A stretch of 64,000 nucleotides of DNA from Mustelus asterias (taxonomy: Eukaryota), in assembly GCF_964213995.1 (NCBI RefSeq), contig NC_135824.1:11346001-11410000 (forward strand), written 5' to 3'. The translations under genes and the position numbers were made by a program. Of the stretch, positions 1 through 64,000 are shown one piece after another (the stretch's first letter is position 1; every line of letters begins with the position of its first letter). Below the pieces are notes generated by a model, which was given only the letters and a program-made list of their open reading frames with translations, was not told where the DNA came from and ran no database searches.

Positions 1-1435
1 ATTGTTGTAAAAGGCCACCTGGTTCGTCCATGCCATTTCAGGAAGGAAATCTGCTGTCCTTACCTGGTCTCTCCTAGATGTGACTCCAGACCCACAGCAA
101 AGTGGTTGACTCTAAAATGCCCTTGCAAGCTATTCAGTTTCAGTGCAGTTGGGGATGGACAACAAATGGCGGCCCAGCCAGTGATGCCCATGAATGAATT
201 AAAAAAAATACTTTTGGAGCAAATCACAGCCAACTGGCACAAAGCAACATCCCAAAATCAGTAAAATGAACAAGTGACGGGATAATCTAGTTTTGGTGCT
301 GTTTATTGAGGGAGGATTGCTGGGTAGAACACTGGATCAACTCCTGTTCTCCAGTTACTGTGGTGTGATCTTGGGTTCACCTGCCATAGGGCCTTGGTTC
401 AATGTCAAATGCAAAGGATAGCATTTATGACTATGTGGCACTTTCACATCACTATCCTGAAAGATCAAATTGGGTTATTGTTCACAAGGGTCAAACTACG
501 AGGGCACGTCTCAAGACCTGTTCTTGTAATGCCTCGGGAGTAGGGATTGAAAGGTCATCTAATTGAGGTGTTTTATTTCCCCGATCAAATCCTATAAACA
601 TCTTAAAGAGAAACTTCCCTCGAGTGGGAGAATAATCTAAAAATCAAAGCTCGTCTGTTCAGGGGTGAGGTCAGGAAGGTCGATTTCATACCAAAGGGAG
701 TGAAAATCTGGAACTTTGTCAAAATGCTGTTGAGGCTGCAGATGAACAGAAATGTTCAAAACTGAGACTTTTGTTAAGCAAGAGTACTGACGGATTGCAG
801 AGCGAAGGTAGGCAGGTCAAACCTGCCATAATCTAACTGAATGATAGAACAGGCTTGAGGGTCTGAATGGCCTCCTCCTGACTCTCTCTGTCTTGAGTTT
901 ACAATATCCGAATTTCTCAACAACACCAACTAAGTCCTAAAGTTGGCATGTTAACATTCTGCTGAGCCACCAACTCTTAGCCCCAATTCTATTCCTGTCT
1001 CACGGAATGCAGGAGGCACATCACATAGCGTACCGCACTGTAAAACTGAACAGTGGTTAATGACATGCATTTCTCTACAGTGCTGAGATATCTGGAGTTT
1101 GCCCCACCCCCCGAGTAAAAGAAAACCAAAACTGTTTGTCAGTACATTTGTGCTAGGGTTGTTCGTCCACTAGCAAAGTCCTTTGTCCAAAAACCAAACT
1201 GCTTCGCAGTTCATCAAACAATCTAATATATTCCAGGTGTAATAAGTGTTAACAGGTAAGAAGTAGGGTGTGTCAAAACTGATAACTGGAGAAACAACCT
1301 AGTATTTGCAAATGATAGCTAGCCTAGGCGATTGTAATGCAAAGTCTACCGTATGTACAGTAGATATGAGAACTAAATGCATTTGGCCCTAAGGGATTCA
1401 GGTAAAGAATATTTGACCTGTACTACACAAGCTAT

Positions 1436-1598
1436 GTAAGAGTTTTAACAACACCAGGTTAAAGTCCAACAGGTTTATTTGGTAGCAAATGCCATTAGCT
1501 TTCATTTGCTACCAAATAAACCTGTTGGACTTTAACCTGGTGTTGTTAAAACTCTTACTGTGGTTACCCCAGTCCAACGCCGGCATCTCCACATCATG
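1436..1598 (+). mobile_element. Penelope-like pLTR fragment with inverted 5' arm
   Basis: 56-bp perfect inverted arms (1436-1491 / 1503-1558); flanking TSD actacacaagctat(g) at 1422 and 1599. Confidence 0.75.
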
Positions 1599-2416
1599 AC
1601 TACACAAGCTATGGCAGAATACAATCAAAGCCCATAAGATGTGGAGGGTCGGCTGGATAGTGCGATAGGTACCAAGAAGCTCAAAGTGGTTTTAATTCTA
1701 ACTTTTTCTGGGTGACTATTGCTTAAAGTTAATTTATTAGTGTCACAAGTAGGCTTACATTGAAGTTACTGCAATGAAGTTATTGTGAAAATCCCCTAGT
1801 CGCCACACTCATGCGCCTGTTCGGGTACACTGAGGGAGAATTTAGCACTAACCTCCACATCTTTCAGACTGTGGGAGGAAACCAGAGCACCCGGAGGCAA
1901 CCCACGCAGACATGAGGAGAACATGCAAACTCCACACAGATAGTCATCCAAGCCGGGAATTGAACCCGGGTCCCTGGCACTGTGAGGCAGCCGTGCTAAC
2001 CACTGTAACACAATTGGAACGATCCGAAGTTTGAGATTTAAACTGCATTATCAGATGGTTCCAGGAGCAGGGCAATTGCCCGTCAGATGTTTGAACTTCC
2101 TGGGCAATTTCCATGCAATCCTTACCTGGAAATTTCCAGCAGGTTCCTCAGCGTATCCAGATATGCTGCCTTGGAGCTGGGAAGTTACTGGACAAGATCT
2201 ATCTTATACTCTAACATTCAGAATTACCACATGATCGATATGAATTAACAGGCAAACTGTGGTCAAACACACTAAACTGCACAATAAAAGACAGGTGTAG
2301 CCAAGACAGATTCCACGCATTTCTCAGAAACCCACACTGATGTCAGTGTGCACTGTGAGCTCCACAATCTCATCTCCTTCATGAGGGATTGCCAGTCATC
2401 AGTTTCAAAGATCAAG

Positions 2417-2525
2417 GCCAGAATTTTACCAGCACTCCCTCCCCGAGGGTCGCAGAACGGCATTCTCCGTTGGCCTTGGGCAGGATCTTACAAACCTCGG
2501 GCGGGTGAGGCGATAAAATTCTGGC
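2417..2525. mobile_element. Non-autonomous TIR element (MITE, possibly PIF/Harbinger-like); relatives at about 12531-12632, 16727-16817, 26690-26790, 38110-38158, 57785-57968, with larger derivatives in 60055-63510
   Basis: Terminal inverted repeats GCCAGAATTTTA...TAAAATTCTGGC; the 16727 copy has GGGCAGAATTTTCC...GGAAAATTCTGCCC. Confidence 0.6.
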
Positions 2526-3799
2526 ACAAGCCTCTGAATTCCCTCCAAAAGTCACTTTGACTCGGGCTGCTTACCTCCTGAAGGATAAATCTCTTCTCCT
2601 GAGACTACACTCCACTGGCTTCCTGAGACTGAACTCCAGTACCAACATGCCAAGCAGAACACCATTGCTCCAAAAGGGTTACTTTTTCCTCCAACTGTTT
2701 GTGTGTTGGTCACATGGCCTACTGTACCTTAGGTAACCCTAGTCTGACTTGAGTGATTATTTCAGACTGCTTCATTTGCACTATATTTAGGACGAGCTCC
2801 TAAGTAGGCACATCTCCTGTGAATATAGACTAGTCCATCTCCTCAACAGAGTACCTGGCATATGACTGCTGATATCGCTGTTATATCATGATGTTAATCT
2901 TTACTATAACTATCCTATTAACTCATTATACTTCATCAACAGCCCACAGCAAGAAGTTATCAACCTTCTGCTGTCTTTTCAGCTCCCTACAGCTCCTCCT
3001 GAGCCCTCACTACCTGAAATCTGCCAGTACTTTTGCTGCCTGGAACCTCTTCTCCTGGAAAGGAATCCCCTCCAACTGGACTTTTTATTAAATATCAAGC
3101 TTCATGAACATAAAAATGCAAACAAACAGGTCAAACCTCAAGACAGAGGCAGGCAGTATTGGATGGGATTAATCTTCACAAAGAAATCAAGTCGATACTC
3201 ATAGAATCCTGACAATGCAGGAAGAGGCCATTCGACCCATTGAGTCTGCACTGACTCTCTCTGGTAAAGCATCTTAACCAGACCCTCCCCCGTCCCCACA
3301 TACATACTCAGCTAATTTCCCTAAGCTACACATCTTTGGACACTAAGGGGCAATTTATCATGGCCAATCCATCTAACCGACACATCTTTGGATTGAGAGG
3401 GGAAACCCACGCAGACACGGGCAAAACATGCAAACTCCACACAGATAGTCACACCAAGGCCAGAACTGAACCAGGGTCCCTGGCACTGTGAGGCAGCAGT
3501 GCTAATCACTGTGCCATCTTGCCATTCTGTGTAACAGCACTGGGACATTACCATCTCAAAGACAAATCAGTGGCCATCAAGAAACCCAGTTAAAGAAACT
3601 GGGAGACTATCAGAGCTCATGGCCCCAGACAACAGCCACTATACAAAAAAAATCAACAACTGCTGAGTAGAAATGGACTTAATCACATGCTTATCACCTT
3701 GGGAGCCATAGACATCACACTGGAATGGGGTCCATTTTTTCGATCCTGGAAAACAACAGCGTGATGAATGGGTTTATCTGGACCAAGGCAGGAAGCAGG

Positions 3800-4045
3800 T
3801 TTAGAAACATAGAAAACTACAGCACAAAACAGGCCCTTCGGCCCCACAAGTTGTGCCGAACATATCCCTACCTTTTAGGCCTACCTATAACCCTCCATCC
3901 TATTAAGTCCCATGTACTCATCCAGGAGTCTCTTAAAAGACCCTATTGAGTTTGCCTCCACCACCACTGACGGCAGCCGATTCCACTCGCCCACCACCCT
4001 CTGTGTGAAAAACTTACCCCTAACATTTCCCCATGTACCTACACC
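3800..4045 (-). mobile_element. CR1 LINE 3' end
   Basis: Minus strand has FFTQRVVGEWNRLP and a gggccgaagggcctgtt...ttctatgtttct tail. Confidence 0.8.
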
Positions 4046-4160
4046 CCTTTTTTTCTTCTTTTTTTTTCGAAGCTGTTAGAGGCTCCTACAGCTTGAGGGT
4101 CCAGTTCTAGTTTATCAGGTTTTAGTATCTGCTCCATCCCAAAACTTTTGCTAATAAAAT

Positions 4161-4367
4161 TGATGCACCATCAATCAAGCAAAGACTAGTTTGTATGCAA
4201 GAACAAATAGGCTTTTATTAGCAAAAGACTTGGAGCACACCCATGCTGATGAACTGGTCCAGAGACACAGGACCAGGGGGGGGGGGGAGGAGTCCCGGGC
4301 AGGGCCGGCAGGGACGTGTCCAGGCATGTCACACACACAGGCAATAAGCTAACAGTGGTTTACCACA
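4161..4367 (-). mobile_element. Probable solo LTR
   Basis: Minus strand starts TGTGGTAAACCACTGT, ends ...TGCATCA and contains AATAAA; no clear TSD. Confidence 0.45.
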
Positions 4368-7114
4368 CACTTAAAATCTAGATAAAGTGTGTGTAACAAA
4401 AGTGGATTACAATCATCAGCATAGAAAACTTAGCATTAACATGACTGATACTCAGATTAGCATAATGTATATTATCAGAACACTGGATAAGATATTTCTA
4501 GATCTTTGTAGAGCATGACTTGGTTTGGTAGAATCTGATCAGACATGTACTTATAATGAATGATACTCTTGAGAAACAGTCAATAATAAAGGAAGACTTT
4601 TCACCCACACATCTGCTGTAGCCTGGTTTTAAGGGCTACTGGTAAAGAGAAGGGTGGTTAAGAATTGAATTGAGATAATTAAATACCGCACTGGACACAA
4701 TGAAGTTAGTTTTGATCTCGCAGGGTGAAACCAGTGGGAGGCGATTGGGGCAAGAGCAGTGGCCACCCAGAGACATTCCAATTTCTCAATTGATTCATGC
4801 TCTAGATGAGTCACCAATACCAGTACGTTTCCCATATGCATTGATTAGGAAGTTGAAAACTGAGCACCATTGCAGTTTCTTTTTTTAAATTAATTTATGG
4901 GATTTGGATGTCACTGGCTACACCAGCATTTATTGCCTATTCAGAGGTGCCCTTGAGAAGGTGATGGTGAGCTGTCTTTTTGAACAGCTGCAGTCTCCGA
5001 AGTATAGATACACCCATAGTGCTGTTCGCTACACCCATAGTGCTGTACGCGGGCGCGGGGGGGGCAGAGAATTTAATAATTTTGACCCAGTGACAGTGAT
5101 AGAATGATGCTGTATTTCCATGGCAGGATGGTGAGTGACTTGGAGGGGAACCTCTAGGTGATGGTGTTCCCAGGTATCTGCTGCTCTTGTCCTTCTAGAT
5201 GTTAGTGGTTTTGGGAGGTGCTGCCTAAGGAATCTTTGTGAGTTTCTGCAGTGCATCTTGTAGATGACACACACGGCTGCCACTGTTTGTTGGTGGTAGA
5301 GGGATTCAGTGTTTGTGGAAGGGATAGTGGTCAAACGGGTTGCTTTGTCCTGGATGTTGTCAAGCTTCTTCAGTATTGTTGGAGCTTTACGTATCCAGAC
5401 AAGTGGAGGGTACTCTTAATGGCCTGGAGCAGCTAAAAACTGAACTGATTTTTATGCCTATGGTAGGGATGTTGCAGAAAGATACCGAGGGTGCAGAGAG
5501 TGCTAAGTGCCTTGCAGAATGCTGAAGAAACAAATGAGATTAGGGAAGAGGTCCTTTCACCCATGGGTGATCAAGGGGTGTAGAGGTGATTATGACAAAA
5601 CAGAAAAGTGAGAAACATTTTTTCCAGGATCTGGCTGCAGTGCATAAAGAAATGTTGCTGTAACCAAGGAAATGTCATCTGTTATAAATAACGAGACATT
5701 GTACAATGGTGAGAACGATTGCTGTTCTGGAGGTTTTCTTGATTATTGTGGAAGCAGAGGTAAGAGAGAAATGTTATATTATTTTCCTTTGTTACCAAGT
5801 AAATTGAAGAATCAATGTTTTGAGAAATTGCACATGGTCTGTGGGAGTAGTGTCTGATGGTTTGAGACCTTTGAAAGTGGGAATCGGCCATGCAAAGACA
5901 GATTAGATTCTAGGTTTATGCGAAGGACATCAAATGTGAGAAAAAGACAATCATGTCGTGCAACCCATAGATTCAGCTGCCCCCAGTTTGAACCATCCCA
6001 TTATAGAAAGATAGTCATGGAAAAGAAAGGGAGAAAGATAGGAAGAGTCCAGCAAAGGCTCAATAGAATGATGCAAGGACTTAGCGATTGTATAGTTACC
6101 AAGAAAGGGTTTCAAATAAAAGCTTTTGGCTTTGGAACAGATACATTTATGCAAATTAATAGAGGATGCCAAAATTCTGGAAGATCTGTGAAGTTTTTAC
6201 TGTTGGCAAATTGGTTGCAGGGAGGAAGATTACGTTTTTTTTCAGAGTCATTAGAGAATTGAGTATTTTACCACAAATTGCTAATGAGGCAAAGACTGTA
6301 ACATCCTTTAAAATTGCATTGATTAGGCATTTGAAAAGAGAGAATAAAAACTGATGTGATGTGTGGAGTGAAAATATGCAGCATCAGTTGAAGAATTAAC
6401 ATCAACACCGATATAATGGACTGAATAGACGTCTGCTGTGCTGTAATCTCTATGGCTCTACGCCTTCATGTGTTTTAAGGTTAGAGTTGCAGAGCGACTG
6501 CAAAATAATGGCCCACGTTATTGAAGCTGCTATTTTGTGTCATGAACTGTGTTTTTCAATTCCACAATCCTTTCAAAAAAAGCACACTTTTTTTTTTGTC
6601 GGTTGCTGCAATCACCATTTCCCTGTAGCGCCTAAAGTAAAATCCCAGCGAAGCTTTGTGACAGCTAAAGAGCCCCATTGCCACAGGAATGCATCTCTGT
6701 GTAACCAGATGAGCCTACAAGCAGGGTCTATGTCAAAAACAACAGATTAAAATACCGAATGAAAACACAGGGAAGCAGTAACTGTGTGGAAAATGTCTGT
6801 GTGAAAATCTGTTCACACCTTACACTGACCTGACCTTGTAGAAGGCTGGAGTTTTGCATTGAAAAATGTCAGGAGTTAGTTACGGAAATACCCCTTATCT
6901 TTTTCTACTCAGCGTGCCGTCTTTGGACATGCACAATACAGTCCGCCATGTCTTCATTGCAATAAAGAGTGTTCTCACTTTTCATGCTGCAGTGTGAAGA
7001 GATTTACTGTTGGCAAATTGGTTGCAGGGAGGCAGATTATGTTTCTTTTCAGAGTTATTAAAGAGATTAAAAGGTGCTAAGTACTGACCATCAGGCAGGA
7101 GCTCTCCAGGAAAT

Positions 7115-7440
7115 ATAGAATCATAGAATCCCTACAGTGCAGAAGGAGGCCATTCAGCCCATCGAGCCTGCACCGACAACAATCCCACCCTGGCCCTATC
7201 CCCGCAACCCCCCATATTTACCCTGCTAATCCCCCTCACACTAAGGGGCAATTTAGCATGGCCAATCAACCTAACCCGCACATCTTCGGACTGTGGAAGG
7301 AAACCGGCGCACCCGGAGGAAACCCACGCAGACGCGGGGAGAACGTGCAAACCCCACACGGACAGTGACCCGAGGTCGGAATTGAACACAGGTCTGTGGC
7401 GTTGTGAGGCAGCAGTGCTAACCACTGTGCCACCATGCCA
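7115..7440 (-). mobile_element. HE1-type V-SINE with CR1 tail (representative; others at about 3200-3520, 12955-13275, 13798-14105, 16588-17128, 19480-19835, 25758-26065, 28170-28472, 31770-32070, 37717-38025, 45277-45568, 47147-47452, 58402-58720)
   Basis: tRNA head ggtggcacagtggttagcactgctgcctcaca, V core gtgtggagtttgca..ttctccccgtgtctgcgtgggtttcctccgggtgctccgg, tail ...ctgcactgtagggattctatgattcta. Confidence 0.9.
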
Positions 7441-8968
7441 CTTCTATGCTTTGATATTTTTAATAAATTATGCAATAAAAGCACCAAGACAATATGGTCT
7501 GGCATTGCACTCGCTGAATGAGAGTCTGGAATAGTCAACCAAAAGGGAAAATGCTGGAAAATCTCAGCAGGTCTGGCAGCATCTGCAAGGAGAGAAAGGA
7601 ACTGATGTTTCGAGTCCAGATGACCCAACCTGATTTAGGGACCTATAGCTTGCACTGCACAGACCAACCCAGTAGGGGGGTGCTATCAGCCAGATCCAAG
7701 GGATATTGGGGCTGAGGTTTAAAGATAGTTTAAAAGTAGCAACTAAATCCTGAGGGGTGTTTGAATTGAAATGGGTGGAGGGGAGGGGGGGGGGGGTTGT
7801 CTGCTGAATTTCAGTGGGGGTTTTTATTAATGAGTCAGTTTTCAGTGTTGTGAAGCATTACACTAGTTGAGAGTTCCTGTATTGGGGCATTAGGTGTGTT
7901 TTTTTTGTTAATAAACATGCTGGTGGTTGAACCTAAAACCCTGCATCCACGCAAGTGTCTCCTTTATAATATCCTCAAGTCAAGAACTGACACCAGGGTA
8001 AATGGCAGCTGCACCATTTACACTCCCAATGGTTTCTCTTGCCAGTGGTCTCTGCCTGGTTGTTCTTTCCCTAGTGGTCTCCCTTTCTGTGTCCTCCCCC
8101 TCAGTTCTCTCTCTTTCCTGGGTCTCTCCTTGTAATGGCGCCAAATCTGGGTCTCCCAATAGCTGTTTGCCGCGCCACACCAGTACACTCTCAATGTCCC
8201 GGATAGTTGAACCCTACAACTGAAGAAAACACTAGAACAATGAACACGCAGCCTGTCAACTCTTGGGCCTTGTGGGAAATGCAGTCCTCAGTCTCCATCA
8301 GAACTCCCAGGGCAAGTTCACATTTCTTTAAATGCCATTAAACAAACACTGCAAGGGGAAATGTTTTGAATGCTAAATACTTATTTTGCCCACACGTAAC
8401 ATCCAATAGCTCTCAGATCAAGTGACATTTGAGTTCAGATGAAAAATCAATTGGTCAATATAGATAGGACTTGATTCCTACAAGACACCACCCTCTAGTG
8501 GAAGATCAAGGATTTGTTTTTGCTTCCAAGCTTTGATAATAAAGTTTATTTATTTTGTGTCACAATTGGGTTTACATTAACACTGCAACAAAGTTACTGT
8601 GAAAATCCCCGAGTCACCACACTCCGGTGCCAGTTTGGGTACACTGAGGGAGAATTTAGCATGGCCAATGCACCTAACCTGCACATCTTTTGGATTGTGG
8701 GAGGAAACCGGAGCACCCGGGGAATCCCACACAGACACAGGAAGAACTTGCAGACTCCACACAGACAGTGACCCAAGCTGGGAATCGAACCCGGGTCCCT
8801 GGCGCTGTGAGGCAACAGTGCTAACCACTGTAGCACCGTGCCGCCCTAAAGTTCAAGAGTTTAAAGTTTATTTGTTTGTGTCACAAGTAGGCTTACATTA
8901 ACACTGCAATGAAGCTACTGTGAAAATCCCCTAGTTGCCACACTCCGGCACTTGTTCAGGTATACTGG

Positions 8969-9272
8969 AGCAGCATGGTGGCACAGTAGTTAGCACCGCT
9001 GCCTCACAGCACCAGGGACCCGGGTTCGATTCCTGGCTTGGGTCACTGTCTGTGTGGAGTCTGCATGTTCTCCCTGTGTCTGCGTGGGTTTCCTCCGCGT
9101 GCTCCGATTTCCTCCCACAATCTGAAAGACGTGCTGGTTAGGTGTATTGGCCATGCTAAATTCTCCCTCAGTGTACCCAAACAGACGCCGGAGTGTGGCG
9201 ACTAGGGGATTTTCACAGTAACGTCATTGCAGTGTTAATGTAAGCCTTACTTGTGGCACTAATAAATAAATA
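8969..9272 (+). mobile_element. V-SINE with alternative tail B (representative; others at about 1726-2010, 8543-8847, 8860-8968, 9282-9470, 11391-11660, 20541-20815, 21100-21410, 22998-23310, 27238-27515, 50320-50472)
   Basis: Same head and core as HE1, but tail ctccctcagtgtacccgaacaggcgccggagtgtggcgactaggggattttcacagtaacttcattgcagtgttaatgtaagcctacttgtgac(ac)taataaataaac. Confidence 0.88.
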
Positions 9273-9859
9273 AGCTTAAAAACTGAGGGAAAATTTAGCA
9301 TGGCCAATGCACCTAACCAGCACGTCTTTTGGACTGTGGGAGGAAACTGGAGCACCCGGAGGAAACCCACGCAGACACAGGGAGAATGTGCAAACTCCAC
9401 ACAGACCGTGACCCAAGCCGGGAATCGAACCTGGGTCCCTGGCGCTGTGAGGCAGCAGTGCCACCATGCTGTCCAGAGGCATGGACTAAAGTGAAATGCT
9501 ACCTATACCAGGTTAGAAAAGATGGCAAAGCCTTTCAACAATTATTCCACTTAACATCATCTGTCTGTCATGACAAAAGGCATCAGATTCCTTTCAAATG
9601 CTTCAAAAGTGAGAGAATATTTACAATATGGATGGCATTCTATTATATTAATCAGCATCAGCCTTGACAAGGCTAGTGACTTGTGCCAGGTAATACCTCG
9701 CCCTGGAACAGAAGAAAGTCTGCTCTGAACACCACTAAGTGTGGGAAGAGTAACAAGAACAATTAAGTTTGCTTCGAGGATGAATAATTTATGTAATCTT
9801 GAAATCAAACATAAGGAAATGGTGAGAAAACTTTAAGCAAAAAAAAAGAGGATTCTTAC

Positions 9860-10121
9860 CACTTTCACCTTCATTTAGCAGGTAAGAGTCAACCATCTTC
9901 TCAGATCTCGATAAAGCAGCATGAACCCCATTAGTGAGTGATCTTCCAATTCCACTACTCAGGACAGAAGTCACACTTCCATTAACAAAGACTTTTGTTT
10001 TCTCAAGGCTGCAGGTGACCACGTTTATTGCTTTGTCAGAAACATGAAGAATCGGACTGGTGACTTTATCTCTTACGCTTTTCATTTTCCTAACTGCCAT
10101 TTCTTTCACATCACACGCAAT
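9860..10121 (-). CDS. PLIN1: Perilipin coding exon 4 (IACDVKEMAVRKMKSVRDKVTSPI...SEKMVDSYLLNEGES)
   Basis: 262 nt inside ORF 9789..10190, acceptor ctttgcag|ATT, donor G|gtaaga. Resembles PLIN1 IASELKDTISTRLRSARNSISVPIASTSDK; synteny with PEX11A and WDR93 supports PLIN1. Confidence 0.88.
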
Positions 10122-10289
10122 CTGCAAAGGTATCAATAAAGATATTACCACATTGTAAATCCAAGTTAATGCTCTGATTGGATGAATCACTTCGGTGAAT
10201 CTGGTAGTGGCCCTTCTTAAAGTTTGTAAGGACCTGAAAGTGCATATCTCAGCCCTTCTATTGTCTCTACGGAGCTTAATCTATAGATT

Positions 10290-10832
10290 TCATCACATCT
10301 GCTTTCTCAGGAAGCTAAAGAAATTCAGCATGTCTGCTCCGACTCTCACCAATTTTTACATTGGTCAAAATTTCCAGATGCATCTCAGCTTGGTCTGGTT
10401 CCTGCTCTGAATAAGATCACAAGAAACTACAAAAGGCCATGAACGAAGCCCAGTCCATCACACAAACTAGTCTCCCACCCACTGACACCGTCTACACTTT
10501 CCGCTGCCTCGGAAAAGCAGCCAGCATAATCAAGGACCCCACACACCCCGGACATACTCTCTTCCACCTTCTTCCATCGGGAAAAAGATAGAAAAGTCTG
10601 AGGAAACGTACCAACCGACTCAAGAACAGCTTCTTCCCTGCTGCTGTCAGACTTTTGAATGGACTTACCTTGCATTAAGTTGATCTTTCTCTACACCATA
10701 GCTATGACTGTAACACTACATTCTGCACTCTTTCGTTTCCTTCTCTATGAACGGTATGCTTTGGCTGTATAGCATGCAAGAAACAATACTTTTCACTGTA
10801 TGTTAATCCATGTGACAATAATAAATCAAATT
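10290..10832 (+). mobile_element. Rex1/Babar LINE 3' fragment
   Basis: Homologous to 48590-49150; ends catgtgacaataataaatcaaa. Confidence 0.85.
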
Positions 10833-11147
10833 AAAATCTTTCACACTGATCCTATTCATGATTCCTTGTAGTAATGCTTATCAATCACCTCCTCCAGCTC
10901 CCCACAAACATCGATGCTGTAGATATCTCTGCATATCTATTCCTTTCACAGTAACTTCATCGCACTTTAGAAGTGTTCCTTTCGCAAGAGTTTACGTTTA
11001 AAAGAGATATATTTTTCCTCTCAATGACAGCACTAATATAGATCACGAAAAAGGCTTTAGTAAAACCATCGTACAATGGAAATCTTTCTTTTCCTTCCCC
11101 AGTCTTGTTTTTAAACCTGGTGATGAGAATGAAAGGCTGACACTCAC

Positions 11148-11230
11148 TTTTGTGGAGTCCTTGTGAAGTACAGGAAATTTCTCCTCAAGATGGTCAAGTC
11201 CTTTACAAGCATAGTCATTGGCAACTGCAA
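11148..11230 (-). CDS. PLIN1: Perilipin coding exon 3 (IAVANDYACKGLDHLEEKFPVLHKDSTK)
   Basis: 83 nt, acceptor cttacag|TT, donor AAA|gtgagt. Carries the perilipin AN-x-x-AC-x-GLD-x-x-EE motif; phases fit both neighbours. Confidence 0.93.
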
Positions 11231-11699
11231 CTGTAAGTCATAATAATCACGGTCATCACACGAGTGAAACAACAAAATACCAAACTTCTTTGAACACTCG
11301 GTATATGCCTGGTGGGAGGTCTTGTGGTGCAGTGGGTAGCATCCCTGCCTCTGAACTAGAAGCTCTGGGTTCGAGACTCACGCTAGGACTGCGGCACGGT
11401 GGCACAGTGGTTGGCACTGTTGCTTCACAGCGCCAGGGACAGGGTTCGATTCCCCGCTCGGGTCACTGTCTGTGTGGAGTTTGCATGTTCTCCCCGTGTC
11501 TGTGTGGGTTTCCTCCAGCTTCCTCCCACATTCTGAAAGACATGATGGCGAGGTACATTGACCCGAACAGGCACCGGAGTGTGGCGACCAGGGAACTTTC
11601 ACAGTAACTTCATTGCAGTGTTAATGTAAGCCTTACTTGTGACTAATAAATAAACTTTAAAAAAGGAGCATTCATAACACAGCCAAACAGGTTGAGTGC

Positions 11700-12260
11700 T
11701 TTGGGATTTGAGTACAGGGATAAGAATGTTTTGCTGCAATTGTATAGGGTGTTGGTGTGGCCACACCTGGAGTATTGTGTGCAATTTTGGTGTCCTTATC
11801 TGAGGAAGGGTGTTCTTGCAATTTAAAGGTTTACCAGGCTGATTCCTGGGATGGCAGCTCTGTCATATGAGGAGAGACTAAGTTGGTTAGGATTATATTC
11901 ACAGGAGTTTAGAAGAGTGAGAGGGGATCTCATAGAAACTTATAAAATTCTAACAAGGTTAGACAGGGTAGATTCAGAAAGAATGTGGGGGAGTCCAGAA
12001 CTAGGGCTCATAGTTTGAGGATAAGGGGTAAACCTGAGGAGAAATTTCTTCACCCAGAGGGTGGAATTCACTACCACAGAAGGCCAAAACGTCTGATTTC
12101 AAGAAGAAATTAGATGTAGCTCTTGGGGCTAAAGGGATCAAGGGAAATGGGGTGAAAGGGGGATCAGGATATTGAATTCGATGATCAGCCATGATCAAAA
12201 TGAATGGTGGAGCAGGCTCGAAGGGCCGAATGGCCTCCTCCTGCTTCTAGTTTCTATGTA
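11700..12260 (+). mobile_element. CR1 LINE 3' fragment
   Basis: PHLEYCVQFW remnant; tail gggccgaatggcctcctcctgcttctagtttctatg. Confidence 0.85.
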
Positions 12261-13446
12261 ATCTGCAAAATCCTTCCAAACATGTTAATGGCTGGCAGTA
12301 AGTGCGGGAGAAACTCCTGGTCAGCCACTTGTGGAGTGGTGCCCCTCAAGCTATAAGCCCTGGTGACCTCTTCCAGAAATTATTAACTATCGAAACAGTC
12401 AAAAGTCTGTTTTAGTGGAAGAGAATTGGAGTTTGCCTGACACTTGTTATTCTGCAATTTACAGCAACCCATCTGGATTTGCAAGTTTTCTTGGACAATT
12501 CAATCACATACTTCTCATTTAGAGAAACATGGAGTAGGATTTTCCAGCCACGCACGTCCCAAGACTGGAAATTCCCATCCAAGATCAACATTCCTTTAAA
12601 CGGTCTGCCAAATTTTCTGGAAAATTCCACCCATGATATTTTAAAAGGCAATTCGCAATTTGTTAAATTATAAAACAAAGTGCTGATGATGTTAGGAATT
12701 TTACCTTGAACCACTCAGATCGAGGGAGCAGAGTTTTCAGAAATTAACACAAGGGGAAAACAGGTTCTGTCTGCTTTGATTGTACGGGGGTCTAAACTAC
12801 AAATGGAAATTAAGTCAGATAAATTTATTGGGACCACAAAGGCTTTGTCACCTAAAAGTTGAATTCATCGAAAGTTGAAATTCAAAAACTTATCAAGAGA
12901 TATGGGGAATGGGCAAAAAAATCTTGTGATGCCTGTCATGGACAAATAGTTCAGGAGAGCACAGTGGCTAGCACTGCTGCCTCACGGCGCCAGGGAGCCG
13001 AGTTCAATTCCGGCCTCGATTCGCTGTCTGTGCGGAATTTGCACGTTCTCCCCGTGGTCTGCGTAGGTTTCCTCCGGGTGCTCCGGTTTTCTCCCACAAT
13101 CCAAAAGATGTGCTGGTTAGGTTGATTAGCCATGCTTAATTGACCCTAGTGTCAGGGGATTAGCAGGGTAAATATGTGGAGTTACGGGGATAGGGCCTGG
13201 GTGGGATTGTGGTTGGTGCAGACTCGATCCGCTCAATGGCCTCCTTCTGCACTGTATGGATTCGATGGATTCTAAGCCAACTGAATGGAAAATGCACCAA
13301 TATTTATGAATGAAGAAGTCAAAGGCTGGCAACATTCTGAAGCCAAGTAGTAATGTGGGAGAGTGAGAGTAAAACACAAGGCAATACGGTTTAGGTAGAT
13401 CTACACATCGAATACAAGGTTAGCACCATAACTAGTGTCTCCTTAC

Positions 13447-13645
13447 TTTGAGGTTGAAGTTTCTGAAGAACTGGTTGCATGGTTTTCAGAGCTAGAGCTG
13501 TGGTTCTTGTTATTCCTCCCTCAGAAACCTCCCAAACCCATGCAACCGCAGGATATCTGTCCTTGGTGTTGTGATAAACGTTATAGAAGATGTCACAAGT
13601 AGAACTTACTGCTAGTAGGCTGCTGAACCTCTTTATGAAGTTCTC
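13447..13645 (-). CDS. PLIN1: Perilipin coding exon 2 (PAT domain: ENFIKRFSSLLAVSSTCDIFYNVYHNTKDRYP...MQPVLQKLQPQ)
   Basis: 199 nt, open frame, acceptor ttttatag|GAG, donor A|gtaagg. Aligns by eye to human PLIN1 ENVLQRVLQLPVVSGTC...TKEAHP. Confidence 0.9.
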
Positions 13646-14213
13646 CTATAAAAGGTCAGGAGAGGCAAGTTATATTTGAATATGCAAATCAATTGTCATT
13701 AGTGCTTCAACATCGACAAATGCTACCCATCGTCATTTTGAACAGGTGCTTGGGTTTACTATGCATTTGTCACCAATGCCTGTTAGGGAACATCCACTGG
13801 GGTGGCACAGTGGTTAGCACTTCGGCCTCACAGTGCCAAGGACCTGGGTTCAATTCCAGCCTTGGGTCACTGCCTGTGTGGAGTCTGCCCGTGTCTGCAT
13901 GGGTTTCCTCCGGGTGCACCGGTTTCCTCCCACAGTCTAAAGACGTGCAGATTAGGTTGATTGGCCATGATAAATTGCTCCTTAGTGTCAGGGGGATTAG
14001 CAGGGTAAATACATGGGGTTAGGGGGATAGGGCCTGGTAGGATTGTTGTCGGTGCAGGCTCAATGGACCAAATGGCTTCCTTCTGTACTGTAGGGATTCT
14101 ATGGTTCACTGCATTGCATACAGAGGGTCACTGGTGAAGAATCAGTGCTGATCCAGTCTATTCTTTCCCTCTGATCCACTGACATTGTATCTTGCTTTTG
14201 TTTTCTTCCTTAC

Positions 14214-14252
14214 CTTACTTTCAATGCAATTATTCTGCCCATCTCCTGCCAT
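14214..14252 (-). CDS. PLIN1: Perilipin (PLIN1 position), first coding exon, MAGDGQNNCIESK
   Basis: Acceptor ttttacag|G (exon starts 14261), ATG at 14252, donor AAG|gtaagg at 14214. Phase 0 join to the PAT-domain exon, matching the short ATG exon of vertebrate perilipins. Confidence 0.75.
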
Positions 14253-14579
14253 TGTGCCAACCTGTAAAAAGCAAGTGCACAACCAGCTAAAGTTTATGAC
14301 CTGTCATTAATATCAGAAGCAAAAATAATTACTGGAAGTATTATTATCACATTATTGAAAAGGTAAAGCTGGAGCAGTGGGACTATAATGTAGGATTCTA
14401 GGCAGAGAAAGCAAAGGGCTTGCAAAAGCAGCATGGTGGCACAGTGATTAGCACTGCTGCCTCACAGCGCCAGAGACCCGCACTAAAGGAATGCTGAACT
14501 GCTGGAAGTGGCGCCTTTTAGAAGGTATTTCTTTAAGAGGTGGCATTAAACAAAAATCTAATGATGCCAGTCAGGCTAA

Positions 14580-15855
14580 CGCTATAGATAAGAAAGCCCA
14601 CTAATGCCTCTACTTTCTCAGGAGGCTAAGGAAATTCAACATGTCCGCTAAAACTCTCACCAATTCTTACAGATGCACCATAGAAAGCATCCTTTCCGGT
14701 TGTATCACAGCTTGGTATGGCTCCTGCTCTGCCCAAGACTGCAATAAACTACAAAGGATTGTGAACATGGCCCAGTCCATCACACAAACCAGCCTCCCAT
14801 CCATTGACTCTGTCCAAACTTCCCGCTGCCTCGCCAACATAATCAAGGACCCCACGCAGCCCCGACATATTCTCTTCCATCTTTTTCCGTTGGGGAAAAG
14901 ATACAAGAGCCTGAGGTCATGTACCAACCAACTCAAGAACTGGTTCTTCCTTTTTCAGCTTTGACAAAGGGTCATCTGGACTCGAAACGCCAGCTCTTTT
15001 CTCTCCTTACAGATGCTGCCAGACCTGCTGAGATTTTCCAGCATTCTCTCTTTTGATAACTGCTTCTTCCCTGCTGCCATCAGACTTTTGAATGAACCTA
15101 CCTTAGATTAAGCTGATCTTTCTTTATACCCTATCTGCAACTGCAACACTATATTCTGCACCCTCTCCTTTCTTTCTCCCCTATATACTCTATGAACGAT
15201 ATGCTTTGTCTGCATAGCACGCAAGATACAATACTTTTCACTGTATCCCAATACATGTGGCAATAATAAATCACATCAAGGGTGATGAGTTATTGCCTCA
15301 CCATTGTCTACTTTCTCAGAAGACTAAGGAAATTTGGCATGTCAGCTACGGCTGTCACCAACTTTTACAAATGCACCATAGAAAAAGCATTATTTCTGGT
15401 TGTATCACAGCTTGGTATGGCTCCTGCTCTTCTCAAGCCCACAAGGAACTACGAAAGGTCGCGAATGTAGCCCAATCCATCACGCAAACCAGCCTCCCAT
15501 CCACTGACTCTGTCTGCACTTCCCACTGCCTCGGCAAAGTAGCCAGTATAATTAAGGACCCCACGCAACGCGGACATTCTTTCTTCCACCTTCTTCCGTC
15601 GGGACAAAGATGCAAAAGTCTGACGTCGCGTACCAGCTGACTCAAGAACAGCTTCTTCCCTGCTGCTGTCAAACTTTTGAATGGACTTACCTTGCATTAA
15701 GTTGATCTTTCTCTGCACCCTAGCTATGACTGTAACCCTACATTCTGCACTCTCTTGTTTCCTTCTCTATGAATGGTATACTTTGTTTGTATAACGCGCA
15801 AGAAACAATACTTTTCACTGTGTACTAATAAGTGACAATAATAAATCAAATCAAT
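14580..15855 (+). mobile_element. Two tandem Rex1/Babar LINE 3' fragments (about 14580-15275 and 15295-15855)
   Basis: ORF remnants TIESILSGCITAWYGSCS..DPT.PGH..F; each ends in a tgtgacaataataaatca-type tail. Confidence 0.85.
14951..15057 (+). mobile_element. Second Penelope-like short family with a decayed hammerhead, inserted in a Rex1 LINE
   Basis: agct-TTGACAA-A-GGGTC atctg GACTC-GAAA-cg-cc-agct followed by cagatgctgccagacctgctgagattttccagcatt; flanks aactg(g/c)ttcttcc duplicated. Confidence 0.6.
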
Positions 15856-16397
15856 TAAATCACCTAACATGGTAGGTTAACTGGTTTATTCAAACCAGCA
15901 GTTTATAGAACATTGCATGTGCAAATCAGCTGCTGCATTTATCTATTCACTACTGACTACACTTAAATCATTGGCTATTAAGCATGCAGTGATATGCCTG
16001 AAGGTACTATTTGAATGTCTCTTTGTTGACCAGGTAGAACGCGGTTGCCACAAAGCAAAACGGAGGTTGATTTAAATTTGGAATTCCCTGGGATTAATTT
16101 GGAAGCCTTTTATGCAGTTGCCCAGGTGAGCACAAAACACAGCGGATTTTAATGTCCATTTTAAGTTTTAATCGCAAAATGAAAATCAGACCTGGATTTG
16201 GTAAAAGCCAGCTCGCTTTCCATCTGCGGAAATTTTGGCAATTAATTCTGAACTCGCCCAGCCGTGTGCAACTCAAAAATAAGAATTGCTCGGGCAGCGT
16301 TTCAACCTGGTCCCACTAAATACTGCAGCTAAACGCGGGAGGTTAAAACTTGCTGTAGCTTTGCTATTAAAACAAGGTCACTTTCTCAGATACTCAC

Positions 16398-16520
16398 GGC
16401 GGATTGCTTCTCCCCAGATAACTACAGTCAAACTGTTCGCAGCACCTACAAACTGGCGAGTTTGGGTCCACTGTGAAACTAAATAGCACGCGGAGCCCAG
16501 CCCTTGGACAACACCGCCCC
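16398..16520 (-). promoter_or_regulatory. PLIN1: Probable perilipin promoter and non-coding first exon
   Basis: CpG-enriched unique sequence. Read on the minus strand: GC box GGGGCGG (16514-16520), TATA-like CTATTTAG (16479-16486), then donor CGCC|gtgagt at 16398, upstream of the ATG exon acceptor. Confidence 0.55.
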
Positions 16521-16980
16521 TTATTCTTGCAGCAAGAACAGTTAGTCAACAATCTGATCGATAATTATTGTTATCATGATGTTATCATTAGAATCCCTAC
16601 AGTGCAGAAGGAGGCCATTCAGCCCATCAAGCCTGAACCCCAACAATCCCAAATTCGCCAAACAATCCCACCCAGGCCCTAGCCCTGTAGCGCCACATAT
16701 TTACCCCATTAATCCCCGGACACTAAGGGCAGAATTTTCCTGTCCCGCCCACTACAGTTCCATGCAAAGGTCAGGTGTCCTCGGCCTTGGGGCAAGTGTA
16801 TCTGGAAAATTCTGCCCAATGGGTCAATTTAGCACAGTCAATCAACCTGACCCCACACATCTTTGGAGTGTGAGAGGAAACCAGCGCACCCAGAGGAAAC
16901 CCACGCAAACATGGGGAGAAAGTGCAGACTCCACACAGTCGCCCAAGGTCAGAATTTAACCCGTGTCCCTGGCGCTGTGA

Positions 16981-17090
16981 AACAGAATTCCCACTCACCT
17001 GAAGAAGGGGCTTGGAGCTCCGAAAGCTTGTGTGGCTTTTGCTACCAAATAAACCTGTTGGACTTTAACCTGGTGTTGTTAAACTTCTTG
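16981..17090 (+). mobile_element. Penelope-like pLTR fragment inserted in a V-SINE
   Basis: Shares ctaccaaataaacctgttggactttaacctggtgttgtt with the other copies; duplicated gctgtga on both flanks; contains the hammerhead. Confidence 0.7.
16996..17032 (+). ncRNA. Minimal hammerhead ribozyme motif (intact core)
   Basis: CAC-CUGAAGA-A-GGGGCU ugg AGCUCC-GAAA-GC-UU-GUG; stem I CAC/GUG and 6-bp stem II. Confidence 0.7.
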
Positions 17091-17479
17091 CTGTGAGACA
17101 GCAGTGCTAGCCATTGTGCCACCATGCCACTCATTGTGCTTTTATCCTTCTGTTGGGCTGTATGCAGAATGATGATGCCATGATGTGATCTATGTAATGC
17201 TTGGAACTACATATACACTGTGTAAAAGCAGTGGAGGGCTATAGGAACAGGTTCTATCTGTACAACAGACCACTTACCAAGGAATAAACAGAAAATACTG
17301 GAAATGCTCAGCAAGTCTGGCAGCATCAGTGGAGAGAGAAACAGAGTTTAGGTTCAGTCTGTGACCCTGACCTCACAGACCTGAAATATTACCTTTTGTT
17401 TTTCTCTCTACAGATGTTGTCAGACCTTATTTTCAGTCTTTCATGGGATGTGGGCATTGCTAGTTGGGCCAATATTTAT

Positions 17480-18610
17480 TGTCCATTATTAAGAAGGCTA
17501 ATGCACATGGGATACAGGGTGATTTGAAAAGATAGATTCATAATTGGCTTAGCTGTAGGAGACAGAGGGTGGTGACAGAAGGCTGCTTTAGTGACTGGAG
17601 GCCAGTGACCAGTGGCACACCATAGGGATCCGTGCTGGGCTCCCTATTGTTCGTCATTTATATAAATGACATAGATGACTATGTGGGGGGTAGGATCAGT
17701 AAGTTTGTCAATGACACAAAGATTGGCTGGGTGGTTAACAGTGAGGTTGAATTTCTTGGGTTACAGGAAGATATAGACGAGGTGGTCAAATGGGCAGATG
17801 GAATTTAACTCTGAAAAGTGTGATGTGATGCGCTTTGGAAGCAGTAATTTGACAAAGAAGTATTCTATGAAAGGTCTGACACTGGGAAGTTCTGGAGAAT
17901 AAAGGGACTCTGGTGTGTTTGTCCATAGATCTCTAAAGGTGGAAAGGCAGGTTAATAGGGTGATGAAAAAGGCATATGGCACATTCGCCTTTATCAATCA
18001 GGCGATAAATTACAAAAGCAGAGGGGTCATGATGGAGTTGTATAGAACTTTGGTGAGGCCACAGATGGAGTACCCTGTGCAGTTCTGGTCGCCACATTAT
18101 AGGAAGGACGTGAACGACCTGGAGGATGTGCAGAGGAGATTCATCAGGATGTTGCCTGGCATGGAACATTTAAGTTATATAGAGAGGTTGGATAGGCTTG
18201 GGTTGTTTTCTCTGGAGCAGAGAAGACTGAGGGGGCGACCTGATTTTGGTGTTCAAGACTATGAGGGGCATGGACAGGGTGGATAGGGAGCAGCTGTTCC
18301 CCTTAGTTAAAGGGTCAGTTACGAGGGGGCACAAGTTAAAAGTAAGGGGTGGGAGGTTTGGGGGGGATTTGAAGAAAATCTTTTTTACTCAGAGGGTGGT
18401 GATGGTCTGGAATGCACTGCCTGGGAGAGTGGTGATACCTCACATCCTTTAACAAGTACGTGGATGAGTACTTGGCACACCATAACATTCAAGGCTATGG
18501 GCCAAGTGTTGACGAGTGGGATTAGGTGGCAGGTCAGGGCCTTTCATGCGTCAGTGTAGACTCGATGGGCCAAAGTGCCTCTTCTGCACTGTAGGATTCT
18601 GTGATTCTGT
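17480..18610 (+). mobile_element. CR1 (HER1-like) LINE 3' fragment
   Basis: RT/C-terminal remnants (LYRTLVRPQMEY.VQFWSPHYRKD, LFSLEQRRLRG, FFTQRVV..WNALP); tail gattctgtgattctgt. Confidence 0.9.
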
Positions 18611-21600
18611 AATTGCCCCTTGAGAAAGTAGTGGTTAGCTGCATTCTAGAACCGCAGTAGTCCATGTGGCGTAGGTGCACCCATGAGGCCGTTAAGGAGT
18701 TCCAGAATTTTGATCCAGCAACAGTGAAGGAACGGCGATATATTTCCAAGTCAGGATGGTGAGTGGCTTGGAGGGAAACTTGCAGGTGGTTATGCTTCCA
18801 TGTGTCAGCTGCCCTTATCCTTCTTCATGGTCGATACCACGGGGAGTACCTGCTAAGTATTGCCACAATTTCTATTTTTATTTCAGATCTCCAGCATCTC
18901 CAGTATTTTGTTCTTGTCCCAGTAACCAAGGCATTGGAAGGTAAAACCATGGGTAAAGGAAAATTAGAGGGAACATAATCAGGAATAGATTTGTCTTGTG
19001 CACATTCCCTGAGTCCAGCTCAGACCAACTGATACAAAAGCAAAAATATGGCAGATGAAAGGCAGAGACCAGAAAAGACTAACTCTGTTTCTCTCTCTAC
19101 AGATAGTGCCATGCCCTTTGAGTAATTCCAGCACTTTCTGTTTTTATGCTTGTTCAGATAAATATCCAAGCTTGGTTTGATAAGTGACAAATAACATTCG
19201 CATCACACAAGTGCCAGGCAATGACCACCTGCAACCTCCAACAAGAAAGAATCTAACAATTTCCCCTTGGCATTACCATCACTGAATCACCCACTGCCAA
19301 CATCCTGGGGGTTACCATTGACCAGAAACTGAACTGGACTAGCCATATAAATATTGTAACTATGAGAGCTCGGAATTTTATGGAGAGTAACTCCACCTCC
19401 TGACACCCCAAAGACTGTCCACTGACTACAAGGTACAAGTCAGGAGTGTGATGGAATACTGTTCACTTGCCTGGGTCACGTATAGAATCCCCCCAATGCA
19501 GAAGGAGACCCTTTGGCCCACCAAGTCTGTACCGACTCTCTGAAAGAGCATCTAAGCCAGGCAAACCCCCTTCCACCTCCCCTGTCCTATCCCCGTAACT
19601 CTGCCTATTTACCATGGCTCATCCATTTAACCTACACATCTTTTGACACTAAGGGGCAATTTACCATGACCAATCCATCGAACCTGCACATGTTTGGACT
19701 GTGGGAGGAAACCGGAGCTTCCGCAGGAAACCTACGCAGCCATGGGGAGAACATACAAATTTCACATAGACAGTGACCCAATGCCGCAATTGAACCCAGG
19801 TCCCTGACGCCTTGAGACAGCAGTGCCACCATGCCCTGGATGAGAGCCACTCCAACAACACGCAAGAAGCTCGTCTACCTGATTGCCACCCCATCCCCCT
19901 TCAACATTCACTCCCACCACCACTGATGTTCAGTAGCAGCAGTGTGCATCATCTACAAGATGCAACATGCCAAGGCTCCAGCACGTGCATGGGAACCCCA
20001 CCAGCTGCAAGTTCCCCTCCAAGACACACACCATCCTAGGTGGAACCATTCCTTCAATGTCGCTGGGACAAAATCTTGAACTCCCTCCCTAAAAGCACTG
20101 TGGGTGTATCTACACCACATGGGCTGCAGTGGTTCAAGAAGGCAGCTCACCCACCACCTTCTCAAGAGCAATTGGGAAAGGGCAAGACAGCAAAGCCTGC
20201 ATCCCAGTAATGAATAAATAATTTTACAAAATTGACAGATTGGAATATGGCATCCACCTACAATTCCAATCAAATGGGTATCCTGATACCTATTGCAGTA
20301 GCAACAGACTGGTCACTGTCATGTCGAAGCTTGTGTGAAGTTGTGATTCGCAATACATGTTCAGTAATACGGAGGGCAGCTTGTATCATTAAAAATCCCA
20401 AGCCATTTATGCCTAGCAAAAGTATTAAAACATATGAATCAAGAGAATTTACAAATGCCTGAGAGTCCAATAATGTTTATTACACATGCATAATCAATGG
20501 TTCTGTCAATTAGGTGGTTTTAGGATGTAGTTGCCCGACAACAGCACGGTGGTACAGTGGTTAGCACTGCTGCTTCACAGCACCAGGGACCCAGGTTCGA
20601 TTCCCGGCTTGGGTCACTGTCTGTGTGGAGTTTGCACTTTCTCCCCGTGTCTGCATGAGTTCCCTCTGGGTGCTCAGGTTTCCTCCCACATTCTGAAAGA
20701 CATGCTGGTTAGGTGCGTTGACCCAAACAGGTGCCAGACTGTGGCAACCAGGGGATTTTCACAGTAACTTCATTGCAGTGTTAATGTATGCCTTATTTGT
20801 GACTAATAAATAAACTTACTTATACTTATAACAGTGTGAGGGGAGCTATGCTGTACAGTTCAAATGACTCAACCACTGAAGAATCTGGATTAATGATTAT
20901 ATGATCACTGACATTAGTTTAACTCAATCACACTCTGAGTAAACAATTCTTTGACGCCAGTTCCTCAATCACATCACTGTTTAAATATAAACATTCAGAA
21001 AAAATCAACACAGACAGTAAATAAACAAAACAAAAACATTCTTTGTAACCACTTCATATTCCAAAAGGTTACCGAACTTGTTCATAATAATTTATAAGTT
21101 TAAGTTTTTAAGTTTAAAGTTTATTTATTAGTCACAAGTCGGCTTACATTAACACTGCAATGAAATTACCGTGAAAATCCCCTAGTCGCCACACTCTGGC
21201 CCCTGTTCGGGTGCACTGAGGGAGAATTTAGCATGGCCAATGCACCTAATCAGCACGTCTTTCGGACTGTAGGAGGAAACCGGAGCACCCAGAGGAAACC
21301 CACGCAGACACGGGGAGAATACGCAGACTCCACACAGGCAGTGACCCAAGCCATGAATTGAACCTGGGTCCCAGGCACTGTGAGGCAGCAGTGCTAACCA
21401 CTGTGTCACCACCAAAATAAAATAACAAGCATAATGACAAAATCTCAACAGTGGAATGCATTCTCCTTTATTATCATCATATTATAACTTACACTAGAAA
21501 TATGTACCTGAGACCAGACTATCATATGAAAACCCACGTGGCATTGACTGTATAAAACAGCGGGGAACAACACTAAGGTGCAGTCAGATTCAATAGGTGA

Positions 21601-23357
21601 TTGTCACAGGCAGATTTTCCACACTTGATTAGATTTGAATGCACGACCAGGGAAGTGAGAGGATGGGGAATGGTTGCTGGTTAGTTGTTGATTGTCCATG
21701 GGTTCAACATAGAAGTTTCCATGTCATGCAGGAGCCAAGAAATGGATTGTTTGAGGCACCTGCAGTCAGAATCCCTGATAGAAGGTGAGTTACCAGACAG
21801 GAGGGATTACCCCATGACCGCTTGTCATCATGAGATAAACTGGTTGCTTTGCACAAAGGAAAAGAGAAATTAGATTTGCACAAATCACTGTGTTTGACAT
21901 TGGTGAAGGCCTGAGGGAAGATCACCATTCTGTCCTCTCAGTGCATGGAGTGCTGCAAGACCAGAGAGATATCACACTGAAAATGGATGTTATTTAACAC
22001 ATGTATTTTTTGGGGGAAGGAACTATTGTGTTATTCTGTAAAGAAGGCTGTGTGTAAATTATTTAATTAAGCTGAGGAAAGGTTAATTTGTCTGGCAGAG
22101 CTTAGGGATGAAAAGTGTGATGGTGCTAAATGCACGCATTTGCAATGAAGCTACAGACAAGTGGCTTTATATGTAAATAAGTAGTTAGAAATTTGCATTA
22201 GGAGATAGAAAGGAACATTTTTCAGCTGTTAAGTTTCAAATGGGAATAAAAGGCTTTTACAGTTTGCAAAGGTTTTATAAGTAACCAATGGAAAGTTATT
22301 AAATTTGATCCCAAATGTTGGAGACATTAAGAACTTCCATATTTTTAGAAATAATAAGTTCAAAGATGTACTGAGAACTAATGGGATGCAGATGGAGGCC
22401 AGACCACGCCCCCCCCCGCCACCCCGACCTGATTCTCTGAGATGCCAGCAGGAAAACACACCGGTGTGAAACATGTTTGGAACAACATGGTTTGCAGATA
22501 CCGGGACTCACCTGGCAATACTTGGGGCTGCCTCTGGTGTAGAAGAATGAGGCCGCCTGCAACCCTGGACCCTGGAATACAACAGCAATAGGTCAAGGGA
22601 GCATCTGCAGTTGGACCTTCCAGATTAGCTATCCTGGGGAGGGTCCATCTTTGAGTCTCAGAATGTTCCAGATGATCGATCATCATTCTCAGGAGGTACA
22701 TCTCCTGTTATCAGAGTGCTCCCAGAGATCTATCTTCATTTTCAGGAGGCCCACTGTGGTAGCATGCCCCTTTAAGGGGTGAGTTATCGTGGGGGAGTCA
22801 CATGATCCATTGGGCCAATCACGGTGAGATGCATGAATCGGGATCAAGCGTAGATCTGCCTTGTTGGCCATCAGTTCCTTGTAGCTATTACAACTGGCGA
22901 TGGAGTTTTCTTTCTGTCATCTGCTGCACATTGGGAGGGGGGCAGATCTCGAATTGCAACCCTTTTGAAGAACGCTACTACAACAAGTGCACAGAATGGG
23001 CAGCACGGTGGCACAGTGGTTAGCACTACTGCCTCACAGCACCAGGGACCCAGATTCGATTCCTGGCCTGGGTCACAGGGAGAACGTGAGTCTGCACGTT
23101 CTCTCCGTGTCTGCGTGGGTTTCCTCCGGGTGCTCCGGTTTCCTCCCACAGTCCAAAAGACGTGCTGGTTAGGTGCATTGGCCATGCTAAATTCTCCCTC
23201 AGTGTACTCGAAAAGATGCCGGATTGTGGCAACTAGGGGATTTTCACAATAACTTAATTGCAGTGTTAATGTAAGTCTACTTGTGACACTAATAAATAAA
23301 TTTAAACTTTAATTGGGAAGTTGGAACCATTTGACCTTGAAAGAGAGCAGTGGAGCC

Positions 23358-24131
23358 TGTAATAACTCCACAGAGGTGAAAGTCCCGTCACCAAGTTACT
23401 TTATTTACACCATACATCTGTACACAGCCAGCTCTCCAGTTGCTCCCTGCTGAATGCAGGCTGGGAGTCTGACACACCTGCTTTAAATAGGGAGCATGAG
23501 GCTCCCTGATTTAACCATCAATTAGGACTCATCAGGTATTTCTTTTGATACCAATCAAGTAAACGAACTCAAATTAACTTAGGGACAAATTAAAAGGGGC
23601 AGCTCCCCAAAAGGAAGGGGGGAACAGCCCGAACCAAAAACAAAGTCGAAAGGAAACTTAAAACATTAAATCAAAAGGTGATTATCGGGGTCGATAATAC
23701 ACCCCGGCCCCTGCGGTGCCCAGCGGATGCGGAAGGCGTCAACTGTGCCCGTGGACACCGCGTGCTCCCTCTCCAGGGACACCTGGCCGCGAATAAGGAC
23801 TCATCAGGTAGCTCTTTTAAGGTACCAACAAATTAAACTAACTCAAATTAACTTAAGGACAAATTAAAAGGGGCAACTCCCCAAAAGGAGGGGGAGCAGC
23901 CCGAACAAAAAACAAAGTCGAAAGGAAACTTTAAAACATCAAATCATAATGTGGTTATCGGGGTTTATAATACACCCCAGCCCCTGCGGTGCCCAGAGGG
24001 CACGGAAGGCGTCAACTGCGTCCGTGGACACCGCATGCTCCCTCTCCAGGGACACCTGGCCACGAATAAGGACTCATTCGGTAATTCATACTCTAGCTAG
24101 CCAACCTCATTAGCCTGGCTGAAGTCATCAC
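23358..24131 (-). mobile_element. Solo LTR of a second family inserted in the Gypsy gag
   Basis: Begins TGTAAT; TSD gagcc/gggcc; gag resumes exactly after it; minus-strand TATA-like and AATAAA motifs. Confidence 0.65.
23539..24069 (-). mobile_element. Two tandem 3' ends of a Tx1-type L1 LINE
   Basis: Each encodes IRGQVSLEREHAVST..VDAFR..WAPQG.GCII.PDNH..I*, then a 3' UTR ending aaaaga; separated and flanked by ggactcatcaggta-like repeats. Confidence 0.7.
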
Positions 24132-27100
24132 GGGCCAATATGTGGAGCGTCTCTAATTATTTTTTTAGGGCCATAGAAATTGGGGCGGGGGAAGAAAAAG
24201 CAGAAGGTGATCCTTCTAACAGTCTGCAGGGCTCAGACTTACAATCTGATTCATAGTCTGACTTCTCCAGAGGCCCCAGATGCAAAAACATTCGAACAGC
24301 TGGTTTCACTGGTCAAAGAACAATATCAGCCAAAATCATTGGTGATGATGCAGCAATATAAATTCAATTCAACAACGCAAAACCCAGGGGAGACAATAGC
24401 AGCAGTCATGACATGGTTAAGGCAATTAGCTGAGCAATGTGAATTCGGATCAACACTCAGTGATGTGCTAGGGGATAGGTTAGTCTGTGTTGTGAATAAC
24501 CTCACCATACAAAAAAAACCTATTAGCAGAAACAGAAATTATCTCGAGTGGAGCGTTAGAGATTGCACAGGCCACAGAATGCACCAAAAAGGTGCATTAG
24601 AGTTGCAAAGGTGAGGTCAACCAACTTTGGTGGGAAACCTTGGGGAGTTGTGGTGCCAGGGTTGTGGGCATGAAATTCGTGTTAAAGACCGGTGAGCAGG
24701 ATAGGGCATAGAGATACAGAAAGTCAAGTCTGCAGACCAAATACTTAGAAGAATGCTACTGGTGTGGGGAAGAGCACCCCCAGGAGAAATGTAACTTTAA
24801 AACTGTTATGTGTTTTGTCTATAAAAAGGGGGCAGATTAGGATTAAATGCAGAGCCAAGCAAAGTCTACTAAGGACCAACAAAAAAAATCTATGAATCCG
24901 GTGCATAGTTTAGAAAATGACTCTGAAGAAGAATCTGAAGTTTATGGATTAAACTATTCATATTAAAGCGAGCAAGTCAGCCCCAGTTGTAATTGTGTTA
25001 ATGGTGAGAGAATGTCCGGGGTGCGTGGGGTCCTTGATTATGCTGGCTGCTTTTCTGAGGCAGCGGGAAGTGTCGACAGAGTCAATGGATGGGAGGCTGG
25101 TTTGCATGATGGATTAGGCTACATTCACAACCTTCTGTAGTTTCTTCTTTCTTTTATAGTTTCAAGTGGATTAGCTAAAAAAGGCCATCAAGACATTTAA
25201 AGCTGCTTTGAAAAGACAGTCCTCTTGACCTTCGCAACTTTTTCTACCAACGTACAGAACAACTCCTCATGTCACTACAGGAATTACCCTTGCTAAAATG
25301 CTCATGGGAAGATGTCTTCCAACAAGACTCGACTTAATATTTCTGAATTTGGCGGGGAGCACCTGCTAAAGAATGACAACACTCTGACAGAATTAGAAAG
25401 TCTCCAGCTAATCTTACTTCATGAGAGAGTGTGTTAAGCTTCCCCCTTTTTACTGTTGAATATTGCAGATAATTTTGTTATTGTAAAACATCAATTAAGG
25501 ATTTAAAGGGGAGGGATGCAGTGTGCCCCTTTAAGGGGTGAGTTATTGAGGGGTCACGTAACCCATTGGGCCAATTGCAGTGAGGATTGTGAATTGAGAG
25601 CAGGAGCACAGGCTTACAGGCTGTTGGAGTCCAGGAGTCGTGGAGGTCAGAAACATTCTTATCTTTGTCTTGTGTGTAGTTATTTTCCCCTGAACAGACT
25701 CCTCTTCATATATCGGCCTTGTTGGTCGTCAGTTCTTTGTCGCTATTACGTCCACCTTATAGAATCCCTACAATGCAGAAGGAGACCATTCGGCCCATCA
25801 AGTCTGCACCAACCACAATCCCCATAACCCCATGCATTTACCTTAGCTAGTCCCCCTGACACTAAGGGGCAATTTAGCATGGCCAATTCACCTAACCCGC
25901 ACATCTTTGGAGTGTGGGAGGAAACCGGAGCACCCGGAGGAAACCCACACAGACACGAGAAGAACATGCAGATTCCACACAGACAGTGACCCAAGCCGGG
26001 AATCAAACCCAGGTCCCTGGCACTGTGAGGCAGCAGTGCTAACCACTGTGCAACCATGCCGCCCCCTAAATTATTCCTCCAATAGTGGGTCAGCAGTGTT
26101 GGGGGCCTTTTTAATAAGGCACCCAGAAACGAAGGTGGACTATGTGCCCACAGGCCTGCCCCACTACTGAATAGAATGCAAAACCCTCGGGTGCATAATT
26201 AGCGAAGTCAGGACGGAAGATTTGATGCGTTTTCCCACTTGCTGTCACAGCGGGAGACACTCCACGTTCCTGCCCCGCCATGGGATTTAGTCTCAAAATG
26301 GGAGAATTATGCTCCAGGTTTACCTCTGGGATTTGATTTGCTCAGCAATTAACGTCTGTTGTGGTCATAACAACATCTCCACAGAGATTACAAAACAAAA
26401 TGTTGAAGCATTGACTTTTAGAGGACCTTTTTTTGTAGACACTATTTGTATCTAATATCTCGGAAACATTTTGTACAATTGAAAATGGAGTGAATGATAT
26501 AAACATCAAAAGATTTGCTAGACACTGCAAATTCATATGCATGTGAATAGATGTTGGCCATCTTTGTACCAATGAAAGCTCCTCGTTTCCCAACTTTACA
26601 AATAGAGTAAGTATCTAGCCTATATCCTTGGTATTCCACGTTGAACACCGAGATCAGGTTTACACCCTCACTACCATTGTACAAACCATGGCCGGAATTT
26701 TACCGGCACGCCCGCCCTGAATCCGGGGGAGCGGATGAGGCTCGGAGAATGGCATTCTCCATTGACCTCGGGCAGAATTGCCGGTAAAATTGAATGTTTA
26801 TTCTCTAAGGGCAAAGCAAATCACCCTTTGTCAACATATTCTTTCGACATATGTGACTGTCCTTTACTAAGTGCCAAATGTAGCATCAAAGTCCTTGCTA
26901 CGAACTGAACTGACATCTTGACCTGCCAATAATGTTGTCATATGTTTGTTATGATCAAGGGTTGACAGCACTTTGTCAGTCGAATTCAGGATCAGCAGAA
27001 TTATAATTTGTGAAGTATTTATTGTATTATATGACATTGCCTCGATTCAGCATCTGACAGTGTCGATCATAACACAATGAGACAACTGGCAACAAAACCA

Positions 27101-30100
27101 GCCTTGGAGCTTATTTACCTTCCTATTAAATGAAGATTTACAGAAACTTGATCAATGAGGATAGGCTATTGCAGTTCCTAATAGCTGAACCGTCAAAATG
27201 ATCTTTTATCTTTCAAATCCCTGCAAAGTGCATATAGTAAAGTTTATTTATTAGTCACAAGTAAGGTTTACATTAACACTGCAATGAAGCTACTGTGAAA
27301 TTCCCCTAGTCGCCACACTACAGCGCATGTTCGGGTCAATGCACCTAACCAGCACATCGTTCAGACTGAGGGAGGAAACCGGAGCACCCGGAGGAAAACC
27401 ACACAGACAAGGGGAGAATGTGCAAACTCCACACAGATAGTGCCCCAAGCCAGGAATTGAACCCGGGTCCCTGGTGCTATGAGGCAGCAGTGCTAACCAC
27501 TGTGCCACCGTGCTGTCCCTAATTGTGTCAGTATTAACAAATCTTTTAAAAGCAGAAACTAGATCTGATTGCCAATTAAGATGGATTTCAAGCTGCCCGT
27601 TGTTATGGTTTTGCTTTTTGTTTTCGAGGGGCAAGTTTTGAGCTCTGGGCTGACAAGCTGATTATCAATAACCGCCACATTTTGAACTGCTTCAGATCAC
27701 AGTCAAGCCTTAGGAACAAGAAACACCTCCAGGAGAACATTAGTCTCACATATAGCTTCACAGAGACAGATAGATCCTTGGGGATTTAGAGCTTTTTATA
27801 GGTTTGGAACATCGATTGCAAATTAAGCGATTTTTCTGTTTTACAATTTCTATTTTTAATAAACTCAATTCGGTTTTCAAGTGCTCTGTTAATGTGCTAT
27901 TCCTACATGATTTTAGATGTACTATTTTAGGTGCATATTTCCATGGTAAAAGGGTTCACTGTACACATAGATATGGACCATCCTAAATATGTCTGTACAA
28001 GGTCCAGTTTCAGTTCATAAAATGCACTTGCATATTGAGGGTGACTTTGTGATAAATATGAATAGAAAGGATCACAAAACAGCTCTAGTTAAAACAGCTG
28101 TCCACATACAGAATGATTTACAGACTTGCTTACACAAGTACTGGGCTTGAAGGCAACTCTCAATATTTTGGCGGCATGTTGGTTAGCACTGCTGCCTCAC
28201 AGCACCAGGGAACCAGGTTAAATTTCAGCCTCAGGTGACTGTGTGGAGTTTGCACATTCTCCTCATTTCTGCGTGGGTTTCCTCTGGGTGCTCCAGTTTC
28301 CTCCCACAGTGCAAAGATGTGCGAATTAGGTAGATTGGCCGTGATACATTGCCCCTTAGTGGCAGGGGTAAATTAGCAAGGTAAATATGTGGGGTTCCGG
28401 GGTAGGGCATGGGTGGGATTGTTGCCGGTGCAGGCTCAATGGGCAATCCTTCTGCAATATAGGGATCCTATGACCTTCAAAACCTTTGAGATCAGATGCT
28501 CAAAGTATGCAATTTTCTTTCTTTAAAAGTGGGCAGAATTTCAGTTTCACAAAACAAAGTGCTTGGAAAAGTTATGAATTAAGTGTTTGCTGCACCCAAT
28601 ATTTTTCCAATGGTCAATGCCAACTTTGTCACATATATTTATGGCCCAGCCAAACTCTAAATACACTATCCTCCAAGTCTTTCCTCCTCTGTACATCCTA
28701 CTGTGCTTAGATTTCTCACACCGTCTACTATTCACCTTAATTTCTTCTCCCCAACAAACTTTAAAATCGTGGACTTCTTTTTATCCCTTTGTCTCCTCCT
28801 TCTCATTAAACCCTCAGGCTTCTAAAATCTGTGACCGCAATATGGCAACGCATTTCAGATAGAGACGTAAAATAAAGCAACAATGTTGTAATTAATGTAT
28901 TAGTTTATTAGAGCACACAAAAAATACAAACAGTGGAATAATTCCGATTCCTTTGAGTACAGCAGCATTGGTTTGCAGCAGTCACTGAAAACTAGTAGTT
29001 TCCTAATTTAGGATACAGAGACAGTTAATTTCCCAAATATTGTTCAGGAAGGAAAAATTGGAAGGGAAAAATCTTGATGTTCACTCTCGCTAGACCAGGG
29101 CATGAGTTGCATACTTAGTCCTAGTGTTTTAAGGTTCGTTGGTGCAGTGTTGGAGGGCCGAAGGGCCTGTTCCTGCACTGTAATTCTCTTTGTTCTTTGT
29201 ATTCTCTCTAGTCCACATTCCTTTCAAGCAAGGTTCCACGCCAAGATCTTCCCATCGCAAAATTTTCTGTCATTGGATGTTTAAAACATTTTTTTTGCAT
29301 AGCTTTGTTTTCATAAACATTTGTTCAGTAAACATGATTTTTTAAATATTCTAAATTCACATACAACGCTTCTTGTTAAAGAGCCCCTTAAATAAAAAGT
29401 TCAACTCGAAGATAATTTTATTTTTCATAAAGGTTTTACTATTCTGAATAGAAAGGCGTGAGGAAGACTGAGAAACAACTCATTGTCCAAGAGGTCATTC
29501 AAATAAATTAACTGAGAAATTGGGTTATTTCTCCAAAACCTGGCTTACATTGCAGGTAGATTGCAGCGTGACACTACACTGCGTTTGTGTAGTACTAAGG
29601 CTCTGAAAACACCGGTAAATCCCAGTCAGTGAATCCTGACTCGAATGCAGAGCTGGAAAAGCATAATAGCTGGTGTTCCTCAATACCCGAGTGGGGAAGT
29701 GCACTGTGCAGTAAAGTACAACATCACACAAAACCCTCAATGTCGCTGAGTAAATGGATCTCAACCACAGGATCGAGGATATCTTAACTGGATTTGGTAT
29801 TCTCCTGCCTTGAGGACGAAAAAGGACAAAATCTGGTTTGTGATCGCTATCATTTGACGGTTGCTGGAAAGCGTTTATGTGAATGTTAAGTAAAGATAGA
29901 AGCTGTGATGCAGCCACTCAAAATTTAAAAATTTGGAACATCACAATGAGAAAGATACAGGAAGGACCAGAGAACAATATTCTGTACATACCTCTCAGGA
30001 AGTAAAAAAAAAGGGGGGGGGATAAAAAGTGCGAACGTAATGATTACGGGAGAGGATAATGTACAGAGTGACATATATTTGCAGCCAACACTGTGATTCA

Positions 30101-30944
30101 GAGCAAGCCAGGATTCAACACCCAACTTGCCCTTATCTGTGAGTGACAGCAGTCTAATGATGAGACTGGAAAATCATTCAGAGGATTAAAAATACAATAT
30201 AATTCTGCAGGTTTCATTTTGGGTTTGCATTTTAATGCAACAAGCCTGATAAACGCCTGCGCGAGTCTTTTTCTTCTGGGATCCGGGCAACACATCTTAG
30301 ACGGCAGTGGCAGAGTGAGTCATCTCGGTTTTCAACATGGTTGTTTCCACAATTTACAGAGAAGGCCAAGAATAATCAAGGCAGTCCTTATCAGCAGGCT
30401 TCATTCAGAAGTGAAACGTGGTGAAAATTTAATTACTCCAAATTACTTAGTTTGTCTGAAATGTTCCAGAGTAAATTAAAATAATTTACAAAGCACTATG
30501 CCCTCTTAACTTATTTTGAATGCCACATTAATTGTGATACAAATTAAATTATAGAAAAAGCAAATGCTTCAATTCTTGTGCAAAATGGTGGAATTGACTG
30601 GTTCATAAGCAGAAACTGTGAGACTAAATATGGGATCTTATGGTCTAAAAATCTCAGTACCATATCAAATTGTGCATTTGGACACTAAAATATTGGATTA
30701 GTTTAAAATTATTATTAATTAGATTAAAATTAGTCTTCTTAGCAAGGATAAATAAAGTTACAGGCAGATTTCAGTTCGAAATAATTGATAATTTGATTAA
30801 TTGTTTTCTCAGAAGTTATAGCACAAAAGGCATCAATTTGTTCCATTATATCTGTGTCAGTGCTCAGAATAAACTAGAGCTCATATCCTTTTCCATTTCA
30901 GATGCCCATTATAATCCCCCTTAAATCCATATCAGTCTCAGACT

Positions 30945-32680
30945 CAACAAAAAAATTCATTCATGTGTATTGGGTGTCGCTGGTTAGGCCAGCATTTATT
31001 GTCCATCCCCAATTCTCCTTGAGAAAGTGATGGTGAGCTGCCTAGTGGAACCGCTGCAGTCCATGTGGTTGGGTAGATCCAGAGTGTTGTTAGGAAGGGA
31101 GTTCCAGGATTTTGACCCAGTGGCAGTGAAGGAACTGTGATATACTTCCAAGTTTGGATGGTTTGTGGCTTTGAGGGGGACTTCCAGGTGGTGGTGTTCC
31201 CATGCATCTGCTCCCCTTGCCCTTCCAGATGGTACCGGTCATGGGTTTGGAAGGTGCTGTCTAAGGAGCCTTGGTGAGTTCCTGCAGTTCATATTGTAAA
31301 TGGTATACATTGGTGCCACTGTGCATCTATGGTGGAGAGAGTGGTTGTTTGTGGATGGCGGCTCTTTCATCCTAGATGGTGTTGAGTTTCTTGAATGTTT
31401 TTGGAACTGCACTCATTCAGGCAAGTGAAGATCATTCCATCACAGTCTCGACTTGTGCCCTGTAGATGGTGAACAAGCTTCGGGGAGTCAGGAGGTGAGT
31501 TACTTTGCACAGGATTCCTGGCCTCTGAACTGCTCTTGCAGCCACAGCATTTATATGGCTAGTCCAGTTCAGTTTCTGGTCCATAGTAAGACCCAAGATG
31601 TTGACAGTAGGGGATCCAGCAATGGTAGTGCCATTAAATTTCATGGGGTGATGGTTAGATTCCCTCTTGTTGTTGATAGAGTCATTGGCAGGCACATGTG
31701 TGACATGTATTACTTGCCACTTGTTAGCCCAAGACCAGATATTATCCAGGTCTTGCTGCATTTGGACGTGAATCATAGAATCCCTACGTGGCAGAAGGAG
31801 GCCATTTGGCCCATCGGGTCTGCACAATACCATCCCTATAACTTCACTCATTTACCCTGCTAGTCCCCCTGCCACTAAGGGGCAATTTACTATGGCCAAT
31901 CAACCTAACCCACACATCTTTGGAGTGTGGGAGGAAACCGGAGCACCTGAAGGAAACCCACGCAGACACTGGGAGAATATGCAAACTCCACACCGATAGT
32001 CACCCGACGCCGGAATTGAACCCAGGTCCCTGGCGTTGTGAGGCAACAGTGCTAACCACTGTGCCACCCTGCTTCAGTATTTGAGGAGTCACAAATGGTG
32101 CTGAACAATCATTAGCGAACATTCTCACATCTGACCTTATGATGGAAGGAAAGTCACTGATGAAGCAGCTGAAGATGGTTGGACCTAGGACACCAAACAG
32201 CGATGTTTCGGGACAGAGGTTATTGACATCCAATAACCACAATCATCTTCCTTTGTGCCAAGTATGATTCCAACCAGCAGTGTTTTCTCCTTAATTCCCA
32301 TTGACTCTAGTTTAGCTTGGGCTTCTTGATGCCACATTCAATTAAACGTTGTCGTAATCTCAAAGGCAGCCATTCTCAACTGACCTCTGGAATTTGTGCA
32401 TGTTTTAACCAAGGCTGGAATGAGGTCAGGAGCTGAGGAATCCTGGCAAAACCTAAACTGGACATCAGTGAGCAGGTTATTGCTAAGCAAGTGCCAGTTG
32501 ATTATTCTGTTGAAGATCCCTTCCATCACTTTACTGATGATCGAGAGTAGACTGATAGGATTGAAATTGGCCGGGGTTGGATTTGCCCTGTTTTTTGTGT
32601 AAAGGACATACCTGGGCAATTTTCCACATTGTCGAATAGATGCCATTGTTGCAGCTGTACTAGAACAGCTTGGCTAGGTA
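30945..32680 (-). mobile_element. CR1/L2-group LINE fragment, interrupted by a V-SINE at about 31770-32070
   Basis: Remnants PISLLSIISKVMEG, SVLGPTIFSCFI-like, QQDLDNI..WANKWQV, ILGLTMDQKLNWTSHI. Related pieces at about 4880-5410 (-), 18610-18830 (-) and 19150-20220 (+). Confidence 0.8.
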
Positions 32681-33308
32681 TTGAGGCAGGGGCAAGTTTT
32701 TAATATTTGCACTAAAGAAATTCTAAAATTTCTTCTCTATTTCTCTTTAAGTGATAATCCAAAATCCACAATCACTTGTTACCCGATATCCAGCAAGTGG
32801 AAAGAATCTTTCATTATTCATCCTCGATATGGATATTGAAAACTGGGGAATCATGTTCACTGTGAATAAGGCTATTGATGGTACAGAGCTAGAGTGAAGC
32901 GAGGCAGGTATTTATATTACAGTGTTATAATCAGTGTCCTGATCAGGACTCGGGTCACAGTCTGTGCGCTTTTTGTCTGCTTTACTATCCAAGTGGCATG
33001 TTGTCAAACTGACCCAAACATAACAATCTTAATTGATTTGTTTATAGGAATGTTCACTTTCAATAAAAAAGTTCCAAGTTCATATGTAACAGCACACGTT
33101 GGAAGTTGCCTCAAACTTTTGTACTCTAAGGTACAGCAAGAAAATAGAAGAAATGTTTGTGCTGAGAGCAAAATATTAAAATACACCATTGTACATATTG
33201 CTTTCAGAAGCTGCAGCCTACGTTTTGAAAGCAATTGATTTCCATCCAAATATACAAAAAAAAATTAAAGGAGGAATAATACTTCTGTTCAGGGAGCACA
33301 TGACTTGT

Positions 33309-33886
33309 TCATGGTCTGAGTTTCAGTGCTGGGTGTGTCAAAGTTAGAATTGAGAGAATTGAAGAAACAAGCCCACAGAGACCCACCACTCCCGCATTAG
33401 TTTTGCAAATGCCTAGTTTGTCTAAAGGAAGGGTGAGATCACAGAGGTTTTTAACAACGTCAAGTAATACAGGAGGATTGCTTTTCAGGCTTTGAAAAAG
33501 CAGTATGAAGAAAGCTTGAGCCGTGACCCTCAGCGTCCAGACAATATCTCTCTGCACATGGTTGTTTTCCAGGCGGTTTACAGATTTGCGCTGTCGCCCC
33601 TTTTGGACCTGTGCTTCTTCCTTCAGAAGCTGGGCAATCTCATAGACATCTCTGCACAGGCTGATAATCAATGAGAATAAGTAGTAGCGGTTGCACCGCT
33701 TGTTCCATTTCTCCTTGTCAACATCAGTAAGTCCCACTGCTCCCGTCCACAGAATATTATCACAGATGAAGTACACAGCCCGACTAAGAGGAATGACTGT
33801 GAGGCAAAACCGAAGCATTGGGTCCGAAAGCTGGACATTCCTTCTTGCTGCCTGAACTGCATCCACTGTGTTACCTAGCCGGAATA
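33309..33886 (-). CDS. PEX11A: PEX11A last coding exon (LFRLGNTVDAVQAARR...HPALKLRP*)
   Basis: Acceptor ctttatttcag|TA; 578 nt to TGA at 33309. Total CDS 750 nt = 249 aa with PEX11 FRLGN and LLDVVKNLCDL motifs. Confidence 0.95.
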
Positions 33887-35569
33887 CTGAAATAAAGGAG
33901 AAAGGATTTCATACAGCATTGGCTTTTACCATTTGAAATAAAATTAAATTATGGGTGAGGCATTAGAAATATAAATACAGGCAGGTTCTCTCTCTAGTTG
34001 AGCTTTCAGAAGCTAAATCTCTTCCATCTTGGGGGAATCATACATGCTCATATAGAGGCTATTTATATTAGCTAATATATATTAGCCATATCTGACCATT
34101 AAAAAGTGTTGATTGGATTGAAACATGATTCATACAACTCACATCAAGAACAGAATCCATGGAATAAAATCTTGCTTTATGAATATTGTATAATCGCATG
34201 GCAAATATTCTAAGCAATATTGTTATAATTAAAAGAATTGAATACAAATTGCTCTCACCAGTGAAAAGGCTGTGGTTTCATTTCAGTACACAGTTAAAAT
34301 CAATCAGCTGGCTAGCACTGTTATCCTGAGCATAAAAGTTAGGGGTTCAAGCCTCTTTACGGAACTGATATCCAAGTACAGTAATGAGAAAGTGCTACAT
34401 TCTCAAAACTGCTAACTTTTGGATGGGATTTAAATTGAAGCCCTTTCCACCTGTTCAGGTGGACAGAATGGCCATTTATTTAATTACTACCCCTGTGGGA
34501 TCTTGTGTGCACATCTTCCACCCATGTAATCACAGTGACCGCACTTTATAAAGTAATCCGCTGGTTGTAATGTATGAAGGGCATGATTAAGTGTTTTTAA
34601 ATGCAAGTTCTTTCTCTTCTCAATCAATAAATAAAAAGATGTTACATGTAAGGGCAAAATCAAACGAAAGATAGTATAGACAGATGTAGTTCCCTGGCAC
34701 TAGTACAGTGCAAACTGCTGCTGACTTATTGATGACTTAATTCAAGCTCTGTTGTGACTGGATCTCACAAGCTGTGTTGGAGTTCTGCCCTTGACAATTT
34801 ATTTCTCTCCGATGACCACATAATAAGAGTCTTTTCACAATGAATTTTATCGTTCAGGAAGATAAGTAAAATTAGACACTGATGACTGTAATGCACAGTG
34901 AGTGATGTTGGACAAATGAACATGCAACAGCAACAAACATTTTTTAAAAAACATTCAGCAAGCCAGTCGCCAAACTGGAAGAAAATGGATAGCATCTTTT
35001 TCTCTTGGCCCCTCCTCTCCATTCTATTTCCTAGGCATTCTGCCTCTTGTTTCTTCCCTCAGGGATAGTCAGTCCCACACCTCTGATCACCAATCCTTGC
35101 CACTGGCCCAATCTCTTGCAAACAGCCCTTCAAGGCATCTGATACTTGTTGCCTAAGTACCTTCTAATGTTTTTTTGAGAGTCTGCTTGCAATTTGCTTA
35201 AATGTGCTGCCCTTATTTTTTTGAAACACAAGTGCGCGTGTTAAAGAGGTCGACTTATGCTCTGGCCTACATGGGAGCTTTTGAGTTGCTGCATGGCCAC
35301 AGAGCTTAGGGTGGACTTTGGTTACCACCTGACAACAGCAGCCACATCTTGTTTGTTTAAACACAAATTTGGCACATAGGTCCTTTCCATCATCTAGTCT
35401 GCCCATATTGCTGTAATGTGGCTCTTAAACCATGCCATGGTCTCTCTCTATTCATTTGAGCATTTCACTCTATGCCATCTCTCTTGCCTCTCCTTTGAAG
35501 CATTCATTGTGCACTGTCTGCCACCCCAACTCTCCCTTAGTTTGACTCAGTGTCTGCCCCCCCAAATCT

Positions 35570-36080
35570 CCCCCAGCTTGACTCTGTCTGCCATCCCAAT
35601 TCTCCCAAAACTTGACTTTCTTTCCAAGATATCTACCCTTGAGATTTGTCAACTCATCACCAATTAAAAATCTATCCAATGTCGCATCCATTGCACTTTG
35701 GGGTAATGAATTACAGATTCATGACCCTTTGAGAAGGGTTTTTTCTCCTCATCTCGGTTTAAATTTGTTACCCCTTATCCTAAAACTATCTTGTTCTAGA
35801 TTGCTCCACGAGGAAGAAGCATCCACTCTACATCTATTTTGTCAATACCTTTAATCATCTTATACCTCAATTCGAACTCCTCTCATTCCTCTAAACTCTA
35901 GACAGTATAGGCCTAAACTGCTCAATCTCTGTTTATAAGACAAACCCCTCATATCTGGAATCACTAGAATCAATCTAGTGAAGCTTCTCTGAACTGCCTC
36001 GACATCCTTCCTCAAATAAGGGGACCAAAACTGTGCACAGTGCTCCAGGTGTGGTTTCACCAATACCTTGCACAGTTGCA
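35570..36080 (-). mobile_element. CR1 LINE 3' fragment
   Basis: ORF 35860..36063 VKPHLEHCAQFWSPYLRKDV. Confidence 0.85.
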
Positions 36081-36119
36081 GTTTCTCCTACAGCCTGCAC
36101 AATGAACGACTCTGCATAT

Positions 36120-36680
36120 CAGTAGAGCTTCAGTTGGTAGCAATTTAATCTTAGGGTCAAAGGTTGTGGTTCAAGTCCAGAGAATGGAGCACAAAAGTCT
36201 CAGCTGACACTCTCAGTAATGTACTGAGTCAGCGATGCACAGAGATGTTGTCTCTTGGAAGACTGTGGCATTTATTAAACTCTGAACAGCCGGTTGGTGA
36301 AATAGGAGACCAAAAGCCAATCTTTGTTCTATTTTAAGATTTATTTACAGTGAAACCATTACAAGTATATAACTCTTAACTCTACTCCCACACCATTGTC
36401 AATATGTGTCTCCTTAGATGTGCTCAAGTAATCAACCACTCACTGCTTTCATTTGCATATACGTTATAGAAATAACAGCCCTTCCTGCTGTCTCAGGTGG
36501 GACTTTAAAAAGCTCCCACAGCAGTAATTACCCCCGGTGTCCTAATCAATATGTATCCATTAATCAACATCAGTAAAACAGATCATCTGATCATTGTCAC
36601 CTTTCTGCTTGTGGGAGCTTGATGTGCACAAATTAGCTGCAGAGTTTCTGATATTACAACAACCACAGTGCAAAAGTACA
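36120..36680 (+). mobile_element. DeuSINE (SacSINE1-like) copy, interrupted; other copies at about 210-480 (-), 34300-34620 and 38620-38910
   Basis: tRNA-like head cagttggtagca...ggttcaagtcc and Deu-like body ctcaggtgg..taaaa..tccca..gca...gtgggagcttg.tgtgc.caaatt.gctgc. Confidence 0.65.
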
Positions 36681-36684
36681 TCTT

Positions 36685-37035
36685 AAGGGGAAGATGGTGG
36701 CATCAGTGGTAATGTCACTGGACTAATAATCCAAAGGCCCAGCCCAAAGCACTGGGGACATGAGTTCGAATCCCACCATGGGCAGCTGATGGAATTTAAA
36801 GTGACCATAACTATCGTCGATTGTCCTAAAAACTGCCTTCCTAATGCCGTATTTTGAGGGAAGGAAATCTGCCATCCTTACTTGGTCTGGCCTACATGAG
36901 ACTCCAGATCCACAGCAATGTGACTGATTCTTAACTGCCCTCTGAAATGGCCAAGCAAGCCACTCAGTTCAAGGGCAATTAGGAATGGGCAAAAATTGCT
37001 AGCCTTGCCAATGATGCCCACAACTCATGAATGGA
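36685..37035 (+). mobile_element. tRNA-derived SINE sharing its tail with the CR1/L2-group LINE (second copy at 1-210)
   Basis: A-box-like tggcatcagtgg and B-box gagttcgaatcc; 3' end gggcaattagg.atgggca..aa.tgct.gcc..gcca.tgatgccca matches the LINE 3' end. Confidence 0.7.
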
Positions 37036-39222
37036 GAGAACAAATGCTGTAAAGCTCTTTGGAACATGAGAAGGTCGTAAAGGCTGATATTCACAAGCAT
37101 GTCTTTCTTTTCATCCTTAGTGATATCACTCTCTGCCTCAGTTTCCCATGCTTCATGTTCCTTTAGAGCGTTCCAAACACTCAACCCTGAAAGAAAGTAT
37201 TTCCTTCATGTTCACTTATCCTATTCTTCCTAGTCAATTGGTTCCTCCATATAAATTCTCCTCAGGTCAAATTCTCCTCAACTTCATAGCCGCCACTTTG
37301 CTCGTGGTTCATTTCACTGACAACTCTGACCACCTATTTGTATTGCTCAACACCCTCGTGCCCCCTGTGCCTTTCACTTCCTTCTGGATCTGCTACCAGA
37401 ATACAGTGCAAGTTGGGTTACAAGTGCAATTTCAACGATTTGATTGACTTGACTCTTAAGGCAGGCAAAATGAAAAACGTCAAACATTGACCTGTAGTTT
37501 CGAATGTGCATGTATCCCTCTGATTAACCTCAGATTTAGAAACAGCTACAATTACCCAGATTAACCTATTTAGAACCTTAATTTCTGGTCTTGGCTCAAC
37601 TGGCTCTCACCTTGACCTGAGTCAGAAGGTTGTATCTTCAAGACCACAATTCACTTAAAGACGTTGGAGGGGCAAGCTTCAATTAGTTTTGTGCAATCTG
37701 GGCAGAATCAACCAAAAGAATCATAGAATCCCTACAGTGCAGAAGGAGGCCATTCAGCCCATCAATCCTGCACTGATAACAATCCCACGCAGGTCTGATC
37801 CCTTTAACCCCACATGTTTACCCCACTAACTCCCCTGACACTAAGGGGCAATTTAGCATGGACAATCAACCAAACCTGCCATCTTTGGACTGTGGGAGGA
37901 AATTGGAGCACCCGGAGGAAACCCATATGGACATGGGGACAACATGCGAACTCCTGACAGACAGACACCCAAGGCCGGAATTGAACTTGGGTCACTGACG
38001 CTGTGAGGCAGCAGTGCTAACCACCCAAAGATCAAAACACAAGGGAGTTCCACCCAAAGTAACTCACACTTATGCTCTCCATATACTTTTCCACTGACTC
38101 AAATTTCAATTGGCCGGAATCACGCCCTGCCCGCTGTCCAAATTGCAAGATTCCACCCATTGCACTGATTCAGGAAAGCTTTTCAAATTATACCCATTTT
38201 CATTTCATTAAAATGTACTTAATTTACAAAGAAATTGACCAGTGTCCATCAATTAAACTATTAAAATTGATCCAATATGGTTTTAGGCCACTTTCAGTGA
38301 TTTTATATTGGGATATTTACAGACAGAGGACTGGACAACCTTATTAAAATATGCTTAATTTTGGCAATAAACCCATTTTCAGTTGTAATAACAAAACTGC
38401 ATCAAATTACCACTCAAATACATCAAGGAACACATTTTGATGAAGCAAAAAAAGGAAATAATTACATTCTATTACTCTGCCCACTTGTGTTACTCATGAC
38501 AATTTATCATCTGTAATTCTGTAAATCAATTTTAGGGGAAACTTGGAAGTTTAGCTTAATAAGAGCATTTTCAAGCACATTTTACACTCAATTTCCCAAT
38601 TGTGCAGAAAGCAGAAACTTTACTCCATAATCTAAGTCAACACTCCAGTGTCAAACTGCTGCACGATCTGTCTTTCATGCGACATTAACGTTCTTCTCAA
38701 GTGAATGGAAAAAACCCAAGGCAAAATCTGAAAAATATTCAACCAATAAACAAATCATCTAATTCATTCATTTTTGTGGGACCTTCCTGTTCCCATTTGG
38801 CCATCACATTTGCCTGTATAACAGAGACTGTCAACTGTAATCCATTAAGTGCAAAGTGTATTGGCTGATCCTGAAGATGTGGGAAGTGTTACACAGATGC
38901 TAGCGCTTCCTTAAAATCACAACCCAGGTTAGCAGGTAAGCGCCACAAATGTACTCCGGCCTCAACGCTGGAGCAACGCTGCAGGAAATCTCCTCATTTT
39001 GATAAATGGGAAATCTATTACTCTCAGTACTATTTATAATAAATTAATCTCTTCATTTTGGAGGAGTTAATTAATGCAATAATTGAGCACAAAATAATTT
39101 TACCTGAATTTCTTAATGCACTTTCACACATCCCAAAGAGCGACTTCACTCCACTGAGCGTTAAACAGGGCTATGGAGGTGTTGCTTTATTCCCCCCCTT
39201 CCCAAATTTGCCATATACTTAC

Positions 39223-39338
39223 GCTTACGTCCTGCACTCATGTTAGACTCCAACTGTTTGAGCTTTGAAACCAGCTCCTTGTTGCTACCATTCTTGTGAA
39301 TTAGATAATTAAGTAACGTGCATGCATACTGAGTGGTT
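39223..39338 (-). CDS. PEX11A: PEX11A coding exon 2 (TTQYACTLLNYLIHKNGSNKELVSKLKQLESNMSAGRK)
   Basis: 116 nt, acceptor ttttctttcag|A, donor C|gtaagt. PEX11 QYAC and LES..S.GRK motifs; phases fit. Confidence 0.95.
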
Positions 39339-40529
39339 CTGAAAGAAAACAAAATGCAAGAAGCACAAAGCTTATTTCCTGCTACACGTGGCAAATAGCG
39401 TTTAATGTTTTGGCAAATGCACTATCCTTAAATGTATTGCATCAAAAAAACAACATGATAGCTCTGCTAGACTAATAAAAGGTGCATCAGATGTTATACT
39501 ATTGATTTCACGTATGATCCGTACAAGAGGAGAGAAAAAGATTTTCACCTGGATTGGATTCAAAGCCAGATTCTAGGGGTGAAAGGATGGCAAGCAGCAG
39601 TGCGACTTCCACAAGTGTTGCAAGAACTATGGAGAGGTCTTTGCATGAACTGTTTAAACAGATCAATTAAGGTTGTGCAGCAGTCACAAATGAGATGCGT
39701 CATTTCTGTACCTTTACAAAGCCCCAATTCAAAACATAAGGAGAGTGGAAAGAGAGGTTCGAAGGAAGGTCCTTACGTAGCTTGGTCAGAGCACAGAAGC
39801 TTTGCCACAGGATAAATGAATCTTGCAAGAGAGGGGAAAGGAGTGACTAGATATTGAAGCAGGGGAAGATACAAGCCTATGGAGAGAGAGCAGGGTTTTA
39901 GGATTACTCTAACAAAAACAAAGCACAGACATGACAGGCCAAAATGGTTCCTCCTGTAAACTCCCCCGGTTCTCTGAGAGTATTGTAGGGTTCAATGGAG
40001 CTGCACTTGAAATCACATGCAATGAATTCCAAAAACAAATGATCCAGGAGATTTAATTTGCTCCTCTGGAGACCACATAGACTTGTATAATAAAACAAAG
40101 CAAAGATGGTGATCTTGGAATGTAAAGATATGCAAACCAATTAACTCAGCTTCCTGCACACGATATAATGCCTAGGTAAGGCAGATTATGAATGGGTCAA
40201 AGTCAAAATTAAAGGTCATGTTGTGGCATTTGATTTCCTTCCCAAATTCTGCAAAATTTTTCCTTTTTCATCCCCATCCAGTTCCCTGATTCTGTATGCT
40301 GCATATGAAAATAGCACTCTGTTAGCCCTTATTTTGAAAACTGATTATATATTTAAGTGTATACACATATGTATCTTTTTTCCATTATAAATGGCTTTCT
40401 TCACATTTGCAATGCCACCATAAAACAGTGGCATATTAAATTGTAGTGCAATGTGTCACTGCAGTTTCACATCTTCCAGCTCCTCAGCCTTGAGTACAGA
40501 CAATCATGTGCTCTGTACGAACATATTAA

Positions 40530-41610
40530 TTAGAAGCGGAGATAGGCCACTTGAGCCTGCTCCACCATTCAATAAGATCATGATTGATCTGATTGTAACC
40601 TCAACTCCACGTTCCTGCCTACCCCCAATAACCCTTCACCCCCTTGTTAATCAAGAATCTACCTACCTCTGCCTTAAAAATATTCAAAGACTCTGCTTCC
40701 ACTGTTTTTTGAGGAGTGTTCTAAACACTCACAACCCTGAAAGAAAGCATTTCTCCTCATTTCTGTCTTCAATGGATGGATGACTCCTTATTTTTCAACA
40801 GTGACCCACTACTTCTAAAGTCTCCCACAAGAGGAAACATCCTTTCCACATCCACCTGTCAAGACCTCTCAGGAAAGGATCTCATATGTTTCAAATCTAA
40901 AATAGGGGTTAAAATTCTATGGAGGTGGAGGAGCAGAGGGACCTGGGTGTCTATGTGCATCGATCACTGAACGTGACAGGACAGGTGGAGAAAGCAGTTA
41001 ATGAAACATAAAGTATTCTGGGCTTTATTACTGGGGGCATAGAGTACCAGAACAAGGATGTTGTGCTGAGCTTATACAAGACATTAGTTAGACCTCAGCT
41101 AGAATATGGTTCTGGGCGCCACATTATAAAAAGGACGTGAACACACTGGAGTGCAGAAGAGATTTACAAGAATAATTCTGGTTCTGAGAATGGCTTCAGT
41201 TATGAGGATAGATTGGAGAGGTTGGACTGTTCTCCTTGGAGAGAAGGTGGCTAAGAGGAGATTTGATGGAGATGTTCAAAATCATGAGCGGACTGGAGAG
41301 AGTGAAGTAGATCGGGAGAAACTATTCCTGTTCATAAAAAGATCAAGAACAAGGCGGCATGGATTTAAAGTGATTTGCAAAAGAAGTAAATGTGATCGAA
41401 AACAATCTTTCACAGTGAGTGGTTCGGGTCTGGACTGCCTGAAGTATGCTGGTGGCAAGTTCAATCGAGCCATTCGAGAGGGTGTTAGATAATTATTTGA
41501 ATAGAAACAATGTGCAAGGGTACGGAGAAAAGGCAGGGGAATGGCATTTAGTCTTGAGATTCGTTTGGAGAGCCAATAGGCCAAATGGACTCCTTCAGTA
41601 ACAAGTCTAT
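40530..41610. mobile_element. Two CR1 fragments in opposite orientation (about 40530-40870 minus; 40910-41610 plus)
   Basis: CR1 tail on the minus strand; LYKTLVRPQLEY and VQKRFTRII remnants on the plus strand. Confidence 0.8.
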
Positions 41611-42050
41611 CATGTTGGGTGAGTAGTTAGAGATGTAAACTGTATGCAACGCTACTTTATATGACAATCTTCCAACAGCTTTGGAATCAGAAAACAGTCT
41701 TGACCAGTAATGCCTTGCTCAGAAGCTGATGCTTGTGAACATGGAAAAAAGACCTGGGGGGAAGTAGGTGATTAATATGCAATCGGATTGGGCACGTCTC
41801 ATTCTAAATATGAGTTGAGACAGATCTTACATACTTTGGCTGTATTTACAATTACTCTCTTGAGGAGAAAAGCTCTGTATATTCCTGAATATAACATGAA
41901 GTCTCTTCCAACAGTTAAGAATGTCAATGTTTATTAAGCATAAAGGACAGCTCCCAGCTCACCATTCACAAAAATTTGACTCGAGGCAAGAGAAGTACTG
42001 ACAGCTAACCCAACAGTTTCCAAACTGAGCTCGGGACTGCGTTGATTTTA

Positions 42051-42156
42051 CTAACAACACCAGGTTAAAGTCCAACTTTGACCTGTTGGACTTTAACCTG
42101 GTGTTGTTAGACTCCTTTCTGTGTTTACCCCAGTCCAACGCCGGCATCTCCACATC
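42051..42156 (+). mobile_element. Penelope-like pLTR fragment with inverted arm (PEX11A intron)
   Basis: 26-bp perfect inverted arms (42051-42076 / 42085-42110); TSD ttgattttacta at 42042 and 42157. Confidence 0.75.
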
Positions 42157-42863
42157 TTGATTTTACTACCCTTTCCAGTCTGTGACCCCCGACTGTGCCT
42201 TTACAGCGCAAGGCTGGTGTCAATGTAAACTATAAATTATTCAGCATTTGAGGATGAACTTGGTGCAAAATAAACACCGGCAAATTCCCAAACACGAGCT
42301 ATCCAGACATACGTGACCCGCATCGCATCCAGGCACTCAAAGTAGTTTGATTTGTCTTCAAATCTAACTGGATTCAAAATGTACAGGTAGCATTGATATT
42401 CAGACACTGGCCTGCATTACTATAAACCTGGGCTACTGCGATTAAATGCGACTAAAATGTCTTCGAACTACAACAGAAAACGACAAAACAAACACACAGA
42501 TGAAAGCACAATTAAAATAAATGCACTTAGCTATTGAAATGCAAAGAGAATAGGGCATTTGAGATCATGAAATTAAACACAGGATTGAAATACTTTAGAC
42601 AGGCCTCAACTGTCAGCCATAGTTTGTAAATACATGGGAAAATAATGTTTGCTTTCGGTTACAACATGGATAAATATTTTAATTACAAGCGAGCTAGGTT
42701 AGAACATTAAACACATTTGTCAAAATGGCAGACAAGAAAAAGGTCAATAATCAAAAAAAAAGCTATAAATGAAAATGCAACACTACTAAAATTATAAAAT
42801 AGATTCCACCTGTCGGATTGATGTTGAAAGGCAGTGTGAAAGTTTAATTACTAAAAACCATAC

Positions 42864-42919
42864 CTGAAGATTCTGTCCCTGCCTTGGCTAAGGGAAGTGA
42901 ATTTCACAAAAGAATCCAT
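42864..42919 (-). CDS. PEX11A: PEX11A coding exon 1 (MDSFVKFTSLSQGRDRIFR)
   Basis: Kozak context gccATGg at 42919; 56 coding nt; donor AG|gtatgg. Resembles human MDAFTRFTNQTQGRDRLFR. Confidence 0.95.
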
Positions 42920-43519
42920 GGCGAGAAACGGGAGGCAGCAAAGAGCCGAGTTTCTCGGAGGTTAAGACTGAAAGAAAATCTTTGAACCCTGGAGGGAATG
43001 AATGACTCAACTCAATAACTCGTCCACGGCAGCCGGAGCCTCACACTGCAAAACAGCAGGGGAAACAGACAAGAGGAGAAACACAGTATAACTTTTGAAA
43101 TAAAGAGGAATCAAAATACAAATTCATAACATACTGTGTAATTATTTCTGTTTCTGCAGCCTTGCTGCCTCAGACTGTAGTCACAAGGTGTAAATGAAAC
43201 TAGGTTTGTCATTTAAGTCATCATATAATGCATTTAGCCCATCAAATCTGCACCAATTCTCAGAGTATTTTACCCAGCCCCATAACCACACACATTTCCC
43301 ATGGCTAATCCTTCTAACCTACACATCTTGTACACTAAGGGGCAATTTAGTATGGCCTCATATTGGACTGGAAACGTTTAACTCTGTTTTTCACTCTCCA
43401 CAAGAGGCTGCCAGACTTGCTTGTCCAGTATTTTTTGCTTGTGTTAGTCAATTATTTTTAGTAGCTAGGAGACATCTCAGTCAAAAACAGAAAATGCTGG
43501 AGAATTTCAGTCACATTGA

Positions 43520-43950
43520 CCCAGGTGTGTGCAAGAAACTACAAAGGGTTGCAAACGTAGCCCAGTCCATCACGCAAACCAGCCTCCCATCAATTGACCC
43601 TGTCTACATGTCCCACTGCCTCAGAAAAGCAGCCAGCATGATCAAGGACCCCACGCACCCCAGACATACTCTCTTTCACCTTCTTCCATCGGGAAAAAGA
43701 TACAAAAGTCTGAGATCACGTACCAACCGACTCGAGAACAGTATCTTCCCTGCTGCCATCAGGCCTTTGAATGCACCTACCCTATATTAAGTTGATCATT
43801 CTCAACATCCTAGCTATGACAGTAACACTATATTCTGCACCCCTTTCCTTCTCCCCTATGTATTCAATGAACAGTACATTTTGTCTCTGTAGCACCAAGA
43901 AACAACACTTTTGACTGTATCACAACAGATTTGACAATAATAAATCAAAT
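43520..43950 (+). mobile_element. Rex1/Babar LINE 3' fragment
   Basis: C-terminal part of ORF 43194..43790 (KAASMIKDPTHPRHTLFHLLPSGKRYKSLRSRTNRL) plus tail. Confidence 0.85.
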
Positions 43951-44799
43951 TAAGTGTCTAGATGTCAAACAACTTGTAAATTTGGAAATTAGTTCAACTT
44001 TGGAAGCTAAATGCCTGATTGAGATGCTTTTGTTTTAAAAACAAATCATCTTTTATATGGTGGTGAATCTGTGGAATTCACGGCCACAGAAAGTAGTTGA
44101 GGGCAAAACGTTGAGAGATTTCAAGAAGAAATTGGATATTGCTCTTGGGGCTAAAGGGATGAAGGGATATTGGGGGGGTGGAGAGAAGGCGGGATCAGGA
44201 TATTGAATTCAATGGTCAGCCCTGATCAAAATGAATGGCAGAGCAGGCCCAGATGGCCAACTCCTGCTTCTAGTTTCTAATATTTCTTCCCTACTGCCAT
44301 CAGACTTTTGAATGGACCTACTTTTATATTAAGCTGATCTTTTCCTACACCCTAGCTATAACTTTAACACTACATTCTGCAGCCTCTCCTTTCCTTCTCT
44401 ATGAACGGTAGGTGTTGTCTGTATAGCTCGCAAGAAATATATACACATGGATATATACACAATGTGTATATAAATATATACATGTATGATTATTAAAACA
44501 AAAGCATTTCATCCAACACCCAGTTTACCTCCCCAAATCCAACCAATTTACAAGTTGTTTGTCATTCAGACATCTGATTTATTATTGTCACATGTATTGG
44601 GAAATATATGCATATCAGCCTGAGGCCTAGGAGATTTACTCACACTCCTGAAGCCTAAACTCCCTCCATCCTCCACAAGATTAAACACATCACAAAGCTG
44701 CACTCTCTTCACCTGTTGCGTTTTTAAAAAGCGGGTTTAAAGCAGAGTCTCTGCAGATGCGATTGACTCTATTGCACCGTCTACCCTTTTATATTCGAG

Positions 44800-44990
44800 G
44801 AGAAGGGGACAATACCCAGCATTTCCCCTCCCCCGGGGGGGAACGAATGGGCGAAGAACCGGCGGACACTTTAAAGGGACGGAACCGCACTTCCGGTCCC
44901 GGTTGCCTAGCAACCAGTGGCCCAGCAGCATCAAGACCCTGGAGCCCTGAGCAGAAGAATCCACTCGTTCTCAGGGAGAGGTGTTAGTTT
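44800..44990. promoter_or_regulatory. Bidirectional CpG-rich promoter of PEX11A (-) and WDR93 (+), with ETS site and RFX X-box
   Basis: Local CpG cluster between the divergent genes. CACTTCCGG (ETS/GABP) at 44888-44896; GGTTGCCTAGCAACC (X-box) at 44901-44915. Confidence 0.75.
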
Positions 44991-46614
44991 GTTTTAAAGT
45001 CTTAATCAAGCTGGTGGAGGACTTTGGATTTTATTATTTATTTATCTGTTTTAAATTCTGTACCAGTTTCTCCCCTTCCCCCCTCAGTTATTGAAATATA
45101 GGAAATAATATAATATCCCTCCCCAAAGCTGCTGCCCAACTTGCTCAAGTTTCTGAATCAGTGCGCCTTTAACTCCTGCAGAATTGTAAGTTTTCTTTGA
45201 ATTTTTCAGGATGCGGGTTGATGCCCTGCTCATTCCATGGCAGGATCGATTGCGTGGATGCTTGCTGTTCAGTTTCCATAGAATCCCTACATACAGTGCA
45301 GAAGGAGCAGTGTATCGACAGCAATCCCACCCAGGCCCTATCCCCGCAACCTGATATATTTACCCTGCTAATTCTCCCTGACACTAAGGGGCAATTTAGC
45401 ATGGCCAATCCACCCAACCTGCATATCTTTAGACTTTAGAGGAAACCCATGCAGACACGGGGAGAACGTGCAAACTCCACACAGATACTCATCCGAAGCT
45501 GGAATTAAACCCAAGTCCTTGGCACCTGTGAGGCAGCAGTGCTAATTACTGCACCACTGTGCCGCCCACTATTTTACAGCAGGATGCCCTGACATAGAAT
45601 CACACAGTATGACATAGGGTAGGGAAGGGGAAAAAAACCAATTCTGCCCGATAGATCTCTGCCATGTGTTTTATGCACCACATGAGATTCCTCCCATCCA
45701 ACTTCATCCCACCCTGTCAGCATATCCTCCCATTTCTTTCTCCCCTGCACGTTATAATATCCCTGAATGCATCTGAATATTTAAACTGAACACTGAAATT
45801 CTGTTTCTTCTTAAGGTTCACAGTTGATTTTCATTTGCAATAAAGCAAATGATCCAACGCAAGACACCAATGTCAGTGCTCTTCCTGAGCCATTTATTCT
45901 TGAAAGGAAAGTAACTCCTATATAATTCAGGAAAACTATTGACCCCATTTGCTGCAGCTCTCACTGAAGATTTTCTATTAATGATGTACAAGGTGATAGA
46001 AAGTTTTCAAATCTGCACTTGCCCTCATCCAATGTATTGGAGATCAATGTGAACTTCATTAACTCCAATACCAAGACTGATACCAAGTTAACAAGTTCTA
46101 TGACATTCCCAGTAAACTAAGATAAAAATGAACTTCCGTGTTTTTATAAACAAATCAAACTTTTAATCTAGAGCTTCCATTTCAAGCAGTTGAAGGAAAT
46201 TAAATATATTCTTGAGATCATCTCCCTCGCTATGTATTAAATCAGAATAATACAGCACATAAGTCAGGATAGATGCAGTATCAAATGTGGAGATGTTGGC
46301 TCATATAGACAAGAAGTACTCCAGGTTCAATCTATGATCTCACCACAGGGCCTGTGGAGTCGGGAAACATTTCTATTCCTCCAGGTCCCACAAAAGAGTT
46401 TTTTTTTTAACTTGCCTTTTATTGGCAGCTGAAGAAGCCACTTTCAATCTTAACACCTGCTCTATTCCTCAAATAAATTTCTCATAAGAATCCTTAAACA
46501 GGCTATAGGTGGTTAATTAACATATGCAAGGCACCATGTCCAAAGGATGTGTCTGAAATATTTAGCAGTGGCACAAATAAAGGTGCACTTTAAATGCAGA
46601 TCATCTCATTGCTA

Positions 46615-46766
46615 TATAACATAAAAGCAAAATACTGCGGATGCTGGAAGCTGAAACAAAAACAGAAAAATGTTGGAAAATCTCAGCAGATTTGACAACA
46701 TCTGTGGGGAGAGAATAGAGCCAACGTTTCAAGTCTAGATGACCCTTGGTCAGTGCTCATCTAATT
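46615..46766 (-). mobile_element. Second Penelope-like short family copy with a decayed hammerhead
   Basis: 14-bp TSD tcatctcattgcta (46601 and 46767). Minus strand reads CTGACCA-A-GGGTC atcta GACTT-GAAA-cg-tt. Related fragments at about 7540-7626, 17285-17425, 19040-19150 and 43365-43510. Confidence 0.6.
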
Positions 46767-48016
46767 TCATCTCATTGCTAAATTTGTCAGAAATGTTCTA
46801 TTTTATGCCTGAACAAGGGGCACAATGTATACCAATGGTTAGCTTCATGGTCCATTTACTATTGGGTTTTGCAGAGAAGTGGATATTTTAGAAGTCTAAT
46901 CATGTTTATATGAAATATGTTTATCCTTGTTTTCACAACGTTCCATGATTTTGCCCTTCCCTATCTCTGTGATCTCCTCCAGCCAGACAATTCTCAGAGA
47001 TATCTGAGCTCCTCCAATTCTGGCCTCTTGTGCATCCCCAATTGTATTCCTTGCGTCTTCAGTTGCATGGGTCATTGGCTCTGGAATACCCTCTCTTCAT
47101 CTCTCTACCTTTATATCTTGCTTTCCTCCTTTAGGAAACTCCTAAAGTGGTTAGCACTGCTGCCTCTCAGTGCCAAGGACCCGGGTTCAATTCCAGCCTC
47201 GGGTCACTGCCTGTGTGGAGTTTGCATGTTCTCCCCGTGTCTGCGTGGGTTTCCTCCGGGTGCTCCGGTTTCCTCCCACACTCCAAAGATGTGAGGGTCA
47301 GGTTGATTGGCCATGCTAAATTGTCCCTTAGTGTCAGGATGATTAGCAGGGTAATATGTGGGGTTGAGGGGATAAGGACTGAATGGGATTGTTGTCGGTG
47401 CAGGCTTGACGAGCCAAATGGCCTCCTCCTGACTGTAGGGATTCTATGATTCCATCTCTTTAACCAAAGTTTTGATCATCTGACCTGGGTCAGATCTTCT
47501 GACTAGCGGCGATATTACACACATTACTACTGACAACAGAGAGCATTGTACACTTACTTTTTTGTGCCCTTCCAGTCGGGACTTCTGATTCTGGCTGGAA
47601 CAGTGAAACCTCGGTGTCGCAATCAAGAGAAAAACTGGCAAATGGGAGCAGTGAAGAGGCCACACACTCTTGTTATGACATCAGCTGCCATATTCAGTTA
47701 AGGTTTTAAAGGTCTCAAGACTTTTAGTAGGATTTGTGGGTGAATGGATGAGTGAGTGTGTGCTAGGACCGGAGTGGATAATTAAGTTAGGGTGTGGGTA
47801 GTCGGTTCATGTGTGGGTAGTTGGGTCTGGTTAGATTGTTGTGTTGGGGGCGGGGTATGTGTATTTGGGTTGTGTCAGGTGGTGCATAGTTGGGTCTGGG
47901 GAAGTGGGTAGTCAGGTCATGGAGGATCAGGTCGAATGAGTTGGTTGGAGATGTGGGGAGTAGGCATGGGAGGTAGAGGTTTGAGTTGCATTGATAATCA
48001 CTGAGTTACACCAGAG

Positions 48017-48153
48017 CACTCCACCTGACGAAGGAGCAGCGCTCCGAAAGCGAGCGGCGTTTGCTACCAAATAAACCTGTTGGACTTTAACCTGGTGTTG
48101 TTAGATTTCTTACTTTGTTTACCCCAGTCCAACACTGGCATCTCCACATCATG
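48017..48153 (+). mobile_element. Penelope-like pLTR fragment
   Basis: Same family; TSD acaccagag at 48008 and 48154; degenerate hammerhead. Confidence 0.75.
48021..48057 (+). ncRNA. Hammerhead motif, probably inactivated
   Basis: CCAC-CUGACGA-A-GGAGC agc GCUCC-GAAA-GC-GA-GCGG. The conserved U of the NUH triplet is replaced by G and stem I has a mismatch. Confidence 0.6.
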
Positions 48154-48589
48154 ACACCAGAGATCACCAGACTTACATCTAGCCCAAGTCTCTAACACTG
48201 AGATCAGTGTAAGAGGCATTCACATAGAATCCTGGGCAGTGCAAATCAGCCCAATGGCAGTTTAAACTTCCTGGGCAATTACAGAGTATGTGCATGCATC
48301 AGGACTTCCTCAGGCTCCTGACTAGCACCAGCAGTGAAAGCTCAGTACATCGTCACTCCGATATCAGAAGATCGGGTCCAATAGCTCCTTATGTGGCTAG
48401 ATGACATATTTTGTTTTATAAAGCTCCTGGAAGTGCTGTAGCATAATTTATAATTTTAAAGGCATTGTGTATAAATATACATTGTTGTTGTATGAGTTTG
48501 TTTAAGAATAATTAGTGACTCGGCAATGTAAATGGGATTTGGTGCAGGTCATTTCAAATTGATATCCTGCAGTCTACTCCTAATATAAC

Positions 48590-49705
48590 ATTTGATTTGA
48601 TTTATCATTGTCACATGTATCAGCATACAGTGAAAAGTATTGTTTCGTGCACACATACAGACAGAGCATACCGATCATAGAGAAGGAAACAAGGGAGAGC
48701 AGGTTGTAGTGTTACAGTCATAGCTAGGGTGTAGAGAAAGATCAACTTAATGCAAGGTAGGTCCATTCAAAAGTCTGACGGCAGCAGGGAAGAAGCTGTT
48801 CTTGAGTCGGTTGGTACGTGACCTCAGACTTTTGTATCTTTTTCCTGATGGAAGAAGGTGGGAGAGAGAATGTCCGGGGTGCGTGGGGTCCCTAATTATG
48901 CTGGCTGCTTTGCCAAGGCAGCAGGAAGTGTAGACAGCATCAATGGATGGGAGGCTGGTTTGCATGATGGATTGGGCTACATTCACAACCTTTTGTTGTT
49001 TCTTGCGGTCTTGGGCAGAGCAGGAGCCATACCAAGCTGTGATACAACCAGAAAGAATGCTTTCTATGGTGCATCTGTAAAGGTTGGTGAGAGTCGTAGC
49101 TGACATGCCAAATTTCCTTAGTCTTCTGAGAAAGTAGAGCCATTGGTGGGCTTTCTTAACTATAGTGTCGGCATGGGGGGACCAGGACAGGTTGTTGGTG
49201 ATCTGGACACCTAAAAACTTGAAGCTTTTGACCCTTTCTACTTCAACGCCGTTGATGTAGACAGGGGCATGTTCTCCTTTACGCTTCCTGAAGTCGATGA
49301 CAATCTCCTTCGTTCTGTTGACATTGAAGGAGAGATTATTGCTGCCGAACCAGTTCACCAGATTGTCTATCTCATTCCTGTGCGCTGTCTTATCATTGTT
49401 TGAGATCCGACCCAATACGGTGGTGTCGTCAGCAAACTTGAAAATCAAGTTGGAGGGGAATTTGGCCGCACAGTCATAGGTGTATAAGGAGTATAGTAGG
49501 GGGCTGAGAACACAACCTTGTGGGGCACCGGTGTTGAGGATGTGGAGGAGATGGTGTTGCCTATCCTTACTGTTGTGGTCTGTGCGTTAGGAAGTTCAGG
49601 ATCCAATCACAGAGGGAGGAGCCGAGGCCCAGGGCTTGGAGATGCGTTTTGTGGGAATAATGGTGTTGAAGGCTGAGCTGTAATCAACAAATAGGAGTCT
49701 GACAT
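48590..49705 (-). mobile_element. Rex1/Babar-clade LINE, 5'-truncated, with a 233-aa open RT C-terminal ORF
   Basis: ORF 48747..49448 has KFADDTTV, TKEIVIDFRK, FKFLGV, YRCTIESILSGCITAWYG and RLKNSFFP; 3' tail catgtgacaat..taaatcaaatcaaa. Confidence 0.9.
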
Positions 49706-51104
49706 TAGTTTGGTACAAGCATTGCAGTTCCTGGCAAACTAGATTTGTTTATTATGATTGAACATTGTTCGTATTTGATTAAAAGCTGGAGTTATAGTAC
49801 CAACAATATTGCAAATTTATCCAGATTAATTTGTTCCATAATCCCAAACTTTGAATAATAATGTATTTTTTTCTGTAATTGCAGTTGGATAATTTGGATC
49901 TTAATGCTTTCTTCTGAGTATTTTAATGGCTGACAGGATTTTTAAGAAATTATATTTGCTTCGATAAGAAGCACAGATTAACTGCTTCAAACTCAATTAG
50001 CTCTTAAGATATCCTTTTTTTGTTGGAAGCTAAAGTGAAGGATCTAGTCACATAGTGTCAAACAACATCACAGCTGAAGATTATAGGAAAACATAATCAA
50101 GTGGACAGATATTTTCCTTGTGAATTTTGAACTCACCAATGCTAGGGTCTCCAGTTCACAGGAACGGTGCACTTCCTATTACACAGACATGTCATGCAAT
50201 GCCATATCAGGTGCAATATAATTAGATGCTGAGTAAAACTTAATTCAACTTGGCAAAACCAAAATAAGTCAATTCTGGCCTCAAAAGAACAGTTGAGGTC
50301 CTTCAAAAGAACAAAGAAAAGTCCAAAAGACGTGCTGGTTAGGTGCATTGGCCGTGCTAAATTCTCCCTCAGTGTACCCGGACAGGCACCGGAGTGTGGC
50401 AAACTAGGGGATTTTCGCAGTAACTTCATTGCAGTGTTAATGTAAGCCTACTTGTGATGAATAAATAAACTTTATTCTCAACATTGTCTGTGTGGAACCG
50501 TCCCACTTTCCACACTCACCATTTTGTGACCTGTCTGAGTGAGATGGCTAAATTGACAAAAATAATGTTCGCCTGACTAGGAACTGAATTAACAATGTCC
50601 AAAGTTATTGCACCTAAGATTTGTACAGCCAGCAGATAAATTTTCATTCTTTCTGCCCATGCTCGATTGAATCCTGTTCCCAGAGAAGAACGCTCAATGA
50701 TGTAAGCTTGTTTTTGAGAACATAAGAACTAGAAGCACGACTAGACCACATGGTCCTTTGAGCCTGATCTGCCATTCAATACAGTCATGGCTGATCTTTA
50801 ACTTTAACTCAACTTTCCTGCCTATCCCCTTTACTCCCTGAGAGAAGCCTGATATTGTAGAGGAGAGGGAATGTTGTAGGTGTGAGGGATTTCTGCAATT
50901 TTGAGGTATGGAATAAAATGAGTTAGGGTTTGAAATGGTGGGATGAGCTCTGAATTTAACTGAGAGTGAATAAAAAATATAGGATCTGACTCTTGGATGG
51001 AACAAGAGAGGAAGGATTGTCAAATTCTCTAGGAAGACAACTAAGATGATTCTGGTCAAATTTCAGAGTGTTGAAGAACAGTGAGGCTCCAGATATTAAA
51101 GAGG

Positions 51105-51365
51105 ATGCTGAGCTACAGTAAGAAATATCTGGCAGTTCCAACTCCTTCTGAACATAACTTTAATGAAGGTGATGAAGAAGACTATTACCTGAAGGATCCA
51201 GAGCTGAGAATCGATGAGTTGCCCCAACCCTTCAGGATGATCGATAAATTAATTGGCTGCATTGTTGACAATGCTTGGGAAAGCATTGAAAGAAGGGAAG
51301 CAGAAAGGGAGGCTGAAAAATTAAAGATCAAACCACCTACTCGTGAATCATCAGAGGAAATTCAG
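51105..51365 (+). CDS. WDR93: WDR93 first coding exon (MLSYSKKYLAVPTPSE...LPQPFRMIDKL...SEEIQ)
   Basis: Acceptor tttcag| before 51067, ATG at 51105, donor CAG|gtagga. Resembles human LEVPPPTEKDW...LPQPYRMINKLV...GEIQ. Confidence 0.9.
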
Positions 51366-51869
51366 GTAGGAGAATGTATTGTAATCCAGCAAATGTCACT
51401 ATTCAATTCTGCATCATTTTATCATGTTTGCTGTAACCAATTGTCTAGGTGTTGTCTGTAGATACATCAAATAACTCATGTAAAAATGCAGAGGGCACAC
51501 ATTCTGTAGTTGATTCATAGAATCAGTATATGCTACAGCACAAGAGAAACTTTGGTTCAACAATTCTACTTCCATTTCTTTCTCCACTTGAGCCACCAAA
51601 CCCCACTCCACTTCTGCCTGCTCTCCCTATTTGATCTTTAATATTTGTCTCTCCAACATTTTAAAAAACATTTTCTGAAAGACAATGGTTGTTGCTGGAG
51701 TATATTGCCGTGCACACAAGCAGTCTTACAGTACTTCACCTAGATGTCTGTTGATCATGTGTGAGATAGATATGAGATAGCAATAATTATTGTCAGGGCT
51801 TATTGTGGTCCGGATAAATTGTCAGAATGTGATTTTTTTTGGTGAATTGTCTTTAATATAAATATCAAA

Positions 51870-54560
51870 ATTAGAAGCAGGAGTAGGTCATTCGGCTCTT
51901 CGAGCCTACTCCTCCATTTAATATGATCACGTGGATCTTCTATCTCAATGCCATATTTCCGCACACTCCCCTTACCCCTTGATGCCTTTAGAGTATCGGG
52001 GTCTATTTATTTCTTCTTAAGTATATTCCGTGACTTGGCCACCATAGCCTTCTGTGATAGAGAATTTCACAGGTTCACCACCCTCTGAATAAAGAAGTTT
52101 CTCCTCATCTTAGCCCTAAATGGCCTACTCCCATATCCTGAGACTGTGACCCCTTGTTCTAGAGCCCTCAGCCAGAGGGAATAACATCCCTGCCTCCAGT
52201 CTGTCCAGCCCTTTCAGAATTCTATATGTTTCAATGAGATCCCCTCTCATTCTCCTAAACTGCAGTGAATACATGCCTAATCAACACAATCTCTCATCAA
52301 ACATCAATCCTGCCATCCCAGAATCAGTTTGGTGAACATTTGCTGTATTCCCTCCATGGCAAGTATATCCTTTCTTAGGTAAGGAGACCGAAACTGTACA
52401 AAGTATTCCAAGTGTTGTCTCATGAAGGCCCTGCACAGCTGCAGTAAGACACCCTTATTCCTATACTCAAGTCCTGATACAATGAAGGCCAACATACCAT
52501 TCATTTGCCTTCTTAATGGCTTGCTGTATCTGCATGCTTGACTTCAGTGACTGGTGTACAAGGATACCCATGTCCCTTTGTAAGTCAACACTTCCAAATC
52601 TATCACCATATAAATAATACTCTGCCATTCTGTTTTTCCTAACGAAGTAGATAACTTCACATTTATCCACATCATACTGCTTCTGCCATGTATTTGCCTC
52701 ACTCACTCAACTTGTCCTAATCACCTTAAAGCCTCTTAACATCTGTTAGATAGTGGCAGTTCAGGCATCATCAAGAGAATTCAGACTTTGTTAGGAACAA
52801 AAGGTATTTATTACTAAAGAGAAACTATGTAGAGGGGTTTGCAGCCCTAAACTGCCTTGGAGCAGCAGCCCCTGGCTGCTCCAGTCCTTTTCCTGATGAA
52901 TCTTGACACTTCTGAGGTGATCACTCACTCTCAGTTCCCTTTGATTAGATTTGATTTATTATTGTCACATGTATTACCGTACAGTGAAAAGTATTGTCTC
53001 TTGCGTGCTATACAGACAAAGCATACTGTTCATAGAGAAAGAAAGGAGAGAGTGCAGAATGTAGTGTTACGGTCATAGCTAGGGTGTAGAGAAAGATCAA
53101 CTTAATGCAAGGTAGGTCCATTCAAAAGTCTGATGGCAGCAGGGAAGAAGCTGTTCTTGAGTCGGTTGGTACGTAACCTCAGACTTTTGTATCTTTTTCC
53201 CGATGGAAGAAAGTGGAAGAAAGAATGCCCAGGGTGCGTGGGGTCCTTAATTATGCCGGCTGCTTTGCCGAGGCAGCGGGAAGTGTAGACAAAGTCAATG
53301 GATGGGAGGCTGGTTTACGTGAAGGATTGGGCTACATTCATGACCTTTTGTAGTTCCTTGCAGTCGTGGGCAGAACAGAGGCCATACCAAGCTGTGATAC
53401 AACCAGAAATAATGCTTTCCCTCAAGCCAGGTGACCCTCTTCTGCTGTGCTGTCTTAAAGAGACAGACCCCATAATCACTACAACATCCTTCCCACCACT
53501 CACACCTGTTTCATCAGGTAACTTAGAAATATTACATTTTAGTTCCCATACCCAAATTATTATTTTATATTATGAATAGCTGGGCCCCAAGCCCTGATGC
53601 CTATTGGACTCCACTAGGCACTGCCTGCCAATTCAAAAAAACAATTTTTCCTACTCTGTTTCCCGACTGCTAACCAATTCTCAATCCATGCCAATATATC
53701 ACCCCAATCCAATTTGCATTAATTTTGCATACTAATCTCTTCTGTGTGACTTTATCAAAAGTTTATGAAAATCCAAATACACTACATCCATTGGCTCTCC
53801 CTTATCTATTCTGCTAGTTACGTCCTCATAAAACTCTAGTAGGTTTGGCAAACATGATTTCCCTTTCATTAATCCCTGTTGACTTTGTCTAATCCCTTTG
53901 ATATTTTCTGTGTGTCCTGTTATCACATCCTTTAAAATAGAGTCCAGCATTTTCCCTACGCCTGATGTTTGGCAAACTGATCAGTAATTCTCTGTTTTCT
54001 TCCTCCCTCCTTTTTAAATAGTGGGACTACTGTTGCTATCCTCCAAATGCCGCAACCATTCCAGAATCTACAGATTCTTGGAAGATGACAAGCAATGCCT
54101 CCACTATTTCCATGACCACTTTCTTTAGTACCCTGAGATGTAGATTATCAGGCCTTGGGAATTTATCAGCTTTCAGTCCCATTAATATCTCCAGCGCTAT
54201 TTTTTTTTGGTAATAATTTTCTTCAATTCCACCATCCCACTAGACCCTTGGTTCCCTAGCATTTCTGGGAAGTTATTTGTGTCTTCCACCATAAACAAAG
54301 TAATTGTTTAATTGCTGTGCCATTTCCTTGTTCCCTGTTATAAATTCTCCCATTTTGAATGTAAGAGATCTATATTTGTCCTCACTAATCTTTTTTCTTT
54401 TACATACTTTTGCAGTCCGCTTTTATGCTACTTGCAAGCTTACTCTCGCACTATTTTTCCCCTCTGAATCAATTTCTTGATCCTCTTTTGCTGAATTCTG
54501 AACTGTTTCCAATCCTCAGTCTTGCTACTTTTTCTAACAACTTTAGATCAAATACTATCC
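51870..54560 (-). mobile_element. CR1 LINE fragment (interrupted by a solo LTR)
   Basis: Minus-strand remnants KGKSCLPNLLEFYEDVT..D.VYLDF, DKCEVIYF and HLEYFVQFRSPYLRKD. Confidence 0.88.
52744..53483 (-). mobile_element. Solo LTR (interrupted by a Rex1 fragment at about 52943-53420) nested in a CR1 LINE
   Basis: TG...CA ends and exact 5-bp TSD acatc at 52739 and 53484. Confidence 0.7.
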
Positions 54561-54750
54561 TTGATTTCTTTTGTTTCAATTCATCAATGTGAAGTGATGT
54601 CATTGCTGGAGAGCAGGGAAGATTGGAGTTCATTCAGTAACTTTGAATCCTGCTGAGTAAACTTTCCAGTAATTAAAATATATTTGGCCAGAAAGGTAAT
54701 CAGTTCTGGTTTTGGCAATCTGATTTCTATCTCCTTTACGTTTTGAACAG

Positions 54751-54952
54751 GTTCCTGGCACTTTAAACTGTTTTGCAAATTCTGTGCATGGAAATTATAT
54801 CTTTGCTGGAATATCTGAAGGTGTAGCTGTTCTGAATATGGAGGATCATACTGTTAAATCTGTTTGGAATATGGAAGGTATCGAGATTGCTGCCCTTCAA
54901 GTCAGACACGTTGGAGGCCAGCTTTATCTGCTCGCTGCCCTGGATGACATGG
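54751..54952 (+). CDS. WDR93: WDR93 coding exon 2 (VPGTLNCFANSVHGNYIFAG...AALDDM)
   Basis: 202 nt, acceptor ttttgaacag|G, donor G|gtattt. Open frame resembling human ...DYVFIGG...APVDEM. Confidence 0.9.
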
Positions 54953-55960
54953 GTATTTACTTGAAAATACTTATTGTTTAAAAGTTGATTCTCCTAAATT
55001 TCTCCCATCCTCTTGACAAAGACTCTAATTTCTGGGAGGAGGCGGGAGGAGTTTTGAATCCATTGTCATTCTTAACATACAAGTTCATTCAGTAAATATA
55101 CATCAGCAGGCTATCTGCTTGTGGCTTTTTCAAAACTTCACTAAGGCAAGGGTTCAGCACTGTTTGAGTGAAAAAAATGTCTAATTGATAACCCCTATGC
55201 CTTGTTACTCTGACAAGATGAGACAGGGGATCTGCTCACCTCTTCTCATGAGACGTGGTGCACCAATCCTGCACTCTTGGAATGGAAAATTACATTGCTA
55301 GGGATACCTGATTACTCTTCTTGAACTATTGTGCCATTCTTGGACCACTTGCTGCAATAGATCATCCTTGTGCGTTTGCATTCCAAACCGCTAACAAAGT
55401 TTGTTGAGGCTCCAGCGGCCTCAGCGAACCAGTCCAAGCTGATGCATTCCATTCTGCTGTTTGCTCGACACCCCCCCATAAATATAGTGATTTCAGCAGA
55501 ATGTGGGACCCCAATCAAAGATCCCAAGTTTTACTACTAAAGTAGCAATAAGGAAAAAGGTGGAACCATCTAGTAATAATATTTTTTTAATTCATCATGG
55601 GATATGGGCAAACCCAGCATGCATTGTCCATACACTTAGGAAAGTGTTGGGCTGCCTACATGAAGTCCATGTGACCCACAGTGCTGTTATGGTGGTAGCC
55701 CAGAATTTTGATCCTGTCACAGTAATAAGGATGGAATATTTTGAATGAAAATATATATTTTTATGACCTATCCTTTTTCTCTGCCAGATACTGTTTACCT
55801 GTTGCACATTACCAGTATTTTCTGTTTTTATTGCAGATTTAAAGCGCTCAGTTTTTCCTCATACACATGTATCGGTTATGCATTATTATAGACCCACTGT
55901 ACAAATCCTTTTCTCTTCACTCATGGGTTCATATGTATTTTCTCTCCTTTTGTGTTTTAG

Positions 55961-56025
55961 GTGTTGCTCGTCTTCTTTTTTCTTACTCGGACGTCTTTTC
56001 TTTGATAAAAGTTTTCAATGCATTC
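55961..56025 (+). CDS. WDR93: WDR93 coding exon 3 (GVARLLFSYSDVFSLIKVFNAF)
   Basis: 65 nt, acceptor tgttttag|GT, donor TTC|gtaagt. Phase 1 to 0 fits; resembles [22 protein letters not shown]. Confidence 0.88.
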
Positions 56026-57547
56026 GTAAGTCACCTTCTATCGTGTAAATTATGGAATTGTAATAGAAAACATATTTTTTAATAAATCACAGAGATCAGG
56101 AAAGTACCATCTTTGGTGCTGTTGTGTACAGAGTCAGCTGAATCCAGCTCAGGCAGTACACGTTTGGCCTCAGCAACCTTGTCTTAGGAGTCTTAGGAGG
56201 TATAATCCTGTGACCCTTTTTGGAAGTATATATCCATGTGCCTGCGACCAATTGTAATATCCTTCCCTACTCAGCGTAAAATAACAATGCACCTTTAGAA
56301 CTACACCATGGGAAGGTATCAAAACCTTCAGGAGAAGGAAAATTGGTAGAATAAAGGAGGAAAATAATTTCATGCCAATAGTTGGTGTTCTGCGGTGGGT
56401 TAATTATGAATGTTGATTTAGCTCAAATGGACATGATTCTCATCTGTAAACATTCCACCTCAAACCATATGTCATATTGGGTGTTAGTTTGGATTGCCAG
56501 GTGTGGAGGAGTTTGTTTTGGTGACAGGCTACTTAAGTCACATTGGTGTGATGGAATGGAGAGAGCTTTATCTTGGGATCTTTATTAACTCTTTCCACGG
56601 GCAGGTGGGTGGTTAAAATTAACCAAGTTACTTTGCCCCTTTAATCATTTTAACCTGTAACATTCTGCAAGAGGGTGAGATGCTCGCCAGAAACAGGCAG
56701 AAGTCTGAGGAATTTTTGAAAATTGGGATTTTGTCATGTCAAGAGCACCTGAACTGCATTTTAATTTGGGTTTGGGCATGGAAATGACATTGACTTTCTT
56801 GCCAGATAGTTTCTGGTCTGCTGATAAAAGAAATCTTCCAAGTCAGATTGCCAAGCGTCCCAGATTGACCCGGAACTAAAGATTAATTTCTTGGGCAATT
56901 ACTCAGAGGCCGGGAGAAAAGCCATAGGGACATTTTTCTTCTAACCAAACTTTTAACAAGTAGCAAGGCTTCATGTGCTCATAATGCAATCTGGTCCTTG
57001 TACCTGGGTGCTCAAACCAGTAAACACATGCATTGCAAGAGATTGCTGATAATGCCTTTGCCATTACCAACCAATTACCACACAAATTGATGTGCCAGGT
57101 GACAAATGGTGGGAGCATTGTGTCAGGGTGCTTGGAGGCAGGAACACATGTGATGAAAGTTTCCAGAATATGCTCCAACCAGAGTTGGAAACCTCACCAC
57201 CAATGTAATTTTAAAGCTGTGGGCTCCTATAAAGAAAGGGCACACTCCCCTGAACTATCCAAAATAATAGCCTCTCTTCCCCAGTATTCAGTTAACAAAT
57301 CTTCAATGGCATAAAGCATTCAACAAAATAAAACTATCATACTACTACATGTGCATTGGATTGAATATTTGAGGGTAACAATCTAGTTAAACAACCTAAA
57401 ATCTAATTTTTGTAATGGACTTGCTACCTGATATTTTGTTATTGCTTAAATATTTTAATGTAATGAAACTCGTATCAAACAAACCTGAAAATGGTAAATC
57501 TTTATGCTGTTTTCATGAAACAAAATAGATTTTTATCTTTCTTTTAG

Positions 57548-57626
57548 GACAATGTGACTGAAAAGATTATTTGTAGTAAATTTGAGTTATCAGAAGGTGG
57601 AGATTATGCTGGTCTAATGCTTGAAG
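57548..57626 (+). CDS. WDR93: WDR93 coding exon 4 (DNVTEKIICSKFELSEGGDYAGLMLE)
   Basis: 79 nt, acceptor cttttag|GAC, donor G|gtaaac. Resembles human CIKMEISQGGDFAAFLLQ; gene continues beyond the window. Confidence 0.9.
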
Positions 57627-58909
57627 GTAAACCATTCTCTCAATTCTTGATTATTCCTCAGTGTTCATGTATTACTTTGTCCGATTATTCAACACATTTC
57701 TCTTGGGTGCGTGCTTGACAATAGAGACAACACTTCAAAATAATTAATTAATTTGTTGCATTTTAGGTATCTTCAGAAACTTAATGGGGGTGTTTTTCCC
57801 GAAATAATTCTAAGTGCCCAACGGGCGGGAAAACAGGAGGTTTTCCTGCTGGATTTTTGGGCAAGCTGAGTTTTAATAATTTACGGCACTCTGTGAGGCA
57901 GTCAGATGATTCACGTACCCCCGATCTCCCGGGGGGGGCTTCAATGGCAAGCGGGAATATCGCGCCCAACATCTATACAAATGCGAGTTCATTCTTTCTT
58001 TCTGTACTTTGTACCTCAGCAAAAAAAAGGGGCACAATCTTAAAACTAGAAGCTTAGGGATTTAGGAGTGAAATCAGGAAGCATGTTTTCCCTCAAAATG
58101 GAGTGGAAATCTGGAGCTTTCTTCCCCAAAAAAGCTCAGAATGCTAGGAATATTCAAAACTGGAATGGATAGATTTTTATTGTAAAGGCAACAAAGGATA
58201 TGGATCAAAGGCGGATGAGTGGAATTGAGGTACAGATCAGCTATATGTAATTGAATGGTGGAAAAGCTCAAGGGGTTGATCAGCTTAGCCCTGTTTCTGT
58301 TTAACATACTTGTGTTGCCCATTTCCGCACATTTTGAAGAGAACCATTTCCTTCTTTCTGGCTGCAGTTGAATATGATTGAGACAAACTTAAGAACACTT
58401 AAGGGCGGCACGATGGCACAGCGATGAGCACTGTTGCCTCACAGCGCCAGGGACCCGGGTTCAATTCCAGCCTCGGGTCACTCTCTGTGTGGAGTTTGCA
58501 TGTTCTCCCCGTATCTGTGTGGGTTTCCTCCGGGTGCTCCGGTTTCCTCCCACAGTTCAAAGATGTGCATGTTAGGCTAATTGGCCATGCTAAATTGCCC
58601 CTTAGTGTCAGACTAAATATGTGAGGTTACGGGAATAGGGTCTGGGAGGGATTGTTATTGGTGCAGACACGATGGGCCGAATGGCCTCTTTCTGCACTGT
58701 AGGGATTCTATGATTCTATGAAGAGCCAAAGTCAAGGATGGGCTATTTGACCACATAATTCCACCCACTCGCGCTAACTACCATACTACTGTGTTTTGAG
58801 CTCCCTTAGTATCTGTCTGTGCCCCTCAGTCTGGCAAACTATTTCAAACGTTCATTTGTGGAAAAAAATCGTATGGTATTCAATCTAAATACATTTTTTC
58901 ACCATTTTA

Positions 58910-59430
58910 TATGAGATATGATGTTATTAAACCAGAAAGAGTGCAGAAAAGATTTACTCGGATGCGACTGGGACTTGATGGTTTGAGTTATAAGGGGAGG
59001 CTGGATAGACTGGGACTTTTTTCTCTGGAGCGTAGAAGGCTGAGGGGTGATCTTATAGAGGTCTATAAAATAATGAGGGGCTCAGATCAGTTGGATAGTC
59101 AATATCTTTTCCCAAAGGTAGGGGAGTCTAAAACTAGAGGGCATAGGTTTAAGGTGAGAGGGGAGAGATACAAAAGTGTCCAGAGGGGCAATTTTTTCAC
59201 ACAGAGGGTGGTGAGTGTCTGGAACAAGCTGCCAGAGGTAGTAGTAGAGGCGGGTACAATTTTGTCATTTAAAAAGCATTTAGACAGTTACATGCGTAAA
59301 TGGGTATAGAGGGATATGGGCCAAATGCGGGCAATTGGGATTAGCTCAGGGGTTTTAATAAAAAGGGCAGCATGGACAAGTTGGGCCGAAGGGCCTTTTT
59401 CCATGCTGTAAACCTCTATGACTCTATGAC
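58910..59430 (+). mobile_element. CR1 LINE 3' fragment
   Basis: ORF 58911..59309 (ERVQKRFTRM...LFSLERRRLRGDLIEVYKIM...FFTQRVVSVWNKLP); tail ctctatgactctatgac. Confidence 0.92.
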
Positions 59431-60380
59431 TATTCCTCTCCAGTGGCATCCTCGATTATTTGAGTACTACTAAAGTGTGGCTTATGCTATGATTTTGCTA
59501 TTAGTTAGGGCAAGGACATGGGCCTCAGGTCCACCTCAGCCAGAGTGGGGTTTGAACCCTGTGCTTTTGGCATTAATCTGAACCACATATTGTCTAGTCA
59601 GCTGAGCTACCTACCCCTGCTCCTTTGATCCTGTTATCCTAATTTATTTTAAATAATTAGGATAATTCAGGGCCCTATCAAAATTAGTTAATATTTTATC
59701 TATTTCAGTGAACTTTGGTAGTGTTAGAGAATGAATTATCATTATAACTCATTCCATCGTGCCTTACATGGAGGATCATTCTTTTCTGTTGCTCTTTTCT
59801 GCACCTAATCCCCCAACCCTGTCTGAACCAAGTTACCAAATTAACATTTGTCAAATTTCCATAACAATATTCAAACAATCATTTAGCTCACTTTTCCAGA
59901 TAAAGCATGGGCAATTTCATTAACATTTCTTTATGATGTAAATTCTTTATTTTATTCTGTCCCTTCTCAAAGGCAATAGCATTTCACCTATGAACACACT
60001 GCAGTTCAGACTAAATTTTGCCTACACGGAAGCTATTCTGAAAATTCCAGTTGATGGGGATGATTTTCAGCCCATGTTCCCCGTCAGAGAGAACAGCGAC
60101 GCAGGCTGAAAATCTGCAGAGAATCGGGAAATGGGGATAATCATGTTCTGCAATTAACCCCAGTCTTTGCCGGTGGCGTAGCAAGATTCATTCATGCACA
60201 CAAAGGGCAAGAACCTCATTTGAATGGAATTTTAAATATATTTTAATATTATTAACCACCCCCCACGTCAACGAGGTCTATAATAGCTTCACCCAAATGT
60301 GAGCCTGTTGTAGGATTCGGCCCCCCCACCCCCACCCCCCGGGGGGTGCAAAGTTGAGTATAGTCCCTGGGGGAGAGGGA

Positions 60381-60526
60381 CATGATGTGGAGATGCCGGC
60401 GTTGGACTGGGGTAAACGCAGTAAGAGTTTTAACAACACCAGGTTAAAGCCCAACAGGTTTATTTGGTAGCAAATGCCATTAGCTTTCGGAGTGCTGCTC
60501 CTTCATCAGATGGAGTGGATACCTGC
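60381..60526 (-). mobile_element. Penelope-like pLTR fragment
   Basis: Same family on the minus strand; short duplication gacatg on the flanks; intact hammerhead core. Confidence 0.75.
60477..60513 (-). ncRNA. Minimal type I hammerhead ribozyme motif in a Penelope-like insert (intact core)
   Basis: Minus strand reads CCAU-CUGAUGA-A-GGAG cagca CUCC-GAAA-GC-UA-AUGG: stem I CCAU/AUGG, stem II, GAAA, palindromic mini stem III, CUA cleavage triplet. Confidence 0.75.
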
Positions 60527-63500
60527 GACATGTCCAGGCACTGCTTCCTGACACAGTTTGGCACTGTCTGGTTGGCACTGAGATCTTGGTCTGATCGGGG
60601 AGCCCTTTAAAAAAGGCACTCCAATCTCAGTGCAGCTGGGCTTTGCCCACATGTTTAGACCCTGCCCCTCAACATGACGACGTGAAATGCGCCCCCTGTG
60701 CTTCTCTTGACAAAAGATCTGGAGAGAAAACTAGCCCGTTTCTCTGGAGAGAAATACACCAGTTTTCAGTCAGATCCTGACACTTATTTTTTGGTAAGAT
60801 TTCACCCTATATTTTTTTCAATGAACTCTGAACTGAAGGTCTGGTTATTCAGTTTTGATGTGAGTGATAGAAATCATCAATAAATCCAGTTCAGTGTGCC
60901 TGTCATCAGCAACATTAAAACTATAATGTCCTCAACATCATTGCTGTCAGAGAACACATTGAAAATCTTGAGCATATCTTTAATATTCTGCAAAATGTAT
61001 TTTCTTTTCTGTACATTCTCATCAATTGTGCCATGAAATGAGATGGTAATTCTGACCAGTGTAGCATATGCTTCTCTGAGCACCTGGGATTGATAACTGT
61101 ATAAATAACTACACTGAGACGTGTTCCAATCACTCGGCTTGAACTTCTGTTCATTTTTTACATCTTGATTTCCAGTAAGTGATTGTATTACTGATTCGAG
61201 GATTGGATTGTCAACATTAACCCATCAATCGCTCTCTTGCAACATGGGTGGGGAGAGCGGTGGGGGAATCTTGCCAAAAAATGGCAGAGAGTTGTTTCCA
61301 GCGAGAAAACTGACATGTTTCTCTTGAAATCTTACGTCATGTTGCCTAAAAGATAATCAAGGGGGCATGTTTCACGCTGTCATGCGGGGGTCGGAGGGTC
61401 GGAGGGGGGGGCTCAACACCCACCCGCTCCCACAGTCAGAGCCAGCAGCCCACCCCCCGGCCCCCACCTCAACCAATGGCCATCAGCGACATCCCCAGCT
61501 CCACCGTCCGCTCCTGGTCACCACCACATACAAACGAATCCCCCCCCAACCCCAAAAGGTTCCTTCGAGGTCCCAACCCTTGGCACAGGTTAGCACTGCC
61601 AGATTGGCACTGCCAGGGGGGCATTGCCAGGCCACTGCCTGGCTATGTTCCTCTCTCCCAGGGGCTATACTCATCTTTATGCCCCCAGTGAGACCACCAT
61701 TACAGGTTCACATCTAGGTGAACTTGTTGTAAACATCATGTCGGTCCGGTATCAATGTGGTGGGGCGGGGGGGGGGCGGTGGCGGCTGGTGGTATGTCAA
61801 TGTATGGCGAGGGGGAGGGTTAATGAGATTCAAATGCATTGAAATTCATGTAAAGCAGGTTCACGCAATCTCATCGGCGAGGTCTGCGATTTCCGGATCT
61901 TGAGCTCCCGCCGGCATCGCACGGACGATGAGAATGGGCTCAAGACCGCCCCCATTGTCTTTGTGATTAGATTCACCACAAACATATGGTTGTGAACAGC
62001 ACTCCCTGCTTTTAAACCTCGCCGTCAGGTTTCTGAGCAGGCTGTCTGACAATTTAGAAAATGCTGATGCTCTTTTCCTGAAGTAGAAGTTGCATTTATA
62101 TAGCATCTTTTACATTTCTGCGTGCTTCGTAAGAGGGAAAGGAGGATACAGAGGAAGAGATGGGAAGGATTTAAGGTAAACGAGAATGGAAGACACAAGC
62201 AAGGAGATAGATTTCAAGAAAGGAAAGGAAGAGGGAGAACGAAAAGCAAAGGAGAGAAATCAATTTCCAAAGAATAGAAGCAAGATGAGTGATCTTTGAG
62301 GGAGGAGCTGAGGGTGATTAGGGTCAAGTGAATGAATGCCTCTCTGGAAATTATGAGTTATTACAATTTTGAACTTATCAGCAGCAAACCAAACTTAAAT
62401 CATGATCTCACCCTCTTCCCCCTTACCATTCTGTTTAGCCATTACATCTTGATTTGCAATTCACATAACTCGATTTATCAGATCCAGAGAAGATACTGAT
62501 CAGTAGATGAATGCACATGTAGCCTATGGGGAGAGGGGATGTCAGAGCAATTGTATGATAGAGTAGAAATAAGATAGGTGCATTTGCAATAGGGATGGAG
62601 TTGTATTAGGATCATGCCTCAGGTTACAAGCTTTTACCTGAACATAATTTAATGTTGGCATGGGGGTCTCACCTGCCAGCTGGAGAGCTGGCGAGAGCCC
62701 TATGTTTCCTCTTTTCAAGAAAGCCAGCCAAATTAAGTGTCAAGCACAGCCTGAGGGGCCAAATGGTCTACTGCAGCTCCTATATCCCTATATCAATCTA
62801 AGGCTGGCAGCTCTTCATTGACTGGCAGTGCCAGGTGAGAGGTGGTGGCTGCTGCTGGTACTACACCCACTCAAGGCCTAGGATCACATAGGGACCCAGT
62901 GCACAAATTAGTGATGGTGGAAGGGAGTTAACCGAGTCGTGGGGAAAGAGCTGGAGCTGGGTTGCTAGCAAGGGAAGATGGTTGGCTCTCAGCAGGCCTC
63001 CCTCTTCCCAATCCCTTAATCAGGCACTGAGAGCTTTTGAATGAGCAATTCCCAATGGGAGTTTGCAATCAAACCTGATAAGGTTTGATTCTCAGGTTCA
63101 TGTATGGTGAGTCCCCACCCACCCACCAGCGGCAGCAGGATGAGACCCTTAAATGGACATTACTTGCTAATCTAAGTGCCTCAATGGGTGGCAGGGCAGA
63201 ATGGTTGTACATGAATCTTCTTTGTAGTTAATCAGGCCAGAGGCAGGAAAGGCAGCGAGAAGCCCACCAGCCACTAACCCTGCCAAGGAAGAGGGCATTA
63301 AATTCCACCCTAAATGTTTCATCCAGGAATGTAAGAGATGTTTTAGCCTTCGCCTTGACATCGCTTGATGGAGAGTTAGAATTCAACGTCAGCGTGGCCA
63401 ATAGCAGATCAATTTTCATCTTATTGACTTCAATGGAAAAGAATATCAAGCAAGGTATCAATTGGGAGGTGGATCTATTACCACATACCCCCACTGAAGT

Positions 63501-64000
63501 TTAATCCCCAACTGAGTGTAAAGAACATAAATAAAAGATGAAATACTTATGCAGCTTTTGTACCCACTCTCTGCAGTAAGCTCTCCCAGATGAATAATAC
63601 TGCATACACCAAATGCATCAATATGTAAGAGTTGTCAGGGGGAGGAAAAAGTCATTTGTATTTTCTATTCTAAGATAAATGTGGGTTGACATAAATTGCA
63701 ATATAATAAAACTCAAATTATAGAGACAAACAGCTAAGTTGGAAGAAAATGTTCTGTGTGTGAAATGTGATTTTATAAAACAACTCTGAATTAAGGGTGT
63801 TTCAAAGTTTCTTTTTCTTATTTATAGATTTAATCTCCCAGTGTTTTGTTTAATGCAAAAAGTGAGTACAAAGAAATAAAATAACTTTCCAGCTTTGGCA
63901 GTCCAGCAGCAAGCACTCCCACCTCAGGCCAAATGCCCTGATCTGACTACCTGTTCATGGGAATGCCAATGGTTCTGTGGCACTACTCACAAAGAGATTT

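Follow-up and report, generated by a model that had tools for sequence, protein, structure and literature searches.

Minimal hammerhead motifs in truncated pLTRs of an abundant, probably Neptune-type Penelope-like element of the shark Mustelus asterias

Minimal hammerhead ribozymes in the pLTRs of vertebrate Neptune elements are already described (PMC4209133), as are the type of element that carries them and the shape of its insertions. In fishes they have been reported from Xena, Poseidon and Neptune elements, with no cleavage of monomers and low cleavage of dimers (PMC4209133). The hammerhead of an anole element cleaved only with the element's protein, and insertion of that element in vitro did not need the hammerhead, mutants of which did not block it (PMC11167929); what the hammerhead does in Penelope-like elements is, according to PMC8557442, still unclear. 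TATA and Inr-like motifs are described in a pLTR (PMC3846280), and a TATA-less internal promoter in the Penelope of D. virilis (PMC2377424). A tally of hammerheads in introns versus intergenic regions is given in a preprint whose text presents no sense/antisense test (bioRxiv 10.64898/2026.07.22.740005). No shark is named in the two supplementary files of PMC4209133 that were searched, and no shark-specific description of Neptune/Penelope hammerheads was found in the literature searched.

The window analysed here is a stretch of 64,000 nucleotides of the M. asterias genome. Its short hammerhead-bearing inserts are very probably 5'-truncated pLTRs of a very abundant, likely Neptune, Penelope-like element with the known minimal type I hammerhead. 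Cleavage is predicted to require dimers or the help of a protein, and solitary stubs in introns are therefore likely to be idle.

Hammerhead-bearing stubs in the window

BLAST within the window found five pieces of the Penelope-like family, rather than the three copies counted in a sequence-only reading of the same DNA. The three hammerhead motifs of that reading are all present, and two of them have a whole core. The first (60513-60477, minus strand; CCAT CTGATGA A GGAG-CAGCA-CTCC GAAA GC TA ATGG) is intact, with stem I CCAU/AUGG, the core CUGAUGA, an extra A, stem II GGAG/CUCC, GAAA and the palindrome AGCU (60485-60482); from established hammerhead numbering, the cut is predicted between 60481 and 60480. 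It is held by a 146-bp, 5'-truncated pLTR stub of subfamily A (60381..60526, minus strand), whose start is 46 nt upstream of the predicted cut and whose end is at the ORF start codon (the tail end), and which has a 6-bp target duplication, CATGTC (60532-60527 / 60384-60379). The second motif (16996-17032, plus strand; CAC CTGAAGA A GGGGCT-TGG-AGCTCC GAAA GC TT GTG) is also intact, and its stub (16981..17089, plus strand) belongs to subfamily B, the one with intact ORFs, starts at -53 from the predicted cut, ends at the no-tail site and sits inside a SINE-like repeat with a 7-bp duplication, GCTGTGA. This repeat of ~320 bp, presumably HE1/V-SINE, dominates the window (16600-17130 and over 20 other places), and the stub interrupts one copy of it.

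The third motif (48021-48057, plus strand; CCAC CTGACGA A GGAGC-AGC-GCTCC GAAA GC GA GCGG) has a broken core, in a stub (48017..48153, plus strand) that starts at -37, ends on ATG and has a 9-bp duplication, ACACCAGAG. The G noted earlier in place of U16.1 is there (48052), but it is not the sole change, for a C at 48055 breaks both stem I and the AGCU palindrome. All three core-bearing stubs are solo, each is nearest a different subfamily, and all are collinear with full elements. The two remaining pieces, both on the plus strand and both without the 5' half of the core, are a two-armed (fold-back) insertion without a whole core (1437..1598), of which the inverted arm ends at site 1 and the forward arm at site 2 and which has a 15-bp target duplication (1422-1436 / 1599-1613), and a two-armed insertion of the pLTR 3' part with no core (42051..42160). 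An Rfam scan of the window matched no hammerhead family. The same database gave weak matches to mir-3015, below the gathering score, at the fold-backs 1440-1554 and 42051-42110; the consensus of mir-3015 resembles the pLTR arm, and that family may derive from such an insertion.

By Pfam matches, the minus strand carries exons of perilipin and PEX11 and the plus strand those of WDR93 (window 9.9-55 kb), and we take this gene order, perilipin (-), PEX11 (-), WDR93 (+), to be that of human 15q26. WDR93 exon matches at 54766..54960 (PF21030, plus strand) and 16 kb beyond the window lie on either side of the motif at 60477, which is therefore intronic and antisense, as had been proposed. The accompanying claim that the copy at 48021 is sense in WDR93 holds only by way of an inferred non-coding exon. 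This copy lies ~3 kb upstream of the likely first coding exon (51105..51370, plus strand, 3' end approximate), which presumably resembles the human WDR93 N-terminus, and it is likely to be in a 5' UTR intron, in sense, given a non-coding first exon near 44.9 kb. Two motifs at ~44.9 kb, one ETS-like and one that we take to be X-box-like, suggest a shared promoter there.

The carrier element and its hammerhead

Copies elsewhere in the genome continue upstream into a GIY-YIG frame, and at one locus (L057) the final CACATC-ATG of the stub opens the ORF. Thirty ORF-start loci were collected; 10 whose frame stayed open throughout the stretch and 4 with a whole upstream pLTR were examined, and of these 14, chosen because their frames are long or their 5' pLTR is whole, 9 have an unbroken ORF of 892 amino acids, all with subfamily-B pLTRs. 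The full unit is 3021 bp long and consists of a pLTR, a single 892-aa ORF encoding RT with a C-terminal GIY-YIG domain, and a second pLTR. Hammerheads are present in both pLTRs, and in L242, L244, L248, L249 and L250 their cores lie on either side of the ORF at a distance of 3021 bp; the core is ~130 nt upstream of the ATG and 213 nt downstream of the stop codon. Thus, the Penelope-like pLTR origin that was supposed from the inserts themselves is borne out by a partner ORF with both domains between pLTRs.

In Pfam, the ORF matches RVT_1 (E=1e-9) and, at the cut-off, GIY-YIG. The latter domain is of the CCHH type, with a pair of Cys between its Tyr motifs and a pair of His following them, conserved in an alignment with 9 homologs, and in the RT-EN linker, CHSNLCKTC, three Cys are invariant in 10 of 10 alignment rows. 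The nearest named homologs are shark proteins (84-94%), followed by turtles (~44%), and a PDB sequence search with the ORF gave 0 matches. A CX2-5CxxC linker between RT and EN indicates Neptune or Nematis (PMC8557442); the element is likely to be of the Neptune clade, an assignment that rests on a linker common to Nematis, Neptune being the likelier in a vertebrate. Some Penelope-like elements retain a spliceosomal intron; one across the ribozyme was considered here, as the pLTR carries donor-, branch- and acceptor-like words, with no GT-AG joint among those listed, which come from contigs only.

Other copies have features of their own. In L263, L277, L279 and L283, 4 of 30 consecutive subfamily-B copies, an AT-rich insertion of ~70 bp with a 17-bp duplication occupies the last ORF codons (about 1175-1235, element strand); these copies are a sub-lineage still transposing after it gained the insertion. 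At L055 (G000:C476:127500-137499), a truncated copy lies within a 28-bp minisatellite and is duplicated with a 4349-bp period. A shark epn2 isoform annotation (P0025) includes a piece 87% identical to the ORF of the element, by either exonization or mis-annotation.

The high copy number supposed earlier is confirmed by exact genome counts, with 19,511 whole A/C cores and 44,522 (subfamily B) and 42,274 (A) right core halves, each against 0 control matches: there are about 10^5 cores in the genome, alongside 69,652 endonuclease candidates. An intron sample was taken as 140 tiles of 10 kb (35 each) inside four giant CUB-domain genes, two per strand, whose orientation was inferred from matches to CUB exons; in one gene, a part with a match on the opposite strand was excluded. 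These 1.4 Mb hold 117 pLTR pieces and 61 intact cores, the latter among 86 core-bearing pieces, which amounts to roughly 3x10^5 pieces and 1.6x10^5 intact cores genome-wide if the four sampled genes are typical.

A minimal-hammerhead descriptor matched 50 times in a 1.4-Mb genome sample, 49 of these in the Penelope-like family, and once in the reversed control; given also the absence of control matches to the exact patterns, the motifs are not due to chance. The one remaining match (L189, minus strand near offset 252; CUGACGA ... GAAACAUU) is a minimal hammerhead of another family, and therefore other ribozyme-bearing families exist.

Stem covariation was assessed in 51 rows, comprising the 3 window copies and 48 non-redundant copies of the 61 intact ones in the sample. 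Stem cells are paired in 93.7% (slid controls, at most 52%), with U-A versus C-G in stem I in 11 rows and A-U versus G-C in stem II in 8. Two-sided changes number 28 cells against 7.4 in shuffles, but since the rows are related, intact cores were preselected and subfamily B is misaligned by one GT repeat, these represent few fixed compensatory events between subfamilies rather than dozens. The covariation that the sequence-only reading saw among the window copies is therefore present in the family as two-sided changes, except that its contrast of GGAG/CUCC with GGAGC/GCUCC is CpG-type decay at 60493.

The invariant core is kept across subfamilies, whereas N7, H17 and both stems vary. Among 84 cores, N7 takes all four letters, H17 is U in 45, A in 25, C in 13 and G in 1, and the extra A between 9 and 10.1 is found in all 84, its position being part of the pattern by which cores were located. 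The G10.1-C11.1 pair is GC in 41, GU in 6 and AU in 1 of the 51 rows. There is no helix III; as had been read from the window, it is reduced to the palindrome AGCU, the palindromic 15.2-16.2 being GC in 80 of 84 cores. The motif of the family thus has every published sequence feature of the minimal hammerheads of Penelope-like elements, and on these features a ribozyme is predicted. In energy folding of the three window copies, the minimum-energy monomer fold is not a hammerhead, and cofolding gave no clean double hammerhead. Cleavage of dimers was reportedly described by Lunse et al.

Insertion ends and rival explanations

The 3' ends of the pieces in the intron sample fall at two fixed sites 38 nt apart, after CTTAC (51 pieces) or at CACATC-ATG (59), which account for 110 of 117. 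Inverted pairs, of which there are 36 (72 of the 117 pieces), have one end of each site in 33 cases and two alike in none, and target duplications of 7-14 bp, clustering at 11-14 bp, were found in 28 of them. Diverging pairs outnumber converging pairs by 36 to 7, and only 2 same-strand neighbours within 300 bp occur among the 117 pieces, giving no tandem-unit pattern.

At the 5' side, 20 of the 64 starts that lie between -60 and +25 relative to the cut fall at -37..-33, a number reached in 0 of 5000 uniform simulations, and the letters upstream of these starts are unrelated or fold-back. The peak belongs mainly to an older subfamily (16 of 45 copies, versus 4 of 70 in subfamilies A, B and C); starts at -43..-33 were found in 4 of 30 ORF-start copies, and at -36 in 2 of 30 consecutive B copies. 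In the four commonest variants of subfamily B (84 copies), a TATA-like word lies ~30 nt before the -36 start. The peak is likely to mark the RNA start. Stalling of the reverse transcriptase at the ribozyme fold was considered as a cause of the -36 peak and is unlikely, as a stall would be expected 3' of the stem.

Most templates were probably copied uncut, since 16 of the 30 ORF-start copies (two with core deletions) traverse the 5' ribozyme and none starts at -1/0. Starts at the cut amount to ~2% (2 of 100 B copies, 3 of 115 sample pieces); in the intron sample, the 3 starts at -1/0 among the 64 in range are not significant (p=0.19). The drop in exact counts is larger at the cut than across the three bases that follow (8.2% versus 2.9% in B, 8.6% versus 4.2% in A), and of 6 B copies lost among the first 100 listed, 4 are substitutions or H17 variants and 2 are true starts at 0/-1. 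With substitutions, H17 variants and changes of U16.1 contributing to the drop, any cleavage footprint is at most ~2%. Near-full-length copies also start at +50..+57, before CTTAC (L211, L213, L219 and L226), and at +73..+78, near an acceptor-like CCCCAG (L220, L221 and L237), together 7 of 30.

The protein of the element probably nicks both target strands and primes reverse transcription inside the RNA at the two sites, as shown in vitro for the anole element (PMC11167929). Where priming takes place in the 5' pLTR of the RNA, the enzyme would run off the RNA 5' end after 100-140 nt, which would explain stubs that begin just before the ribozyme. Run-off cannot explain every stub, however, because those with the motifs at 60477 and 16996 start at -46 and -53 and the peak is mostly that of one subfamily. 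Selection on active masters probably maintains the ribozyme, most templates being copied uncut, while inserted stubs would decay neutrally whatever their orientation in host genes.

Tentatively and with less than even confidence, the ends may further be read as a fossil map of the RNA. Transcription would start ~36 nt before the cut, 30 nt after the TATA-like box, leaving the hammerhead at the 5' end of the mRNA. Each insertion would take two primings at the two fixed sites, one for each target strand, and the strong-stop-like stubs of 100-140 nt primed in the 5' pLTR would end at the cap site or, in ~2%, at the ribozyme cut. If the fossil map is true, a cut would strip the mRNA of its cap, and the stubs would be genomic evidence on when the hammerhead of a Penelope-like element acts in vivo.

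The idea that the motif arose by chance or is a pLTR signal without catalytic function could appeal to the anole element, whose hammerhead mutants still allowed insertion in vitro (PMC11167929), but it is extremely improbable here, as variation is confined to positions at which a hammerhead tolerates it (N7, H17 other than G, compensated stems) and the descriptor matched 50 times to 1. It is rather less improbable, though still unlikely, that the short inserts propagate by themselves as a non-autonomous family resembling retrozymes or SINEs and are not truncations of full elements. Such a family would accord with the older subfamily, in which the 16 of 45 copies that share a start at -37..-33 stand beside only 4 of 45 that reach 95 nt upstream, and with the derivation of vertebrate retrozymes, one chondrichthyan included, from pLTRs in a 2026 preprint (bioRxiv 10.64898/2026.07.22.740005). 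The window copies, though, are solo, of different subfamilies, collinear with full elements and different in their starts (-46, -53, -37), the lengths of A, B and C form a continuum, and the scarcity of close same-strand neighbours (2 among 117 pieces) is further evidence for truncation of full elements.

If intact ribozymes cut host pre-mRNA, sense intronic copies would be purged or selected to lose the core, an explanation offered earlier for the window, where the core is intact in the antisense intronic copy and broken in the likely sense one. In the four-gene sample, the corresponding strand tally shows no bias: intact cores number 32 sense and 29 antisense, and broken ones 10 and 15 (Fisher p=0.35), with a further 17 sense and 14 antisense pieces without a core. 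A strict foldable class comprises 26 of 42 sense and 21 of 44 antisense copies (p=0.20). The inverted pairs balance strands by construction; the 45 unpaired pieces (intact 16 sense and 5 antisense, broken 3 and 10; p=0.004, post hoc) lean opposite to the prediction, probably by chance. Core decay is at the background rate, non-CpG core sites being changed in 22 of 840 cases (2.6%) and downstream sites in 55 of 2640 (2.1%; p=0.35). On the other side, U16.1 is altered somewhat more often (8 of 213 copies) than its neighbours (2 and 3 of 213). The change to G seen at 48052 is also present in 3 of 213 other copies (L003, L040 and L214) of different subfamilies, one being the 5' pLTR of an ORF-start copy, and could reflect either a site prone to mutation or spread from master elements whose ribozyme is dead. 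Published minimal hammerheads of Penelope-like elements are, moreover, described as not cleaving as monomers (PMC4209133) or as protein-dependent (PMC11167929). Purging is therefore highly improbable, and the pattern in the window is best read as chance on two copies, though a selection effect under ~1.5-fold may be compatible with the sample. Introns apparently tolerate tens of thousands of intact cores in sense orientation, in keeping with a ribozyme whose monomers are silent.

Comparison with known systems

The shark motif shares with the minimal hammerheads of metazoan Penelope-like elements, as described in PMC4209133, the type I core, the extra nucleotide between 9 and 10.1, G10.1-C11.1, the palindromic 15.2-16.2, a short helix I, many subfamilies and a predominance of solo copies. 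The scale differs, with ~10^5 cores in the shark compared with ~4,000 in coelacanth and ~9,000 in Xenopus (PMC4209133). Non-LTR retrozymes (bioRxiv 10.64898/2026.07.22.740005) likewise have type I hammerheads related to pLTRs and many monomers, but they are defined by head-to-tail tandem hammerhead units, whereas the window copies are solo or inverted.

With the EN+ Penelope-like elements, including Neptune, of PMC8557442 and PMC3846280, the shark element has in common a single ORF of RT and C-terminal GIY-YIG, the CCHH residues and the CX2-5CxxC linker, as well as partial tandems, an inverted 5'-truncated copy, target duplications, a 30-40 bp tail at one end and TATA/Inr-like pLTR motifs. Compared with what is described there, the one-tail rule is near strict in the shark (33 of 36 pairs), no microsatellite targeting is evident among the duplications listed, and no spliced intron was seen among the joints listed, which are from contigs.

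The Poseidon element PAc of Anolis carolinensis (PMC11167929) has two internal priming sites that define the tail, and the two end sites of the shark element match these. Nicking and extension of both strands, uncut RNA as the main template and a protein-assisted hammerhead were shown for PAc in vitro and would, by inference, apply to the shark element. PAc belongs to another clade and has no Cys linker, unlike the shark element, and its ribozyme overlaps the start codon, with priming sites ~115 nt inside the ORF (PMC11167929); in the shark element, the ribozyme is 130 nt upstream of the ATG, with one site at the ATG and the other 38 nt before it. With intact young ORFs, ~10^5 copies and fixed insertion ends, the shark family is a good test bed and would place a Neptune-type element beside the single one studied in vitro.
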